A DNA stretch of 64,000 nt from Octopus vulgaris (Eukaryota). The notes beneath the pieces are model-generated. The model made no database searches. It was not told the origin of the DNA and was given only the letters and a program-made list of their open reading frames with translations. The DNA is taken from positions 33,170,001 through 33,234,000 of the forward strand of contig OX597819.1 in the NCBI GenBank assembly GCA_951406725.2, given 5' to 3'. Shown here one piece after another: positions 1 to 64,000 of the stretch (within the stretch, counting starts at the first letter, position 1; every line of letters begins with the position of its first letter). Both the position numbers and the translations under genes were made by a program.

Positions 1-403
1 CTCTGTCTCTTTTGTTTACTCTTGTAGGTTCAAGGTCGTTGTGAATTCTTGGAAAGGGAAGTAGAAAAAGGAGCACAGTAATCTTCCTATTACACTGTAT
101 CTGCAGTAGTTTTGGATACTTTAGAATTGATGTGGCATTATCTTTTTAACTTTTCAGTCCTGTAATTCGATGATGTGCCACACACGCACGCACGCATACA
201 CACACACACGCACACACACACACACACACACATATATATCTATATGTATTGGGTTCTTTCAGTTTCCTCTGTCAAATCAACTCACAAGTCGTTGATAGGC
301 AGGAACTGACAGAAGCTCGTCGTATATATGTGCAAATATATATCTACCTGTGTATGTGTGTGTGAGTGTAGATGTTTATACACACACACGCACACACACA
401 CAC

Positions 404-462
<59 letters not shown>

Positions 463-636
463 CATATATATATATGGATGAAGCCATCGGATTCACGTTG
501 AATATTGCCTCTAAACATATTCTCTTCTCTTCAGAATACTCTAGCTGGAAGTAATGTAAATTTCACACATATATAGTATTTATCTCAAGTATATCTCAAA
601 TTTTCATCTCAACTGTAGATAAATTATTCATATCAC

Positions 637-692
<56 letters not shown>

Positions 693-837
693 ATATACAC
701 ACATATATATATATATGTATGTATGTATACACATATATATATATATATGTATGTATGTATATATATATACATACACACATATGCATATGTACATAAATAT
801 TTACATATATCTATTGATATATGCATACACATATGTG

Positions 838-872
<35 letters not shown>

Positions 873-900
873 GCCCACACACAACACACACACACACACA

Positions 901-934
<34 letters not shown>

Positions 935-999
935 GTATACCTGCTATTTTGTGGGTATTTACAGGTCCTGTAAACTACCACAGAATGCCTGCCCTTAAA

Positions 1000-2720
1000 A
1001 AAACTGTAAACGTAATTGGGACCAAAATGGAAAAAGTGAACCACAACATTAGGAAGCATAGATATAAAGCATAACCCATAAAATATCAGGCAAGGGTAGA
1101 AAGAAAGGGACGGATAAACGTAGATAGAAATAGTAAACTGACATTAGAAACAGAGAAAACGGAATACAGTAACAAACCCAGTAGATCTATTACAAGAAAT
1201 GGCAACATTATTTGGCTTAACCCAATTTTCAATTCCAAAATCCAAACTAGGTTAGGAATTCTTCTCAGCGTTAGACAGGTACTTCCCAAAACTTTCCAAA
1301 TATCACAAAATAATTAGCAGGTATAATATAAAATTAGCATATGCGATTTCCCACAATCCAGAATACTACGTACACAACTTAAATAGCATAAAACTCAATA
1401 GGGTAAAACTAGAGTGGGGCTTACGGAAAAAAAACCCACAGAACACAACAAAACAAACAACCAAGGAATGGCTGCAAATAGGAATGCTCATCCTTAACAA
1501 AAATGGGTCCAAACAACACCATAGAATTGGCAGTCCATTCTATAAGTAAGCCAAGTGGGAACACTGTTATATGAATAAGAAGAAATGTGGTCACCGGTAA
1601 CAACTCCGCTTGCAGAACCGAAAAAGGTAATATAGCATGTAACTTCAGGCGGAAAAATGAATGCAAGTTTAACCACAGCTGCATGATAAAGAATTTGGTT
1701 TACAGTCGTGAAGTGAAGACGAGTACACAAAAATGCGTGTATGTTGGTGGTACCAGAGACACTATGAAAAATCGTCTGTGTAACCGTCTTACGTCATTTC
1801 TCACTGTAAACAAAAGGCATTCCACATCATTATCTAACCTCATCGGGAGGCTCAAATAAGGGAGTGGAGCATACGACTAACTGGTCTATAGTAAAAAGCG
1901 CTACACCATTCTATGGATTCTATAAAACATCGCCGGTGTGCAATTTGTGCCTAGAGGAAACCCTGGAGATAATCACATCCAGAAAAATATACACAATTAA
2001 TAGATATTTTAAAGTAATTATATCATGTAAGCATAAATGCAAGGCCTCATCCTGAAATTTGAAAAGAACATTTTAAAACAGAAAAACACTCACCGCTTTT
2101 CGCATATAATGGAACGAGAGAAGAACATATAAACAACTAAATAAAATATCCATTATTTTCATATGCTGTATGTGGCTCCATTGTACCACGAAAGGTAATC
2201 AAAAGGACGTTTTCAGAGAATATCATTTGTCAACTCAGTCGATGAACTCCAACAACAGAATAACTGTACTGGTTGATCCTACTACATCTGAAATTCATTG
2301 AGGCGCCTGTTGTGAGTATGGTCAAACCAATGAACTATACTACCCATCCCGAAATCTGCTTACTCAAATATCAAAATAAATCTAACATCACCACACATAC
2401 GACTCCCTCCCCGTTATAGTTACCATTCCTTTCTCTTTTACCATCATCTTCTACTCCTCACCGCCAAACACACACAAAACTGCCCACGGACTCTCATTAA
2501 CCATTTCATTGGTCTAAATCGATAAACACTATTCAGTTATATATACGCGGCTTCCAACGTTTATGCAATATCACCTGAGTAAATGAACACGTGAATATGA
2601 TCCCCCTGATGTACTATACTGTAATCATCCCAGGAATACGGACTACGATCGTAAAGAACGTGATTTATGGAAACGTGCGTAACTATGGTTTAAAATATTC
2701 ATAAATTCCATCCATGGACT
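1000..2720 (+). mobile_element. Decayed Penelope-like element, C-terminal part with GIY-YIG endonuclease and 3' pseudo-LTR region
   Basis: Broken frames read RNGNIIWLNPIFNSKIQT, ACNFRRKNECKFNHSCMIKNLVY...YVGGT...STSLS...NWSIVKSA...CNLCLEE...SCKHK. This is the GIY-YIG plus CxLC tail seen in invertebrate PLEs (Naiad-like by recollection). A degenerate hammerhead lies at about 2606-2681. Confidence 0.8.
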
Positions 2721-2735
2721 ATTATTATTATTACC

Positions 2736-2766
<31 letters not shown>

Positions 2767-2774
2767 TATATATA

Positions 2775-4452
2775 ATAGCAGAGATACCCGGCGTTGCCTG
2801 TGTTACATGCAATTGAAGAATTAGACTTTTCTGTTATATTTTCTGTAATGAACTGGAATATCTATGTTTCAAATTTCATCAAAATTGCAGATGAGTGTTA
2901 TTTGCCTCATTGCACACCCTAAAAAATTGTAATTGTGCCACATGTATCCCATACTACTGATTTTTATGCGCATATTCCAAAATTCCAGTCTTATAGAACC
3001 TGTTAAAAGGATTTTGCACCTGAAAAATGGGGGTCATGGAGCTCTAAAATGTGAGAGTTAAGGCCCCTGTTATGGGTGGACATCTTAATGTCAACCAGAG
3101 AAATTGAATTGTTGAGAATCTTTTTAACTTGGGTCTTATATCTATTGTTTGAAATTCTTTGAAATAGGAAATACATGTTCACCGGGTTTGTAAAAGAGAG
3201 CAAAGCTACAGGAAACCAAAAGACGAATGATCACAATAAGTAGTCAGTTACCCTACCCTAGTCGTTACCACTCCCAATGTAGGATTCCTCACCATCCAGG
3301 TGACAAGCACAGCCGTAAGATGCATTACGAATCTATAGCAATTGGAAGGGCGTGACCCAACTGAAATAAACATTAACAACTGTGTGACGTGAGGGCTAAG
3401 GAGAAATGAAAGTTGGAGTTTGCAAATGGCCACTCTACTGATACGTAACTGGACAGCATAAATATACAATCTATAAATGTCTTTGAATAACCAGTCACTC
3501 ATCTAGGAAGGCCTTGAAATCAATGTTACCATGTGGGGACTATGTGTGACCCAGTGATAATAAAAAGACTGGAAGGAGGTCTGCAATCAAATAACTTTAC
3601 TCAACACTTTGCAACTGAATCAGTGGAGGCAAAGATGCCTCTCATTTACTTGACAATTTATGCACCACATTGCAGAAATCACAATCTAAGTGTATGTAAT
3701 GGTACAACTGTTACACTGTTGTACCTTTGAATTGCAAATAATGTTCATCTTTTATGTTCGGGTAACCCTACAGCTTCCGAGAGTACAACTATTCGTCTTT
3801 GCTTAGATAAAATGACAAAATTGTGGGTGTTAAGTCCCCATGGAGGGGTCTTTGTAACTTGTAAGAAGATGAAATTTTATAAATATTACTTCATTTGTAT
3901 CTAATATCTATGGTTAACATTTCATCAACAGCAAAAATATATGAATTGTCATGGGGGTTATGGCCCTTATGCATAGAATATAATTTCCAAATTTCGTAAT
4001 GATCCATTCAGTACTTTTGACTTAGTTTTGGATCATAAACGAAATGACTAAAATTTGGGAGTTAAGGCTCCCATTAGGATGTCTTAGAATCCTCATGTGA
4101 AGTGGAAACTTTGAGTACACTTCTTGATGTATGTCAATTACCCATGGTTGAAATTTCATCAACATCGAAAATTTATGAATTTTCATGGGGGCTTCCGCTC
4201 TCTTTAAGCCATCTGAAATTCAAACCAAACATATTGCATTATACCCGACCTTATGCATTGAATCTAAGTTTCAAATATCATAAGGATCCATTCAGTATAT
4301 TTTGGTCTATGATATTGTATGAAACACACAGCATTACCCTTCTCCCTAGGCTTCGATTTTGTGTTCCAAATTTCATTATGATCGGTGCAGCAGTTTTCGA
4401 ATGTATAAGTAATACACGAACACATACGGACATTGTCTTTGATATAATATAT
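2775..4452 (-). mobile_element. Non-autonomous Helitron-like element
   Basis: Minus-strand 3' end caggcaacgccgggtatctctgctat resembles the hairpin+CTAG terminus of the element at 43263-43290. The other end (atatatatcaaagacaatgtccgtatgtg) resembles the 5' end of that class. Both ends sit in TA tracts. Confidence 0.6.
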
Positions 4453-4475
4453 ATGAATGTCCACACATACATACA

Positions 4476-4534
<59 letters not shown>

Positions 4535-4579
4535 GTGTGTGTGTGCTTTATACACACACACACACACATTTTCATTAAC

Positions 4580-5400
4580 CGGTATCCCTATAGACTATTT
4601 ACTATTCTTAACCAATAATAGAATATACATTTATTATTTTGTACTTATGTCAACCTGCAAGACATTAACTTTCTTCAGATCTCTACTAATTATTCAACAC
4701 TATCCACCAATTTATTTTCCCAATGTTGTAAATTCCAATGACACCACATTTACCACTTTGTATAATGTCTAGTAATCTTAACTCTTAACCCCCATCCTTT
4801 GAATGCTGTTCAACAACTGTCAGCTATGAATGGCCAGCTGAAAAATGAAAGCCGCTCCATCCGTGACTATTACATATTCATATTTTGATAGTGTATCTAT
4901 ATGATAACATTAGTCATTTTGTCCTATTACCAACTCGCTGGAAGTACTGTTTTACTTCGTGGTCTTCATCTGCTAATGCAAATATCTTTGCCACGAAGGG
5001 AATAATGTTTTGATATATATTTCAGAGTTGACAATCCTCTGTCTTGACTACATTTCATTAACATTTGCCACGCGACCGTGCTGCTCTCTTTTCATTGCAA
5101 CGGTAGTTTTATATATTTGACCTTTTTTTTTTCATCTCCCACCATTATACATGTAAGCACTCAACTATTTTATCTGCTATATTGTTCGTATTTCTCAGCT
5201 TCTCTCCACTTCTTAGAAATCCGTTCCTCTTTGGACCATTTATTCTCTTTCATCTTGCTCTTGTGTACATTTTCTAAAATCTGGTTGTGATATTTTATTC
5301 TTCTTAAACGAAATAGTTCGTTATTTCATCTTAGCTCTGAGCTTTCTCTTTCATAGTATTTTTTCCGTTTTGAGACTTTCTCTATGAATTAATTTCACGA
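4580..5400 (-). mobile_element. Highly decayed LINE fragment (ORF1/endonuclease remnants)
   Basis: Minus-strand traces EKYEQYSR (LEQYSRR-type ORF1 motif) and GAAFI / GVIG (APE-like); many stops. Confidence 0.3.
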
Positions 5401-7072
5401 TAGTTAACAAAATACTAAACATGGTAACTTAAAATGTCCAGTGAGGATTTTACCCTATTTTTTACTCATGATATATATTCTATTAATGATCAACTATAAT
5501 ACATTTTATCTTGTAAGATATATGCAAGAAAATAGAAATAGATCACATCTGATACACACGTATACATGCATAGAGACACCAAAAACAAAGAAGAATCTCA
5601 TTGGGGAAATATATATTTTGACTCATTCATAGATTGCTACTTCGTGATAAGCGACTGGGAAGTAAGAGATCATGTTATTTGAATCGAAGACTTTATTGTT
5701 AAGCAATGAATGTTTCATTTATATTTCTTTGGATAAAGATGTTTACTATAAGACAGTAAATTCAGTTGCAATCAGATAAGAACTAATACGACAATAGTAA
5801 CAGACCTTCGAGAAGAAAGGAAGATAATGATCTCTTATTAACAAGTAAACAAGTTTACACTATATATATATGGAATTGAATACAGAATTAACTCCATCCA
5901 TATTTTCGTAACAATATGCAGCTACGTTACAAACTAATGGCAAATGTCTTGGTCATGTGCTAGTAGGAAATAAAAATGTCGCATCAAAAATGTTGAAAAC
6001 TGAAAAATAAACCAAGACAGCCGATTATCAGACAGTTCACAAACTTCGATAAATAACAGCTAAGATCAAAATTTTCTGACAAAATACTGACTGAAAATAT
6101 AAAATGATGATATATATATATGCGTCTTTATATTTGGAACTGTTCTGAAAATCGGTTGACAGACATGATCAAAAGAGTGGCGGACATGATGTAGATGTAT
6201 AACTAAACATGTGCAGGTATTTACATACACATTACAATTTCATCACGCTCAAGTCTGACTTTCATCCTTCCGGTGACGATAAAATAATTATCAGCTGAAT
6301 ATTGGAGTATTCCCCTATGTTTTTTCCTAAATTGGGGGTCTTGTGTGTATATTAGAGACTATTCTTTTGTATTGCACTTGTTTGTTTAAAATTAAAATCA
6401 GTTTTATGACGTAAAATATCGCAAAGGCCGAAACGATAAAGTGTTATAGCAGATAATCTACGAGAATTAAAATTTGGACTTCGGCATTCTTAGTTCAAAT
6501 TTAACCAAGCTTTTATATTGTCTTTCATTTCAGTTGGTTAAAAAAAAAGTAACAATAAGCTGCAATTGATGTAATTATTTTTTTTGCCTTCAAGTCTCCC
6601 TTTCTGTCTAATTGTGGAAACGGTGAGAAACGTTGTAGAGTAGAAGCAAACACTTGAATTCTGATTTTTAGCTGTCACTATTTACCTAGAGAAAATCATA
6701 AATGTAAAACATTAATATTTCCTACTTTAAGTATGCAGGATCTTGTGTTGCTTTTATATAAGATCGATAATGTAACATTTAGAATACAGTTGCCAGCTAT
6801 CTCTCCAAAAACATTTGTAAAGGGCACGACATGCTGTGGCCAAAATGTATACACTCACGTATGTATGAATGAACTGAATGGCTCTATATTCTCAGCTAAA
6901 AGATACATACGTAAAACAAAAATTAGGAAGAATAAACATTCTTTACCTAAAATATACTACATTGTCAATATTAATACTTGGAGTCGAAGATCACTCCGAC
7001 TGAAGGTCTGTATCGCATCACCAGTTCTATGTTTATCAGGAAGCTCAAACAGTCTCGCTTTATAATAGCTAA

Positions 7073-7669
7073 CTATTTCTTTACTACTCACAAGGGGCTA
7101 AACACAGAGAGGACAAACAAGGACAAACGGATTAAGTCGATTACATCGACCCCAGTGCGTCACTGGTACTTAATTTATCAACCCTGAAAGGGTGAAAGGC
7201 AAAGTCGACCTCGGCGGAATTTGAACTCAGAACGTAGCGGCAGACGAAATACCTATTACTTTATTGCCCACAAGGCGCTAAACATAGAGGGGACAAACAA
7301 GTACAGACAAACGGATTAAGTCGATTACATCGACCCCAGTGCGTCACTGGTACTTAATTTATCGACCCCGAAAGGATGAAAGGCAAAATCGACCTCGGCG
7401 GAATTTGAACTCAGAACGTAGCGGCAGACGAAATACCTATTTCTTTATTGCCCACAAGGCGCTAAACATAGAGGGGACAAACAAGTACAGACAAACGGAT
7501 TAAGTCGATTACATCGACCCCAGTGCGTCACTGGTACTTAATTTATCGACCCCGAAAGGATGAAAGGCAAAGTCGACCTCGGCGGAATTTGAACTCACAA
7601 CGTAACGCAGACGAAATACCGCTAAGCATTTCGCCCGGCATGCTAACGTTTCTGCCAGCTCGCCGCCTT
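7073..7669 (-). mobile_element. Head-to-tail trimer of tRNA-derived Nin/Deu-domain SINE (tail type 2)
   Basis: Three near-identical units starting at 7073, 7253 and 7437; only the last has the full head; core gcctttcatcctttcggggtcgataaattaagtaccag; flanked by direct repeat ataatagcta. Confidence 0.9.
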
Positions 7670-8015
7670 TATTTTACAATAATAGCTACCATTGATGATT
7701 AAATACAGCTGACCTTGTTGGAAGTAGGAAGACATTATAATTCACGAATGTAATTTCGATAATTTATATTACTGAGTTCAGTTCATGCATAACTTGGATC
7801 AGATTACAAATCTGCCATCAGATTTGATTTGATTTCGGTTAGTGGTTCTTAGTCTGGGTCGTAGCATCCTCTTGGGGACGTGAATCCACAGGCCGGCAAA
7901 ATCACAAAAGAGTGGTAATGACAAGGACTTGAATGTTTAGACGCATCTTGACTTTTCTTAGAAATGAAATACTTAAGCCAGGTACAAAACACACGCACAC
8001 ACACACACATACACA

Positions 8016-8070
<55 letters not shown>

Positions 8071-8186
8071 GCACACACATTTTAATACTAGATCTTGGCT
8101 GGTATTAAAATATTTAAAGGTTATTTTGTTATCAGTGAACAGAAACATGACTGATGATGTGCCAAGTTCTAATATTATTTTTGTAA

Positions 8187-8400
8187 AGGCGGCGAGGTGG
8201 CAGAATCGTAAGCACGCCGGGCAAAATGCTTAGCGGCATTTCGTCCTCCTTTACGTTCTGAGTTCAAATGCCGCAGAGATCGACTTTAGCTTTCATAGGT
8301 ATCGGAGTCGATAAAATAAGTACCAGTTGAGTACTGGGGTCGATGTAATCGACTAACCCACTTCCCCGAAATTGCTGGCCTTGTGCCAAAATTTGAAATC
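8187..8400 (+). mobile_element. Nin/Deu-domain SINE (tail type 1)
   Basis: Head aggcggcgaggtggcagaatcg, B-box-like gagttcaaatgcc, tail ccccgaaattgctggccttgtgccaaaatttgaaa. Confidence 0.85.
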
Positions 8401-8479
8401 AGCATTAATTTGTAAGTCTACCCTCCTTTAGTAATTTGCATAAAAATCACCAGCCTACGCAAATACCTTAAACGAGGTT

Positions 8480-8960
8480 TCTGCTGGGTGGATAAACCCC
8501 TTGCCAAACTTAGAAAAGCATCCGTCAATACACTTTCCAACTAAAAGTATGGATAATATCCACCCTCCTCGTTCTTGGTCCACGTCTACGTCTCTGCTTA
8601 AAGAATTCGTCATGCGATCCTTTTTCTGCGACACTAATCACGTGTCCTTAGAACCGGAACTGTAAACTCTCAATGCAGGGAAGTAGCTGAACCTCTTTTA
8701 TCTCCGAGTTACGCGACGTATCTAGTAACGTCCCTCCAGAGACCATTTGGAGCAGCCTCATTTCGGTCGTTTGTATTCGCGATAATACTCTTCCAGCATC
8801 CACGACCACAGTATTTCAAATTGTAGCTCAAAGCCAGAAACTTTTAGAGGCGGTTGGCTGTAATTCAAGTGAGATTTCATTGCCGTTATGTAATGTTGAG
8901 CGATCAGACAGAAGCTCACACGCTCCCTGGATCAAATCCCTTCACTCAGGATATTTATGA
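8480..8960 (-). mobile_element. RTE-clade LINE 3' fragment (decayed)
   Basis: Minus-strand translation RIQTTEMRLLQMVSGGTLLDTSRNSEIKE...IESLQFRF*GHVI matches the RTE C-terminal pattern (EMRxLR...RNEDIR...LRWFGHV). Confidence 0.7.
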
Positions 8961-9139
8961 TGAGTTTGATGACATTTCTTTTACAGTATCAAAAGTTGCC
9001 AGAAGCAAATAAGTTGGCAAGACATCAGGATACACACACACCCTTAATTGTTTTAAACTAGGGATGATAAGATTCATGATGCTGCTCACAACTGAAGTAA
9101 AACGAGTAATAATGTGAAATATATTTTTTCCAGATTATA

Positions 9140-9557
9140 GGCGCAGGAGTGGCTGTTTGGTAAGTAGCTTGCTAACCAACCACATGGTTCCGGGTTCAGT
9201 CCCACTGCGTGGCATCTTGGGCACGTGTCTTCTGCTATAGCCCCGGGCCGACCAATGCCTTGTGAGTGGATTTGGTAGACGGAAACTGGAAGAAGCCTGT
9301 CGTATATATGTATATATATAAGTGTGTGTGAATATGTTTGTGTGTCTGTTTGTTCCCCTAGCATTGCTTGACAACCGATGCTGGTGTGTTTACGTCCCCG
9401 TAACTTAGCGGTTCGGCAAAAGAGACCGATAGAATAAGTACTGGGCTTACAAAGAATAAGTCCCGGGGTCGATTTGCTCGACTAAAGGCGGTGCTCCAGC
9501 ATGGCCGCAGTCAAATGACTGAAACAAGTAAAAAGAGTAAAAAGAAAAAGAAAGAGT
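9140..9557 (+). mobile_element. tRNA-derived SINE family A (internal TA/TG microsatellite, AAAAGAG tail)
   Basis: A-box/B-box-like head ggagtggctgtttggtaag...gggttcagtccc; near-identical copies at 18408, 51582 and 58345. Confidence 0.9.
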
Positions 9558-9597
9558 ATTCATTAGCAATACAACTTAAGTCAGATTATTATTTGTT

Positions 9598-9885
9598 ACT
9601 CTTTTACTATTTTACTTTGCTTCAGCCATTTCCCTACGGCCATGCTGGTGCACCGCCTTTTGTAGAAACAAATCGACCCCAGGACTTACTCTTTATAAGC
9701 CTAGTACTTATTCTATCGACCTCTTTTGCGGAACCGCTAAGTTACGGGGACGTAAACATACCAACATCGGTTGTCATCAGATGGTCGGGTTACAAACAGA
9801 CACACAAACATATATATATATAAGACGAGCTTCTTTCAGTTTCCATCTGTCAACTCCACTCACAAGGCTTTGGTTGATTCCATGC
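9598..9885 (-). mobile_element. SINE family A, older partial copy, tail-to-tail with the previous copy
   Basis: Reverse-complement similarity to 9260-9550. Confidence 0.8.
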
Positions 9886-10132
9886 AGTGGTAAATGAAAA
9901 TTCCATAAATACTATGTCTAATTCTGTATTGACTCGAATAGAAAAATGTGTCACTCAAGAAGGACTTCAGTTTGAACAATTTTCATGATGTTTCACATTT
10001 GGATGCTTTTATTAAATTCATTCAGTTGTTAGACATAAATATATCTTGGAATTAAATGGTTTTGATTTACTGTCAGATGACTTTTGGCCAACCCTGTATG
10101 CACATATATCATGTTCTCTCCCTGTCTCACTC

Positions 10133-10189
<57 letters not shown>

Positions 10190-10261
10190 ATTCACTATCA
10201 GTTGTAGATGTTCGCATCAACAAATATAGGGTACTCAAAGTAAGTATTTGAAATTGTAGAA

Positions 10262-10400
10262 CAAGGAAGGGTAAGTTGATTAAATCAACCCAGTGCTCAA
10301 CTGGTACCTATTTCATCGACCCCAAAAGAATGAAGGGAAAAGTCGCCCTCGGCGGAATTTAAACGTGAAGAGGCTTTAAACATTCTGCCGGCTTGCCGCC
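10262..10400 (-). mobile_element. Nin/Deu-domain SINE fragment
   Basis: actggtacctatttcatcgaccccaaaagaatgaagggaaaagtcgccctcggcggaattt. Confidence 0.75.
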
Positions 10401-10429
10401 AGTATATGATATAGTCCATTAATGATCAA

Positions 10430-10700
10430 ACATTAGTCTTTCAAGTTTCATACCAATTTCAGAAAATAACTAATCATCAAGATAAAAACAGAAAGATTCG
10501 AGACATAAATACATTCTTCAGATAGATAAGGAGGAATATTGCAACATTCCCCAATTAGATCCGGTATATAAAAGAACATACACCTAATTTCATTATAACT
10601 GCATAATACTTAAGAGATGCAGAACACAGACATATGGAACAATAAGATGCAGTTTGTGTATAGCAGAGAGGAACCTCATGATGAAAAACTTAATTATCAG
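10430..10700 (+). mobile_element. Very decayed Penelope-like GIY-YIG C-terminal remnant
   Basis: Reads ...YGTIRCSLCIAERNLMMK, comparable with CNLCLEE at about 1940. Confidence 0.35.
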
Positions 10701-11699
10701 TATCATTTGCCACTTGCTACTATATAGAAATATCAATTGATGCTTTAACAATTCTGTCACTGGAACTTCCTGCTGCGTTTGAACCCGTAAAGTAGAGTTA
10801 GAATGATTAGCCCGTTATCCTATTCGATGCTCTAACGACTTTCAGACTGTATATATGCATATTTGTACATACATACATACATGCACACATATGTGAGTGA
10901 AAGTATGTTTGCATATATGCATACACGTACGTGCGTGCATACTCATACACATGCACGCTTACACACACACATACACTCACACACACACACGTACACACAC
11001 ACATATAAGGGTAAATAATAGGAAAGAGATGAGAATTATTTCATGTTTCAAGATTTTTAATAACAAGTAAGCTATCGTAGGTTTTTTTCATTATAAGTAA
11101 GGACATTAATACCAATAATAAGAAATTCTAAGAAAGCAGACAGTATATAAATATTTTATTATCAACAAAGGCGGAAAAAGAATCGATACAGCATGACATC
11201 TTGAATATTTTATCACTTGTGATTTCGAAATTTTTTTTTTGTTGTTGAAAATTCTGACTATATCTGTAATATAAACTACAGTGTGACTTTTAGAGATTCT
11301 AAATTTAAAATATTATCACTATAGTAATGGTAACATTACGACTTCTTCAAAGCAACTCGTTAATTTCGAAATACTTCATTGTTTGAAGCCAAATAAGAAT
11401 TTAAGCACCAAATAGTTCGTTTGACTATTTTTACGAAATTCAGTAAAATACCATAGCAAAGTATTCACTCGGCATTTAGTGTGGTTTTCAACTTCAGTTT
11501 TATTGTGAAATTCAACGCAAACCGATGGGGGGTTTCCATGATGTTTAAAAATGTCTTTAGTTATACTAGGGTTATATTAATTTCTTACAAGCATAGTCAG
11601 AGTAGGAATGAGGGAAACCATACTATTATTCTAGACCTCAGAGAGTGGGGCTTATGAAGGGCTATGAAAATACTATTCATGAGTTGTCTTCATACACGA

Positions 11700-11915
11700 G
11701 GCCTACTCTAAATTCTCGCAAGAGAGTGGACTGAACAAAAGATACCCTAAACGTGCATTCTGCTGAAAGCTCCTTAATGATGAACACTACTAAATCTACC
11801 TAAAGATGGGCCCTACTCAAGGCACCCTAATGATAAGGTCTACTAAAGGCACGCTAATAATTGATTCTACGAGAGGCACCCTAAAGGTGAATTCAGATGA
11901 AGGTATCCTAAGTTC
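11700..11915. repeat. Degenerate 27-bp minisatellite
   Basis: Units ctactcaaggcaccctaatgataaggt / ctactaaaggcacgctaataattgatt / ctacgagaggcaccctaaaggtgaatt, with more diverged units on both sides. Confidence 0.7.
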
Positions 11916-12436
11916 TGCCATGATATAGTTTGAACTCAAAAAGTGGGGACTACTAAGAATACTCAATTATGGTGCTAAACCGGATGACTATTTGAGTGCA
12001 GCACTCAAGAATACACACCAAGTATATCAATGTGAAATATATTGTTTCTGTTTCATTTTTATCTAATTTTACTCCTGGGGTTCATAGCCAAAAGCATTGT
12101 ATTGTGACGTCGAATTTGAAAGTGTGCGATTACAAAAAGAATTCATTTAACCATAAGAGTGATACTTTCCCACGTACATACAGTTGATATCGACGTGAAA
12201 TAATATATTAAAATACTCAATAGGTTGAGAACTAAAATAGTAGAAAGAATATAACACCATCTTTTTCAATACAGAGATGAACAATTATACCATATAGCTC
12301 AAAGGTGAAGAAGACCACGGTGATTAAGGAGCTAAATGCTTCACAGTACGTAATTTCAAGCTTATTGAAGTTAAATTTGTCTGTCATCACCTTAATATAA
12401 ACCAAAATATTTATTTTATTATTAATGTAGTCATTA

Positions 12437-12869
12437 AGCGGTGAGCTCGGAGAATTATTAGCACATCGGACAAAATGCTTAGTAGCCTTTTACCTTCTGA
12501 GCTCAAATTCCACCGAGGTTGACTTTGCTTTTCATCCTTTTGAGGTCGATAAAATAAGTACCAGTCAAGTACTTAAGGTCGATGTAATCGACTAGCCCCT
12601 TACCTCTAAATTTGCTGGCCTTATCCCAAAACATGAAATTCATATTAACGTGGCCATAAGGCGGCGAGCTGGCAGAACCGTTAGCACACCGGACCAAATG
12701 CTTAGCGGCACTTCGTCCATCTTTATGTTCTGAGTTCAAAATCCGCCGAGGTCGACTTTGTCTTTTATCCTTTCGGAATCGTTAAGATAAGTACTGGTTC
12801 ATCACTAGAGTCAATGATCGACTTACACCCCACCGAAGTTGCTGGCCTTGTGCCAACATTTGAAACCAG
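12437..12869 (+). mobile_element. Two tandem Nin/Deu-domain SINEs (tail type 1)
   Basis: Copies at about 12437-12640 and 12659-12869, each with head, Nin core and gctggccttgtgccaa tail. Confidence 0.85.
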
Positions 12870-13836
12870 TTTTAACATAGTCGATAATAGTTATTGAATC
12901 TTTAGATTCGTTTGTGTCACTCATTTACCTGGCAATGTAGTTTGTTAATTACCTTGTACTTTCCTTGAACTGCAATTAAAACACTGCAAGCTCTTAACTG
13001 ATACGATTAATCGAAAAATATGTACCAGTAATATATTATGGCAGAATCATAAGATTATATAACTTTTTCTCTAATAGACTTGTGACAATTCAAATGGAAG
13101 CAATATATTATAATGTGCTTCTATTAAAGGAAACACAAATTGACCAATATTTCTTAAGATTCACAAATTCTTACTACTATTAAACGCAGTCTTACAGTTT
13201 TTAAACAGAAAATCTTCCACAAGAATTCTGCTGCCATTCAAACGTAAGTGTGTGAAGTACTTATATTTATTGGTTTCCCACTCATAATTCTAATATATTT
13301 TCCTCATTTCAAGTTTATACTTCCTCTTCTTTTTTCTATATTATTCTGCTGTCTTTTATTTAACACTTCTGCATTAGAAATTTCGTTATGACCTTGATAT
13401 AGTTTAACATAACCAGTTTGACTGATATATAGCATTAATAAACTGATGCAGTTGTCTACAGAAAGACGTTTTCCACATTTATATTCGCTTCTGACCGTTA
13501 TACAGATTCTGTTCAAGTGTTTTGACCGCTTTTCTCAGAACTAGAGCTTCAAGTGTCTACATCACCCACTATTTTAGACTATCCAAAAGTACCGTTTCAT
13601 TCAAATGAATTGGGTTTCTATGATGGTAATTTAGCAGAAGAAACGAAAGCGTGACTCTCTTTCATACTTATAGAAGTGCTCAAGACGTGATGGTGTTCAC
13701 AACTTGGGTGCATGAGTACAGGATGTGTGTGTGTGTGTGTGTGCACTCTAACATAAAGGCCCGGGGAATCTATGGCGATAATCACTTATTTACTGCTATA
13801 AATACAGTGTGTGTGTCTGTGTGCATGTGTGTATGT

Positions 13837-13929
<93 letters not shown>

Positions 13930-13932
13930 TGA

Positions 13933-14552
13933 GTTCTTATTTTAAAGCTAATTTAAGAACAACAACAGAATATCCATTTACTGATTCTTTTAGGAGCCAA
14001 TACAAGAATAAAGTAAAAATTATAACATTCGTATTGAGTGATATCTTAAGTTTCGCCTGACGGCTTATTCAGCCACTCTGCTTAAATACGCCCCCAGGCA
14101 AAACGTAAAGTCGTTGTCAATATGAATTTTACAATATGATGAGTGCACATACATACATACATACATACATACATACATACATACATACATACATACACCT
14201 GTGTATGTGCGTACGTGTGTGTGTAAGTGCTGTGTGTGTGTGTACAATCGGTTTCTTATTCTAAAGCTAATTTAAGAATAACAACAGAACGTCTATTTAC
14301 TGAATTTTAGGAGTCAATACAAGAATAGAGTGAAAATTATTATAAAATTAGCATTGACTGGTATCCTAAGTTTCGCGCGACGGCTTATTCAACCAGACTG
14401 GTTGAATACACCACCAGGCAAAACGTAATAGTCCAAACCAATACGAATTTTACAATATAATACATGCACATATATACATATATATACCTGTGTATGTGTG
14501 TGCGTTTGTATGCGTGTGTGTATGGATGTGTTTAGGTGTGTGTGTGTGTGTG
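13933..14552. repeat. Diverged tandem duplication, about 320-bp unit bounded by (TG)n
   Basis: ttcttatt.taaagctaatttaagaa...aagtttcgc..gacggcttattc...ccaggcaaaacgtaa...gaattttacaatat occurs at about 13934 and about 14253. Confidence 0.85.
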
Positions 14553-14779
14553 TCTACGGAAGTGTGTAGGTGTTGGTTGAGCAGTTGCTGTTTTTATTAA
14601 CATGGCAGTAAATAACTCTCTCATATAATGGTGCTTTAAATAGACTTAGGTGTTGAGTCTTAGGGCTGTATTTGGCAATGGAAGGTCAGTCTTTTTGCTG
14701 ATTTTCTAAATATTTTGTAAGTTTTGAAATATAAAGTGACTTTCAGTTTCCAGAGCTTAGTGCACACGGGCGCATGTGT

Positions 14780-14825
<46 letters not shown>

Positions 14826-15048
14826 GAGAGAAAGAGAGGGAGAGAGAAATAAGGTATGAGCTGCGTTTTGGAACAAGCTTTTTCCTTGATGGTAATTATC
14901 GTAATACTGAACTTGTTATTACACACATTTACATACACACATACACACATACACACATACAAACACACACACACGCACCACACACACAAACAAACAAACA
15001 CGCACTAACACATCCAAACACACGTAAACATCTCTCTCTCTCTCTCTT

Positions 15049-15082
<34 letters not shown>

Positions 15083-15530
15083 ACAAAGTTGGTACTTAGT
15101 TTATTGGTCTTTTTTGCTGAACGGCTAATGTTACGAGAACGGAAATAAACCAACAACGGTTATCAGGAGATGGCAGTTCCAAGTACATACACAAAGACAC
15201 ACTCTCCCTTTCTGTCTCTCATGTACACACACATACACACACTCTCTGTCTCTCTGTTTCTCTCTCTGTTTCTCTCTCTGTCTCTCTCTCTCTCTCTCTC
15301 TCATACACAGACACACACTTATGGAGGTGATTATACTGTGGCACGGAATACTTTCAAATTAATTTCCCTTTTTATTCATTATCATTTTGCCTTCTAATCT
15401 GTTTGAGCTTACTGAAGCTTTTAATATGTTATATAGTAAAGCGATATCTCTCTTTTTCCGGATGGAACCTGCTGAATATCGCTGGCAATGTGAAAAGCTG
15501 AACTCAGCAGTGAACTGAAAGTTTCTTATA

Positions 15531-15731
<201 letters not shown>

Positions 15732-16037
15732 ATACACACACACATATATGAAACGGCTTAAGGAAATGTAGGCGCCATGATGTAGAATCAAGCATTTCCT
15801 GTTTGGGTTGCATGAAACCTTAGAAGTATTTCACAGATGGGAAAGACAGGTTGCTTGAAGCGCTCAAATATTTACCAAAACCATTAATTCAGGATGCGAA
15901 ACCATTTCAACGAGTGTCGAAATTCGGTTTCAGATTATATTCCTGGTTATTTCATTCCAATACTACGCGTGTTTTACAATAAAAAAAGGAATAGAGCCAT
16001 GCTAATGGTAATAGTATGGGTGCCTATAACTTTTATG

Positions 16038-16260
16038 CGAGCGCGCATGCTCTAAGGTGCTTCAATTCCTTCCTGGACCGGGTGATGCGTTGTGTTCTTG
16101 AGCAAAACACTTCATCTCGCGTTGCTCTCTGATCACTTCGACTCCTGATGCATAGTACACTGTACATGTGTTCAGGTAACGTCGATCTGATGGAGGGGGT
16201 TGAACTAATGAACAGCACAAATATTTGATTACTACAGACAAATCCTTTGTGCTGATTGTT
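16038..16260 (+). mobile_element. Old SINE copy (tRNA head + cttgagcaaaacacttc core); related minus-strand remnant at about 17390-17600
   Basis: gcgttgtgttcttgagcaaaacacttcatctcgcgttgctctctgatcactt resembles the reverse complement of 17515-17550. Confidence 0.55.
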
Positions 16261-16639
16261 TAGCCAGAATTTGCAAAATCGTCTTTCTCGGAATACAAAC
16301 GACTACCATCATAATTTTGATTTTATCTAAAAAAATATTGTTTCAGATAGTAGCTGATTTATATTACAGGAAATTTACCTTATGGAGGCAACCGTTTATT
16401 CGTCAGAACTATGGAACTATATACATACATATTTTCTTCAGTCAGGTCCGCCCGTTCAGTCACTTTTCCTCATGTCTAACCTCTCAGACGGTGAAAGAAA
16501 AACGTCTCCCAAAACGTGCTAAAGCTGAATACCAACCGTATTAATCCAATCAGTCAGAAGATATCCTGCGAAAGTGGTGGGCACTATATGCATGTATCTA
16601 AATACAGTAATCCCTCGCCATATCGCGGTTCACCTATCG

Positions 16640-16782
16640 TGGGTTTATGTTTGCGGGGCATTGATCTAGGTGTCTGCTTACGGAAATTTTCCTGGTCGCG
16701 GGCTCCCGGATTTTTGTCTGTGCACCGTTAGTCTGTCCCTCAGGGTCAAACTAGTTTGACCAATGTAGTCTCCACCACATCC

Positions 16783-16861
<79 letters not shown>

Positions 16862-17030
16862 GGAAAGTTTACGAATAAACCAAAAGACGAAGACAAGTGG
16901 TGTACAAAACAAACAGATGTATTAGTATAGCGCTCAGGAATAGAAAAAGTCTTTTACGTTTCGAGCGTACGCTCTTTTACAGAAAGGTAAACAGAAAAAA
17001 ACAAGGAGAGAAACGAGGAGAGAAAAAAAG
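16640..17030 (-). mobile_element. Penelope-like remnant: pseudo-LTR with minimal hammerhead plus GIY-YIG fragment
   Basis: Minus-strand CIGCGGDYIGQTSLTLRDRLTVHRQK (YIG motif, conserved R and H) at 16690-16787; hammerhead-like motif at 16951-16987. Confidence 0.75.
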
Positions 17031-17046
17031 GAGATATATATAAAGG

Positions 17047-17131
<85 letters not shown>
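17047..17131. repeat. (GATA)n microsatellite
   Basis: Direct reading. Confidence 0.98.
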
Positions 17132-17132
17132 G

Positions 17133-17343
17133 TACGAGGTGTTGCTAAAAAGTTCCAGGTGTTAAGGGTACTGTGAAAGGCCTGGTTGGGGGCTCAACAA
17201 TCCGAGCTTCTTTTAAAGGGCTTAGAAAAACTGAACGACCGCTGCAATGAATTTGTGAATCTGAAAGGGAATCATGTTGAATAAAATCATGATTGAGTAT
17301 TTTCTTTTACCCCAAACCAGGACCTTTTTAGTACCCCCTCGTG
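17133..17343 (+). mobile_element. Mariner-derived MITE (about 210 bp)
   Basis: Imperfect TIRs tacgaggtgttgctaaaaagttcc / ggacctttttagtaccccctcgt; interior resembles a transposase C-terminus (KGLEKLNDRCNEFVNLKGNHVE*). Confidence 0.8.
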
Positions 17344-17813
17344 TATGTGAATATCTATCTATATATTAATATATAATGAACTCTCCCGTCGAAGACGGCG
17401 TATAAGCGTTTAGCTTGCTAAACGACCAGCACAAATGATTTGTTTATAGTTATCAAATGTATTTGTCAAATCGACATTGTCTGAACAAGTGCATGATGTA
17501 CTATATATCAGGTGTTTAAGTGATCACAGAGCAAAGTGAGATGAAGAACACAACACCCCACCCGATCTAAGAATTCAAACCACGATCTTCCGTGCAACCT
17601 CCTATATATATAGAGAGAGAGAATTTAAAGACAAACCGCTATTTAGTAATTCAATCAATACTGAAACGATATTATCTATAATACCCTCATAGAAATAAAT
17701 TAAATATATTATATTATAATTATTAATCTAAAATTAATAATTTTAATATATATATATATATATATATATGAATAAAAAAATGGAGTTAACGCAGGTGTAA
17801 TCAAATATTTTTA

Positions 17814-17897
17814 CTTTCGACACATGTTTCGAAAATTCCACTGATACTATTCAAAAGAATAAATGGTATAAACAATGCAATCTTCTCCTCAGGAAAG
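17814..17897 (-). ncRNA. Type I hammerhead ribozyme, core intact
   Basis: Minus strand: CUUUC-CUGAGGA-[GAAGAUUGCAUUG...CAGUGGAAUUUUC]-GAAA-CAUGUG-UC-GAAAG. Helix I 5 bp, helix II 12/13 pairs, short helix III, GUC cleavage triplet. Confidence 0.85.
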
Positions 17898-18407
17898 GGA
17901 AAAAAACGAAACTCGTCAATAAGACATTTTATCCTGTCTGTCTCTCTACTATTTTTACCCAAAATCTACCATAAAGCATCACTAAATATACTGAAATATA
18001 TAACACTGAAGAACATAAACACGAGGTCACATGTACACCAATATACTGCTGGTGAAGCTCCCAAATACTGAATACATAAATGCGTATAATTACAATGCAA
18101 TTAATTCATTTATCGTATTGGATGGGTGAAGGTAAAATATTTTACCGTAAATTCATAATACAAATAAGAAAATGGAGGAACAAATTCATTTCGATTATCA
18201 ACTTACAGATATTACAATTTCATATTATTTATTAATTATACAAATAGGAACATGAAAATCGAACAAAACAATATACATCGATATGCAAATTAATAATGCA
18301 ATAAAAATAATATATATATATATGTATAGTGCAGTGCCCCAGCGTGGCCATAGTCTATTGACTGAAACAATTAAAAGATAAAAGATAATATAAAGATATA
18401 TATATAT

Positions 18408-18812
18408 AGGCTGTGTTGTAAGTAGCTTGCTAACCAACCACATGGTTCTGGGTTCAGTTCCACTGCGTGGCCCCTTGGGCAAGTGTCTTCTGCTATAGCC
18501 CCGGGCAACCAAAGCCTTGTGAGTGGATTTGGTAGACGGAAACTGAAAGAAGCCTGTCGTGTATATGTATATATATATATGTGTATGTGTGTGTTTGTGT
18601 GTCTGTGTTTGTCCCCCTAGCATTGCTTGACAACCGATGCTGGTGTGTTTACGTCCCCGTCACTTAGCGGTTCGGCAAAAGAGACCGATAGAATAAGTAC
18701 TAAGCTTACAAAAAGAATAAATCCCGGGGTCGAGTTGCTCGACTAAAGGCGGTGCTCCAGCATGGCCGCAGTCAAATGACTGAAACAAGTAAAAGAGAGT
18801 AAAAGAGAGTAT
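18408..18812 (+). mobile_element. SINE family A
   Basis: Near-identical to 9140-9557; an extra tail fragment lies at about 18330-18385. Confidence 0.9.
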
Positions 18813-19907
18813 ATATATAGAACAGTTGAAGATTTCTTCATTTCTTCCATTATAGTAATGAATAAGGTGAAGAAAATGCATACTACGGTTCCCACAAAAC
18901 TTTTAAAATGTTGGTTTCTCCCATGTGATAACTGCATAGATATTTGTTCGACCTGTTACTTTCAGTTTTATTATCTGTATAGTTTATATACATTATAAGT
19001 TATTGTCAACATTCTTTCCTGGGGTAAAAAGCGTTGTAACAGGTCTCACGTTATTGTCCAAGAGAAGGGATGTAATGGAGAAAAATCTTGGTGACAACGT
19101 TGCTATTTGAAGACTATGACGTGCTCTGTAAAAGTAATGGACGCGCAATGGTCTTCGGTGTTGTTACCAGTTCCGTATGTTTTCACATCCCACTGGAGCC
19201 GGCAAATCAAGCGATTGATATATATATATCTGTATTCTCACTTTGTATACAACGTAAGGCAATTCGTATTTTGACATTTTCCTGTGAATAAAGATCTTTT
19301 CCCTTCAGGACCGGTTCTGTTTTTGTCTCTGACTCCACAACATTTGATGATTTCTATTTGCATGGGTTTCTAAAATTAATTTTATTGGTTAATCTACTCA
19401 GTGCCCCCTGTGCAATTGTTCTCCTTCTTTATTCCTTCTGTGCTTTCGTAATTAAGTATAGACGAAATAGCCTGGTAGATAATGTAATAGACGATCAATT
19501 CTAAATCATAATTTTAAGCTCGCTGCTGCTACTCTCTGCAGGGTACTTAATTCTACTCCTTTGAGCTCAGCTAGCTGTCAGGATATTGTCGTTTCGTGTT
19601 TACATCGAATTTTTCCATGATTTTCTCATATCATCCAAACAACAAGAGGTTTGAATACTGGAATGTTTGTCTTTCTTTTCTTCTTTATTTATTTCGTGAG
19701 ACTAGAAAACATTCTGAAAATCTGATAACAGTGTTGTAACACAAATCGGGGAAAAATTTCGAACAGCAATTACGATGATGACGACAACAGCAATGTTTTT
19801 GCTATGACTCTCATTGTCCTCATTGTACCATGAGTTAGTGGTTCTCAACCTTGTCTAGTTCAGCGCACACTTTCACCTCCAAATGGCACTTCCTTTATAA
19901 AAAAAAG

Positions 19908-20327
19908 GGATCTTTTCGGTTTGAACGGCAGTTTTTAACATAATTTCTAGGTAACTAAAAAATTTTAAACTTCGTATACTGGTAGAATGTGTTTATAAAA
20001 CATCTTTTTCTCTTGGCTTTATTGAGAAAATTCTATAGTTTGTAAGATATTTGTGGTCTTTTTCTTCAATTTCTGCAATTTCAACCAAACACTGACGTCT
20101 ATTAAGGTAAAAACATTCTGTGCCATATGAATATGTCCCTCGTTTAAGAAATAGATTGGGTTTATTTACATTCGTGAAGAAAAAAAGATACCCTTCCCCC
20201 CACCCCTCACCCTAACCCTACCCTAAAACTGATTGAAATGCAATAGATCGATACTAGGGTCATAATCATGGGTGGCAATTTCATATGACACCGCTAGAAA
20301 AAACTGCCGTTCAAACCGAAAAAATCC
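19908..20327. mobile_element. MITE with GG termini and 8-bp TSD (Merlin-like)
   Basis: TIRs ggatcttttcggtttgaacggcagtttt / aaaactgccgttcaaaccgaaaaaatcc; TSD aaaaaaag at 19900-19907 and 20328-20335. Confidence 0.85.
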
Positions 20328-21247
20328 AAAAAAAGTCCCTCCTAGTGTTTTGCAAAACAAGACAAAGCGACAATGTTAGTCGATTATTTTATCCAATCAG
20401 AAGCTAATTTTTCACAAATGTTTATTATCCGTTTTCTCTTATACTATCCCATCTAACATATCTCTTTAGATATTTGAGTGGACCAATACATTAGCCTACT
20501 GTAGTGGACTAATACAGTAATCCTCAAAATGACAAATGCCAGGTTCCACCTAACGCTAAATATGAGAGACATTTTTACATCACATTCCCCCATATTAACA
20601 AGAAAACAACATAACGTTTGGATCCATATACGTCATCTTAGCCACCCTTTTGGGCAATTTGTCTACTCCTTTTCCATCCACACAGGCAGTCCACATGGAG
20701 TTGTCGTGTATAGGCTTCCTTATTGCCCTATAGATGGCGTTACTATAACTGACGTAAGCGTTTAACTCAAAGTGATCACCACGATTATACCTGTGAATGT
20801 TGCGTACCTGACGGATTAAATACATCTAGTTATGGATTGTTTTGTGGTTCGTGAGTTCAAACTCAGCCGGGGCCAGTTTTCTTTCCATCTTTACGGTGGG
20901 TGGATAAAAATAAGTTTCTAATCAATCTAAAACTATATATTTCACTAAACATGTGACCTCGTGTTTATGTTCTTCAGTGTTATATATTTCAGTATATTTA
21001 GTGATGCTTTATGGTAGATTTTTGGTAAAAATAGTAGAGAGACAGAAAGGATAAACATATAAGCTAGATTCAAATCAAATCGGAACGGATTTAATAATTC
21101 GTTCATCCAAGTTCGGTGAAATCGATAACTGAAATTTTCTCTGGTAGATTCACCTGACTATAATCTTCACTTACTGAAGAACGAAGACAAAAAAAAAATT
21201 TTTGCAGATTAAGAAACCCTTATTGTTGCTGCTGCTACAGCAGTTGT

Positions 21248-21851
21248 CTTCTTCTTCTTCTTCTTCTTCTTCTTCTTCTTCTTCTTCTTCTTCTTCTTCT
21301 TCTTCTTCTTCTTCTTCTTCTTCTTCTTCTTCTTCTTCTTCTTCTTCTTCTTCTTCTTCTTCTTCCAATCAGGACTCATGCCATTAGCCGCAAAGAATAA
21401 TCTCTAATTCAAGCCTACTCTAAGCTACTAAGAATGCGTGTGGCAACTTGAAGATCGACCCACCACACGCGATAGACTGGCGGTTGCACGGCCGCGAAAG
21501 CTCCGTTGTTATTCTCATTTCGTAAACGGTGGCTTTTAACGGGTAGAGAGCTGAACCATCCTGGGGTACAGAGGATTCGCAATCTAGACTAGGGTCTGAA
21601 AGTTTACCACACCATTGTGAGTTACACCGTCCATGGTTCCTCAGCTTTGTGGCAGAAGTAGGAAGAAAGAGGGACAGAAAGTTGTGGGGAAAGAGTGCAG
21701 CGGGGTTCACCATCCCACCCCCGCCGGAGCCTCGTGGAGCTTAGGGGATTTTGCTTAATAAACACTCACAATGCTCGGTCTGAGGATGGAAACCGCGTTC
21801 TTACGACCGCGTGTCCGCTGCCCTAACCACTAGGCCATTGCGCCTCCACTA
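21248..21851 (-). mobile_element. tRNA-derived SINE family C variant with long alternative 3' region and (GAA)n tail
   Basis: Head gtggaggcgcaatggcctagtggttagggcagcgg is shared with 36408 and 39677; sequence diverges after ...cttcct; ends in about 39 GAA repeats (21248-21365). Confidence 0.8.
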
Positions 21852-22098
21852 CTGCTGCTGTTGTTCACAAGCGCTTACCGTAATGTTTTAACCCCAGGTC
21901 AGTTATGATCCTTAAGACCTACAGTCAAATGTATTAAACCGTGACCATCCTGTATTTTCATGTCCTACCACGTCCTTCGAAGCACAATGGAACACGACTG
22001 GAAAGAGAGAGATTTGCTGTTATTTCTAGCATGCCAAGCTAACATATAAAATCTCCCTCATTGATTCATTAACCAGCTAATATTTGGTCTTGCTGTAC

Positions 22099-22145
<47 letters not shown>

Positions 22146-22598
22146 GCTTCACCTCTTTATCTTGGTTTGTCCTTTGTATCTGCGCCTCCGTGTATTAATA
22201 CTTGACATTTCTGAAATCTGGCAAAATTCGAGAATAATTGCAAGGAATGCAATTTTTCTTTTTATGATATTTCTGTGTTCCTGATTTTTGTCATCGTTGC
22301 TGGATCAATAGGACATTTAACATCCACTGACCTTCTCTTTTAAGATCTTATATTGTGTTATGGGCATGTAGAATCGCTTTCATCGTAGGAGAGAGCAGTA
22401 CATTGGTGTACAATGTATGTATGTGAATGGTATATTTTTTTAAGTATCACAATGTGTCTACGTCTATTCCGAGTAATCATATGACTATAATATGTGTATG
22501 TGTTTTCATACCTGTTGTAGATGTGTATATGTTTCGTATGGGCAAAAATCTGAATGTATGTATATGTGAATATATGCATATATATATATATACACTCA

Positions 22599-22634
<36 letters not shown>

Positions 22635-22732
22635 ATATATATATATATATATATATATACACTCACTCACATACACACACACACACACAATATATATATA
22701 TATATACATACATACATACATACATACATACA

Positions 22733-22764
<32 letters not shown>

Positions 22765-23312
22765 CATGGGCACATAAATTTAAACACAAATACATGAATA
22801 TATAAATAATATATATTTATATATTAACACACGTATATATGTGCTCATATATGCGGGTAGATGTAAATATGTGTGTGTGTGTGCGTCTCTGTGTGTGCGT
22901 ATACTCACAAAGATATGTACATCTACATAAGCCTTTGTATATGTACATCTATATAATATCGTGCTCACACACAAACGTATAGATAGTACATACATACATG
23001 CATACATTCATACATACATATGTACATATGTACATACATTATATATGTATATATATATATATCTACATCTATATCTATATATTTGTCTCTCTCTATATAT
23101 ATATATGTATATACACACATACATACATACATGCATGGATTGCGGCTTCCTGTACGCATTTTATGTTTATGCGCTTTTGCACGCGTGTAATTTTGTGCAT
23201 GCATATCCATACCTTCGCGTATAATTTCCTTACATCAAGCAAAGTTTACATGGAATCTTCAGAATGCGGAGGAGTCATTGAGAATGACCACTTTCATTCG
23301 CAAATCACTCAC

Positions 23313-23429
23313 CTGAAGGAGGGCCATCTTCATATTTACAGTTTCGGACTCCTCGGTTCGCTTTCCATACAGGTATCCTCAGTACAGTAGACCATGAAAC
23401 CACACGTTCGTGTTTTGTTTTAAGAAAAC
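23313..23429 (-). other. Candidate spliced exon of a host gene (117 nt)
   Basis: Acceptor catttctgtttccaaaacatttgtag| and donor CAG|gtgagt, in unique GC-richer sequence. Either open in phase 1-1 (GFLKTKHERVVSWSTVLRIPVWKANRGVRNCKYEDGPPSG) or a start exon encoding MKMALLQ from ATG 23333. Confidence 0.55.
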
Positions 23430-23814
23430 CTACAAATGTTTTGGAAACAGAAATGAGCTTCTGTGACATCCGTGCTTCTGTTGGAATCAAAATGTTACTT
23501 CAGTTGGGTGATCGAAATCCTTACACAGATAACAGTTTCCATAAACTTGCATTATTTGATAATGGAGCTGAGTCTCATCTTATTGTTTAGTAAGGTTTTA
23601 GACTTAGCTCAAATAATGAAATGGGGGGTACCATTTAAAACCCCAATTTGTGTATCTGAAATAATTCTGTCGCGTGGAATGAAATATAAGTTAGTTAAGT
23701 TCATATATATAAAAGGAGAGATAGAGAAAACAGAGAGAGGGTGAGCTTGGGAGAGAGATCAGGAAAGATAGAATGTGAAAAGAAAAGAGAAGGAATACGA
23801 AGGAGAATGGAGGA

Positions 23815-23853
<39 letters not shown>

Positions 23854-24020
23854 GTGAGTGGAGGGGGTCAGTTTTTAGAACTCAACAAAGAAACAAAACT
23901 AGTTGCAAAGTAAACGTTTGCTATGAGGCAGCTTTTCTGTGCTTATATCAAAATGTATACTCCAGGAAAGAGAGTGTGTGTGCTGATCTTTAGTTTGTGT
24001 GAGTGTCTGTGTGTGTGAGG

Positions 24021-24064
<44 letters not shown>

Positions 24065-24486
24065 GAGAAAGAGAAAACCCAGAAAAAGAAATATAGTAAG
24101 TAGTGTGTGTGCATGTCCATCAAGTATTTTGAGCTATTAGGTAGAACGATGTTTTTGGTATGCAAAATCTATGACGGAATTACGCATGCCAGTGTGTTTA
24201 TCAGGGACAAACAATCTCAGAATTCCTAGTCTGTTTAAAAGGTTTGTTATGAATGTTATAGATGAATAGAGGTTGTTCTGCCGCAGTATTTTACTTCTGC
24301 CGTTTAGATATATTTGAACAAAACAAAATCATGAAAACTGTGCTATTAGATAAATGTGCAGATCTCCCTTCGTGAAAAGATTGAATATTCGAGAAGATCT
24401 ATTCAGGCATTGACTGCGGATGAAGCCAGCATCCATAAATGGTGGAAGAATTGTAAGTTAATTAATGTCAAGCCAACTCGCTTTCC

Positions 24487-24630
24487 AGGAGTGGCTTAGT
24501 GGTTAGGGTGTTAGATTCATAACCATAAGATTATGGTTTCGATTTATGGACCGGGAGGTGCGTTGTGTTTTTGCTCCAATTCACTCAACTAACAAAAATG
24601 AGTAATTCTGCAACGAACCGGTGTCCAAAA
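24487..24630 (+). mobile_element. Old tRNA-derived SINE fragment
   Basis: A box tggcttagtgg, B box ggtttcgattt, then ggaccgggaggtgcgttgtg. Confidence 0.6.
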
Positions 24631-24699
24631 TGTGAGGAATATATATATATATACATACATACATACACTGTTGTTGACAGTGTTTTAAATAAAGCTGCA

Positions 24700-25830
24700 G
24701 CTTTAAAATCTGTTCAGAGTTACCCCTCTTCGGTATTTTCCATTGATAACAGCTAAAGAGCTAGAAACGCTCTTGGAGATCCGATAGGAGTCAGCATTGG
24801 GCAGATGTGATGCTTTTACACATTTTACCATAAGAGAGAATTTTTTTCTTTAAGGTAACTGCGGTGAATTTGCCTTTAAAAGTTGAAATATGTCACAAAC
24901 GTATTTTATGCCTAAACACTACTTGGTGCTGATATATATAATATGCCACAGAATATGGAAACCGGCCTTATGATCCTCTGTCAAGGGAAGGACCTTTGAT
25001 TATTTTGTTTCGTTTTTTATTCACCTTCAGTGACAAGCTAGCAATTTATTTTATCCATCTCTACATTTTTTTAGGACAGCAAATCAACTCGTCAACTAAG
25101 CTTGGTTTGACTGTGATGTACTGTAGAAGGAAAATACACCAAATCTCTCAGGTCGGGCCACTTGCCTGGATCAATGCAACTCTTCCGGACCAGATGTCCC
25201 GATCTTTGCTTAGCAGTCCTCATAACTTTACTTTGATACCCAGGGTTTTCCACAAGCTGATTGATATACGCTCTTCTTGGTCTGTCGATACTTTTATGTC
25301 AATTCGTAGATTTTCAGAGAAGGAAATTTCAATGTATTTAATCTTTGCTTCTCCAACAGTGTCCTGCATAATGTGTCCTTTTTTTCTCTGATTGCCAAGG
25401 TGAAGGTAGGAAAACTGCAATATAATTGTTGCGTCGCAGGATGAAACACATCCATATTTCTCTTTTGTTTATAAAGATCAAGTTTTCATTCCCTCAAGCC
25501 TGACTTATCTCCTGAAATGAACCTCCTTGGGTGTCAACAAATTTCCTTAGGGTTTATTTTCTTCCTTCGGCTAAGAAATTTCAATTAAGTATTACTTATT
25601 TACGACATTCGCTATATTGTCATGCCAATGACCATGTGAATTATCTCCCTTAGCACACTCTTCTTTTTTTAAAATATAGTCTGAGTGAACACATTGTAAG
25701 AAGCCTTTAAACAGAGCTCGAATCAAATAAGTCAAACGCTGACAGTATTTGTATGTTATCCCACCCGAATATAGTATTATTCCCAATCTTTCGTAGATTT
25801 ATTATCCTGTTATTAACCCAACAAGAACAA
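24700..25830 (-). mobile_element. Possible highly decayed Penelope-like RT remnant
   Basis: Minus-strand traces FELCLKASYNVF...KKEECAKGD...IANVV and IKYIEISFSENLRIDIKV loosely resemble PLE RT motifs. Confidence 0.3.
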
Positions 25831-26440
25831 CAATGTTAGTAAATGTAGTATTTTCTCACCCCACACCCCAAACACCAAAAGTAGAAGTCTAAAACTCCAT
25901 GATGAGTTGAAATATTGTCCTACGACTCCACTAGTTTCACCACCAACGACCGCATCGTTAGACTGACAGCCAACATTACGTTATTGTTATTTCAATCCGA
26001 GTAAGTCTATATCCAAAGGCGTTCGGGCAACCATCCCGTCGGTTGATGTATCATAGACTACATTCTCCAATGTGTTCTTCCTTTTCTTAAAATAGTACTG
26101 AGTTATTCAGATTGGGCCACTATTCCTAGCACACTGAACCCAGAGTACGAAGAGGCTCTCTCTTTGGCAGATGAACTTGAACAGAATGGATTTGGATGAT
26201 GATGATGACATTAGAGCTAACATTTCATTGGCTTGATTTGTCTTGTTTTGGTTTGGCTTGGCTTGTCTTGGCTTGTTTTCGCTTGGCTTGGTTTTGCTTG
26301 ATTTTACATGGACCCTCAACTTGCAACGGGCTCGTTGAGGCACCGTTATGACACACTGCAAACAAGATGCGTTGCATTGTGAACCACAGCTTGTCTCCGC
26401 CTAAGGTCTCCGCCTAAGATTTGAATACTTGAACATAATA

Positions 26441-26783
26441 TTAAGGATACTCAGAGAGCGCAAGCTTCCGCCAAGGCAACACCAACGTCCTCTCAACGAT
26501 TAGCCAGAGATGATTTTTAAAATGACAATACCTGAAATAAACTCGACTGCTCTCACAAACGAGAATACTAAAAATGAACCCGACCACTCTCAAAAATTAA
26601 GTAAAAAAAAAAAACAGAAAAATAATCCAGAATCCTTGTCCGGTACCGGATTGATCCCAAAATCTAATCAGTTCGTACCAGTCATGAATCCATACAGCGG
26701 TTCTTGAGATATCTTGTCCACGGACAAATACACAAACATGTCTGAAAACAATACCTCCGCTTTCGCTAGGGCAGAGGTAATAA
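26441..26783 (+). mobile_element. Non-autonomous Helentron/DINE-1-like element
   Basis: 5' ctcagagagcgcaagcttccgccaaggc; 3' stem-loop acctccgc...gcagaggt preceded by ggacaaatacacaaac...gaaaacaat. Confidence 0.6.
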
Positions 26784-26926
26784 GCATGAGCTATATGTGG
26801 AATAGTGCCCAGGAAATATTAACCTGCATGCAAGAAATGTCCCCCTATTTCTTCTTTCTCTTGATGTTCATTTAATAGCATAGGATGAGTAAAAAACATC
26901 AAGAATGTCTTTTAAACCATAAACTA

Positions 26927-28207
26927 TTGGGTTGGCAACTAAGTACCCGCCGTTTTTTAAAATTTTTGAATTTATTGCGTTTTTAAATTTTGGAATCTAC
27001 TTTTTCGAGAATTCTATTTAAGAATTATATTGGGATCTTTTTTTTTTTTTCAAGTTAATTTTAGTTAATTTTGGTTTATTTTCAGATCAATATAATGGAA
27101 TATTAACTTGAGAAAAACAAGCATTTTCAACATCTTATTTTTGCTTTTAATCAAGGTTCTAAGGCTGCAAAACCTGCTTGCGACATTTATGCTGTGTATG
27201 GAGAGGGTTCCATAGCTGAAAGAACCGCTCATGATTGGTATGCCATGTTCAAAAATGGGAATTTTGACCTCAAATACGCACCTCGTTCTGGCCGTCCAGT
27301 TGAGTTCTATGAAGAGCGATTAAACCAACTCTTGCACGAAAATTCTCGTCGAACGACAAGGGAACTGGCAGAGAAAAAGGAATGCTCCCGCACTGCTATA
27401 GAGAAGCATCTTCACTCGATGGGTAAGGTTGAGAAGTATGGATCATGGGTTCCGATTGCTTTAAGTGACAACGACAAAAATCAACGAGCCACAATCTTCG
27501 CTGGCTTGCTTGCTCGTCACCGCTCAACTCATGGACACAAGCAACGGTTTCTTTACCGAATCGTTACTGGCGACCAAAAATGGTGCCTGTATATCAATAT
27601 GAAGCAACGTAAGGAATGGCTTAGCTCCGGTAAATTAGCGACACCGCGCATGAAACAAGATCTTCATCCGCGTACAACGATGTTGTGCGTATGGTGGGAC
27701 TGGTAAGGGATTATCCATTACGAATTACTTGAACAGAACTAAACAGTCAATGCGGAACTTTATGTTCAACAGATGGAACGACTCAACGAGGTCATTCAAT
27801 AGGAAAGACCTAATCGCCAGCATGGAGTTCTTCTGCTGCACGACAACGTCCGCCCTAATATCGCCAATATAACCAAGGAAGCCATTCAAACGCATGGCTG
27901 GGAAGTGCTTCCACAACCGTCGTACTCTCCTGATTTGGCACCAACGGATTTCCACTTTTTTCGATCTCTTTCAAATGCTATGCGCGGAGTTTCGTTCAAT
28001 ACTGATGCAGAATTGAGAGTTGGTTGGAGCAATTTTTCGAGTCGAAATCGGGTGACTTCTACCAACGAGGGATTGATAATCTTGTTGAACGTTGGGAAGA
28101 AGGGTGAATACATTATTGATTAATTAGTTGTTATTCTTTATTACACCTTTTTAAAAAAAATTCGAATTTAAAAAAAAAAACCCACGGTAACTTATTTGCC
28201 AACCTAA
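26927..28207 (+). mobile_element. Mariner (DD34D) transposon, full length, defective
   Basis: TIRs ttgggttggcaactaagt / acttatttgccaacctaa, TA TSDs at 26925-26926 and 28208-28209, length about 1.28 kb. Confidence 0.95.
27095..28123 (+). pseudogene. Mariner transposase pseudogene
   Basis: PRSGRP, WVPIAL, IVTGDQKW, LLHDNVRP, YSPDLAPTDF; in-frame stops at about 27704 and about 27800, plus frameshifts. Confidence 0.93.
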
Positions 28208-28850
28208 TATTTTCTCTGTATAAGAAATGTGTAACTTCGTTAAATATTGAATTTAGCTTCATTCATTTGTTTCAAGTTATACTTTTCTGACGATTCGAAA
28301 GGCGGATGAAATAGCGCTATACTTGACTGTCAACATGTAGAAACTTTAAAAACTTTATAATACTTAGGAAAAATATACTAAATGAGTATATTCTCCACAC
28401 CTTCGTTATTCTTTGTTGTAAATTCTAAAAACCTTCAAATTTGCTTCAACTTAGCTTCATCTAGAAGAGATTGCCTCCCTTTTAATAGTTAACTGCCAGA
28501 AGTGCATCACTTGTACTTTAACATATATGAGCCATATATGGAAGACTGTAAACTGTAAGGAAATGGCACTCGTATGAAAATAATTGCTGGTGCCTGGCAT
28601 TGAACAGATGCTGAAAATCATCGAAATGCTAATGTGATTTCTTTTGTAAACGCAAACAACTACTTAAATGATAAATATTTATCAAATACTCAAGAGATGC
28701 CATATGAATCATTTTAACAGAACCGTATCCCCCTGCATGCAGGGAGCCATTAGTAAAATACATTACTTATATTTGTTATAATGTATGTCTCTACATACAT
28801 ACATGCATACATACGTACATTCATGCATATATACATACTTACATACATAC

Positions 28851-28943
<93 letters not shown>

Positions 28944-29689
28944 TATATTATATATGTATGTACGTATTTAGGTAAGTAGGCGTGTGTGTATTTAAATTGC
29001 ACGCATATATATATGTGTGCGTATATACATACAATTACATGTATACATGTGTGTATGTCTCTGTGTGTAATTGTGTGCATACGTTGTACGCATACACACA
29101 CATTTGTGTGAGTGTATGTGTATGTCTTTGTGTGCGTGTGTAAGCGTGTATGTATATATATATATGTGTGTGTATGTGTGCCTGCGTTAGTGTGTGTGTG
29201 TATGTATGTGCAGGAAATGTTCATCCATCATCGACATTAAATGTTGCAGTAACTCCTGAGAACTAACGTTTGCAATATCTTTGTGTAAAAAAATAACTAG
29301 CAAGAGCGAAAGAGAGAGAAAGTAAGAGAGAGAGAGGGAGAGAGGGAGAGGGAGAAAAATAGAGAAAGGTAGAGAGATAGAGAGAGACTGAGAGAGAGAG
29401 CAAATCAGTCGGACAGACACAGAGACAGATAGAGAAATAGAGATGCAGAATAAGCCGATGCGGTATTTTTTTTTATGACAAAATGTTGTTGATCAAACTA
29501 TCCCCAATCCACTGCATTTTAAAGGTTTTCAATTCAATCGCCAGCCATTGTCGAAGATTCAATCTTGAAACTGTCTCTCTAAGAGAAAACCATTTTAGTA
29601 CCGATCCTATGATAATCAACAAAACTAGACATGTTTTTTTTTGGGGTGGTTTTTTTTTTTTTGCATTTCTTTTCCGCCAAAAAAAAAAC

Positions 29690-29774
29690 CATGATGATGA
29701 TGACGATGATGATGATTATGATGATGATGATGGTGATGATGACGACGATGATGATGATGATGGTGATGGTGATG

Positions 29775-29833
<59 letters not shown>

Positions 29834-29986
29834 GTGATGGTGATGACGACGATGATGATGACGATGATGGTGATGATGGTGATGATGACGACGATGATGA
29901 TGACGATGATGGTGATGATAATGATGATGATGATGATGATGATGACGACGATGATGACGACAATGATGTTGATGATAATGATGATG

Positions 29987-30059
<73 letters not shown>

Positions 30060-30068
30060 CGATGATGG

Positions 30069-30110
<42 letters not shown>

Positions 30111-30920
30111 CGATGATGATGACGACGACGATGACGACGACGATGATGGTGATGAAGACGACAACGACGACGACGGCAACGAGGATGATGATGATAATGA
30201 TCATGACGACGATAATGGTGGTGCTGCTTGTGCTGGTGGTGGTGGTGGTCCTGGTGGTGGTGGATGTTGTTGTTGTTGGTGGTGGTGGTGGATGTTGTTG
30301 TTGCTGGTGGTGGTGGATGTTGGTGGTGGTTGTGGTGGTGGTGGTGGGTGGTAATGATGAAGAAGATGGTGACGGTGCCGACGACGACGAAGATGATGGT
30401 GCCGACGACGACGACAAAAGATGATGATGATGATGATGATAATGATAATGATGATGATGATGATGATGTTGACGACAATGATGGTGGTCACGATCATGAC
30501 AGTGATCATGATTCTGGTGGTTATGGTGGTGGTGGAGTTGGTTGACATTGGTATGGTGATGGTGGTGGTGATGGTGATCCTGGTGGTGGTGGTGGTGGTG
30601 GTGGAGTTGGTAGTGAGGAGGAGGAGGAAGAAAAGCATGAAGATGCTTAAGGATGAGGAGGTTCTTGCTGGTGGTGCTACTATTATTGTTATAGTTATTG
30701 TCGGTGATAGTGGTGGTGGTGGTGAAGGTGGTGGTGGTGGTGGTGCTGCTGCTGCTGCTGCTGCTGCCGCTACAGGTGTTTGTGTCGGTGGCGGCGATGG
30801 TTGTTCTAGTGCTGGTGCTATGTTAAAAATAGCATTGTGGTATTGAAGAAATTGGCGGTGATAGCGATGGTGATGGTGATGGTGATGAATGATGATGCTT
30901 ATAACGGTGACGATGATAAC
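29690..30920. repeat. Compound trinucleotide satellite (GAT/GAC/GGT/GCT), about 1.2 kb
   Basis: Direct reading; source of the poly-D/M/H/S/V ORFs. Confidence 0.97.
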
Positions 30921-31279
30921 GATACTGGAGTCAATACTATAGAGTCAATAGAGTCAAATGATAAATAATCGTTGACTCTTACTTCACGTGTTGCCTGTTT
31001 GAACACACACACACATACACACACACACACATATAAACACAAATATTCATAATACATACATACATACAAAAATATACATACATACATGTGTATATATATA
31101 TATGCATATATGCACACACACAGACACAGACTCACAGACAGACATACACTAACACACACGCACACATCGCGATAAACATGCGTGTCCGCATACATACATG
31201 TCCGCATGCCCCCTATGAATAATTGAACACAACATAAACAATGAATGTGTGTAGGTGTGTATGAGAGGTCAAATGTGTA

Positions 31280-31315
31280 TTACACACGGAAACACACACT
31301 CATACACACATACGC

Positions 31316-31368
<53 letters not shown>

Positions 31369-31720
31369 ATATATATATGTATATCATATAATTATATATA
31401 TAAATGCATATATGTATGTGTATAAGTGTATGTATATGTACATACATGTACATATAAACATATATATATACATACATATATGTATACATATATATATATA
31501 TGTAAATGTATATTCATATACATATATTTATATATGAATACATACATACATACATATATACATACATATATATATATATGTATATATATATATATTCATA
31601 TACATATATATATACATACATATATATAAGTACAAGTATATATACGCTTGTGTATATGCATATACATGTGTACATGTGTTTGTAGTCGTATATATATATA
31701 TATATATATATATATACAAA
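31280..31720. repeat. (TA)/(TACA) low-complexity block, representative of many such CA/TA/TATG blocks in the window
   Basis: Direct reading. Similar blocks at 180-940, 13720-13925, 15535-15750, 22560-23140, 28780-29210, 32210-32580, 35648-35755, 37830-38040, 52000-52230 and 53440-53590. Confidence 0.97.
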
Positions 31721-32193
31721 TCTTATACACAAGCATGTATAATTGTGTATATTATATTATCATATTCGAATATTCACTGTCCATCAACTGGAAACTGGAC
31801 GTGGAATGCACACATTAATAACAGAATAATATCTGCCTGCATTCTGCCATCAACCTTCTTCATACTTAGTCACCTTGCCTCCTTTCCCTCTCTTTTAACT
31901 TCCTCTTTCCTTCCCTTCTTTTTTTTTCTTCTCCCCACCCCCGTCTCCTGCTTATGGTTATTGTTATTACTATTATTCGCAATAATCCCACTCTCGCTGC
32001 CAGCACCGACGTTACAGCATTTCTATGTCGAGCTGCACCATTGCCTAACAGAAATTATATTAGATGAAGGAAATATCATCTCTGTCAGATGAAGGTAAAG
32101 AATGCGATGACTGTGAATGAAAGGTTCCAACAATTGCCTTTTATCGTCATCTGATTAATTCTGTTTGGAAACGAAAGCCCCTATTGTATTAAG

Positions 32194-32201
32194 TGACGTC
32201 A
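32194..32201. promoter_or_regulatory. Perfect CRE palindrome TGACGTCA (within gtgacgtcac)
   Basis: Motif match only, in unique sequence next to ctattgt (Sox-like); function unsupported. Confidence 0.2.
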
Positions 32202-32254
32202 CGTAGGTATGTATGCATACACGTAATACATATGCAACACACATGTACACAGAG

Positions 32255-32317
<63 letters not shown>

Positions 32318-32745
32318 TGAATATATATGTATTTATATATATATATATATGTTATAGATGTATGTATGTATCTATGTATGTATATATATGTGTGTATGTA
32401 TATATATATATATATATATATATGAGTACATTTACAAGTATATATGTATGTCTATACACAAATATGCTGACGTGTACATGCACTGCACAAGTGTACATAG
32501 ACACATATACATATACACACATAAACACGCATATACAAACACGCACCTACACACATATACATACACATATCTACTACATATGTGGGAAAGTCTGTCTGTA
32601 GGTCTGTTTGTGGAGTTGTTAGCTAATTCTTCCTATATCATTTTATCGATTTTGTTGACACATGAGTAGAACTCATGTCTGGAAACCTCATGACATACTC
32701 AGATTCTTGTAAAAATCGATAATAGAGCGCTGGAAGGGATCCATG

Positions 32746-32769
<24 letters not shown>

Positions 32770-32786
<17 letters not shown>

Positions 32787-33467
32787 ATATTTCATTTTAG
32801 CAACCAAAGGGAAATAACCCATTCGCCCAGATTTTAACAGCCAAGAGAAATAACCCATTCATTTTCCTAAATCATTTGGTATAAATCAAATTGAGTATGC
32901 TTATTTCTTAGTATATATTTCTTAGTATTTGAACTATTAGAGCTATTTTCACAATTTATCCAGTACAACCCTGAAACAAGTAAATAATATTTTCCTAAAC
33001 AAGAGATCCACTTATTTCGGTTAGTGACTTATTCACGAATATACCAACACTAGCGCCGCTAAGGGTAATATTCTCTGGGAACGCACAAAAGCCCTTTTCA
33101 GAGTTATTTACTTTGAATTGTTATTATCTCATATCTGATTAGCCTGTTATTACATAACATGCTTCAAGACTTTAGTACACATACCTTATTAGTATTTCCT
33201 CATAAGTCCTATATACTCAGGGAACGCATAAAAGCCATTTTCGGGACAACTTTATTTGAATTCTTACTATCGGGTAACTAATTTCATCTTATTACATAAC
33301 TGACTTCACAATTTGGGTATTCATAACTTATTGGGGAATTACTAAAAAAACCGTTTTAAGGTCTATATACTTTGTATTGTTGTTAATGGATTACCGAAAC
33401 AATTATGAGAACGGAATTATGAGGGATAAGCCCCGCTTCCCCGGGAAGTACCGGGTACATCAGCTAG
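32770..33467 (+). mobile_element. Non-autonomous Helitron-like element
   Basis: 3' end ccgggaagtaccgggtacatcagCTAG|t; internal direct repeats (gaaataacccattc x2; gggaacgca.aaaagcc.tttc x2); starts in a TA tract. Confidence 0.6.
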
Positions 33468-33716
33468 TATTCACATATGTTTGTATGTATGTCATTGCCA
33501 ATAGAGAAAGAGTGGGTTTCTAAGCTAGATCCAAGGGTATTTTTTAGTGTATGTATGTATGTATGTATGTATGTATGTATGTATGTATGTATGTATGTAT
33601 GTATGTATGCATGCATGTATGTATGTGTGCAGATTTTCATGTTTTGTTTTATGTATACTTTCCCACGCATATATTTGCATATCAACACATGCTCATATAT
33701 ACTTAAATGATAAGCA

Positions 33717-33949
33717 GGGCGGTGAGCTGGAAAAATCATTAGCACGACGGGTGAAATCTTTAGCGGTATTTCGTCTGCCGTTACATTCTGAGTTCAAATT
33801 CCGCCGAGGTCGATTTGCCTTTCATCCTTTCGGGGTCGATTAAATAAGTACCAGTTACGCACTGGGGTCGAGGTAATCAACTTAATCCCTTTGTCTGTTC
33901 TTGTTTGTCCCCTCTATGTTTAGCCCCCTATGGGCAATAAAAAGAAATA
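33717..33949 (+). mobile_element. Nin/Deu-domain SINE (tail type 2), full length
   Basis: Head, Nin core and tail tttgtctgttcttgtttgtcccctct...gccccctatgggc...gaaata; flanking direct repeat taaatgataagc (33704-33715, 33954-33965). Confidence 0.9.
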
Positions 33950-34021
33950 TGCCTAAATGATAAGCTTCTGGAAAGTTTTATAGATTTTTGTGTTTACATT
34001 TTATTGAGGTCTCCACTGGGA

Positions 34022-35410
34022 CATTCTACCAGCACTACTTTTTATTATGAGTCGCTATGGCTTCTACCATACTGTGGGTTCTTATTTCTTTGTCCTCGGG
34101 GTTAACTTTCCGACGGATTTCATTATTGACTCTCTTAGCTACAATATCATGTCTCATCGGTAGATAATACTGTGATGACATTTTCAGACAACTGCTTATG
34201 ATGCGGGTGATATCTTCGGTGTTAACTCCACAAAGACTGCATCGGTTGTCAGATTTTACTGCTTTTACTGCATCTCTACCATTTTGTGCATCAGATATTC
34301 GGTTGGTATTTCTTGTTCCTGGATTGCAAATGAATATACTGCAAAGTGGGAGATAGTTATCCGGTTTTTGGTCCATGATAGACTGCTTTGATGATCGATA
34401 TTACTATCATCTCGGAACATTCTACTATAGCAATGCATAGTCTTCTGCTCATGTCGGCTCATCTTTTCATCCGATGATACATTGCAGTAGAGTCGTGCGA
34501 CTTCTTTCGGCTTGTATTCTAGGTTCTCAGGCAAGGAATGTTGCTCAAGGTGCTGCCTTCCAAATATTATGATATTATCAGCCTCACGTATGAAAACTTG
34601 GTCAAGGGATGCACTTCGACACTTGGTGGTCAAAAGATGTAGTGTAGCCGAAGGGATATCATACGACATTCAAGGGCATTTTGGATCAATTTTAAACCTC
34701 TGCTGTCTTGTTTTCGTTTTAGGTAGAGGCGTCTACATCAGTGTTTATGTGGAAATTATGTGTGCTTGTTAGTATTTTGGGGGTTTTCACATCAGTGGCT
34801 CGGATCTCATCAAACATCCAATCAAGCAGCCCGAATATTGGTATGAGTACTGGCACTGTAAACACATTGTGGGCCACTGTTTTATTGAATGCAGATAGTT
34901 CTGAGGTCCAAATTTTCTTTATTTGGCCGCAATATTCTTTAGTGACACATGTTTTGTTATAGGTGCCATTGTAAGATATATTTTCATCCACCCTTAGATA
35001 CATTCCTCGTCAGATATGGGGGAAACAATCAAATTATTGATGGAGATGTTACTAGTCTGGTTTATAGTTCTCCCCCTTTTCACAACCATATAACAACATT
35101 TATTCTGACCACTCTCCAATCCTACATCCTTTGAAAATGTTGTAACTAGTTGAAGGCTCTTTTTCATCTCATGCATATTCTTTGCATAAAGTCATCTACA
35201 AAGAAACGCTGCGTACTTTTGGTATTTCTGTTTCCTTATGAACCAGTGTGATATCCTTCAGATTTTCTTGACATGAATGACAAGGGGTTTACAGAAAGTA
35301 TAAACAACACAACAGAAAGGCTGTCCCCTTGGAATATGCCTTTGCGATAATGTATTCTATCAGTGATAATGCAGTCACTCTTTGTGATTAATTTCAAGAT
35401 GGTGGCCCAC
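34022..35410 (-). mobile_element. Decayed R4/Dong-like non-LTR retrotransposon (RT + CCHC region)
   Basis: KGIFQGDSLSVVLFILSVNPLS, FVDD, FAIQEQEI, CSLC...EDITRIISSC...RHDIVAK; multiple frameshifts. Confidence 0.88.
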
Positions 35411-35660
35411 GATGAAATATGTATGTATAATTGTATGCATGGATATGTATTTATATGTGTGAGTGTGTGTATAAATGTATATATATATATATTGTGTGTA
35501 CAAATAGCAACTACATGTACAATTGCTATTGTAGTGTTTGGAGCTAGAGTAACTTATTGCAATAAAATGTTTCCTGATGATCCAACCAACTTCACTGGTG
35601 AAATGTACGTGGGAACGATAATATAAGCTCATGTTTATCTTCATCTCGTGTGTGTGTGTG

Positions 35661-35755
<95 letters not shown>

Positions 35756-36407
35756 TTTACATTTAGATCGAAGTTTAGAATCATCGGGAAACATGGAGAT
35801 GAAAAGATACTTATTACGAAGTACTTCGAATGTGAAAGCCGCTATAAATAATAGCTCAAAACAGATTATGTCAAAAATATGTTTTAGATGAGTAAATTAT
35901 GATCTTGCAGCCAAGGAATCCTGTCAAGATTTGGTGTAGGAAGATAAATTCTGAGTGTGTGAGTGTAATGCATTTTGGAACGTGAATAACTAATTCCTGT
36001 TGTTTCACCATCGGAGAACACCTTCTTTCTTTAGATGATGGTGTGTATAATGCAAGTGATTCACTGGGAACTTCGAAGCCGCGTCACAGCCGGACCAATG
36101 AGCACCAGCTCATGTTTATAGGAATCACGAAACAAATAATAATTCGATGATGAACCGGAAAATCCAAACAATAACGAAAACTCGAAAATCAAAAGAATAA
36201 CTTATCTGTTCATTCTTAAATATGTTCTGAAAGATTCGAACGTGAATTATTGATCGCTACATCAATCTAAAGGGAAGAGTCGTTCTCTGGGGCCTAAAAA
36301 AACCCAGTGATTTGACATTCACGTCCGAATCTGCCAAAACGTATAAAGGAGGAACAGATACATTATCATTAAATATTTGTCGTTTAGTGATTATGTCCTA
36401 TCAGTAG

Positions 36408-36794
36408 GTGGAGGCGCAATGGCCCAGTGGTTAGGGCAGCGGACTCGCGGTCGTAGGATCGCGGTTTCGATTCCCAGACCGGGTGTTGTGAGTGTTTATT
36501 GAGCGAAAACACCTAAAGCTCCACGAGGCTCCGGCAGGGATGGTGGTGATCCCTGCTGTACTCTTTCACTACAACTTTCTCTCACTCTTACTTCCTGTTT
36601 CTGTTGTACCTGTATTTCAAAGGGCCGGCCTTGTCACTCTCTGTGTCACGCTGAATATCCCCGAGAACTACGTTAAGGGTACACGTGTCTGTGGAGTGCT
36701 CAGCCACTTACACGTTAATTTCACGAGCAGGCTGTTCCGTTGATCGGTTCAACCGGAACCCTCATCTTCGTAACCGACGGAGTGCTTCCATCCA
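36408..36794 (+). mobile_element. tRNA-derived SINE family C, young full-length copy
   Basis: A box tggcccagtgg, B box ggtttcgattcc; 12-bp TSD tcctatcagtag (36396-36407, 36795-36806). Confidence 0.92.
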
Positions 36795-37590
36795 TCCTAT
36801 CAGTAGACACCTTGACCTAATTCAGCTTCTTCGAAGTAGTTATTTCATAAGCGTTAATTTATATTCTTGTGCAAGTCATATCAGACACTCTCAGACTCTT
36901 CCTTATTTTACTTGAATCCTTACGTCGAAAATTCCAATTCCATAGCATGACCACAGTCAAACGACAGAAAACAGCAAAAGAAAATTCATGATTTTATTCA
37001 TTGCGTTAATTCTCATATTTCCAAACGAGAAATAACAAGAAATCGTGGTGGTGGTGGTGGTGGTGGGGGGGGAGATTCTGACATTAGGGCGGTTATGTTT
37101 TTAGAATCCGTTTTGAGGTCGGTTTTCCTATGGTTTACCTTCGCATGAGAGTATCAATAACTTTTAATATAACAATATTTTTGCAGAGATCGAAGGCAGA
37201 ATAACTGCACGAGACAATAGGATGTCACAGTTGAAATTTGTGTTAACCAATTCGGTTTTAAACTGATTCGAATTCATATTCTGACTGGATCAATTTTTTA
37301 TCTTTTATCATTTGATTCCTCGGTGGTTGAAACAAGCGGCAGCAATGTACTTGGATCGATTTCCTCAAGTGTACAAAAATAGATAAATAAAATAAGCCTC
37401 CTTTTAAGCAAAAACAAAATCAATAATGGTTGTTTTAACGTGATTCTTTTTTCCGGTGAAGGGAAATGGGATGTTGTAGTGTTCATGCATTTCGCAAATA
37501 TATTAGCGAAAACATTTTGTAAATCATCCGCACCGACGACATTATTATATCTTTTTATCCAAATAGATAATGAAATAACAATTTACTTAC

Positions 37591-37781
37591 TTAATATAAG
37601 CATTCAGAAAGAAAAAAAATCAATTGTAAGAGAGGACATAGAATGACATGTTGAGGTTTGTGTTTAAAGAAAGACGTTTGATTAATATAACGGATTAGTT
37701 GTCAGAACCACTAAACTTGGTGAAAGACAAAGGTGGAAAATTCGCTGAAGGTCGTCGGAATAATGAAGCCGAAAATGTTTT
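37591..37781 (-). other. Candidate non-coding (5' UTR) exon
   Basis: Acceptor attttctctatctgtag| at 37782 and donor AA|gtaagt at 37590; no through ORF seen. Confidence 0.3.
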
Positions 37782-37834
37782 CTACAGATAGAGAAAATAT
37801 ATAGTTTAATCGGCACTGCGTATGCGCTCGCACA

Positions 37835-37955
<121 letters not shown>

Positions 37956-39290
37956 ACATTCACACACACACACAAACACGTACACCCATTTACATCACAC
38001 ATACATACATATATATATACATACATTCATACACACATAAGCTCTTTCAGTTTTGCATCTAATCATACACTGACTGCATTACATTTATCTGTTTTATCTC
38101 GGAAGACCTAAAGAATCTGGTCTAAAAAAAAACATTAAAGTACATCGCCTGTGATGCAGGTCACGTGGCTTCAACAGAATCAATTCCTAAAGTATGGCGA
38201 CAAAATTAGTTACTTTCCGCTCTCTACACACTTCCGAGCGAAATAAAACATGGAAATTGGTATGAATGTTGAAAATATAGGAGACAAGCACACCAATAAT
38301 ATATTATGATTCATACCCTTTTTGTCTTCTTTGTTCTTTTCCCTCCGCTTTATCACCCTACTATCGTGTTTCTTTTCCTTTTGTTCCTTCCTACTTTTCT
38401 CTATGGATGTTTCTCGTTCATTCCACCTAATGCGCGATCGATATGTTCACCTTCTCATTTATTCTTTGCTCTCCCACTGTTTCTGGCTAACCTTTTTATT
38501 TATTTTCTTGGTTATTCTTTCTCATTTTTGTTCGTTTCTCTTTACCTTTTTCTTTTCTATTTTGTCTGACTTTTTTTTTAAAATTCATGCCCTATTTATT
38601 GTTGATTCTCTTCTCATTCATTTTTATTTATATTTTTTGTTGTTGTTTCTACACCCACTTACTTCCTACTTTATCGTCTGTGATGTATCCGACTTCTTTA
38701 TACCTTCTCTTGTTGCCAACACTAATCTGGTGCATTACAAATATCATATTTAGTTTAGGATGTTCAAATTTTGTGTCATCAATTAAGTAACAAAAGCCCC
38801 TTTTGTTTTATATCCTCAACTACTTTGTAGGGCTTTTCTTTCGTTGCCCAGAATTACAGTTGGATCAACGTTTTGAAGTTGGAATAGATCAGTAAGAAAT
38901 TTTCTTAGGAAATATTAGATGCAGGATGCCTATACATATATTCTCTTTTCCAACTCATGGTTAGTTATTATACGAAGATAAAATTAGGATATTTAGGTTT
39001 TGCCTTTATAGAATATCTCTAAAATACACCAGAGTGAATGATTTGCAGAAGATACGATAATTATGACTTATTTTTCAGAGGAGGGAAGATAAAAAATGCT
39101 ATATAATTCTTCGATTCACTACCTCCGACCAAATAAAGTACATCAATAACGTCAGTGAAGCGATGTAATGCAAGACAAACAGCGGACGTTTAAACCTATT
39201 GGGATATTCTCTAGATAGGGTTAATGGTGATAAGAAAACTAAAAATCATAACCCAGTCTCTGCTTTCTTTCAATGCCTGTAGCTACAGTT

Positions 39291-39676
39291 GATGGAAGCA
39301 CTCCGTCGGTTACGACGACGAGGGTTCCGGTTGATCCGAATCAACGGAACAGCCTGCTCGTGAAATTAACGTGTAAGTGGCTGAGCACTCCACAGACACG
39401 TGTACCTTTAACGTAGTTCTCGGGGATATTCAGCGTGACACAGAGAGTGACAAGGCCGGCCCTTTGAAATACAGGTACAACAGAAACAGGAAGTAAGAGT
39501 GAGAGAAAGTTGTGGTGAAAGAGTTCAGCAGGGATCACCACCATCCCCTGCCGGAGCCTCGTGGAACTTTAGGTGTTTTCGCTCAATAAACACTCACAAC
39601 GCCCGGTCTGGGAATCGAAACCGCGATCCTATGACCGCGAGTCCGCTGCCCTAACCACTGGGCCATTGCGCCTCCA
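39291..39676 (-). mobile_element. tRNA-derived SINE family C, young full-length copy
   Basis: Near-identical inverse of 36408-36791; 14-bp TSD ctgtagctacagtt (39277-39290, 39677-39690). Confidence 0.92.
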
Positions 39677-39844
39677 CTGTAGCTACAGTTAAGATAGTGG
39701 TGACTGTAAATATTCGAAATACTTATTTTCTTCTATGGAAAATTATTTCTTTCGTCTATTATTCATCCTATTGTAACACAGTATAAACATGCTTGTACTC
39801 AATGAGAGAAAACCGGTAGTTGAGTGTTTCAATTAAACTATATT

Positions 39845-40291
39845 TCATTCTTTTATTCTTTTACCTGTTTCAGTCATTGGACTGCGACTATTCTGGAGTA
39901 CCGGCTTAAAGAGCTTTAGTCGAAGAAATCAACTCCAAGTCTAATTCTTTAAAAGCTTCGTACTTATTCTATCAGTCTCTTTTGCCGAACCGCTAAGTTA
40001 CGTGGATATAAACACAGTAGCATCGGTTATCAGGCGATGACGTGGGTTGGGGGAACAAACACAGACAAACACACACGGACGCACGCGCGCACGCACACAC
40101 TCACACACACACATACTCACTCACACACATACGACGGGCTTTGCGTCTGCTAAATCCACCCACTTACAAGGCTTATAGTCGGTCCGACGCTATAGTAGAA
40201 GACTCTTGACCAAGGCGCCATTCAGTGGAACTGAACTCAAAACCATGTGGTTGGGAAGCAAGTTTCTTACCACACAGCCATGTCTGCGCCT
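39845..40291 (-). mobile_element. SINE family A, older copy
   Basis: Reverse-complement similarity to 9140-9557 over its full length. Confidence 0.85.
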
Positions 40292-40504
40292 ATAGGGCGT
40301 GAAGCCTCGACCCGCAAGCAGAGCGGGCGCCGGCGGTGTGGGGCCGTGACTGCTGTTGAACGCCTTTTTGCGAGCCGACGCCCGGGTGCGATCTGCGATC
40401 GCGGCTTCGGCTGCATGTATGTCAATATGTTAATTTTTCTGCAGGCATTTTCCAAGATTTTTCGCGCTGGGAATTTAGCCCTGAGATAGTATACCATCAA
40501 TACA

Positions 40505-40716
40505 TATTTCTATATTGCCCACAAGAGGCTAAACACAGAGAGGACAAACAAGGACAGACAAACGGATTAAGTCGATTATATCGACCCCAGTGCGTCACTG
40601 GTACTTATTTAATCGACCCCGAAAGGAAGAAAGGCAAAGTCGACCTCGGCGGAATTTGAACTCAGAACGAAGCGGCAGACGAAGTACCCCTAAGCATTTC
40701 GTCTGGCGTGCTAACC
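40505..40716 (-). mobile_element. Nin/Deu-domain SINE (tail type 2)
   Basis: gcccacaagaggctaaacacagagaggacaaacaaggacagacaaa tail plus Nin core. Confidence 0.88.
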
Positions 40717-41597
40717 TTTATATATCATCAGTCCTGTCTCTCACTACTCTATACTTACTCTGTTATCTGGAGTCTGATTTCCTCTTCTGCCAAGTAGTAA
40801 CCAGAACAAAAATGAGTTCAGTTCCTTTCCCAGCAAATCGAAGAATACTCCACCTCTGCGATACGAACATGCAACATCAAGAGATGAAAAATAGACTTTT
40901 TATCCACTGTGACGTCTCCACTACAAAGATTAAAATTTTTAGTTATACACACAGTTCTGGTTTTAAATACTAAAATACTGAGATCTGTCTTGTACGTTTA
41001 TTGTATTCAAAGCTTCCGAGGCTGGAATTCTTATAGTTGTTATTTTAACCTCCTACACCGTAAGGACTTACCAGTATTTACACTGAACTAAATGCTGCCA
41101 CAGGGATTTCTCTTTCTGCGATTCAAGATACAGGAATGACATTCCCACTGATCTCTGGCTGAATAACTCTCTACTGATAGAATCAAACGACACATCAAAC
41201 ACTTGTTATAATGGGATTTTTCTTCCTTTGCCTCGAGAGAAAAAAACACCAGTCACCATACTTTGATACATATTGTCTTCGCAGTTCTACAAGCCAGCCT
41301 TTCGGAGTTGAAACACTTTATACATTTTATTATTCATTTATTCATGAAACTGCGAAATTGGAATTACTGCTTGTGAGATTTGATTGTTTTCTAAATGTAT
41401 TTTAATATGTTTACGTTGTCGTAACACATCTAATAAGGATTATATTGTGATATTTTATGATCTAGTGAAGCCCACAGCTTTAAATTGCATTTTTATTCTG
41501 TTACAAGTTGGAGCAGTTAATATTAATATTAAGAGCTTTACTTTAAGGAACACTATGAGTTCATATTCTAAAGCCTCTTTTTAATCAATATTCATCA

Positions 41598-41608
41598 TCA
41601 TTATCATA

Positions 41609-41667
<59 letters not shown>

Positions 41668-41721
41668 TTGGTAGATAGACAATAAGAAGATCGCGATGCG
41701 ATTTGTAATCGATTATTATTA

Positions 41722-41792
<71 letters not shown>
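41598..41792. repeat. (ATT)n microsatellites
   Basis: Two tracts, direct reading. Confidence 0.97.
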
Positions 41793-42782
41793 GCAACTAT
41801 TATTTTTTTATTGCAACTTTATATTATGGTCAGGAAATTTCGCTTCATTTGGGAAATATGTATACGTTGCAATTTTCCAGGTATATTTTATGCCTAAGTG
41901 GGAAACCATTCGTAGCAAGTGTATATAATAACGATAAAATCTAATATTAAATCTCACGCGAAAATTGCATACAGAAATTGTTAGTTAGGCTTCAAGGAAG
42001 TTTGACTGCTCTTTCTAGCCGGTCAAGAGATAGTAATGCATCACTGTCGGTTTATTTTTCATAACAAGAAAGCGATTACGAACACATATTTATTCGTTAG
42101 CAAGCATGAAAGTACTCATAGTGGTGGACTTATAGAAATGTGGTAAACCCTAACCTCTCTAGACATTAACAACCTCTAATTTCAAAGACATGGTTCAATC
42201 TTGTAATTTCATTTTGGTCCAACCTTTTGAATCATTCATTTCGAAATTTCTGGTTTCTGGTTTATTTTATCGTTTCTTTCTTTTTCTTTCTTGTTTGCCA
42301 CTAGTTGTTTTCAAGTATAGCAATAAATACTCGTCGAGGCAACACTCCCTTCGTGATTTTTCCTACATTGATAAATAAATAGAAGATCGATAATTGAAGA
42401 AAATCAAGAATTGTTAATTTGTCAGAAAATTTAATAAAAAAAAAACATCGGTAAGAATAATCACTTTAAAATTTACCAATTAGATATTGATTCGTTCGAG
42501 ATATTCAGAAAAAAAATGTGTTATTTGTTATTTAACTTAATTGAATGGCGAAAAATGTAGGGAAACGATTTAGAAGGTTGAAGGCTGTGATTTAGTTTTG
42601 AGTCAACTTATCAGAAAACTCATTACTTCCAAGAAAAAGGCCAATAATGTTTGTCTATGCCAACCGTCTTAGACTATGCTGTTAACGCTCCCAGCCTGTT
42701 TTCCATACATGTATACATCTAAATATATTGATACATACACCGAAAGCATATGCACACACACACGCGCATATATATATATATA

Positions 42783-43290
42783 TCTATATATATAAAAGTT
42801 GTGTGAGTGTCTGTCCCCTTCGATTTAGATTCCTAACTCCTCCCACATTTTGCGGTGCAGTTTAACCAAATTCGGGTATCTTATATTCGTGATTCATATC
42901 GAGCCCGTCTGAGTATTAGCGCGCGTCTACGATGAGTCTACGATTTTAAAAATAATTTAACATAATTTTTTATTCCATTTTAATGCATAATTTTTCGTGT
43001 GTCGATGGCGGCGGAGTTGGCGTCCATGGTCACACCTGCACCTGTTTGCTTCTCCCCCTTCTTCCCTCCCTCGTGAAGCTGTGGAGAAGGGAGTGTAAGG
43101 AAATCAACGTCGTAAAGCGTTGTCAAGGAGACCAGCGTTCTTTTAGAACAACGACTTCATGGCTTGAAGACACCAAAACAGAAATGGCTAAGAAAGCCCG
43201 AATTGGCATCTATAAGGGAAGTAACTCTCTAAAAATGCTTATATAGTTATTTCCCTTACAAACCCGAGCAACGCCGAGCGATACTGCTAG
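42783..43290 (+). mobile_element. Non-autonomous Helitron (about 510 bp)
   Basis: 5' a|TCtatatatataaaag; 3' cccgagcaacgccgagcgatactgCTAG|t; inserted between A and T, no TSD. Confidence 0.8.
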
Positions 43291-44265
43291 TATATATATA
43301 TATATATGTGTGTGGGGAGAGGGAGAAAGTGAGAGAGAGAGAGGGGTAAATATTTTTACAGCTCTTGGAAGAAAGACCAGGTCAAACGTTTAAAGGTTAC
43401 GGGGGAGTGGAACATATATAACGTATGGCGAAAGAACAAGAGAAATTACTGGATAGTGTGGTTAGGGAATTGGTGAAGGTTGCTACTACAGAAAACTATG
43501 ATTTGTAATCCTAAGGACAGAGAAAGGCAATAGGACAAAATATGTCCGTGGGCTTAGGAGTTGTAGAGTATATTTAAGCGGAGGTTTAACTATGTAGAAT
43601 TTGCATATTTATAGTAACTATATCGTCCCAAACATGTGAGCAATATGGATCGCATTTACGATTTGTGGAGGGTCTATAATTCATGAAGATTGAAGTATTA
43701 CTACCTCTTAAGAAGAAAGATAGCCTTGAAGGTGCAGTTTTGACTATAGATGTTAGGTTTCATTAAATGTCATAAAGTGTTACGAAGCTGAGCATTTAAA
43801 AGATTTGTGAAAAGTTTGTGTATTGTGCATGTTTCTTAGCTGTTTTTAAGAAGTACTTAGTGGGACTGTTGAAGTAGATTAGGTTTTCATGTACTCATTA
43901 GGTTATGGTTTCTTGGCTTTTATTTATAAAAGCGATGTATGCCTTATGTGAGGATCTAGATTGTATCTTTTTATCTTCACCGATTACATACTGCAACTGA
44001 TTGATTTGTGAGGAATCTTCATTTCTCGAAGGTATGAAAGGGATAGACAGTGAGAGTAGAGCCTACAAGAATTTAGAATCTTGTGACATAGACGCTCCGA
44101 GGATTTTCAGATACGAATGAAAGCAAACGATACTTTTTGACAAGGTTTGAAAAAACAGAAACCGTAAGTGTGCAATTATTAGAGCCCTTGTATTTCTGGT
44201 TCTATGGGAACGAATTTTGTTCCCATAGAAAGAAAAATACGACAGTTTCTACCACATTTGAGAGA

Positions 44266-44478
44266 TTGGTTTCAAATTTCGGCACAAAGTTAGCAATTTG
44301 GGGGGGAGGATGGAGTTAGTCGATTATAGTGATCTCAGTGCCTATCTGGAACTTATTGTATCGATCCATGAAGGATTAAAGGCAAAGTCGGTAAAATTTA
44401 AACTCAGAACATGAAGACGGACGAAATGCCGCTAAGCTTTTTTCCCGGTGTGCTAACAATCCTGTCAGCACGTCTCCT
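44266..44478 (-). mobile_element. Nin/Deu-domain SINE (tail type 1)
   Basis: tggtttcaaatttcggcacaa tail; ggcaaagtcg; aactcagaac...gacgaaatgccgctaagc head. Confidence 0.8.
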
Positions 44479-45585
44479 TTCATCTTTGAGATGTTGAAAG
44501 TGAGATTGTTATGATGATAGCAATGAACCAACCCGGCTGAAACCACTTCGGGCCCTGTTGGTCAAATGTCTGGTTATCATTAATTTTAAATTAAAATGAT
44601 CCACCAAACCTTAGTCACAGTTTATGTACTTAACACTAGTTGAATGAGAACTAAGTTATTTTACTAAATTCTTTGTTACATTTGAAATTAACTGAAAGAA
44701 ACACAGAGCATTTCAAAATAAATACTGCAACAAAAGGGTTAAGGACACTGGCAGTTAGAGGAATGGGTTATCCTCTAGTGTATGTCGAAATAACGGAGTA
44801 GATTTCAGTAAATAAAGATAGATTGGAGATTTTGTAAATATAGCAGCTGAGTTTTGGATGAAACTGTTTGGAAGAAATGACGGAAACTCCGCCGTGACTG
44901 GTCATCTGAAGAGACTGGTGACATTCTGAGATACTGTGTGTATGGAATGTGTATGCAGGGCAGATGGGTCGAAGAGGTCAATGTGGGAGTTTTGTTTGTT
45001 TTTGTTGTTATTGTATGCGTGTGTGTGTGTGAATGTATGCTGAGTAAAAGTGAAAGCATGGCATATTCCTTGTACACGAGTGCTGCTCTTTAGAAAGGCA
45101 CGAATGTCATGTAATCATATTTCTCCTTTCATTAAAAATGCAATTTCTTTGAGTCGAGTCAAGACAAAACTAATATCTAATTTAAGAGAATAATAATTAT
45201 TAACATTTCCAATTATATAAATTAAGTATGAATATTAAAGTTGTTATCTTTATCTTCTTCTCGAACGGAATGCTAAATTTATTGTATGCTTCACTATCGC
45301 CACATTCTCATTATTGTTGTTATATAAGCGAACGGACGTCTACGCCAGAGTTTCGCAAAGAAATTATTTAACTGGATTATTCTATGGGGAAAATGTTGTT
45401 TTGTTTTTTTCCTAGTTTAGTAATGGAAGGCTTTCAGATTGTTTGAGGTTCCAACTCATTATCAGGAGTAGAAAAGGTTTTGTATTTAGAAATTTATAGA
45501 TGCATATAAATTATAAGTATAAAGCTTTTTATGTTGTTACCCATGGTTTCAAATACACTTTGAAGTAGCAGGGAAAGGTACTTAC

Positions 45586-45873
45586 CACGATCCTTGCAAC
45601 AATAGTCTCGATTAAGTAAATCAACATAATCGAAAGTAATACAGCTATCTAATGTAAAACACAAAAAATAATTTAGAAGACATTAATGATATAGAAAACG
45701 GTGCGAACAACAACAACAACAACACCAAAAACAACCACGTTCATTCTTTTCCTCCAGACGCTGCAAGCCAAAAGAAGCGATTCAACTTGAAACCAGGTCA
45801 AAAAAAAAAAAAAAAGCAATCGACGAATTATTTCGAAAAAGGCAGTGCCTCCGTTCCTGACGGACTTATATAG
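45586..45873 (-). promoter_or_regulatory. Candidate TATA promoter and first exon of a minus-strand gene
   Basis: CTATATAAG at 45873-45865 followed by a GC/CpG-richer spacer; donor GTG|gtaagt at 45586/45585; unique sequence. Confidence 0.4.
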
Positions 45874-46606
45874 GAGAGAATGAATGAAGGTGGCATAGCT
45901 TTGTTTGTCCTTGAAATAGTAGTTCGAGGAGCAAGCCTTGTCCACTGCATAGCAAAATGTGGGCTTTCTTGGATGAGACACGTATGATTGGGTTTTAAAG
46001 CCAAAATGCATACAATAAGACGGGTGGAACTAGTATTTTTTTTTACTTGCTTACCCGCAGGTTGATGCCAGATTACACGAGTCAAACTATATGAAAACTA
46101 TGAGGCTCGCGGTCAGATTTATCAGTACAGATCTTGGACTTCAGTTCATCATCATTTTTGTAGCACAGTTAGGATATGTGGTAAGTATGGAGAGGATCTC
46201 CAACAACATAGGGTCTGTAGAGTTTGCATGAGTAACAAGATTCTGATGAGCAAGAATAACCAAAATGTTATCCCGGGACTGTATCCCATAGTGGAATTGT
46301 AGAGGGAAAATCAGACTGGTTGTGCAGTGTAAAAGGCGTAATTGCAACACATGTGATAGGAAAAGCCCACTTGAGGCCCTTTTTTTCCAGCAGAAGAGAC
46401 AACAAAAGATAAGGAAGAGGAAGAGGGCAGAAGAGAGTAGTAGAAGTCGTAGCAACAACCCCAAAGGTGAAGAAAATGGCTTTTGCTATTTCTATTTTCA
46501 GAGTACCATCGGCCGCGTATCAATGCATAATCAGCATAGGAACCACATTATCTTCTTTCATCAATAGGAAGGCGATAGAGACAAGAGAAAGGTGGGAGAC
46601 TGTCAG

Positions 46607-46784
46607 GAAAATTCTAACTGGGCCCCACCTGCAAGGTCATGTGCTGTTTATCTTGATATGAGATCATCATGTCGCGCACATAGGTTGTGATGCATGTGCC
46701 TTGTGTACCCTTATCAGATGGGTATACTGGGCTTCGTATATTTTACCCCAGTGTCACTTTGAGGCATGCACTGCTCTATCACTC
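46607..46784 (+). mobile_element. 5'-truncated copy of an (AAT)n-associated short retroelement
   Basis: Inverse match to 46870-47062; ends ...cactc followed by (AAT)n. Confidence 0.8.
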
Positions 46785-46847
<63 letters not shown>

Positions 46848-46869
46848 TATTATTATTATTATTATTATT

Positions 46870-47203
46870 GAGTGAGAGAGCAGTTCATGCCATCAAAGTG
46901 ACACTGGGGTAAAATATACGAAGCCCAATATACCCATCATGACTACCCGCCTGATAAGGGTACGCCAGGCACATGCATCACAACCATATGTGCGCGATAT
47001 GGTGATCTCATATCAAGATAAACAGCGCATGACCTTGCAGGTGGGGCCCAGTTAGAATTTTCTTCAGGTTGAGTAGCCCATCCCGCTCAAACGGTCCCTA
47101 AATAAGGGTTGTTTAAGGATGTTGAAAGAACCACCCATGTTTCCAGAGGTGAACTATTCAAACCCCTAAGAATCCCTCTTAACACATGGCTATGATGCTC
47201 CCC

Positions 47204-47204
<1 letters not shown>
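46870..47204 (-). mobile_element. About 335-bp retroelement inserted within (AAT)n
   Basis: Flanked on both sides by (ATT)n; no tRNA head recognised. Confidence 0.8.
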
Positions 47205-47272
<68 letters not shown>

Positions 47273-47311
47273 TACTATTATTATTATTACTATTACTTTT
47301 ACTATTATTGC

Positions 47312-47368
<57 letters not shown>

Positions 47369-48008
47369 TAAAGTAATACCTATTGGTATTTAGTTGCGTC
47401 CCTCTATGTCCTGTATTGAAATTCTACTCGAGTGGAATTTAGCATTTATTCTCCGAAGTTGATAGGATGTCTACCAGTCGTATACTGAGGTTAATTGTAT
47501 ATAATGGTATGGACGATTTTAAAGTTTATTCAGCTACTCATTTAATATTCTGTTAATTAATAATACGCTATTAATTTATTATATGTCCCGTTCACACCGG
47601 AAATGATAAATTGATCTAACTACCAAAACCATTTGCGATTCTAATCGAGCAAATTAGTCACTTAATTTACATTTAGAAGTATGTCTCTCTTGAGAATTGC
47701 TAAACTGAAGAAAATGGGAAAATGTGAGACGTCTGGAAATATTACATAAAATTTATTTTATGAAAAGTATTAAGAAAAACTGACTGAATAGCAAAAACAA
47801 AAAACAACAAAAAAAAAGGCATTAAACAACATGGAAGAATTTCTTTATTGCTTTAGTAGGTTTCTCTTATTCTCAATGAATGAAATAAGCAGATTGCATT
47901 TGGTCACATGTTCTTATCTATGTGTATCGTTACCACATACACGCACACGCACGTGCATACACATATACGCACACACTCTATCTCTCTCTCACACATACAC
48001 ACGCACAA

Positions 48009-48041
<33 letters not shown>

Positions 48042-48260
48042 TATACATGCACGCGCGCACACATTTACACTTGCCAGACAGATCGTTTGGTAAGAAACCT
48101 AAAGAATAAATCTTATCTAACATACTCGTTATCTGAAACAGACAGATGACAATAATTGCCTTTAAACCCTCTGGAATGACTGTCGAAGCTTTTTGTTAAC
48201 TGTTGCCGGTTAAAAAGATAACTGCCAATGTAGAATGAATGACGAAGAAGAAAAATAAAT

Positions 48261-48418
48261 ATGGCTGTGTGATAAGAAGCTTGCTTCCCAGCAACATGGT
48301 TCTGGGTTCAGTCCTGTTGCGTGGCACCTTGAGCGCAAGTGTCTTCTACTATAGCCTCGGTGCTGACCAAAGCCTTGTGAGTGTATTTGGCAGACGGAAA
48401 CTGAAAGGAGCCAGTCGT
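48261..48418 (+). mobile_element. SINE family A, 5' half
   Basis: tggctgtgtgataagaagcttgc...gggttcagtcc...gacggaaactgaaagg. Confidence 0.8.
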
Positions 48419-48824
48419 ATATATATATATATATATATATATTGTATAGAGGGCATTATTACACATAAATGCCACATGCTAGGAGGGACTTTCAAAGTCA
48501 TTACTACCAAAAATAAACGAATCGTACCGAATACAGCTCTCGAAGCAAGACATTTAGAAACAGAATTTAGCTCCAGATCACCTGTGATTTCGCAATTAAC
48601 GTATTATCTACGTTTTTTGTTCATCAGTGAAACATATTCAGAACACATCAAAAATAAACAAAACCAACATACCTCGCGGAACCGAACAGACAACTGTCGC
48701 CTCCATCGTAGCACATGGAAATGTTTATTCATCATATATTCATGTAAATGGCGGGCTTTTTCGAACTGCATTTCGTTAAGAAACATGTTTCTTCGGAACA
48801 AATTTATATATATATATATATATA

Positions 48825-50088
48825 TTGAGGAATAATTAATGAGGATTTTTTAAATTTAAAAATGCACGCTGAAATAAAACGCATTGGCAGAATGTTTTAT
48901 GTTATTTAAAAGAGAAATATTGTGTTCTACAACATAGTGTGCTTTGATTTTTAAATTTTATTGATTTTTGTGAATTTTCAGATCATTAAAAATGGAATGT
49001 CAAGTGGACAAAACAGCATTTTCAACACCATTTGCTTTTTGCATTTAATCAAGGTGTTAAGGCCGCCGAAGCTACTCGTAAGATTTGTGCTATGTGTGGA
49101 GAAAGAGCAATGCCTAAAAGTATCACCCGCCGTTGGTTTTCACGCTTTAAAAATGGGAATTTTAATATCAAGGATGGATCACACACGGGTCAACCAACTA
49201 AGTTCGATGATGTGCGATTGAATCAACTTCTTCAGGAAAATCCACGTCAAATGACCACACAATCGGCGGAGCAGATAGATTGTGATAAATAAAAACTGTG
49301 ATGAACCACCTTCACTCAATGGGCAAGGTTCAGAAACTCGACGCTTGGGTGCCACACACTTTGAGCGAAAACAACAAAAATCAACGCTCCACAATCGCCG
49401 CCAATTTGCTCGCTCGACATCGCTCAACAGATGGTTACAAACAACGTTTTTTTTTTTACCGCATTGTCACGGGCAATGAAAATTGGCTCCTTTACGCCAA
49501 TATAAAGCAGCGACAAACAAGCGGCTCCGCGAGCAAAACAAGACCTTCATCCTCGAAAGACCATGTTGTGTGTATGGTGGGCCTGAGAAGGCATAATTCA
49601 TTACGAACTGCTTGAGTGCAACCAAACACTCAACGCGGAGCTCTGCCTTCAACGACTGCACCGACTCAACGAACCAATTCAGCAAAAAAGACCGAATCGG
49701 CGAAATGGCGTTCTTTCGCAACACGACAACGCCCAACCTCACATCGTTAATATGACCAAAGCCGCGAATCAAGAACTCGAATGGGAAGTGCTGCCTCATC
49801 CTCCAAACGCTCCAGACTTGGCGCCGTCAGATTTTCAGCTCTTTCGATCACTTTCGAACGCTTTGCGTGGTATATCGTTCGATAATGATGTGGAATTGAG
49901 GGCTTGGTTGGACGAATTCTGAGTTAAGACCAGGAGATTTCTATCGCCGAGGCATCAAAACAACCTATTGAACGATGGGATGAAGCTGTAAACAACAACG
50001 GAGAGGACATTATTGATCAATTTTTTTGTAGTTTTCTTCATGTTTGAAATAAACTTAAAAAAATGCTCACGAATTATTTCTCAACCGA
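48825..50088 (+). mobile_element. Mariner (DD34D) transposon, defective
   Basis: Eroded left TIR ttgaggaataattaatgaggattttt versus right aaaaatgctcacgaattatttctcaaccga|ta; ATG about 48992; WVPHTL, IVTGNENW, QHDNAQPH, APDLAPSDF; frameshifted. Confidence 0.93.
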
Positions 50089-50131
50089 TATATATAATCA
50101 GATTGTAAAATTGCGAATCAGCCACCCATGT

Positions 50132-50188
<57 letters not shown>

Positions 50189-50261
50189 ATGTATGTATGT
50201 ATGTATGTATGTATGTATATATATATATATATATATGCGTGTCTTTATGTCTGTATTTACG

Positions 50262-50432
50262 CTCTCCCCAGCGCTTCATAATCGGTGTTAGTGTGTTCGC
50301 GTCCCTTTAACTTAGAACTGATAGAATAAGTAGCAGGCTTTAAAAAATAAGCACTGGGGTCGATTCATTAGACTAAAAATTCAAGGCGATGCCACAGCAT
50401 GGCCTTAGTCAAATGACTGAAACAAGTGGGAA
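50262..50432 (+). mobile_element. SINE family A, 3' fragment
   Basis: gatagaataagta...ggggtcgatt...cagcatggcc...agtcaaatgactgaaacaagt. Confidence 0.75.
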
Positions 50433-50743
50433 AAAATGATCTTATATCTATCTGAATTAAAACGGGGTATCAGAAGCATTCCGCATGTATTACCATACGT
50501 GTTCACCAAGGTATCAACCAATGATAACCACTACAACGACAACCACCGCCACCACTACATACGACAAAAGATAGTAAAGTCAACGAAAGATCGTTTATGT
50601 GATCGCTTCCAGCTAACATCAGTGGAATCATCTTCAAATCGCACTCTACCATTGGGCAACGCCATGCTAGATTTACAGAGAAAATAGTGACGACTGATTG
50701 CCTTTAATAATTTGACCTGGGATTAAATAACCCTTTGTATTAA

Positions 50744-51147
50744 TGGCACAAGATCTAAAATTTGGGGGCGTGGGACTAGTTGATTACATTGACCCCAGTG
50801 TTTTACTGGTACTTAATTTATTGACCCCGAAAGGATCAAAGACAAAGTCGGCCTCGGCGGAATTGGAACTCAGAATGTTGCGACGGACGAAATATTGCTA
50901 AGCATTTCGTGAACGTGCTAACGATTCTGCCATCTCGGTGCCTTACAGGTACAAGGCCTGAAATTTTAGGGAAGGGTACTAGTCGATTGCATCGATCCCA
51001 GTGTTTCACTGGTTCTTAATTTATCGATTCCGAAAGGATGAAAGACAAAGTCGACCTCGGCAGAAGTTGAACTCATAAACGTAAAGACGGACGAAATGTC
51101 ACTAAGCATGTCGCCCGGCATGCTAACTATTCTGCCAGCTTGTCCCT
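50744..51147 (-). mobile_element. Two tandem Nin/Deu-domain SINEs (tail type 1)
   Basis: Copies at about 50744-50944 and 50948-51147. Confidence 0.85.
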
Positions 51148-51527
51148 TTTCTTTGGGATTAAAAAATAACATGTATTAACAGCAAGTAAACTGAAATTCT
51201 AAGCTGTTGACGACGACACCTCAACAAGTTCCCTTTAAATGAGTGAGATCAATATATTTAAAAGCGAAATATAAATATAATATATACACACATCAGAAAG
51301 GATGGCCACAGAAAAATAATGGCGCCTCTATCGCATTATTCTAATCGAGAACAAATTGCATTATTTGCATTTTGTTACGCATTAAAGGCAGAATATTTTA
51401 CGAGATAATTTATTCATATTTTAGGTAATATGTATCCCTTTCTCTTTCTCTCTGTTTCTATCTTTCTCTTTCCTTATCTCTCTCTCTCTCTCTCTCACAC
51501 ACTGACACACGCATAAAAGTGTGTGTG

Positions 51528-51581
<54 letters not shown>

Positions 51582-51583
<2 letters not shown>

Positions 51584-51752
51584 CGCAGGAGTGGCTGTGT
51601 GGTAAGTAGCTCGCTAACCAACCACATGGTTCTGGGTTCAGTCCCACTGCGTGGCATCTTGGGCAAGTGTCTTCTGCTATAGCCCCGGGCCGACCAATGC
51701 CTTTTGAGTGGATTTGGTAGACGGAAACTGAAAGAAGCCTGTCGTATATATG

Positions 51753-51783
<31 letters not shown>

Positions 51784-51998
51784 GTGTTTGTGTGTCTGTG
51801 TTTGTTCCCCTAGCATTGCTTGACAACCGATGCTGGTGTGTTTACGTCCCCGTCACTTAGCGGTTCGGCAAAAAGAGACCGATAGAATAAGTACTAGGCT
51901 TACAAAAAGAATAAGTCCCGGGGTCGAGTTGCTCGACTAAAAGGCGGTGCTCCAGCATGGCCGCAGTCAAATGACTGAAACAAGTAAAGGAGAAAGGA
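51582..51998 (+). mobile_element. SINE family A, young full-length copy
   Basis: Near-identical to 9140-9557; inserted in a TA tract. Confidence 0.92.
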
Positions 51999-52018
51999 GA
52001 TATATGTGTGTGTGTGTA

Positions 52019-52055
<37 letters not shown>

Positions 52056-52121
52056 CATATACACACATATATGTATATATATATTTATATAAATATATAT
52101 ATATATGTATATATACATATA

Positions 52122-52162
<41 letters not shown>

Positions 52163-52164
52163 GT

Positions 52165-52231
<67 letters not shown>

Positions 52232-52234
<3 letters not shown>

Positions 52235-53273
52235 GCTGCGATGGGTATATTTTTAGTTTCGTGCATTGTTTGTTTTTGTCGACTTCACAGTGTCGAAAGG
52301 TCAGTTGGGCACCGTCTGTGAGGAAAACAGCACCATGACGCAATTGACTCTGAGGGAAATTTGGAAACGATATGCTGTAATGCTTGGCATTCGCGCCGGA
52401 AGCCCCAGTACGAACATTTCAAAGTGTTTGGCTGTCAATCTAAGGACAATGCAGAGGATTCAGAAAGAGTTGGGATGAGTTTAATAGTGATTACGAAGTA
52501 CGGCAGCTCGGAAATCTCGCTCTGATCGTTCTGATAAGAAAAACATCTCCTGAATTTGTTGGTGAAATCCAGGCCATGATTGACATCGATCCCTTCAAGT
52601 CAATCAGGTCCATCGCCAGAGGCATGGGAGTGTCTCAGTTTCTTATCCGGTAGGTAGTGCATGAAGACAGTCGGTATTCCTCATATAAGCTGCGAAAAGG
52701 GTACTTTTTATCCGAAGCCATCAGGGACACGAGGAAAAGACTGCTACGAAGCTTTTGAACAAACTCAAACGTCCCCTCCAACAGAACATGTTTTGATTTT
52801 TCCCAGACGAGAAAATGTTCTGCCAGGATCACAGAGGGTGGATGCTGGAAGACCCTATGTTTGGCAATAGGACTCTGCACCATGCCACACAAGTAGGAGA
52901 ACCCAGTCATGGCTTTCAGGCAATTTCTACGACCACATCACCCCTAACTTCTGGCCACCTAACTCCCCAGACTGCAACCCCTTTGATTATTATGTATGGG
53001 GTATAGTTGAGCGATAGACCAACAAAACTCCTTGTAACACCAAAGATGAACAGAAGCATTCACCAACTTAACCAAGGAGACCATCCAGAAGAGTTGTAGG
53101 AGATTCCGAAGTCGTCTGGAGGCTGTGGTTGAAACCAATGGAGATTTTATTGAATAAATTTAGTCTTTAGAGATATTTTTTATGTAATTTTGCTAAATAT
53201 ATCTGTTAAAATGTGATGTCAGTGTTATTTTCATATTTGCATAATTTAGACGTCAATTTATTCACCGCACCGA
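52232..53273 (+). mobile_element. Tc1/mariner-superfamily DD37D (maT-type) transposon, internally deleted
   Basis: Termini ta|caggctgcgatgggtat and atttattcaccgcacc; SIRSIARGMGVS (HTH), FPDEK, DSAPCH...WPPNSPDCNPFDY with 37 residues between the 2nd and 3rd D; ends NGDFIE*. Confidence 0.88.
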
Positions 53274-53471
53274 TTTGGAAACGTCTAATGCGTTTGGTAT
53301 ATTACAGACAGGAAAGTAGTCGCCTGCTGCTAGCAGCTTTTCCTGTCTTATAAAGGGTAAATAGACAATTTTTCTCTGCTGTCCTTACAACTTTACTATG
53401 TTAGAAATTTACTTTCTTGTCTCTAATATCTAATATGCACGTTTATATGTGTATATATATATATATATGTA

Positions 53472-53525
<54 letters not shown>

Positions 53526-53649
53526 CATACATACATACATACATACATACATACATACATACATACATACATACATACATACATACATACATAAAGAAGA
53601 CGTCACAATTAAGAAAACATTACTATTAAGAAAGCTCCCTCCGAAGAAG

Positions 53650-55830
53650 GTTTACAATCGTTCTGTTCAAAAATTTGGAACGGAAAGAAGGATTTCAACC
53701 TGAATGTATCATGGTTAAATACAACTGAGAGAGAATACTGTACCAACACTAACAGAAATCATACGAAATTGATGCAGAAACCTTCGCTATAGTAGTAGGG
53801 AAACTACAGAATGGGAAGGCACCTGGAAGGGATATTGGTACAAGAATCTGACATTTTATAGAAACCAATTGAAATGCATATTCAAATTACATGCGTGATG
53901 TCTTCCACAGAAACATGACATAATCTACACATATAGTTGCACCTAGGGGTTACAAGGAGCGCCACTTTCTCTCTCTCGCTCTCTCTTGTTCACCAGGTAC
54001 TTTGTGGTAATCTCCTGTTCCTGGATTGCAAACGCATAAACTGGACAACAATTCTTACCCTTAGAACAGAATAATTGCTTCTGATAGTATAGGAATTTCC
54101 AGAGAGATAGTCTGCCTGTACTTCTTTTCATTTTGGCACTGAATCCATCATCGTTCCTGCTGCAGAAAACAAATTGTTATATTTTAGGATCTCCAACTGC
54201 TACAAATATCAATGTAACTCATAATTTCTTTGTAAACAACCTGAAGATTTATGCTAAATGTGTTAACAATGCGAAAAAAACAAAAAAACAACTGGAATTA
54301 GTAACAACATTTTCAGCTGATATAGTCATGGAATTTGGCCAAAAGAAATGTTTGATTATAGAACGAGGAAATTCAGTTCGTCAAACCCAAAATCTGTGCA
54401 TCAACGAACGGTCTTTCTATTTCCCCCATTCCACACAAAGAATGTTACAAGTACCTAGGCATAAAAGGAAAATGTGTTTTATGAGAGCACTGTGAATAAA
54501 GATAGAGTGACACCAGTCTTAGGAAAATATGGTAGTCGGAACCCTCCTCTAACAACAAAATAATATCCCACAATGCATTTGATGTACCAGTGCTGATCCA
54601 AACATTTGGAATACTTGATTGGTCTGTAGAGGAAATCCACTCTATAGATATCAAAACCCGCAAAATCCTGACAACAACTGGGAAAATCCACAGAAACAGT
54701 GATGTTGACAGGCTCTACCTAAAAAGAAATGAATGTAGTAGAGGCTTGAAATCAGTGCAGACGGCCTTCGAATGATGTATGGTATCACTCAAGCAGCACC
54801 TGGTAAACAACAGCAGCAAAAATAAATATATAAATGCAGTCCTGAAAAGTGAAGTGAGCAACATTGTACGAGCTGGCAGTGAGCTCCACAAGGAGCACTC
54901 TCTACCCGATGGTTTTCTATATAGCCCCAAAACAACTGGGCTCTCTTACCTCAGAGAAGACCTGGAAGGAAAGCACTCAGCATACAAAAATATATATATA
55001 TACTTAGGTATGTTACCCGGAAGTTTGAAGAAGATAGTAGAATTGACACGAAGAGCAGCCTCTCTTAGAAACAAGACCACTCCATCATATCATACTTTGA
55101 AGGCTATGCATTTGCAATCCAGGAACAGGAGATAGCCACAAAGTACCTGATGGACAAGAGAGACAGTGACGCTCTTGTAATCCCAAGGTGCAACTGCATG
55201 TGTAGATTATGTCATGTTTCTGTGGAAGATATCACGCATGTGATTAGCAGCCTTAAAATGTCGTCACGGTACTACCTCCCTATGCGCCACGATGTTGTTG
55301 CTAAAACAATTTACAATGCCATTCGCAAGAGAGACTGTCCTGAAATAAACCTAGAAAATCCTTCTGTTATGGAATGCATTCATAAACACCAACTCAAGGA
55401 ATACTGGTAGAATATTCCCATCAAACATAACAGGCCGGATATTGCTGTTTGGGACAGAGGGGCAAAGGCCATGCAGATATAAATATCTTTTTTTAAATGA
55501 AAAAAAAAGAGGATATTTATGGATAACAGCTTCAAAACCTCCAGACTATTAATTCATATTCATACCAGTAATAATTGAAGGGCTAGGTTTTGTTAGTAAA
55601 CGCTTAAAGGATAATCTGGATAAACTGGGATTTTCAGAAAGAGAAATAGACCGGCTAATTCGTACATTACAAGTGCAATCTGTGAGTGGAACAGTAAAAG
55701 TATGCAAAACTTTTCTCAAGTTCCAAATGTGAGTTTGTCTGTATTAGCTACATAACAATGATGGAGCCTTGTATCTTTGTTGCAATGCGGTTTCCTTCTC
55801 AGTGGAAGATTTATAATAATTAAGAAATAG
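53650..55830 (+). mobile_element. Decayed R4/Dong-like non-LTR retrotransposon with restriction-like endonuclease
   Basis: GKAPGRD, FQRDSLPVLLFILALNP, THNFFVNNLKIYA, RLYLKR..RGL, FAIQEQEI, CRLC..EDITHVISS..RHDVVAK, KHNRPDIAVWD; ends VKVCKTFLKFQM*. Confidence 0.9.
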
Positions 55831-55840
55831 AAGAGACACG

Positions 55841-55874
<34 letters not shown>

Positions 55875-56815
55875 GTAGGTGCCAGTGTTATACTTCTAGT
55901 CTATAGGGGGTGGGGAGGAAATCTAGTAGCAAATGCTTGTGTCCGTTCTGGCTAAGATCAGTGACTGTAGAGTTATTTTTGGCAATGGGGTTATGGTTGT
56001 GTAGGTAGTTGTGAATGGAGAAACTAATTGAATGTTTAATTATGTAGGAGTAGGAGTTAGAATTAAATATTAGGGGATTTATTATCCTCTTGTCTATTTT
56101 GGATCTAAGTCCTTCTCATTCGCAAAATTAGCCCCTCCCCCACTTAATTTTGATCAGATTGCTTTCAATTTTGGTGTATCGATGCAACTCTGAATTTTGA
56201 TTACAATCAACCGATTACTTTATTTCGTAAATTAAAGAATGTGATGTTATTTGGAATTAAAGTTGGGAAATTTGGGTAATTTTAGCCAATCAACAGACAG
56301 CGTGACATTAGCAGCTTGTTACCATGACAATAGGACGTTGTGTTGTGGTTCACTTCACTGTTGTCTGTGCTGCTATTGTCTATGTTGATTTTTCACACTT
56401 TATTCTTCATATCACGAGACTCTTTTCACCCGTGTGTTTTGTTTTAATTTTTCTGTGTGTTAGCATATTATATATTTTTTCTGTGCTTCTGTGTGTTAGT
56501 ATTTTTCTGTGCTTTTTCTGTGTGTTAGTATTTTTACATATTTTTCATTTCATATATTTTAGGGATTCATGAATTTATAATTTCACTAGGTTAATTCTAT
56601 TCATAAACATTTAAATTAGGAGTATTTCTTAAACCATTAGCTTCACATTTCAACAGCTTAACTGAAATTTAGCCCACGTAACCAGAACCGAGAGGAGATG
56701 ATTTAACATTATTTTTTATATATAAGATACATGTATTCCATTCCTTGGGACAAATTCTTTGTTGACCGGTGTTATTCTTATCGTAGTTTACAAATCCAAG
56801 CATAAAAACATTCTT

Positions 56816-56848
<33 letters not shown>

Positions 56849-57445
56849 TGCACTTATATATTAATGATGTATTGACAGGTATACATAATACTGGAATACG
56901 CATAAAGTAAACATACGCAGACAAATATATTAATATAACAAATGTTTAGAAAATAATAAAAACATACAATCTATGAAGAGACAAAAGAAATAGTAAGTTG
57001 ATACACGTTGATTTTATTAGGTATTTCTGTCTATTTAGAAACCTACAATGAACACATCAGACGCTAAACTATAAATTTCGCAGGGTACAGTTGACACAGC
57101 TCCGCTAAACGCAGAAAACTGGTTTAAAATATTGGTTAAAAATACAGTTTTTTCGATTTTTAAACTTCTATAACTTTTTTCTCCAATTTTTGTCTCCACA
57201 ACATCATACCTTCAAAGCAACGAGACTGGATGCCTACATTATTATAGCCGATTTTCAGACTTTTTACTTCCTTTTTAAAAAAATGTATATTTTGCGAATG
57301 AAAAAAACTAAATCCGCTATTTTTGTACACTATATTCTTTGACACTATATTTTTATATACTTAATAAATCCCTTAATATCTAATTCTAAATCCTACTCCT
57401 AAATAATTTAACATTCAACTAGTTTCTCCAATCACGACTACCTAC

Positions 57446-57677
57446 CTATTTCTTTACTGCCCACAAGGGGCCAAACACAGAGGGGACAAACAAGGACAGA
57501 CAAAGGGACCAAGTCGATTATATCGACCCCAGTGCGTAACTGGTACTTATTTAATCGACCCCGAAAGGATGAAAGGCAAAGTCGACCTCGGCGGAATTTG
57601 AACTCAGAACGTAGCGGCAGACGAAATACTGCAAAGCATTTCGCCCGGTGTGCTAACGTTTCTGCCAGCTCGCCACC
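57446..57677 (-). mobile_element. Nin/Deu-domain SINE (tail type 2), full length
   Basis: Head, Nin core and tail; interrupts an older repeat that also occurs inverted at about 55960-56090. Confidence 0.92.
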
Positions 57678-58344
57678 TATAACTCCATTGCTAAAAATAA
57701 CTCTACCACCACTGGTAGAGTTATTTGGACATAAGCATTTACTACTAGATTTCTTCCACACACCCCATAGACTAGAAGAATACGACAAGCACCTACTTTT
57801 CTCCTTAAATTCTTTTCATTTTGCTCTATTTTGTTTATTTTTTTACGTTATCTCCCTCTGCCCCGTCCTCCTCCCTCTTAACTTCTTAGGCAGTATATTT
57901 TTATATACCTTACTTTATCCTTAATGCCAATTCTTAACTTTCCCCTCATTCTAGCTACCTCTCTTTCTATTCATTTACTTTTCTTTCTTTTTACCGCTTA
58001 ATTGATACCTCCGCTACAAATTCTGTTATTGAACGTTGATATGTTCCCCTCATTTTTCTGGATGTTTACAATATCAAGACTTTAACCCACATAGATTTAC
58101 GCAGGATTGCACCTAAGGACTTATGGACTTATTTCATCAAGATCGGGAAGTTGAACTATGACCCTTTTATGCTTCTTTTTCTTCTCTTTCTTCATCTCCT
58201 TATTCATTTACTCCTGTCCACTATGTCGTCATTTCATTAATCTATGCCCTTCTCATTTTCCCTATTTGTCTTCGATGACGGAATATCATATACTCTGGGG
58301 TATCCCAGGAACAGCTCTAAGAATTTGAATTTTTCCAATAATAA

Positions 58345-58716
58345 TCTTCTCTTTCTTCTCTTTTCTCTTTTACTTGTTTCAGTCATTTGACTGCAGCCAT
58401 GCTGGAGCACCGCCTTTAGTCGAGCAAATCGACCCCGGGACTTATTCTTTGTAAGCCCAGTACTTATTCTATCGGTCTCTTTTTGCCGAACGGCTAAGTG
58501 ACGGGGACGTAAACACACCAGCATCGGTTGTCAAGCAATGCTAGGGGGACAAACACACACATACATACATATATACGACAGGCTTCTTTCAGTTTCCGTC
58601 TACCAAATCCACTCACAAGGCATTGGTCGGCCCGGGGCTATAGCAGAAGACACTTGCCCAAGGTGCCACGCAGTGGGACTGAACCCGGAACCATGTGGTT
58701 TGTTAGCAAGCTACTT
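58345..58716 (-). mobile_element. SINE family A, cut in its tRNA-like head by the Tx1-like LINE
   Basis: Matches 51582-51998 up to gcaagctactt; the expected accacacagccactcctgcgcc is replaced by the LINE 3' end. Confidence 0.9.
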
Positions 58717-58944
58717 TATTTCATATAATTTGCCATTTAGGCATTTACAAAGAGGGGACAAACAAGGACAGACAAATATAAAGGGTGAAGTAGCTTAACA
58801 CAGTTACAATTTTCGAATGAAATTACGGATAAGATTATAAACAATGAATTTTACGAAGGCAATGTTTAAAAATATTAATGATCATGTCGAAGGACGGACA
58901 CCCAGCCATCCGGGTAGAACCTTTACTTTCTGATCCGGTCACAC

Positions 58945-61900
58945 TTACCTGGTGCCAAACATACCCATCTTGTATGCCACAGGCTTCCATCTTTTCACAA
59001 ACATATCTCGTGACAGACACCTCTTCTCCAGCCTGATTTTGCTACTGAGGTGGTAACTAAAAAAGTTAATCAACCCCTGGCCGGAGACAAAGGTGCCTGT
59101 CACTATACCTTTCGTACGCGTCTTCCATACTGTTTCTTTCAATATGGCTACTACACAGAAAAAACAAGCCTTTCTTTCCCTGTTAAGGAAAGGGGGCGGC
59201 ACAATCTCGATGATAGACTCAGCTGATAGCTGTACTCTTCCCATCACTGACAACAGTTGTTCAACAAAAGCTATCAGTCCCGATAACTCCGGACACTCCA
59301 CGAATACGTGCAAGACGGTCTCCCTATCCTGCTCACATCGCGGGCATGTCGGCGAGACGGCACTACCGTGCCTTGACAGCTTGTCGCGAACAGGTAAAGC
59401 CGCACGGAAACACTGCCAGGCCAGGGATTTCTGGTAATTATCCAGATACCCCGGCCCGAACGTCCTCCGGAACAGGTTGACCAACTGATTTTCATCGTAG
59501 CCCAGGGTCTCCCCCAAGGCATCTTCGGACTTAATCTCCACTAACCCGCTATAGAAATCCGTGGTGGAACTCCTGTTGCCGGCGTTGCCCACCCGAGATA
59601 GTAGCTGGAGCGCCTGACGGCACTCCAAATGCCATTCACTCAGTTTAGGTCTCCGCTTGATCCATGCACCGATGTCCGTTAGGGATGTTAACTGGGGAAG
59701 GTAGAACCGGACGTGCGGTGACCACACCTGCTCTCCATCCAGGTAAAGCCAGAGGTGCCTCAACCTTAACGCGAGTTTTCGCATCCTCAGCCAAGGCATC
59801 CCTAGCCCACCCTTTAGCGGTTTCTGGCAGCAGACAGAGCGCTTTACAAGTGGCTTTCCTCCTTTCCACAAAAATCGGAAAAGGATTCTCTCCAACTTGT
59901 TCAGCCACAAATCGGGGCAAGGCACCACGGTCAGACGGTAGGTGATTACTGATGCTATAAACATCTGCACCACCTCCGCCTTCCCTAGCAGGGATAACGC
60001 CCGCCCAGACCAGGTCTGGGTTAGAGCGGTCACCTTGTTGGCCACCTCACTCCAATTTTTCTCAATCTGGAGGTCTGGCCCGAACCAGACTCCGAGCAGC
60101 TTAACAGGACCTTCTGTCCAACACCCTACGACGTTATTGGACGGCATCGGCTTGCCCCTCCAGGTGCCGAGTTGCAAACCGACCGACTTGTCCTTGTTAA
60201 CCTTTGCTCCTGCCACCGCCTCGTAGCTTTTGATGGCCTCTTCCACCACTGGAAGCTGGCCTTCGTCTGCCACGATGATGGAGGTGTCATCCGCATACGC
60301 CGTAGCTCCTCTTCCACACCATAGATCATGCGGCGCGCCCCCTAGTGCCTCCAACTTCCGCAGCAAAGGCTCAAGAGCCAATACGTATAGGAGCGAGGAC
60401 AGGGGACACCCTTGACGAACTGAACGCTCGATCCTGAACGGCTTCGAAAAGGAACCGTTCACCTTGACTACAGACTCGATGTCGCTATACAAAGCAGCGA
60501 TCCAACCTCGAAAGGTCGGGCCTAGGCCAGCCTCTCCGAGGACCGCCGCCAGGTACCGATGGTCGACCCTATCAAATGCTTTGGACTGGTCTAAATGTAC
60601 CAGTGCTCCCCCTGCGCCAGAAAGCTTCCCCACCCTCTCTAAGGAGTAGCGTATAAGGTGGAGATTGTCGTGGATCGTTCTGCCGGGGATAGCGCACGTT
60701 TGCGCTTCCCCGACAAGTTTGTCCACGACCCGCGCCAACCTTTTTGCTAGCACCTTGGCCAGAATCTTTAACTCTGTGTTTAACAGAGTTATGGGCCTGA
60801 AGTTCCCTATCTCGTCCCCCTTGTTCGGGTCCTTCCTGATCAACGTCACCGCCCCCCGGCTCGCAGACTTGGGAATTCTCCCATTCTGCTGCCAGTTGGC
60901 GTAGACGCTAGCCAGCAGGTGCCCGAACAAGTCTGGCATACTTCTATAAAATTCATAGGGCAGACCATCGAGACCCGGCGACTTCTCCCCGGGGCACTTG
61001 CCCAACACCTCGATTACTTCCTCGGCTGTGATTGGCCCTTCACAGCACTCAGCCTCTCGTGTCGAGAGGCGCGGGCCACCAGACAGGAAGTCCCTAAGGG
61101 CCTCACCATGATCCAGCGTCCCGCACCTCCCGAACAACTCGGCGAAGTGCTTGTGAAGTGCCTCACACATCTCGTCCCGCTTCTTGATCGTGCATCCGTT
61201 TTCATCAACAAGAGACCCAATTGTGGCATCGTTTCCACGCTGTGTTTCTATCGTACGGGCCCATCCGGCAACATTAATTCCCTCACGGCCCAATGCTCGT
61301 ACTTTATCCCGGACTCTACATCCCTCATGTTTGGTTTTGAGGTGACGGTCTAATGCAGTTCTCGCCGCTAAAATGTGAGATGCAGAGCCCAACCTCAACG
61401 CCTCCTCTAAGTTCTTAACTAGTTGCCCTTCTATTCTAGCCCTATCTAGTCTTAGTTGTTTACTAAATCTAATGGACTCGAATCGAATGGCTCTTTTGAG
61501 GATGAACCACCACCGGTTATTAACCACGGCTCCGGTTAACGCCCTCTGCACTAACACCTTAATCCGGCTACGGTATGCCTCGCGTGTCAAAGTAGACTTG
61601 TTCAGCTTCCAGTAGCCGGTTCCTATCTTAAGTGTGCTATCTATGTCCAGTCTACACGTGACCATTCTATGGTCAGTATAGGGCACCTGGACGAGCTGTG
61701 GACAACTAAAACTAGACTTATCTCTAGTTCTTATCACTATCCTGTCTAGATAAGACTTGAACCTTCCGTCGCCACTCATCCAGGTCCACTCTGGGACATT
61801 CGGATGGTCAAGTCTGTAACGATCTGCCAGCTGAAACCGCTTAAGCAGATCCACGAGACGTGAGTTCACTTTCCTATAGATCGAGCCAACGCTATCGATG

Positions 61901-62346
61901 TGTACGTCAACGATAGCATTAAAGTCCCCTAATATCACTAAAGTCTTCGACGTCACGAGAAAGCCCTCTAGGTGCCTATAAAAATCAGTTTGGAAACCTC
62001 TAGCACAAGGTGCATAGAGTCCGATCAACCTGAAGGCCTTACTGCTGTATGTCACATCAAGGACGACCAGCCCACCTTCTGGGTCTACATAGACTGTACT
62101 TGTCTGTAGAGCCAAGTCTTTACGGATCAGTACCACTACGCCCCCTCGCCCTCCGGTCTGGCCAGGAGACATGATTTTCTCGTAGCCATTCAGGAGAGGC
62201 AAGAAGGTTTGTAGGCTGTCCAGCTTGGTCTCTGTAGCAACCATCACATGTATATCATGTGATCTGAGGTCGTCGAGGAAACAAGCCTGCTTCCACTTCG
62301 AACTCAGACCACGCACATTTAAACAACCAAGGTTAAGCGAAGCCAT
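58945..62346 (-). CDS. LINE ORF2: APE endonuclease + reverse transcriptase + C-terminal zf-RVT (1133 aa, uninterrupted)
   Basis: EN motifs LNVRGL, ETKL, LYAP, LGDFN, SYLDRI, TDH; RT motifs KSPGLDG, FRPITLLN, LDQSKAFDRV, VRQGCPLS, YADD; C-terminal CPRC...ETVLHVFVEC. Confidence 0.97.
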   Translation of the reverse strand: MASLNLGCLNVRGLSSKWKQACFLDDLRSHDIHVMVATETKLDSLQTFLPLLNGYEKIMSPGQTGGRGGVVVLIRKDLALQTSTVYVDPEGGLVVLDVTYSSKAFRLIGLYAPCARGFQTDFYRHLEGFLVTSKTLVILGDFNAIVDVHIDSVGSIYRKVNSRLVDLLKRFQLADRYRLDHPNVPEWTWMSGDGRFKSYLDRIVIRTRDKSSFSCPQLVQVPYTDHRMVTCRLDIDSTLKIGTGYWKLNKSTLTREAYRSRIKVLVQRALTGAVVNNRWWFILKRAIRFESIRFSKQLRLDRARIEGQLVKNLEEALRLGSASHILAARTALDRHLKTKHEGCRVRDKVRALGREGINVAGWARTIETQRGNDATIGSLVDENGCTIKKRDEMCEALHKHFAELFGRCGTLDHGEALRDFLSGGPRLSTREAECCEGPITAEEVIEVLGKCPGEKSPGLDGLPYEFYRSMPDLFGHLLASVYANWQQNGRIPKSASRGAVTLIRKDPNKGDEIGNFRPITLLNTELKILAKVLAKRLARVVDKLVGEAQTCAIPGRTIHDNLHLIRYSLERVGKLSGAGGALVHLDQSKAFDRVDHRYLAAVLGEAGLGPTFRGWIAALYSDIESVVKVNGSFSKPFRIERSVRQGCPLSSLLYVLALEPLLRKLEALGGAPHDLWCGRGATAYADDTSIIVADEGQLPVVEEAIKSYEAVAGAKVNKDKSVGLQLGTWRGKPMPSNNVVGCWTEGPVKLLGVWFGPDLQIEKNWSEVANKVTALTQTWSGRALSLLGKAEVVQMFIASVITYRLTVVPCPDLWLNKLERILFRFLWKGGKPLVKRSVCCQKPLKGGLGMPWLRMRKLALRLRHLWLYLDGEQVWSPHVRFYLPQLTSLTDIGAWIKRRPKLSEWHLECRQALQLLSRVGNAGNRSSTTDFYSGLVEIKSEDALGETLGYDENQLVNLFRRTFGPGYLDNYQKSLAWQCFRAALPVRDKLSRHGSAVSPTCPRCEQDRETVLHVFVECPELSGLIAFVEQLLSVMGRVQLSAESIIEIVPPPFLNRERKACFFCVVAILKETVWKTRTKGIVTGTFVSGQGLINFFSYHLSSKIRLEKRCLSRDMFVKRWKPVAYKMGMFGTR

Positions 62347-62363
62347 TACAAAAAGTAAAAGTT

Positions 62364-63767
62364 CTACTTACATTTCGTTGGAGAGGTGGGGGCCGACCTC
62401 ACCACACGTTTGTGGGCCCCTTCTTTCTCCTCTTTCTTCAGATAGTCCGGCAAGTTTGCGATATGCCGAATGGCGTTTGGGTGTCTGTCTTTTAATTGTT
62501 TGAACGTTGTTTCCGCAATCCACGCGTGTCTATTTCGATCTTTGTATTTGTTGTACAGTCTTGCTGACTGATGCTGAGCCACAATATCGTTTATGTATTT
62601 GTCTTGTGTGTCGAATTCAATTAATATGAGTTCATTTTCTTTTTTGTCTTCTTTTTCTTTGCCAGTTGAGCGGGATTTTTTTTTCCGTGTCTGTGGTGTG
62701 TCTTTGTTTTTATTATTTTTTGTAGGGGTTGTGGACGGGGATGCTGCACGAATTCTTTTACGAACTGGTGTAAATCCCCCTCTGATACCTCCATGGTATC
62801 GTCTGGGGTAGCAATAGTTTGTTCGGTAGGCGCCGCAGTTTTTAGGGGGGTGGGAGGCTTTAATAGTGTAGGGGTTTGTGAGTGCGGGGGCTGGGTTTTT
62901 TTCTTCAGTCTGTTTTGGGGTTGGCACCGTAACAGCAGGAGTGGGATTTTTTGTTTTTGTAGGGGTAGGTGTGTTTGCAAGGGTAGGGACTTTTTTATTA
63001 TCTGAGGGGCCTGGTGTCTGCGGTTTCTTTTGCTTGTCTGGACAGTCTACACGAATGTGGCCCTTTTTGCCGCAGGCGTAACAGGTGGGTTTTCGGCCTT
63101 CGACCTGTACCCTGAGGGCTACGTTCTCGCCCACGAGCACCCTCTCAGGAAGGAGCTGCAGGTCCTCCGCTGTTCCTTGAATTAATATATTAATGTTACG
63201 CCCGAGCCAAAATAGAGGGGTAGAGCATGTTACTTGAAGTATTTTTATTTTGTCTGCCCTTTTATATAACAGGGCGGCCACTACCTCTACCGGATCTACT
63301 TCCGGCGGGGCTTCTACAATCCTGACCCGGGACGTCCTGCGGCCCCTATAGCTTGGGAAAAGTACCACCTCCTTGGTTTTTAGGGGGTTCACAGAATGCC
63401 CGCGGGCCATTTCTTCCCCCGAGAAGCGAACATCCACAGTGCCATATGCCCGTCCCCTGGCGACGTACACGATGTCCTTCCAAATCGGGGACAGGCATTT
63501 CTCGATGGTGCTTTTTTCAAAGTGTTTGAACCTTCTGCTTTGTGGACAGAAAGTTTTAAACACTACGGTCCGCTTCTCGGTCTCCACGATACTGGCGGAG
63601 GGTGATATTTTAACATCACCACCCTCCTCTTGCATTCTTTTAAATAGCTCGACGAGCTGATTGACATCGATGCCAATGTTCTCGGTAGCCACTGCGGCTA
63701 CCGCAGAAAATTTTTTAACATTGCTCTCCTCAAGAGCACTACTTTCGTGAATAATTTCAACAGACAT
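62364..63767 (-). CDS. LINE ORF1 nucleic-acid-binding protein with CCHC zinc knuckle
   Basis: First ATG at 63767 (the track starts at TTG 63791); CYACGKKGHIRVDC knuckle followed by a P/T/K-rich linker; ends 17 nt before the ORF2 ATG. Confidence 0.9.
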   Translation of the reverse strand: MSVEIIHESSALEESNVKKFSAVAAVATENIGIDVNQLVELFKRMQEEGGDVKISPSASIVETEKRTVVFKTFCPQSRRFKHFEKSTIEKCLSPIWKDIVYVARGRAYGTVDVRFSGEEMARGHSVNPLKTKEVVLFPSYRGRRTSRVRIVEAPPEVDPVEVVAALLYKRADKIKILQVTCSTPLFWLGRNINILIQGTAEDLQLLPERVLVGENVALRVQVEGRKPTCYACGKKGHIRVDCPDKQKKPQTPGPSDNKKVPTLANTPTPTKTKNPTPAVTVPTPKQTEEKNPAPALTNPYTIKASHPPKNCGAYRTNYCYPRRYHGGIRGGFTPVRKRIRAASPSTTPTKNNKNKDTPQTRKKKSRSTGKEKEDKKENELILIEFDTQDKYINDIVAQHQSARLYNKYKDRNRHAWIAETTFKQLKDRHPNAIRHIANLPDYLKKEEKEGAHKRVVRSAPTSPTKCK

Positions 63768-64000
63768 TATTCTGTTGAAATTAGACAACACAAAAATTAC
63801 GAATATAGGTTTCCCACAAAACTGGGAAACCTATAGAAAGTTTTTCTTCCAAAGTAGTTCAAAAAAGCAGTTCAAAAATTCCAATTCCCACCCCCATTCG
63901 GGGGAGGGGCACGAAAATAGTCTGGCAGGACTATATATAGTCACGTAAATAAAAACCACAATGGCTAACAGTTCAACGGTTAGAAATTATTCAATTATTT

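Follow-up and report, generated by a model that had tools for sequence, protein, structure and literature searches.

In a 64,000-nucleotide stretch of Octopus vulgaris DNA (hereafter the window), comparison of sequences indicates that the 3' ends, over their last ~60 bases, of a tRNA-type SINE and of a Tx1-like LINE lineage are homologous. We judge it probable that the tail of this SINE is derived from a Tx1 element and that a Tx1 element drives the SINE. The LINE copy in the window has both open reading frames (ORFs) intact and lies in the head of a second SINE, a position that an earlier, sequence-only note on this DNA had missed.

Results

A common 3' end in the LINE and the tail-2 SINE

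A 26-nt block is identical (26/26 nt) in the LINE and in the SINE at 57447, as the earlier note had claimed; allowing up to three mismatches it occurs at six positions of the window and at none in 100 shuffles (Table 1). The remaining four matches, at 7286, 7470, 33890 (plus strand) and 40537, carry one mismatch each, and the third unit of the 7074-7669 array, which has a 4-nt deletion inside the block, was left out of the count. Over the 34 nt that follow the block, the LINE and the 33717 copy are identical at 21 positions in an ungapped alignment (0/2000 shuffles), with corresponding shuffle counts against the LINE of 15, 2 and 2 of 2000 for the copies at 57447, 7438 and 40505. The downstream homology is significant in four of five slices, the nonsignificant slice, from the unit at 7074, having been 4 nt out of register. 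Upstream of the block LINE and SINE have no significant likeness, and the part common to both is therefore ~60 nt long. Homology to the LINE ends where the SINE body ends, and the block lies at the same distance from both 3' ends. The common 3' terminal sequence that marks a stringent SINE/LINE pair is present.

The block is a TG/TC-rich stretch of low complexity with a shorter look-alike in the second SINE, and such a sequence could in principle match by coincidence. The zero count in shuffled sequence, the equal spacing from the two ends and the significant homology downstream in four of five copies effectively refute this explanation, to which we assign a negligible probability.

Table 1. 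Features of the LINE, the SINEs and their tails in the window.
Feature	Positions	Strand	Remarks
Tx1-like LINE, both ORFs open	58715..64000	-	5' end lies past the window edge at 64000
ORF1, 467 aa, one CCHC zinc knuckle	62364..63767	-	
ORF2, 1133 aa: AP endonuclease (10-226), RT (509-754), zf-RVT (973-1020)	58945..62346	-	
LINE 3' UTR, 230 nt, terminal AAUAAA (58720-58715), no poly(A)	58715..58944	-	
3' UTR stretch antisense to the LINE's own insertion site	58784..58796	-	9 nt exact, 12/13 with one bulge
26-nt block common to LINE and SINE tail type 2	58751..58776	-	
LINE terminal hairpin, 4-bp stem, 5-nt loop	58731..58743	-	predicted pair probability 0.67-0.76
Second SINE, tRNA-type head	58365..58716	-	first ~22-24 nt missing at the LINE 3' end
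tRNA-type SINE, tail type 2	57447..57678	-	A-box-like 57667-57656, B-box-like 57603-57593
26-nt block in SINE tail	57479..57504	-	
SINE hairpin, 4-bp stem, loop CUUGU	57459..57471	-	
Inverted paralogue of the 57447 SINE flanks, without SINE (empty site)	55874..56084	+	
Head-to-tail array of three tail-2 units	7074..7669	-	one full, two from SINE nt ~48
Tail-2 SINE copy	33717..33949	+	16-19 nt target duplication
Tail-2 SINE copy, shortened head	40505..40721	-	weaker ~10 nt target duplication (8/300 shuffles)
Tail-1 SINE, same body, GGC-CUUGU-GCC hairpin	8187..8400	+	matched by related-end profile
Two tandem tail-1 copies	12437..12868	+	second matched by profile, first not
Tail-1 copy	44264..44478	-	weak profile match (E 2.9)
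Two tandem tail-3 copies	50725..51146	-	both matched by profile

Structure and affiliation of the LINE

The LINE displays the layout of the Tx1 clade, namely two ORFs, the second encoding an AP endonuclease, a reverse transcriptase (RT) and a C-terminal zinc finger. A CCHC zinc knuckle in ORF1 is a further feature of that clade, and here it is recognised by PF00098 (E 4e-5); ORF1 aligns with its counterparts in the related array elements described below at 25-28% identity over about 150-245 aa. Among named relatives, a protein of Argonauta hians is closest to ORF2 (60% identity), and ORF2 scores 228 bits against human L1 ORF2p and about 76 bits against R2. In a FastTree phylogeny of 102 RT segments the window LINE and the array elements form one clade (support 1.00), and this falls, together with elements that occupy U2, U1 and 5S genes, in a larger clade (0.98). 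The tree was midpoint-rooted and made without mammalian L1, its references being labelled by target rather than by name, and Tx1 membership is for that reason likely and short of proof. The domains, the ORF2 scores and the RT tree rule out a CR1/L2 or R2 element. A candidate Tx1-like LINE, taken as an L1-clade element with an intact ORF2, had been proposed in the earlier note; the endonuclease, RT and zinc finger are indeed intact, and the element is likely Tx1-like and more distant from mammalian L1. Named Tx1 references were absent from the protein matches, cluster members and atlas matches, no relatives of ORF2 were found in viral contigs, and the number of RNA holders listed for the LINE was zero.

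The LINE terminates in GAAAUAAA with its AAUAAA intact and the flank directly adjoining, although the final two A's may be target-derived. The same note had both elements ending in GAAAUA without poly(A); the lack of poly(A) is borne out, but the LINE ends otherwise. Indeed, the 3' poly(A) tail of mammalian-type (relaxed) L1 is absent both from the LINE and from 19 related ends.

U2 sequence accompanies six, and 5S sequence one, of the 20 best metagenome loci related to ORF2; U1 sequence was present in one of 20 further metagenome loci and in L138, whose contig is labelled as a Metamycoplasmataceae MAG. In the junctions listed, the genes are split by the related elements, with A-runs on the 3' side; the Tx1-type insertions lie in U1 (L138, L036), U2 (L003, L004, L006, L008, L010, L012) and 5S (L016) genes. 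Another 59 of the 62 loci from genome contigs, at 38-43% identity, are contigs of a single MAG labelled Arenicella, which we take to be eukaryotic and probably host DNA. These contigs (CAXXMW01..., loci L081-L137, L139 and L142) hold head-to-tail arrays of mostly intact two-ORF Tx1-like LINEs of several subfamilies, spaced about 6.3-6.9 kb. No RNA genes were found between the array elements, whose target is therefore not a listed RNA family; the arrangement is reminiscent of telomeric or self-targeting retrotransposons.

The window itself is microsatellite-rich animal DNA. It contains a Mariner-type transposase fragment (HTH_48, Transposase_1) at 27107-27706 on the plus strand, a long (GAT)n-rich trinucleotide tract at 29590-30220 that gives rise to spurious open frames, and 208-nt inverted repeats at 36537-36744 and 39340-39547, 99% complementary and 2.6 kb apart with no long ORF between, possibly a non-autonomous DNA element.

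The block in other copies of the LINE

Contigs of four public runs (X3, X10, X14 and X16), which represent three organism labels and four studies, were compared with 58670-59570 at 85% likeness; contig depth in these data is not copy number. A 263-nt contig of X3 matches 58747-59009 with no differences and carries the block, the UTR and the end of ORF2 at a depth of 19.5, ORF2 contigs of that run having depths of 15-20.4. A second X3 contig, matching 58735-58877 at about 90% identity (14 differences and one gap over ~143 nt), holds both block and hairpin, and one X10 contig covers 58694-59027. In at least three X16 contigs the block, with 6-20 LINE-specific bases, is linked to ORF2 over a UTR that does not align, and at least two more are ambiguous for this join. 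The block thus belongs to the LINE family, diverged relatives included, and the alternative envisaged by the earlier note, a SINE fragment inserted in this one copy, is ruled out by the contigs of X3, X10 and X16. Just outside the block, at 58779, X16 reaches a depth of 29,773, against 44-88 for the single contigs among those listed; such depths suggest that the block is present in many LINE copies. Near the ORF2 zinc finger, at 59411-59444, contig depth in X3 and X10 is ~35 times that of the LINE, which points to a related element of much greater abundance.

The LINE copy differs from its X3 contig at 3 of 447 nt, and the tail-2 copies are mutually 88-94% identical, the array pair excluded. 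The LINE copy is therefore younger than these SINE copies, and an older or sister family may consequently have made most of them. Loose contig ends at 58743 (at least four contigs in X3 and at least three in X14) reveal a second LINE family with the same terminus and another upstream UTR. The block is absent from this second family and is therefore dispensable across the lineage.

Tail-2 copies of the SINE

A profile of the SINE body found 13 strong matches in the 64 kb, with three types of tail. The element has A- and B-box-like motifs, no ORF, target duplications and many copies, as a tRNA-derived SINE should, and its body is one that we take to be Nin/Deu-like. The earlier note had placed the tail in three copies at 7073-7669 and in those at 33717 and 40505; it is present in all, but the three at 7074-7669 make up one head-to-tail array, enclosed by a target duplication of 10 nt or more. 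Within this array, units 1 and 2 have variants in common and are 98% alike, whereas unit 3 is different. A GGTA in the SINE head marks the start of units 2 and 3, and the SINE may have inserted into its own head, with duplication afterwards. Target duplications of 10-19 nt thus accompany three of the four tail-2 loci, the SINE at 57447 having no significant one. The regions 55874-56084 and 57362-57797 constitute an inverted local duplication in which the SINE is present in one copy and missing from the other.

With ARAGORN, neither the window nor 21 loci yielded a tRNA. Rfam models of the 150 rows listed for the window comprised only miRNAs and snoRNAs below gathering scores, nearly all on simple repeats. 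The tail-2 pattern had no match in the genome, viral or metagenome contigs searched, and a search with a SINE-body motif gave one match, in a bacterial MAG.

Tails 1 and 3 and the ends of related LINEs

The 59 array loci yielded 19 distinct LINE ends. These ends, all of one assembly and picked by a pattern demanding a first small hairpin and AAUAAA, consist of a C-tract, two successive hairpins and AAUAAA with no poly(A) after it. Folded one by one, all 19 form both hairpins, the second keeping its stem in varied sequences. A profile built from these ends alone matched the window seven times at E<5, and the top five matches are tails 1 and 3 of the SINE. These score 12.0, 11.9, 10.0, 9.0 and 3.9 bits, the best score in 20 shuffled windows being 8.9; five of the six tail-1 and tail-3 copies are matched, three of them at 10 bits or more versus none in the shuffled windows. 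None of the six tail-2 copies was matched by this profile, nor was the window LINE's own end, which in turn had only two matches of 15-16 nt among 189 loci, taken as chance. No other LINE clade with a match to the tail was found in the window or in these 189 loci.

All tails of the SINE family look Tx1-derived, a finding that is new here. Since tails 1 and 3 resemble the Tx1 ends of another organism and tail 2 that of the window LINE, tail exchange within one Tx1 lineage would be the simplest reading.

Transfer in the opposite direction must also be weighed: a LINE ancestor could have captured the SINE tail by recombination or template switching, another LINE driving the SINE. The block is identical to the consensus of the young SINE, a shorter motif like it occurs in the second SINE family, and the second LINE family has the same terminus without it. 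Moreover, SINE RNA and DNA are far commoner, block depth exceeding LINE depth by orders of magnitude in all four runs. Against this, diverged LINE copies keep the block even though their UTR has ceased to align, homology stops at the end of the SINE body, and the Tx1 ends matched by tails 1 and 3 belong to an assembly where the SINE body was not found. We regard capture by the LINE as improbable, and a Tx1 origin of the tail as the better reading.

The hairpin of the tails

As the earlier note stated, a 4-bp stem with a 5-nt loop begins 7 nt past the block in both LINE and SINE. The two hairpins are in register, and two compensatory pairs distinguish the stems of the LINE and of tail 2. The pairing, claimed to have been kept, is to that extent confirmed, but only three of the six SINE copies (57447, 33717 and 40505) have all four pairs, each unit of the 7074-7669 array having one stem mismatch. 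The loop is UAAAU here, with a UUAAU variant in other LINE copies; the SINE loop CUUGU differs from both and is that of the related LINE ends.

Predictions of folding are less uniform. None of eight tails is more stable than its shuffles (z -1.75 to +1.76), and among five SINE copies folded the predicted probability of the hairpin is about 0 in three, 0.24 in one and 0.59-0.96 in the other; in the rival predicted fold the block pairs with the 3' arm. Over 11 distinct hand-picked rows 41 of 44 cells are paired, a count that may mix non-homologous hairpins because the hairpin sits where the relatives have their second stem: in the relatives a 4-bp hairpin precedes a long stem, whereas in the LINE and tail 2 it sits atop one. 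RNAalifold predicted only the invariant first hairpin in 14 related ends, with no covariation because the second hairpin was misaligned.

The hairpin is a likely candidate for what ORF2 recognises, as modelled here. It is nevertheless possible, at a clearly lower probability than Tx1 drive as such, that the tail is Tx1-derived and that what ORF2 binds is a longer stem or the pyrimidine block, or that priming depends mainly on the A-rich end pairing with the nicked target over 2-3 nt. Sequence conservation is seen in the block but not in the loop, the predicted SINE folds favour pairing of the block with the 3' arm, and at several junctions the 3' end and the target have AA or ATA in common. 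On the other hand, a 4-bp hairpin with a 5-nt loop is present in all tail classes, and between the LINE and tail 2 its pairing is kept through double changes. The hairpin consequently stays our first candidate.

The insertion site of the LINE

The 3' end of the LINE adjoins nt ~23-25 of the second SINE, which is presumably CORE-like; what is left of that SINE shares 96-97% identity with three other window copies. The X10 contig that matches 58694-59027 crosses this junction. Summed contig depth is greater at 58726 than at 58738 in X3 (128.9 vs 64.3), X16 (91,026 vs 18,180, with single contigs among those listed at 44-88) and also X14, and the two are equal in X10. The excess indicates that contigs extend into the flank, and the high depth that the flank is a common one. 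We therefore think it fairly likely, though with a shade less assurance than Tx1 drive of the SINE, that the junction is recurrent and the LINE a SINE-targeting Tx1 element, which is new here.

The same picture could arise if a master copy landed once in the second SINE and spread by 3' read-through, or if the runs show one locus. LINE and second SINE are joined with no poly(A) between them, the window contains the 3' junction alone, the 5' flank lying past 64000, and contigs cannot count independent events. However, the terminus is found at this place in two variants and also in a second family whose upstream UTR is different, the closest relatives that carry labels lie in U2, U1 and 5S genes, and repeats are the preferred targets of many Tx1 families, according to the available text of PMC4494074. 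A single landing is accordingly the less probable account, if one to be taken seriously, and recurrent insertion is the one that we prefer.

Further copies of the second SINE lie at 9139-9540, 18400-18800, 39900-40290, 48270-48430 and 51581-52000. Two of these are in TA microsatellites, and the copies end in short AG-rich repeats, which points to a different driver for this SINE.

The 3' end of the LINE is followed by the trinucleotide GTA, as are those at three of five tail-2 junctions when only GTA assignable to the target is counted (four of five with 40505), versus none of five tail-1 and tail-3 junctions; three of five has a binomial probability of 3e-4, in a small sample and for a motif noticed after the fact. 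Likewise noticed after the fact, the 9-nt antisense match of the 3' UTR to the junction was equalled in 16 of 2000 shuffles. A similar antisense stretch is seen by eye in the loose ends of the second family (13/14), and the likeness of the UTR to the target in the sense strand is not significant. A decayed inverted fragment of the second SINE would explain the stretch, and its role as a guide to the target is a lead only.

Discussion

Taken together, these findings suggest how the SINE may be mobilised. Pol III would transcribe it from its tRNA-type head. A Tx1 family would have supplied its tail, and repeated exchanges of tail would have followed, given that tails 1 and 3 correspond to related Tx1 3' ends and tail 2 to the family of the window LINE. 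The driver of tail 2 might be that family; a sister family whose loop is CUUGU is about equally probable. The driver's ORF2 protein would bind the poly(A)-free, structured tail of the SINE RNA, with its predicted hairpin, and its endonuclease would nick a preferred GTA-type site, where the A-rich end could prime by pairing with the target over 2-3 nt. The SINE RNA would then be copied by target-primed reverse transcription and integrated with a 10-19 nt duplication, while the LINE itself would home in on the head of the second, abundant SINE.

It is tempting to speculate that the LINE is RNA-guided, the antisense UTR stretch pairing with the displaced top strand at the nick, but we hold this to be a long shot. 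Equally far-fetched at present would be the full three-way octopod system, in which a poly(A)-free Tx1 element drives all tails of one SINE and, guided by RNA, inserts in the head of the other.

SINEs account for 11.6% of the assembly of Octopus vulgaris (PMC13282606, available text), and octopus SINEs are dominated by tRNA-Core and tRNA-Deu types in the part of PMC8967140 at hand. A named driver was not found in the accessible portions of the literature on them; the LINE, with its intact ORF2, is a candidate driver that can be assayed. According to one proposal, L1-group LINEs were ancestrally stringent and later relaxed (PMC3747384, in the text available). If our reading is true, an animal element of the L1/Tx1 group with a common structured tail would offer a direct test of that proposal, and the two largest octopus SINE families would be tied to one retrotransposon lineage.

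Comparison with known systems

A Tx1 LINE/SINE tail pairing in the octopus group was not found in the available parts of the literature, and Repbase, Dfam, SINEBase or supplements may record one. Among the closest parallels are ZmSINE2/3 with LINE1-1_ZM and SINEX-3_CR with L1-1_CR, in which an L1-group LINE and a tRNA SINE likewise have a common 3' end, with a stem-loop in the maize pair; as given in the text available, these pairings are interpreted as stringent recognition and, unlike the octopus pair, are confined to plants and a green alga (PMC3747384). Of 58 pairs, the same source counts three in which the SINE has an L1 tail; no Tx1 partner and no mollusc appear in its table, as available.

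The Nin-DC/Deu SINEs of Nematostella, bivalves and vertebrates resemble the octopus SINE in combining a conserved body with exchangeable LINE-derived tails, but their partners in the accessible text are L2, CR1, CR1-Zenon, Crack, RSg-1 and Nimb, with no Tx1 (PMC3747384, PMC11481361, PMC4824008).

SINEU and Tx1-Mar of crocodilians, so far as the text at hand describes them (PMC4494074), are alike in that SINEs are inferred to be Tx1-mobilised with a common target preference, Tx1 targets another transposon, and SINE insertions are in tandem. SINEU, however, has snRNA heads and poly(A) tails, whereas the octopus SINE has a tRNA-type head and no poly(A); no LINE with the 3' end of SINEU-1 is reported there, whereas in octopus the tail sequence is common to both elements; and the Tx1 target, another transposon there, is probably a SINE head in octopus. 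Keno, which targets U2, and other target-specific Tx1 elements (PMC4494074, available text) belong to the same broad RT clade and likewise have a multicopy target of small-RNA type.

At the U2 site GTA follows the 3' end of the inserted elements, as it does at the octopus LINE. Keno-type and other U2-, U1- and 5S-inserted elements end in A-runs, whereas the octopus LINE lineage forms its own clade (1.00) and the LINE ends in AAUAAA. The resemblance of the second SINE to CORE-SINEs is our own presumption. The Octopus OK, OR1 and OR2 elements, compared by description only, are also tRNA-derived octopus SINEs, and OR1 and OR2 are cited as CORE-SINEs in the portions available of PMC4824008 and PMC5804259.
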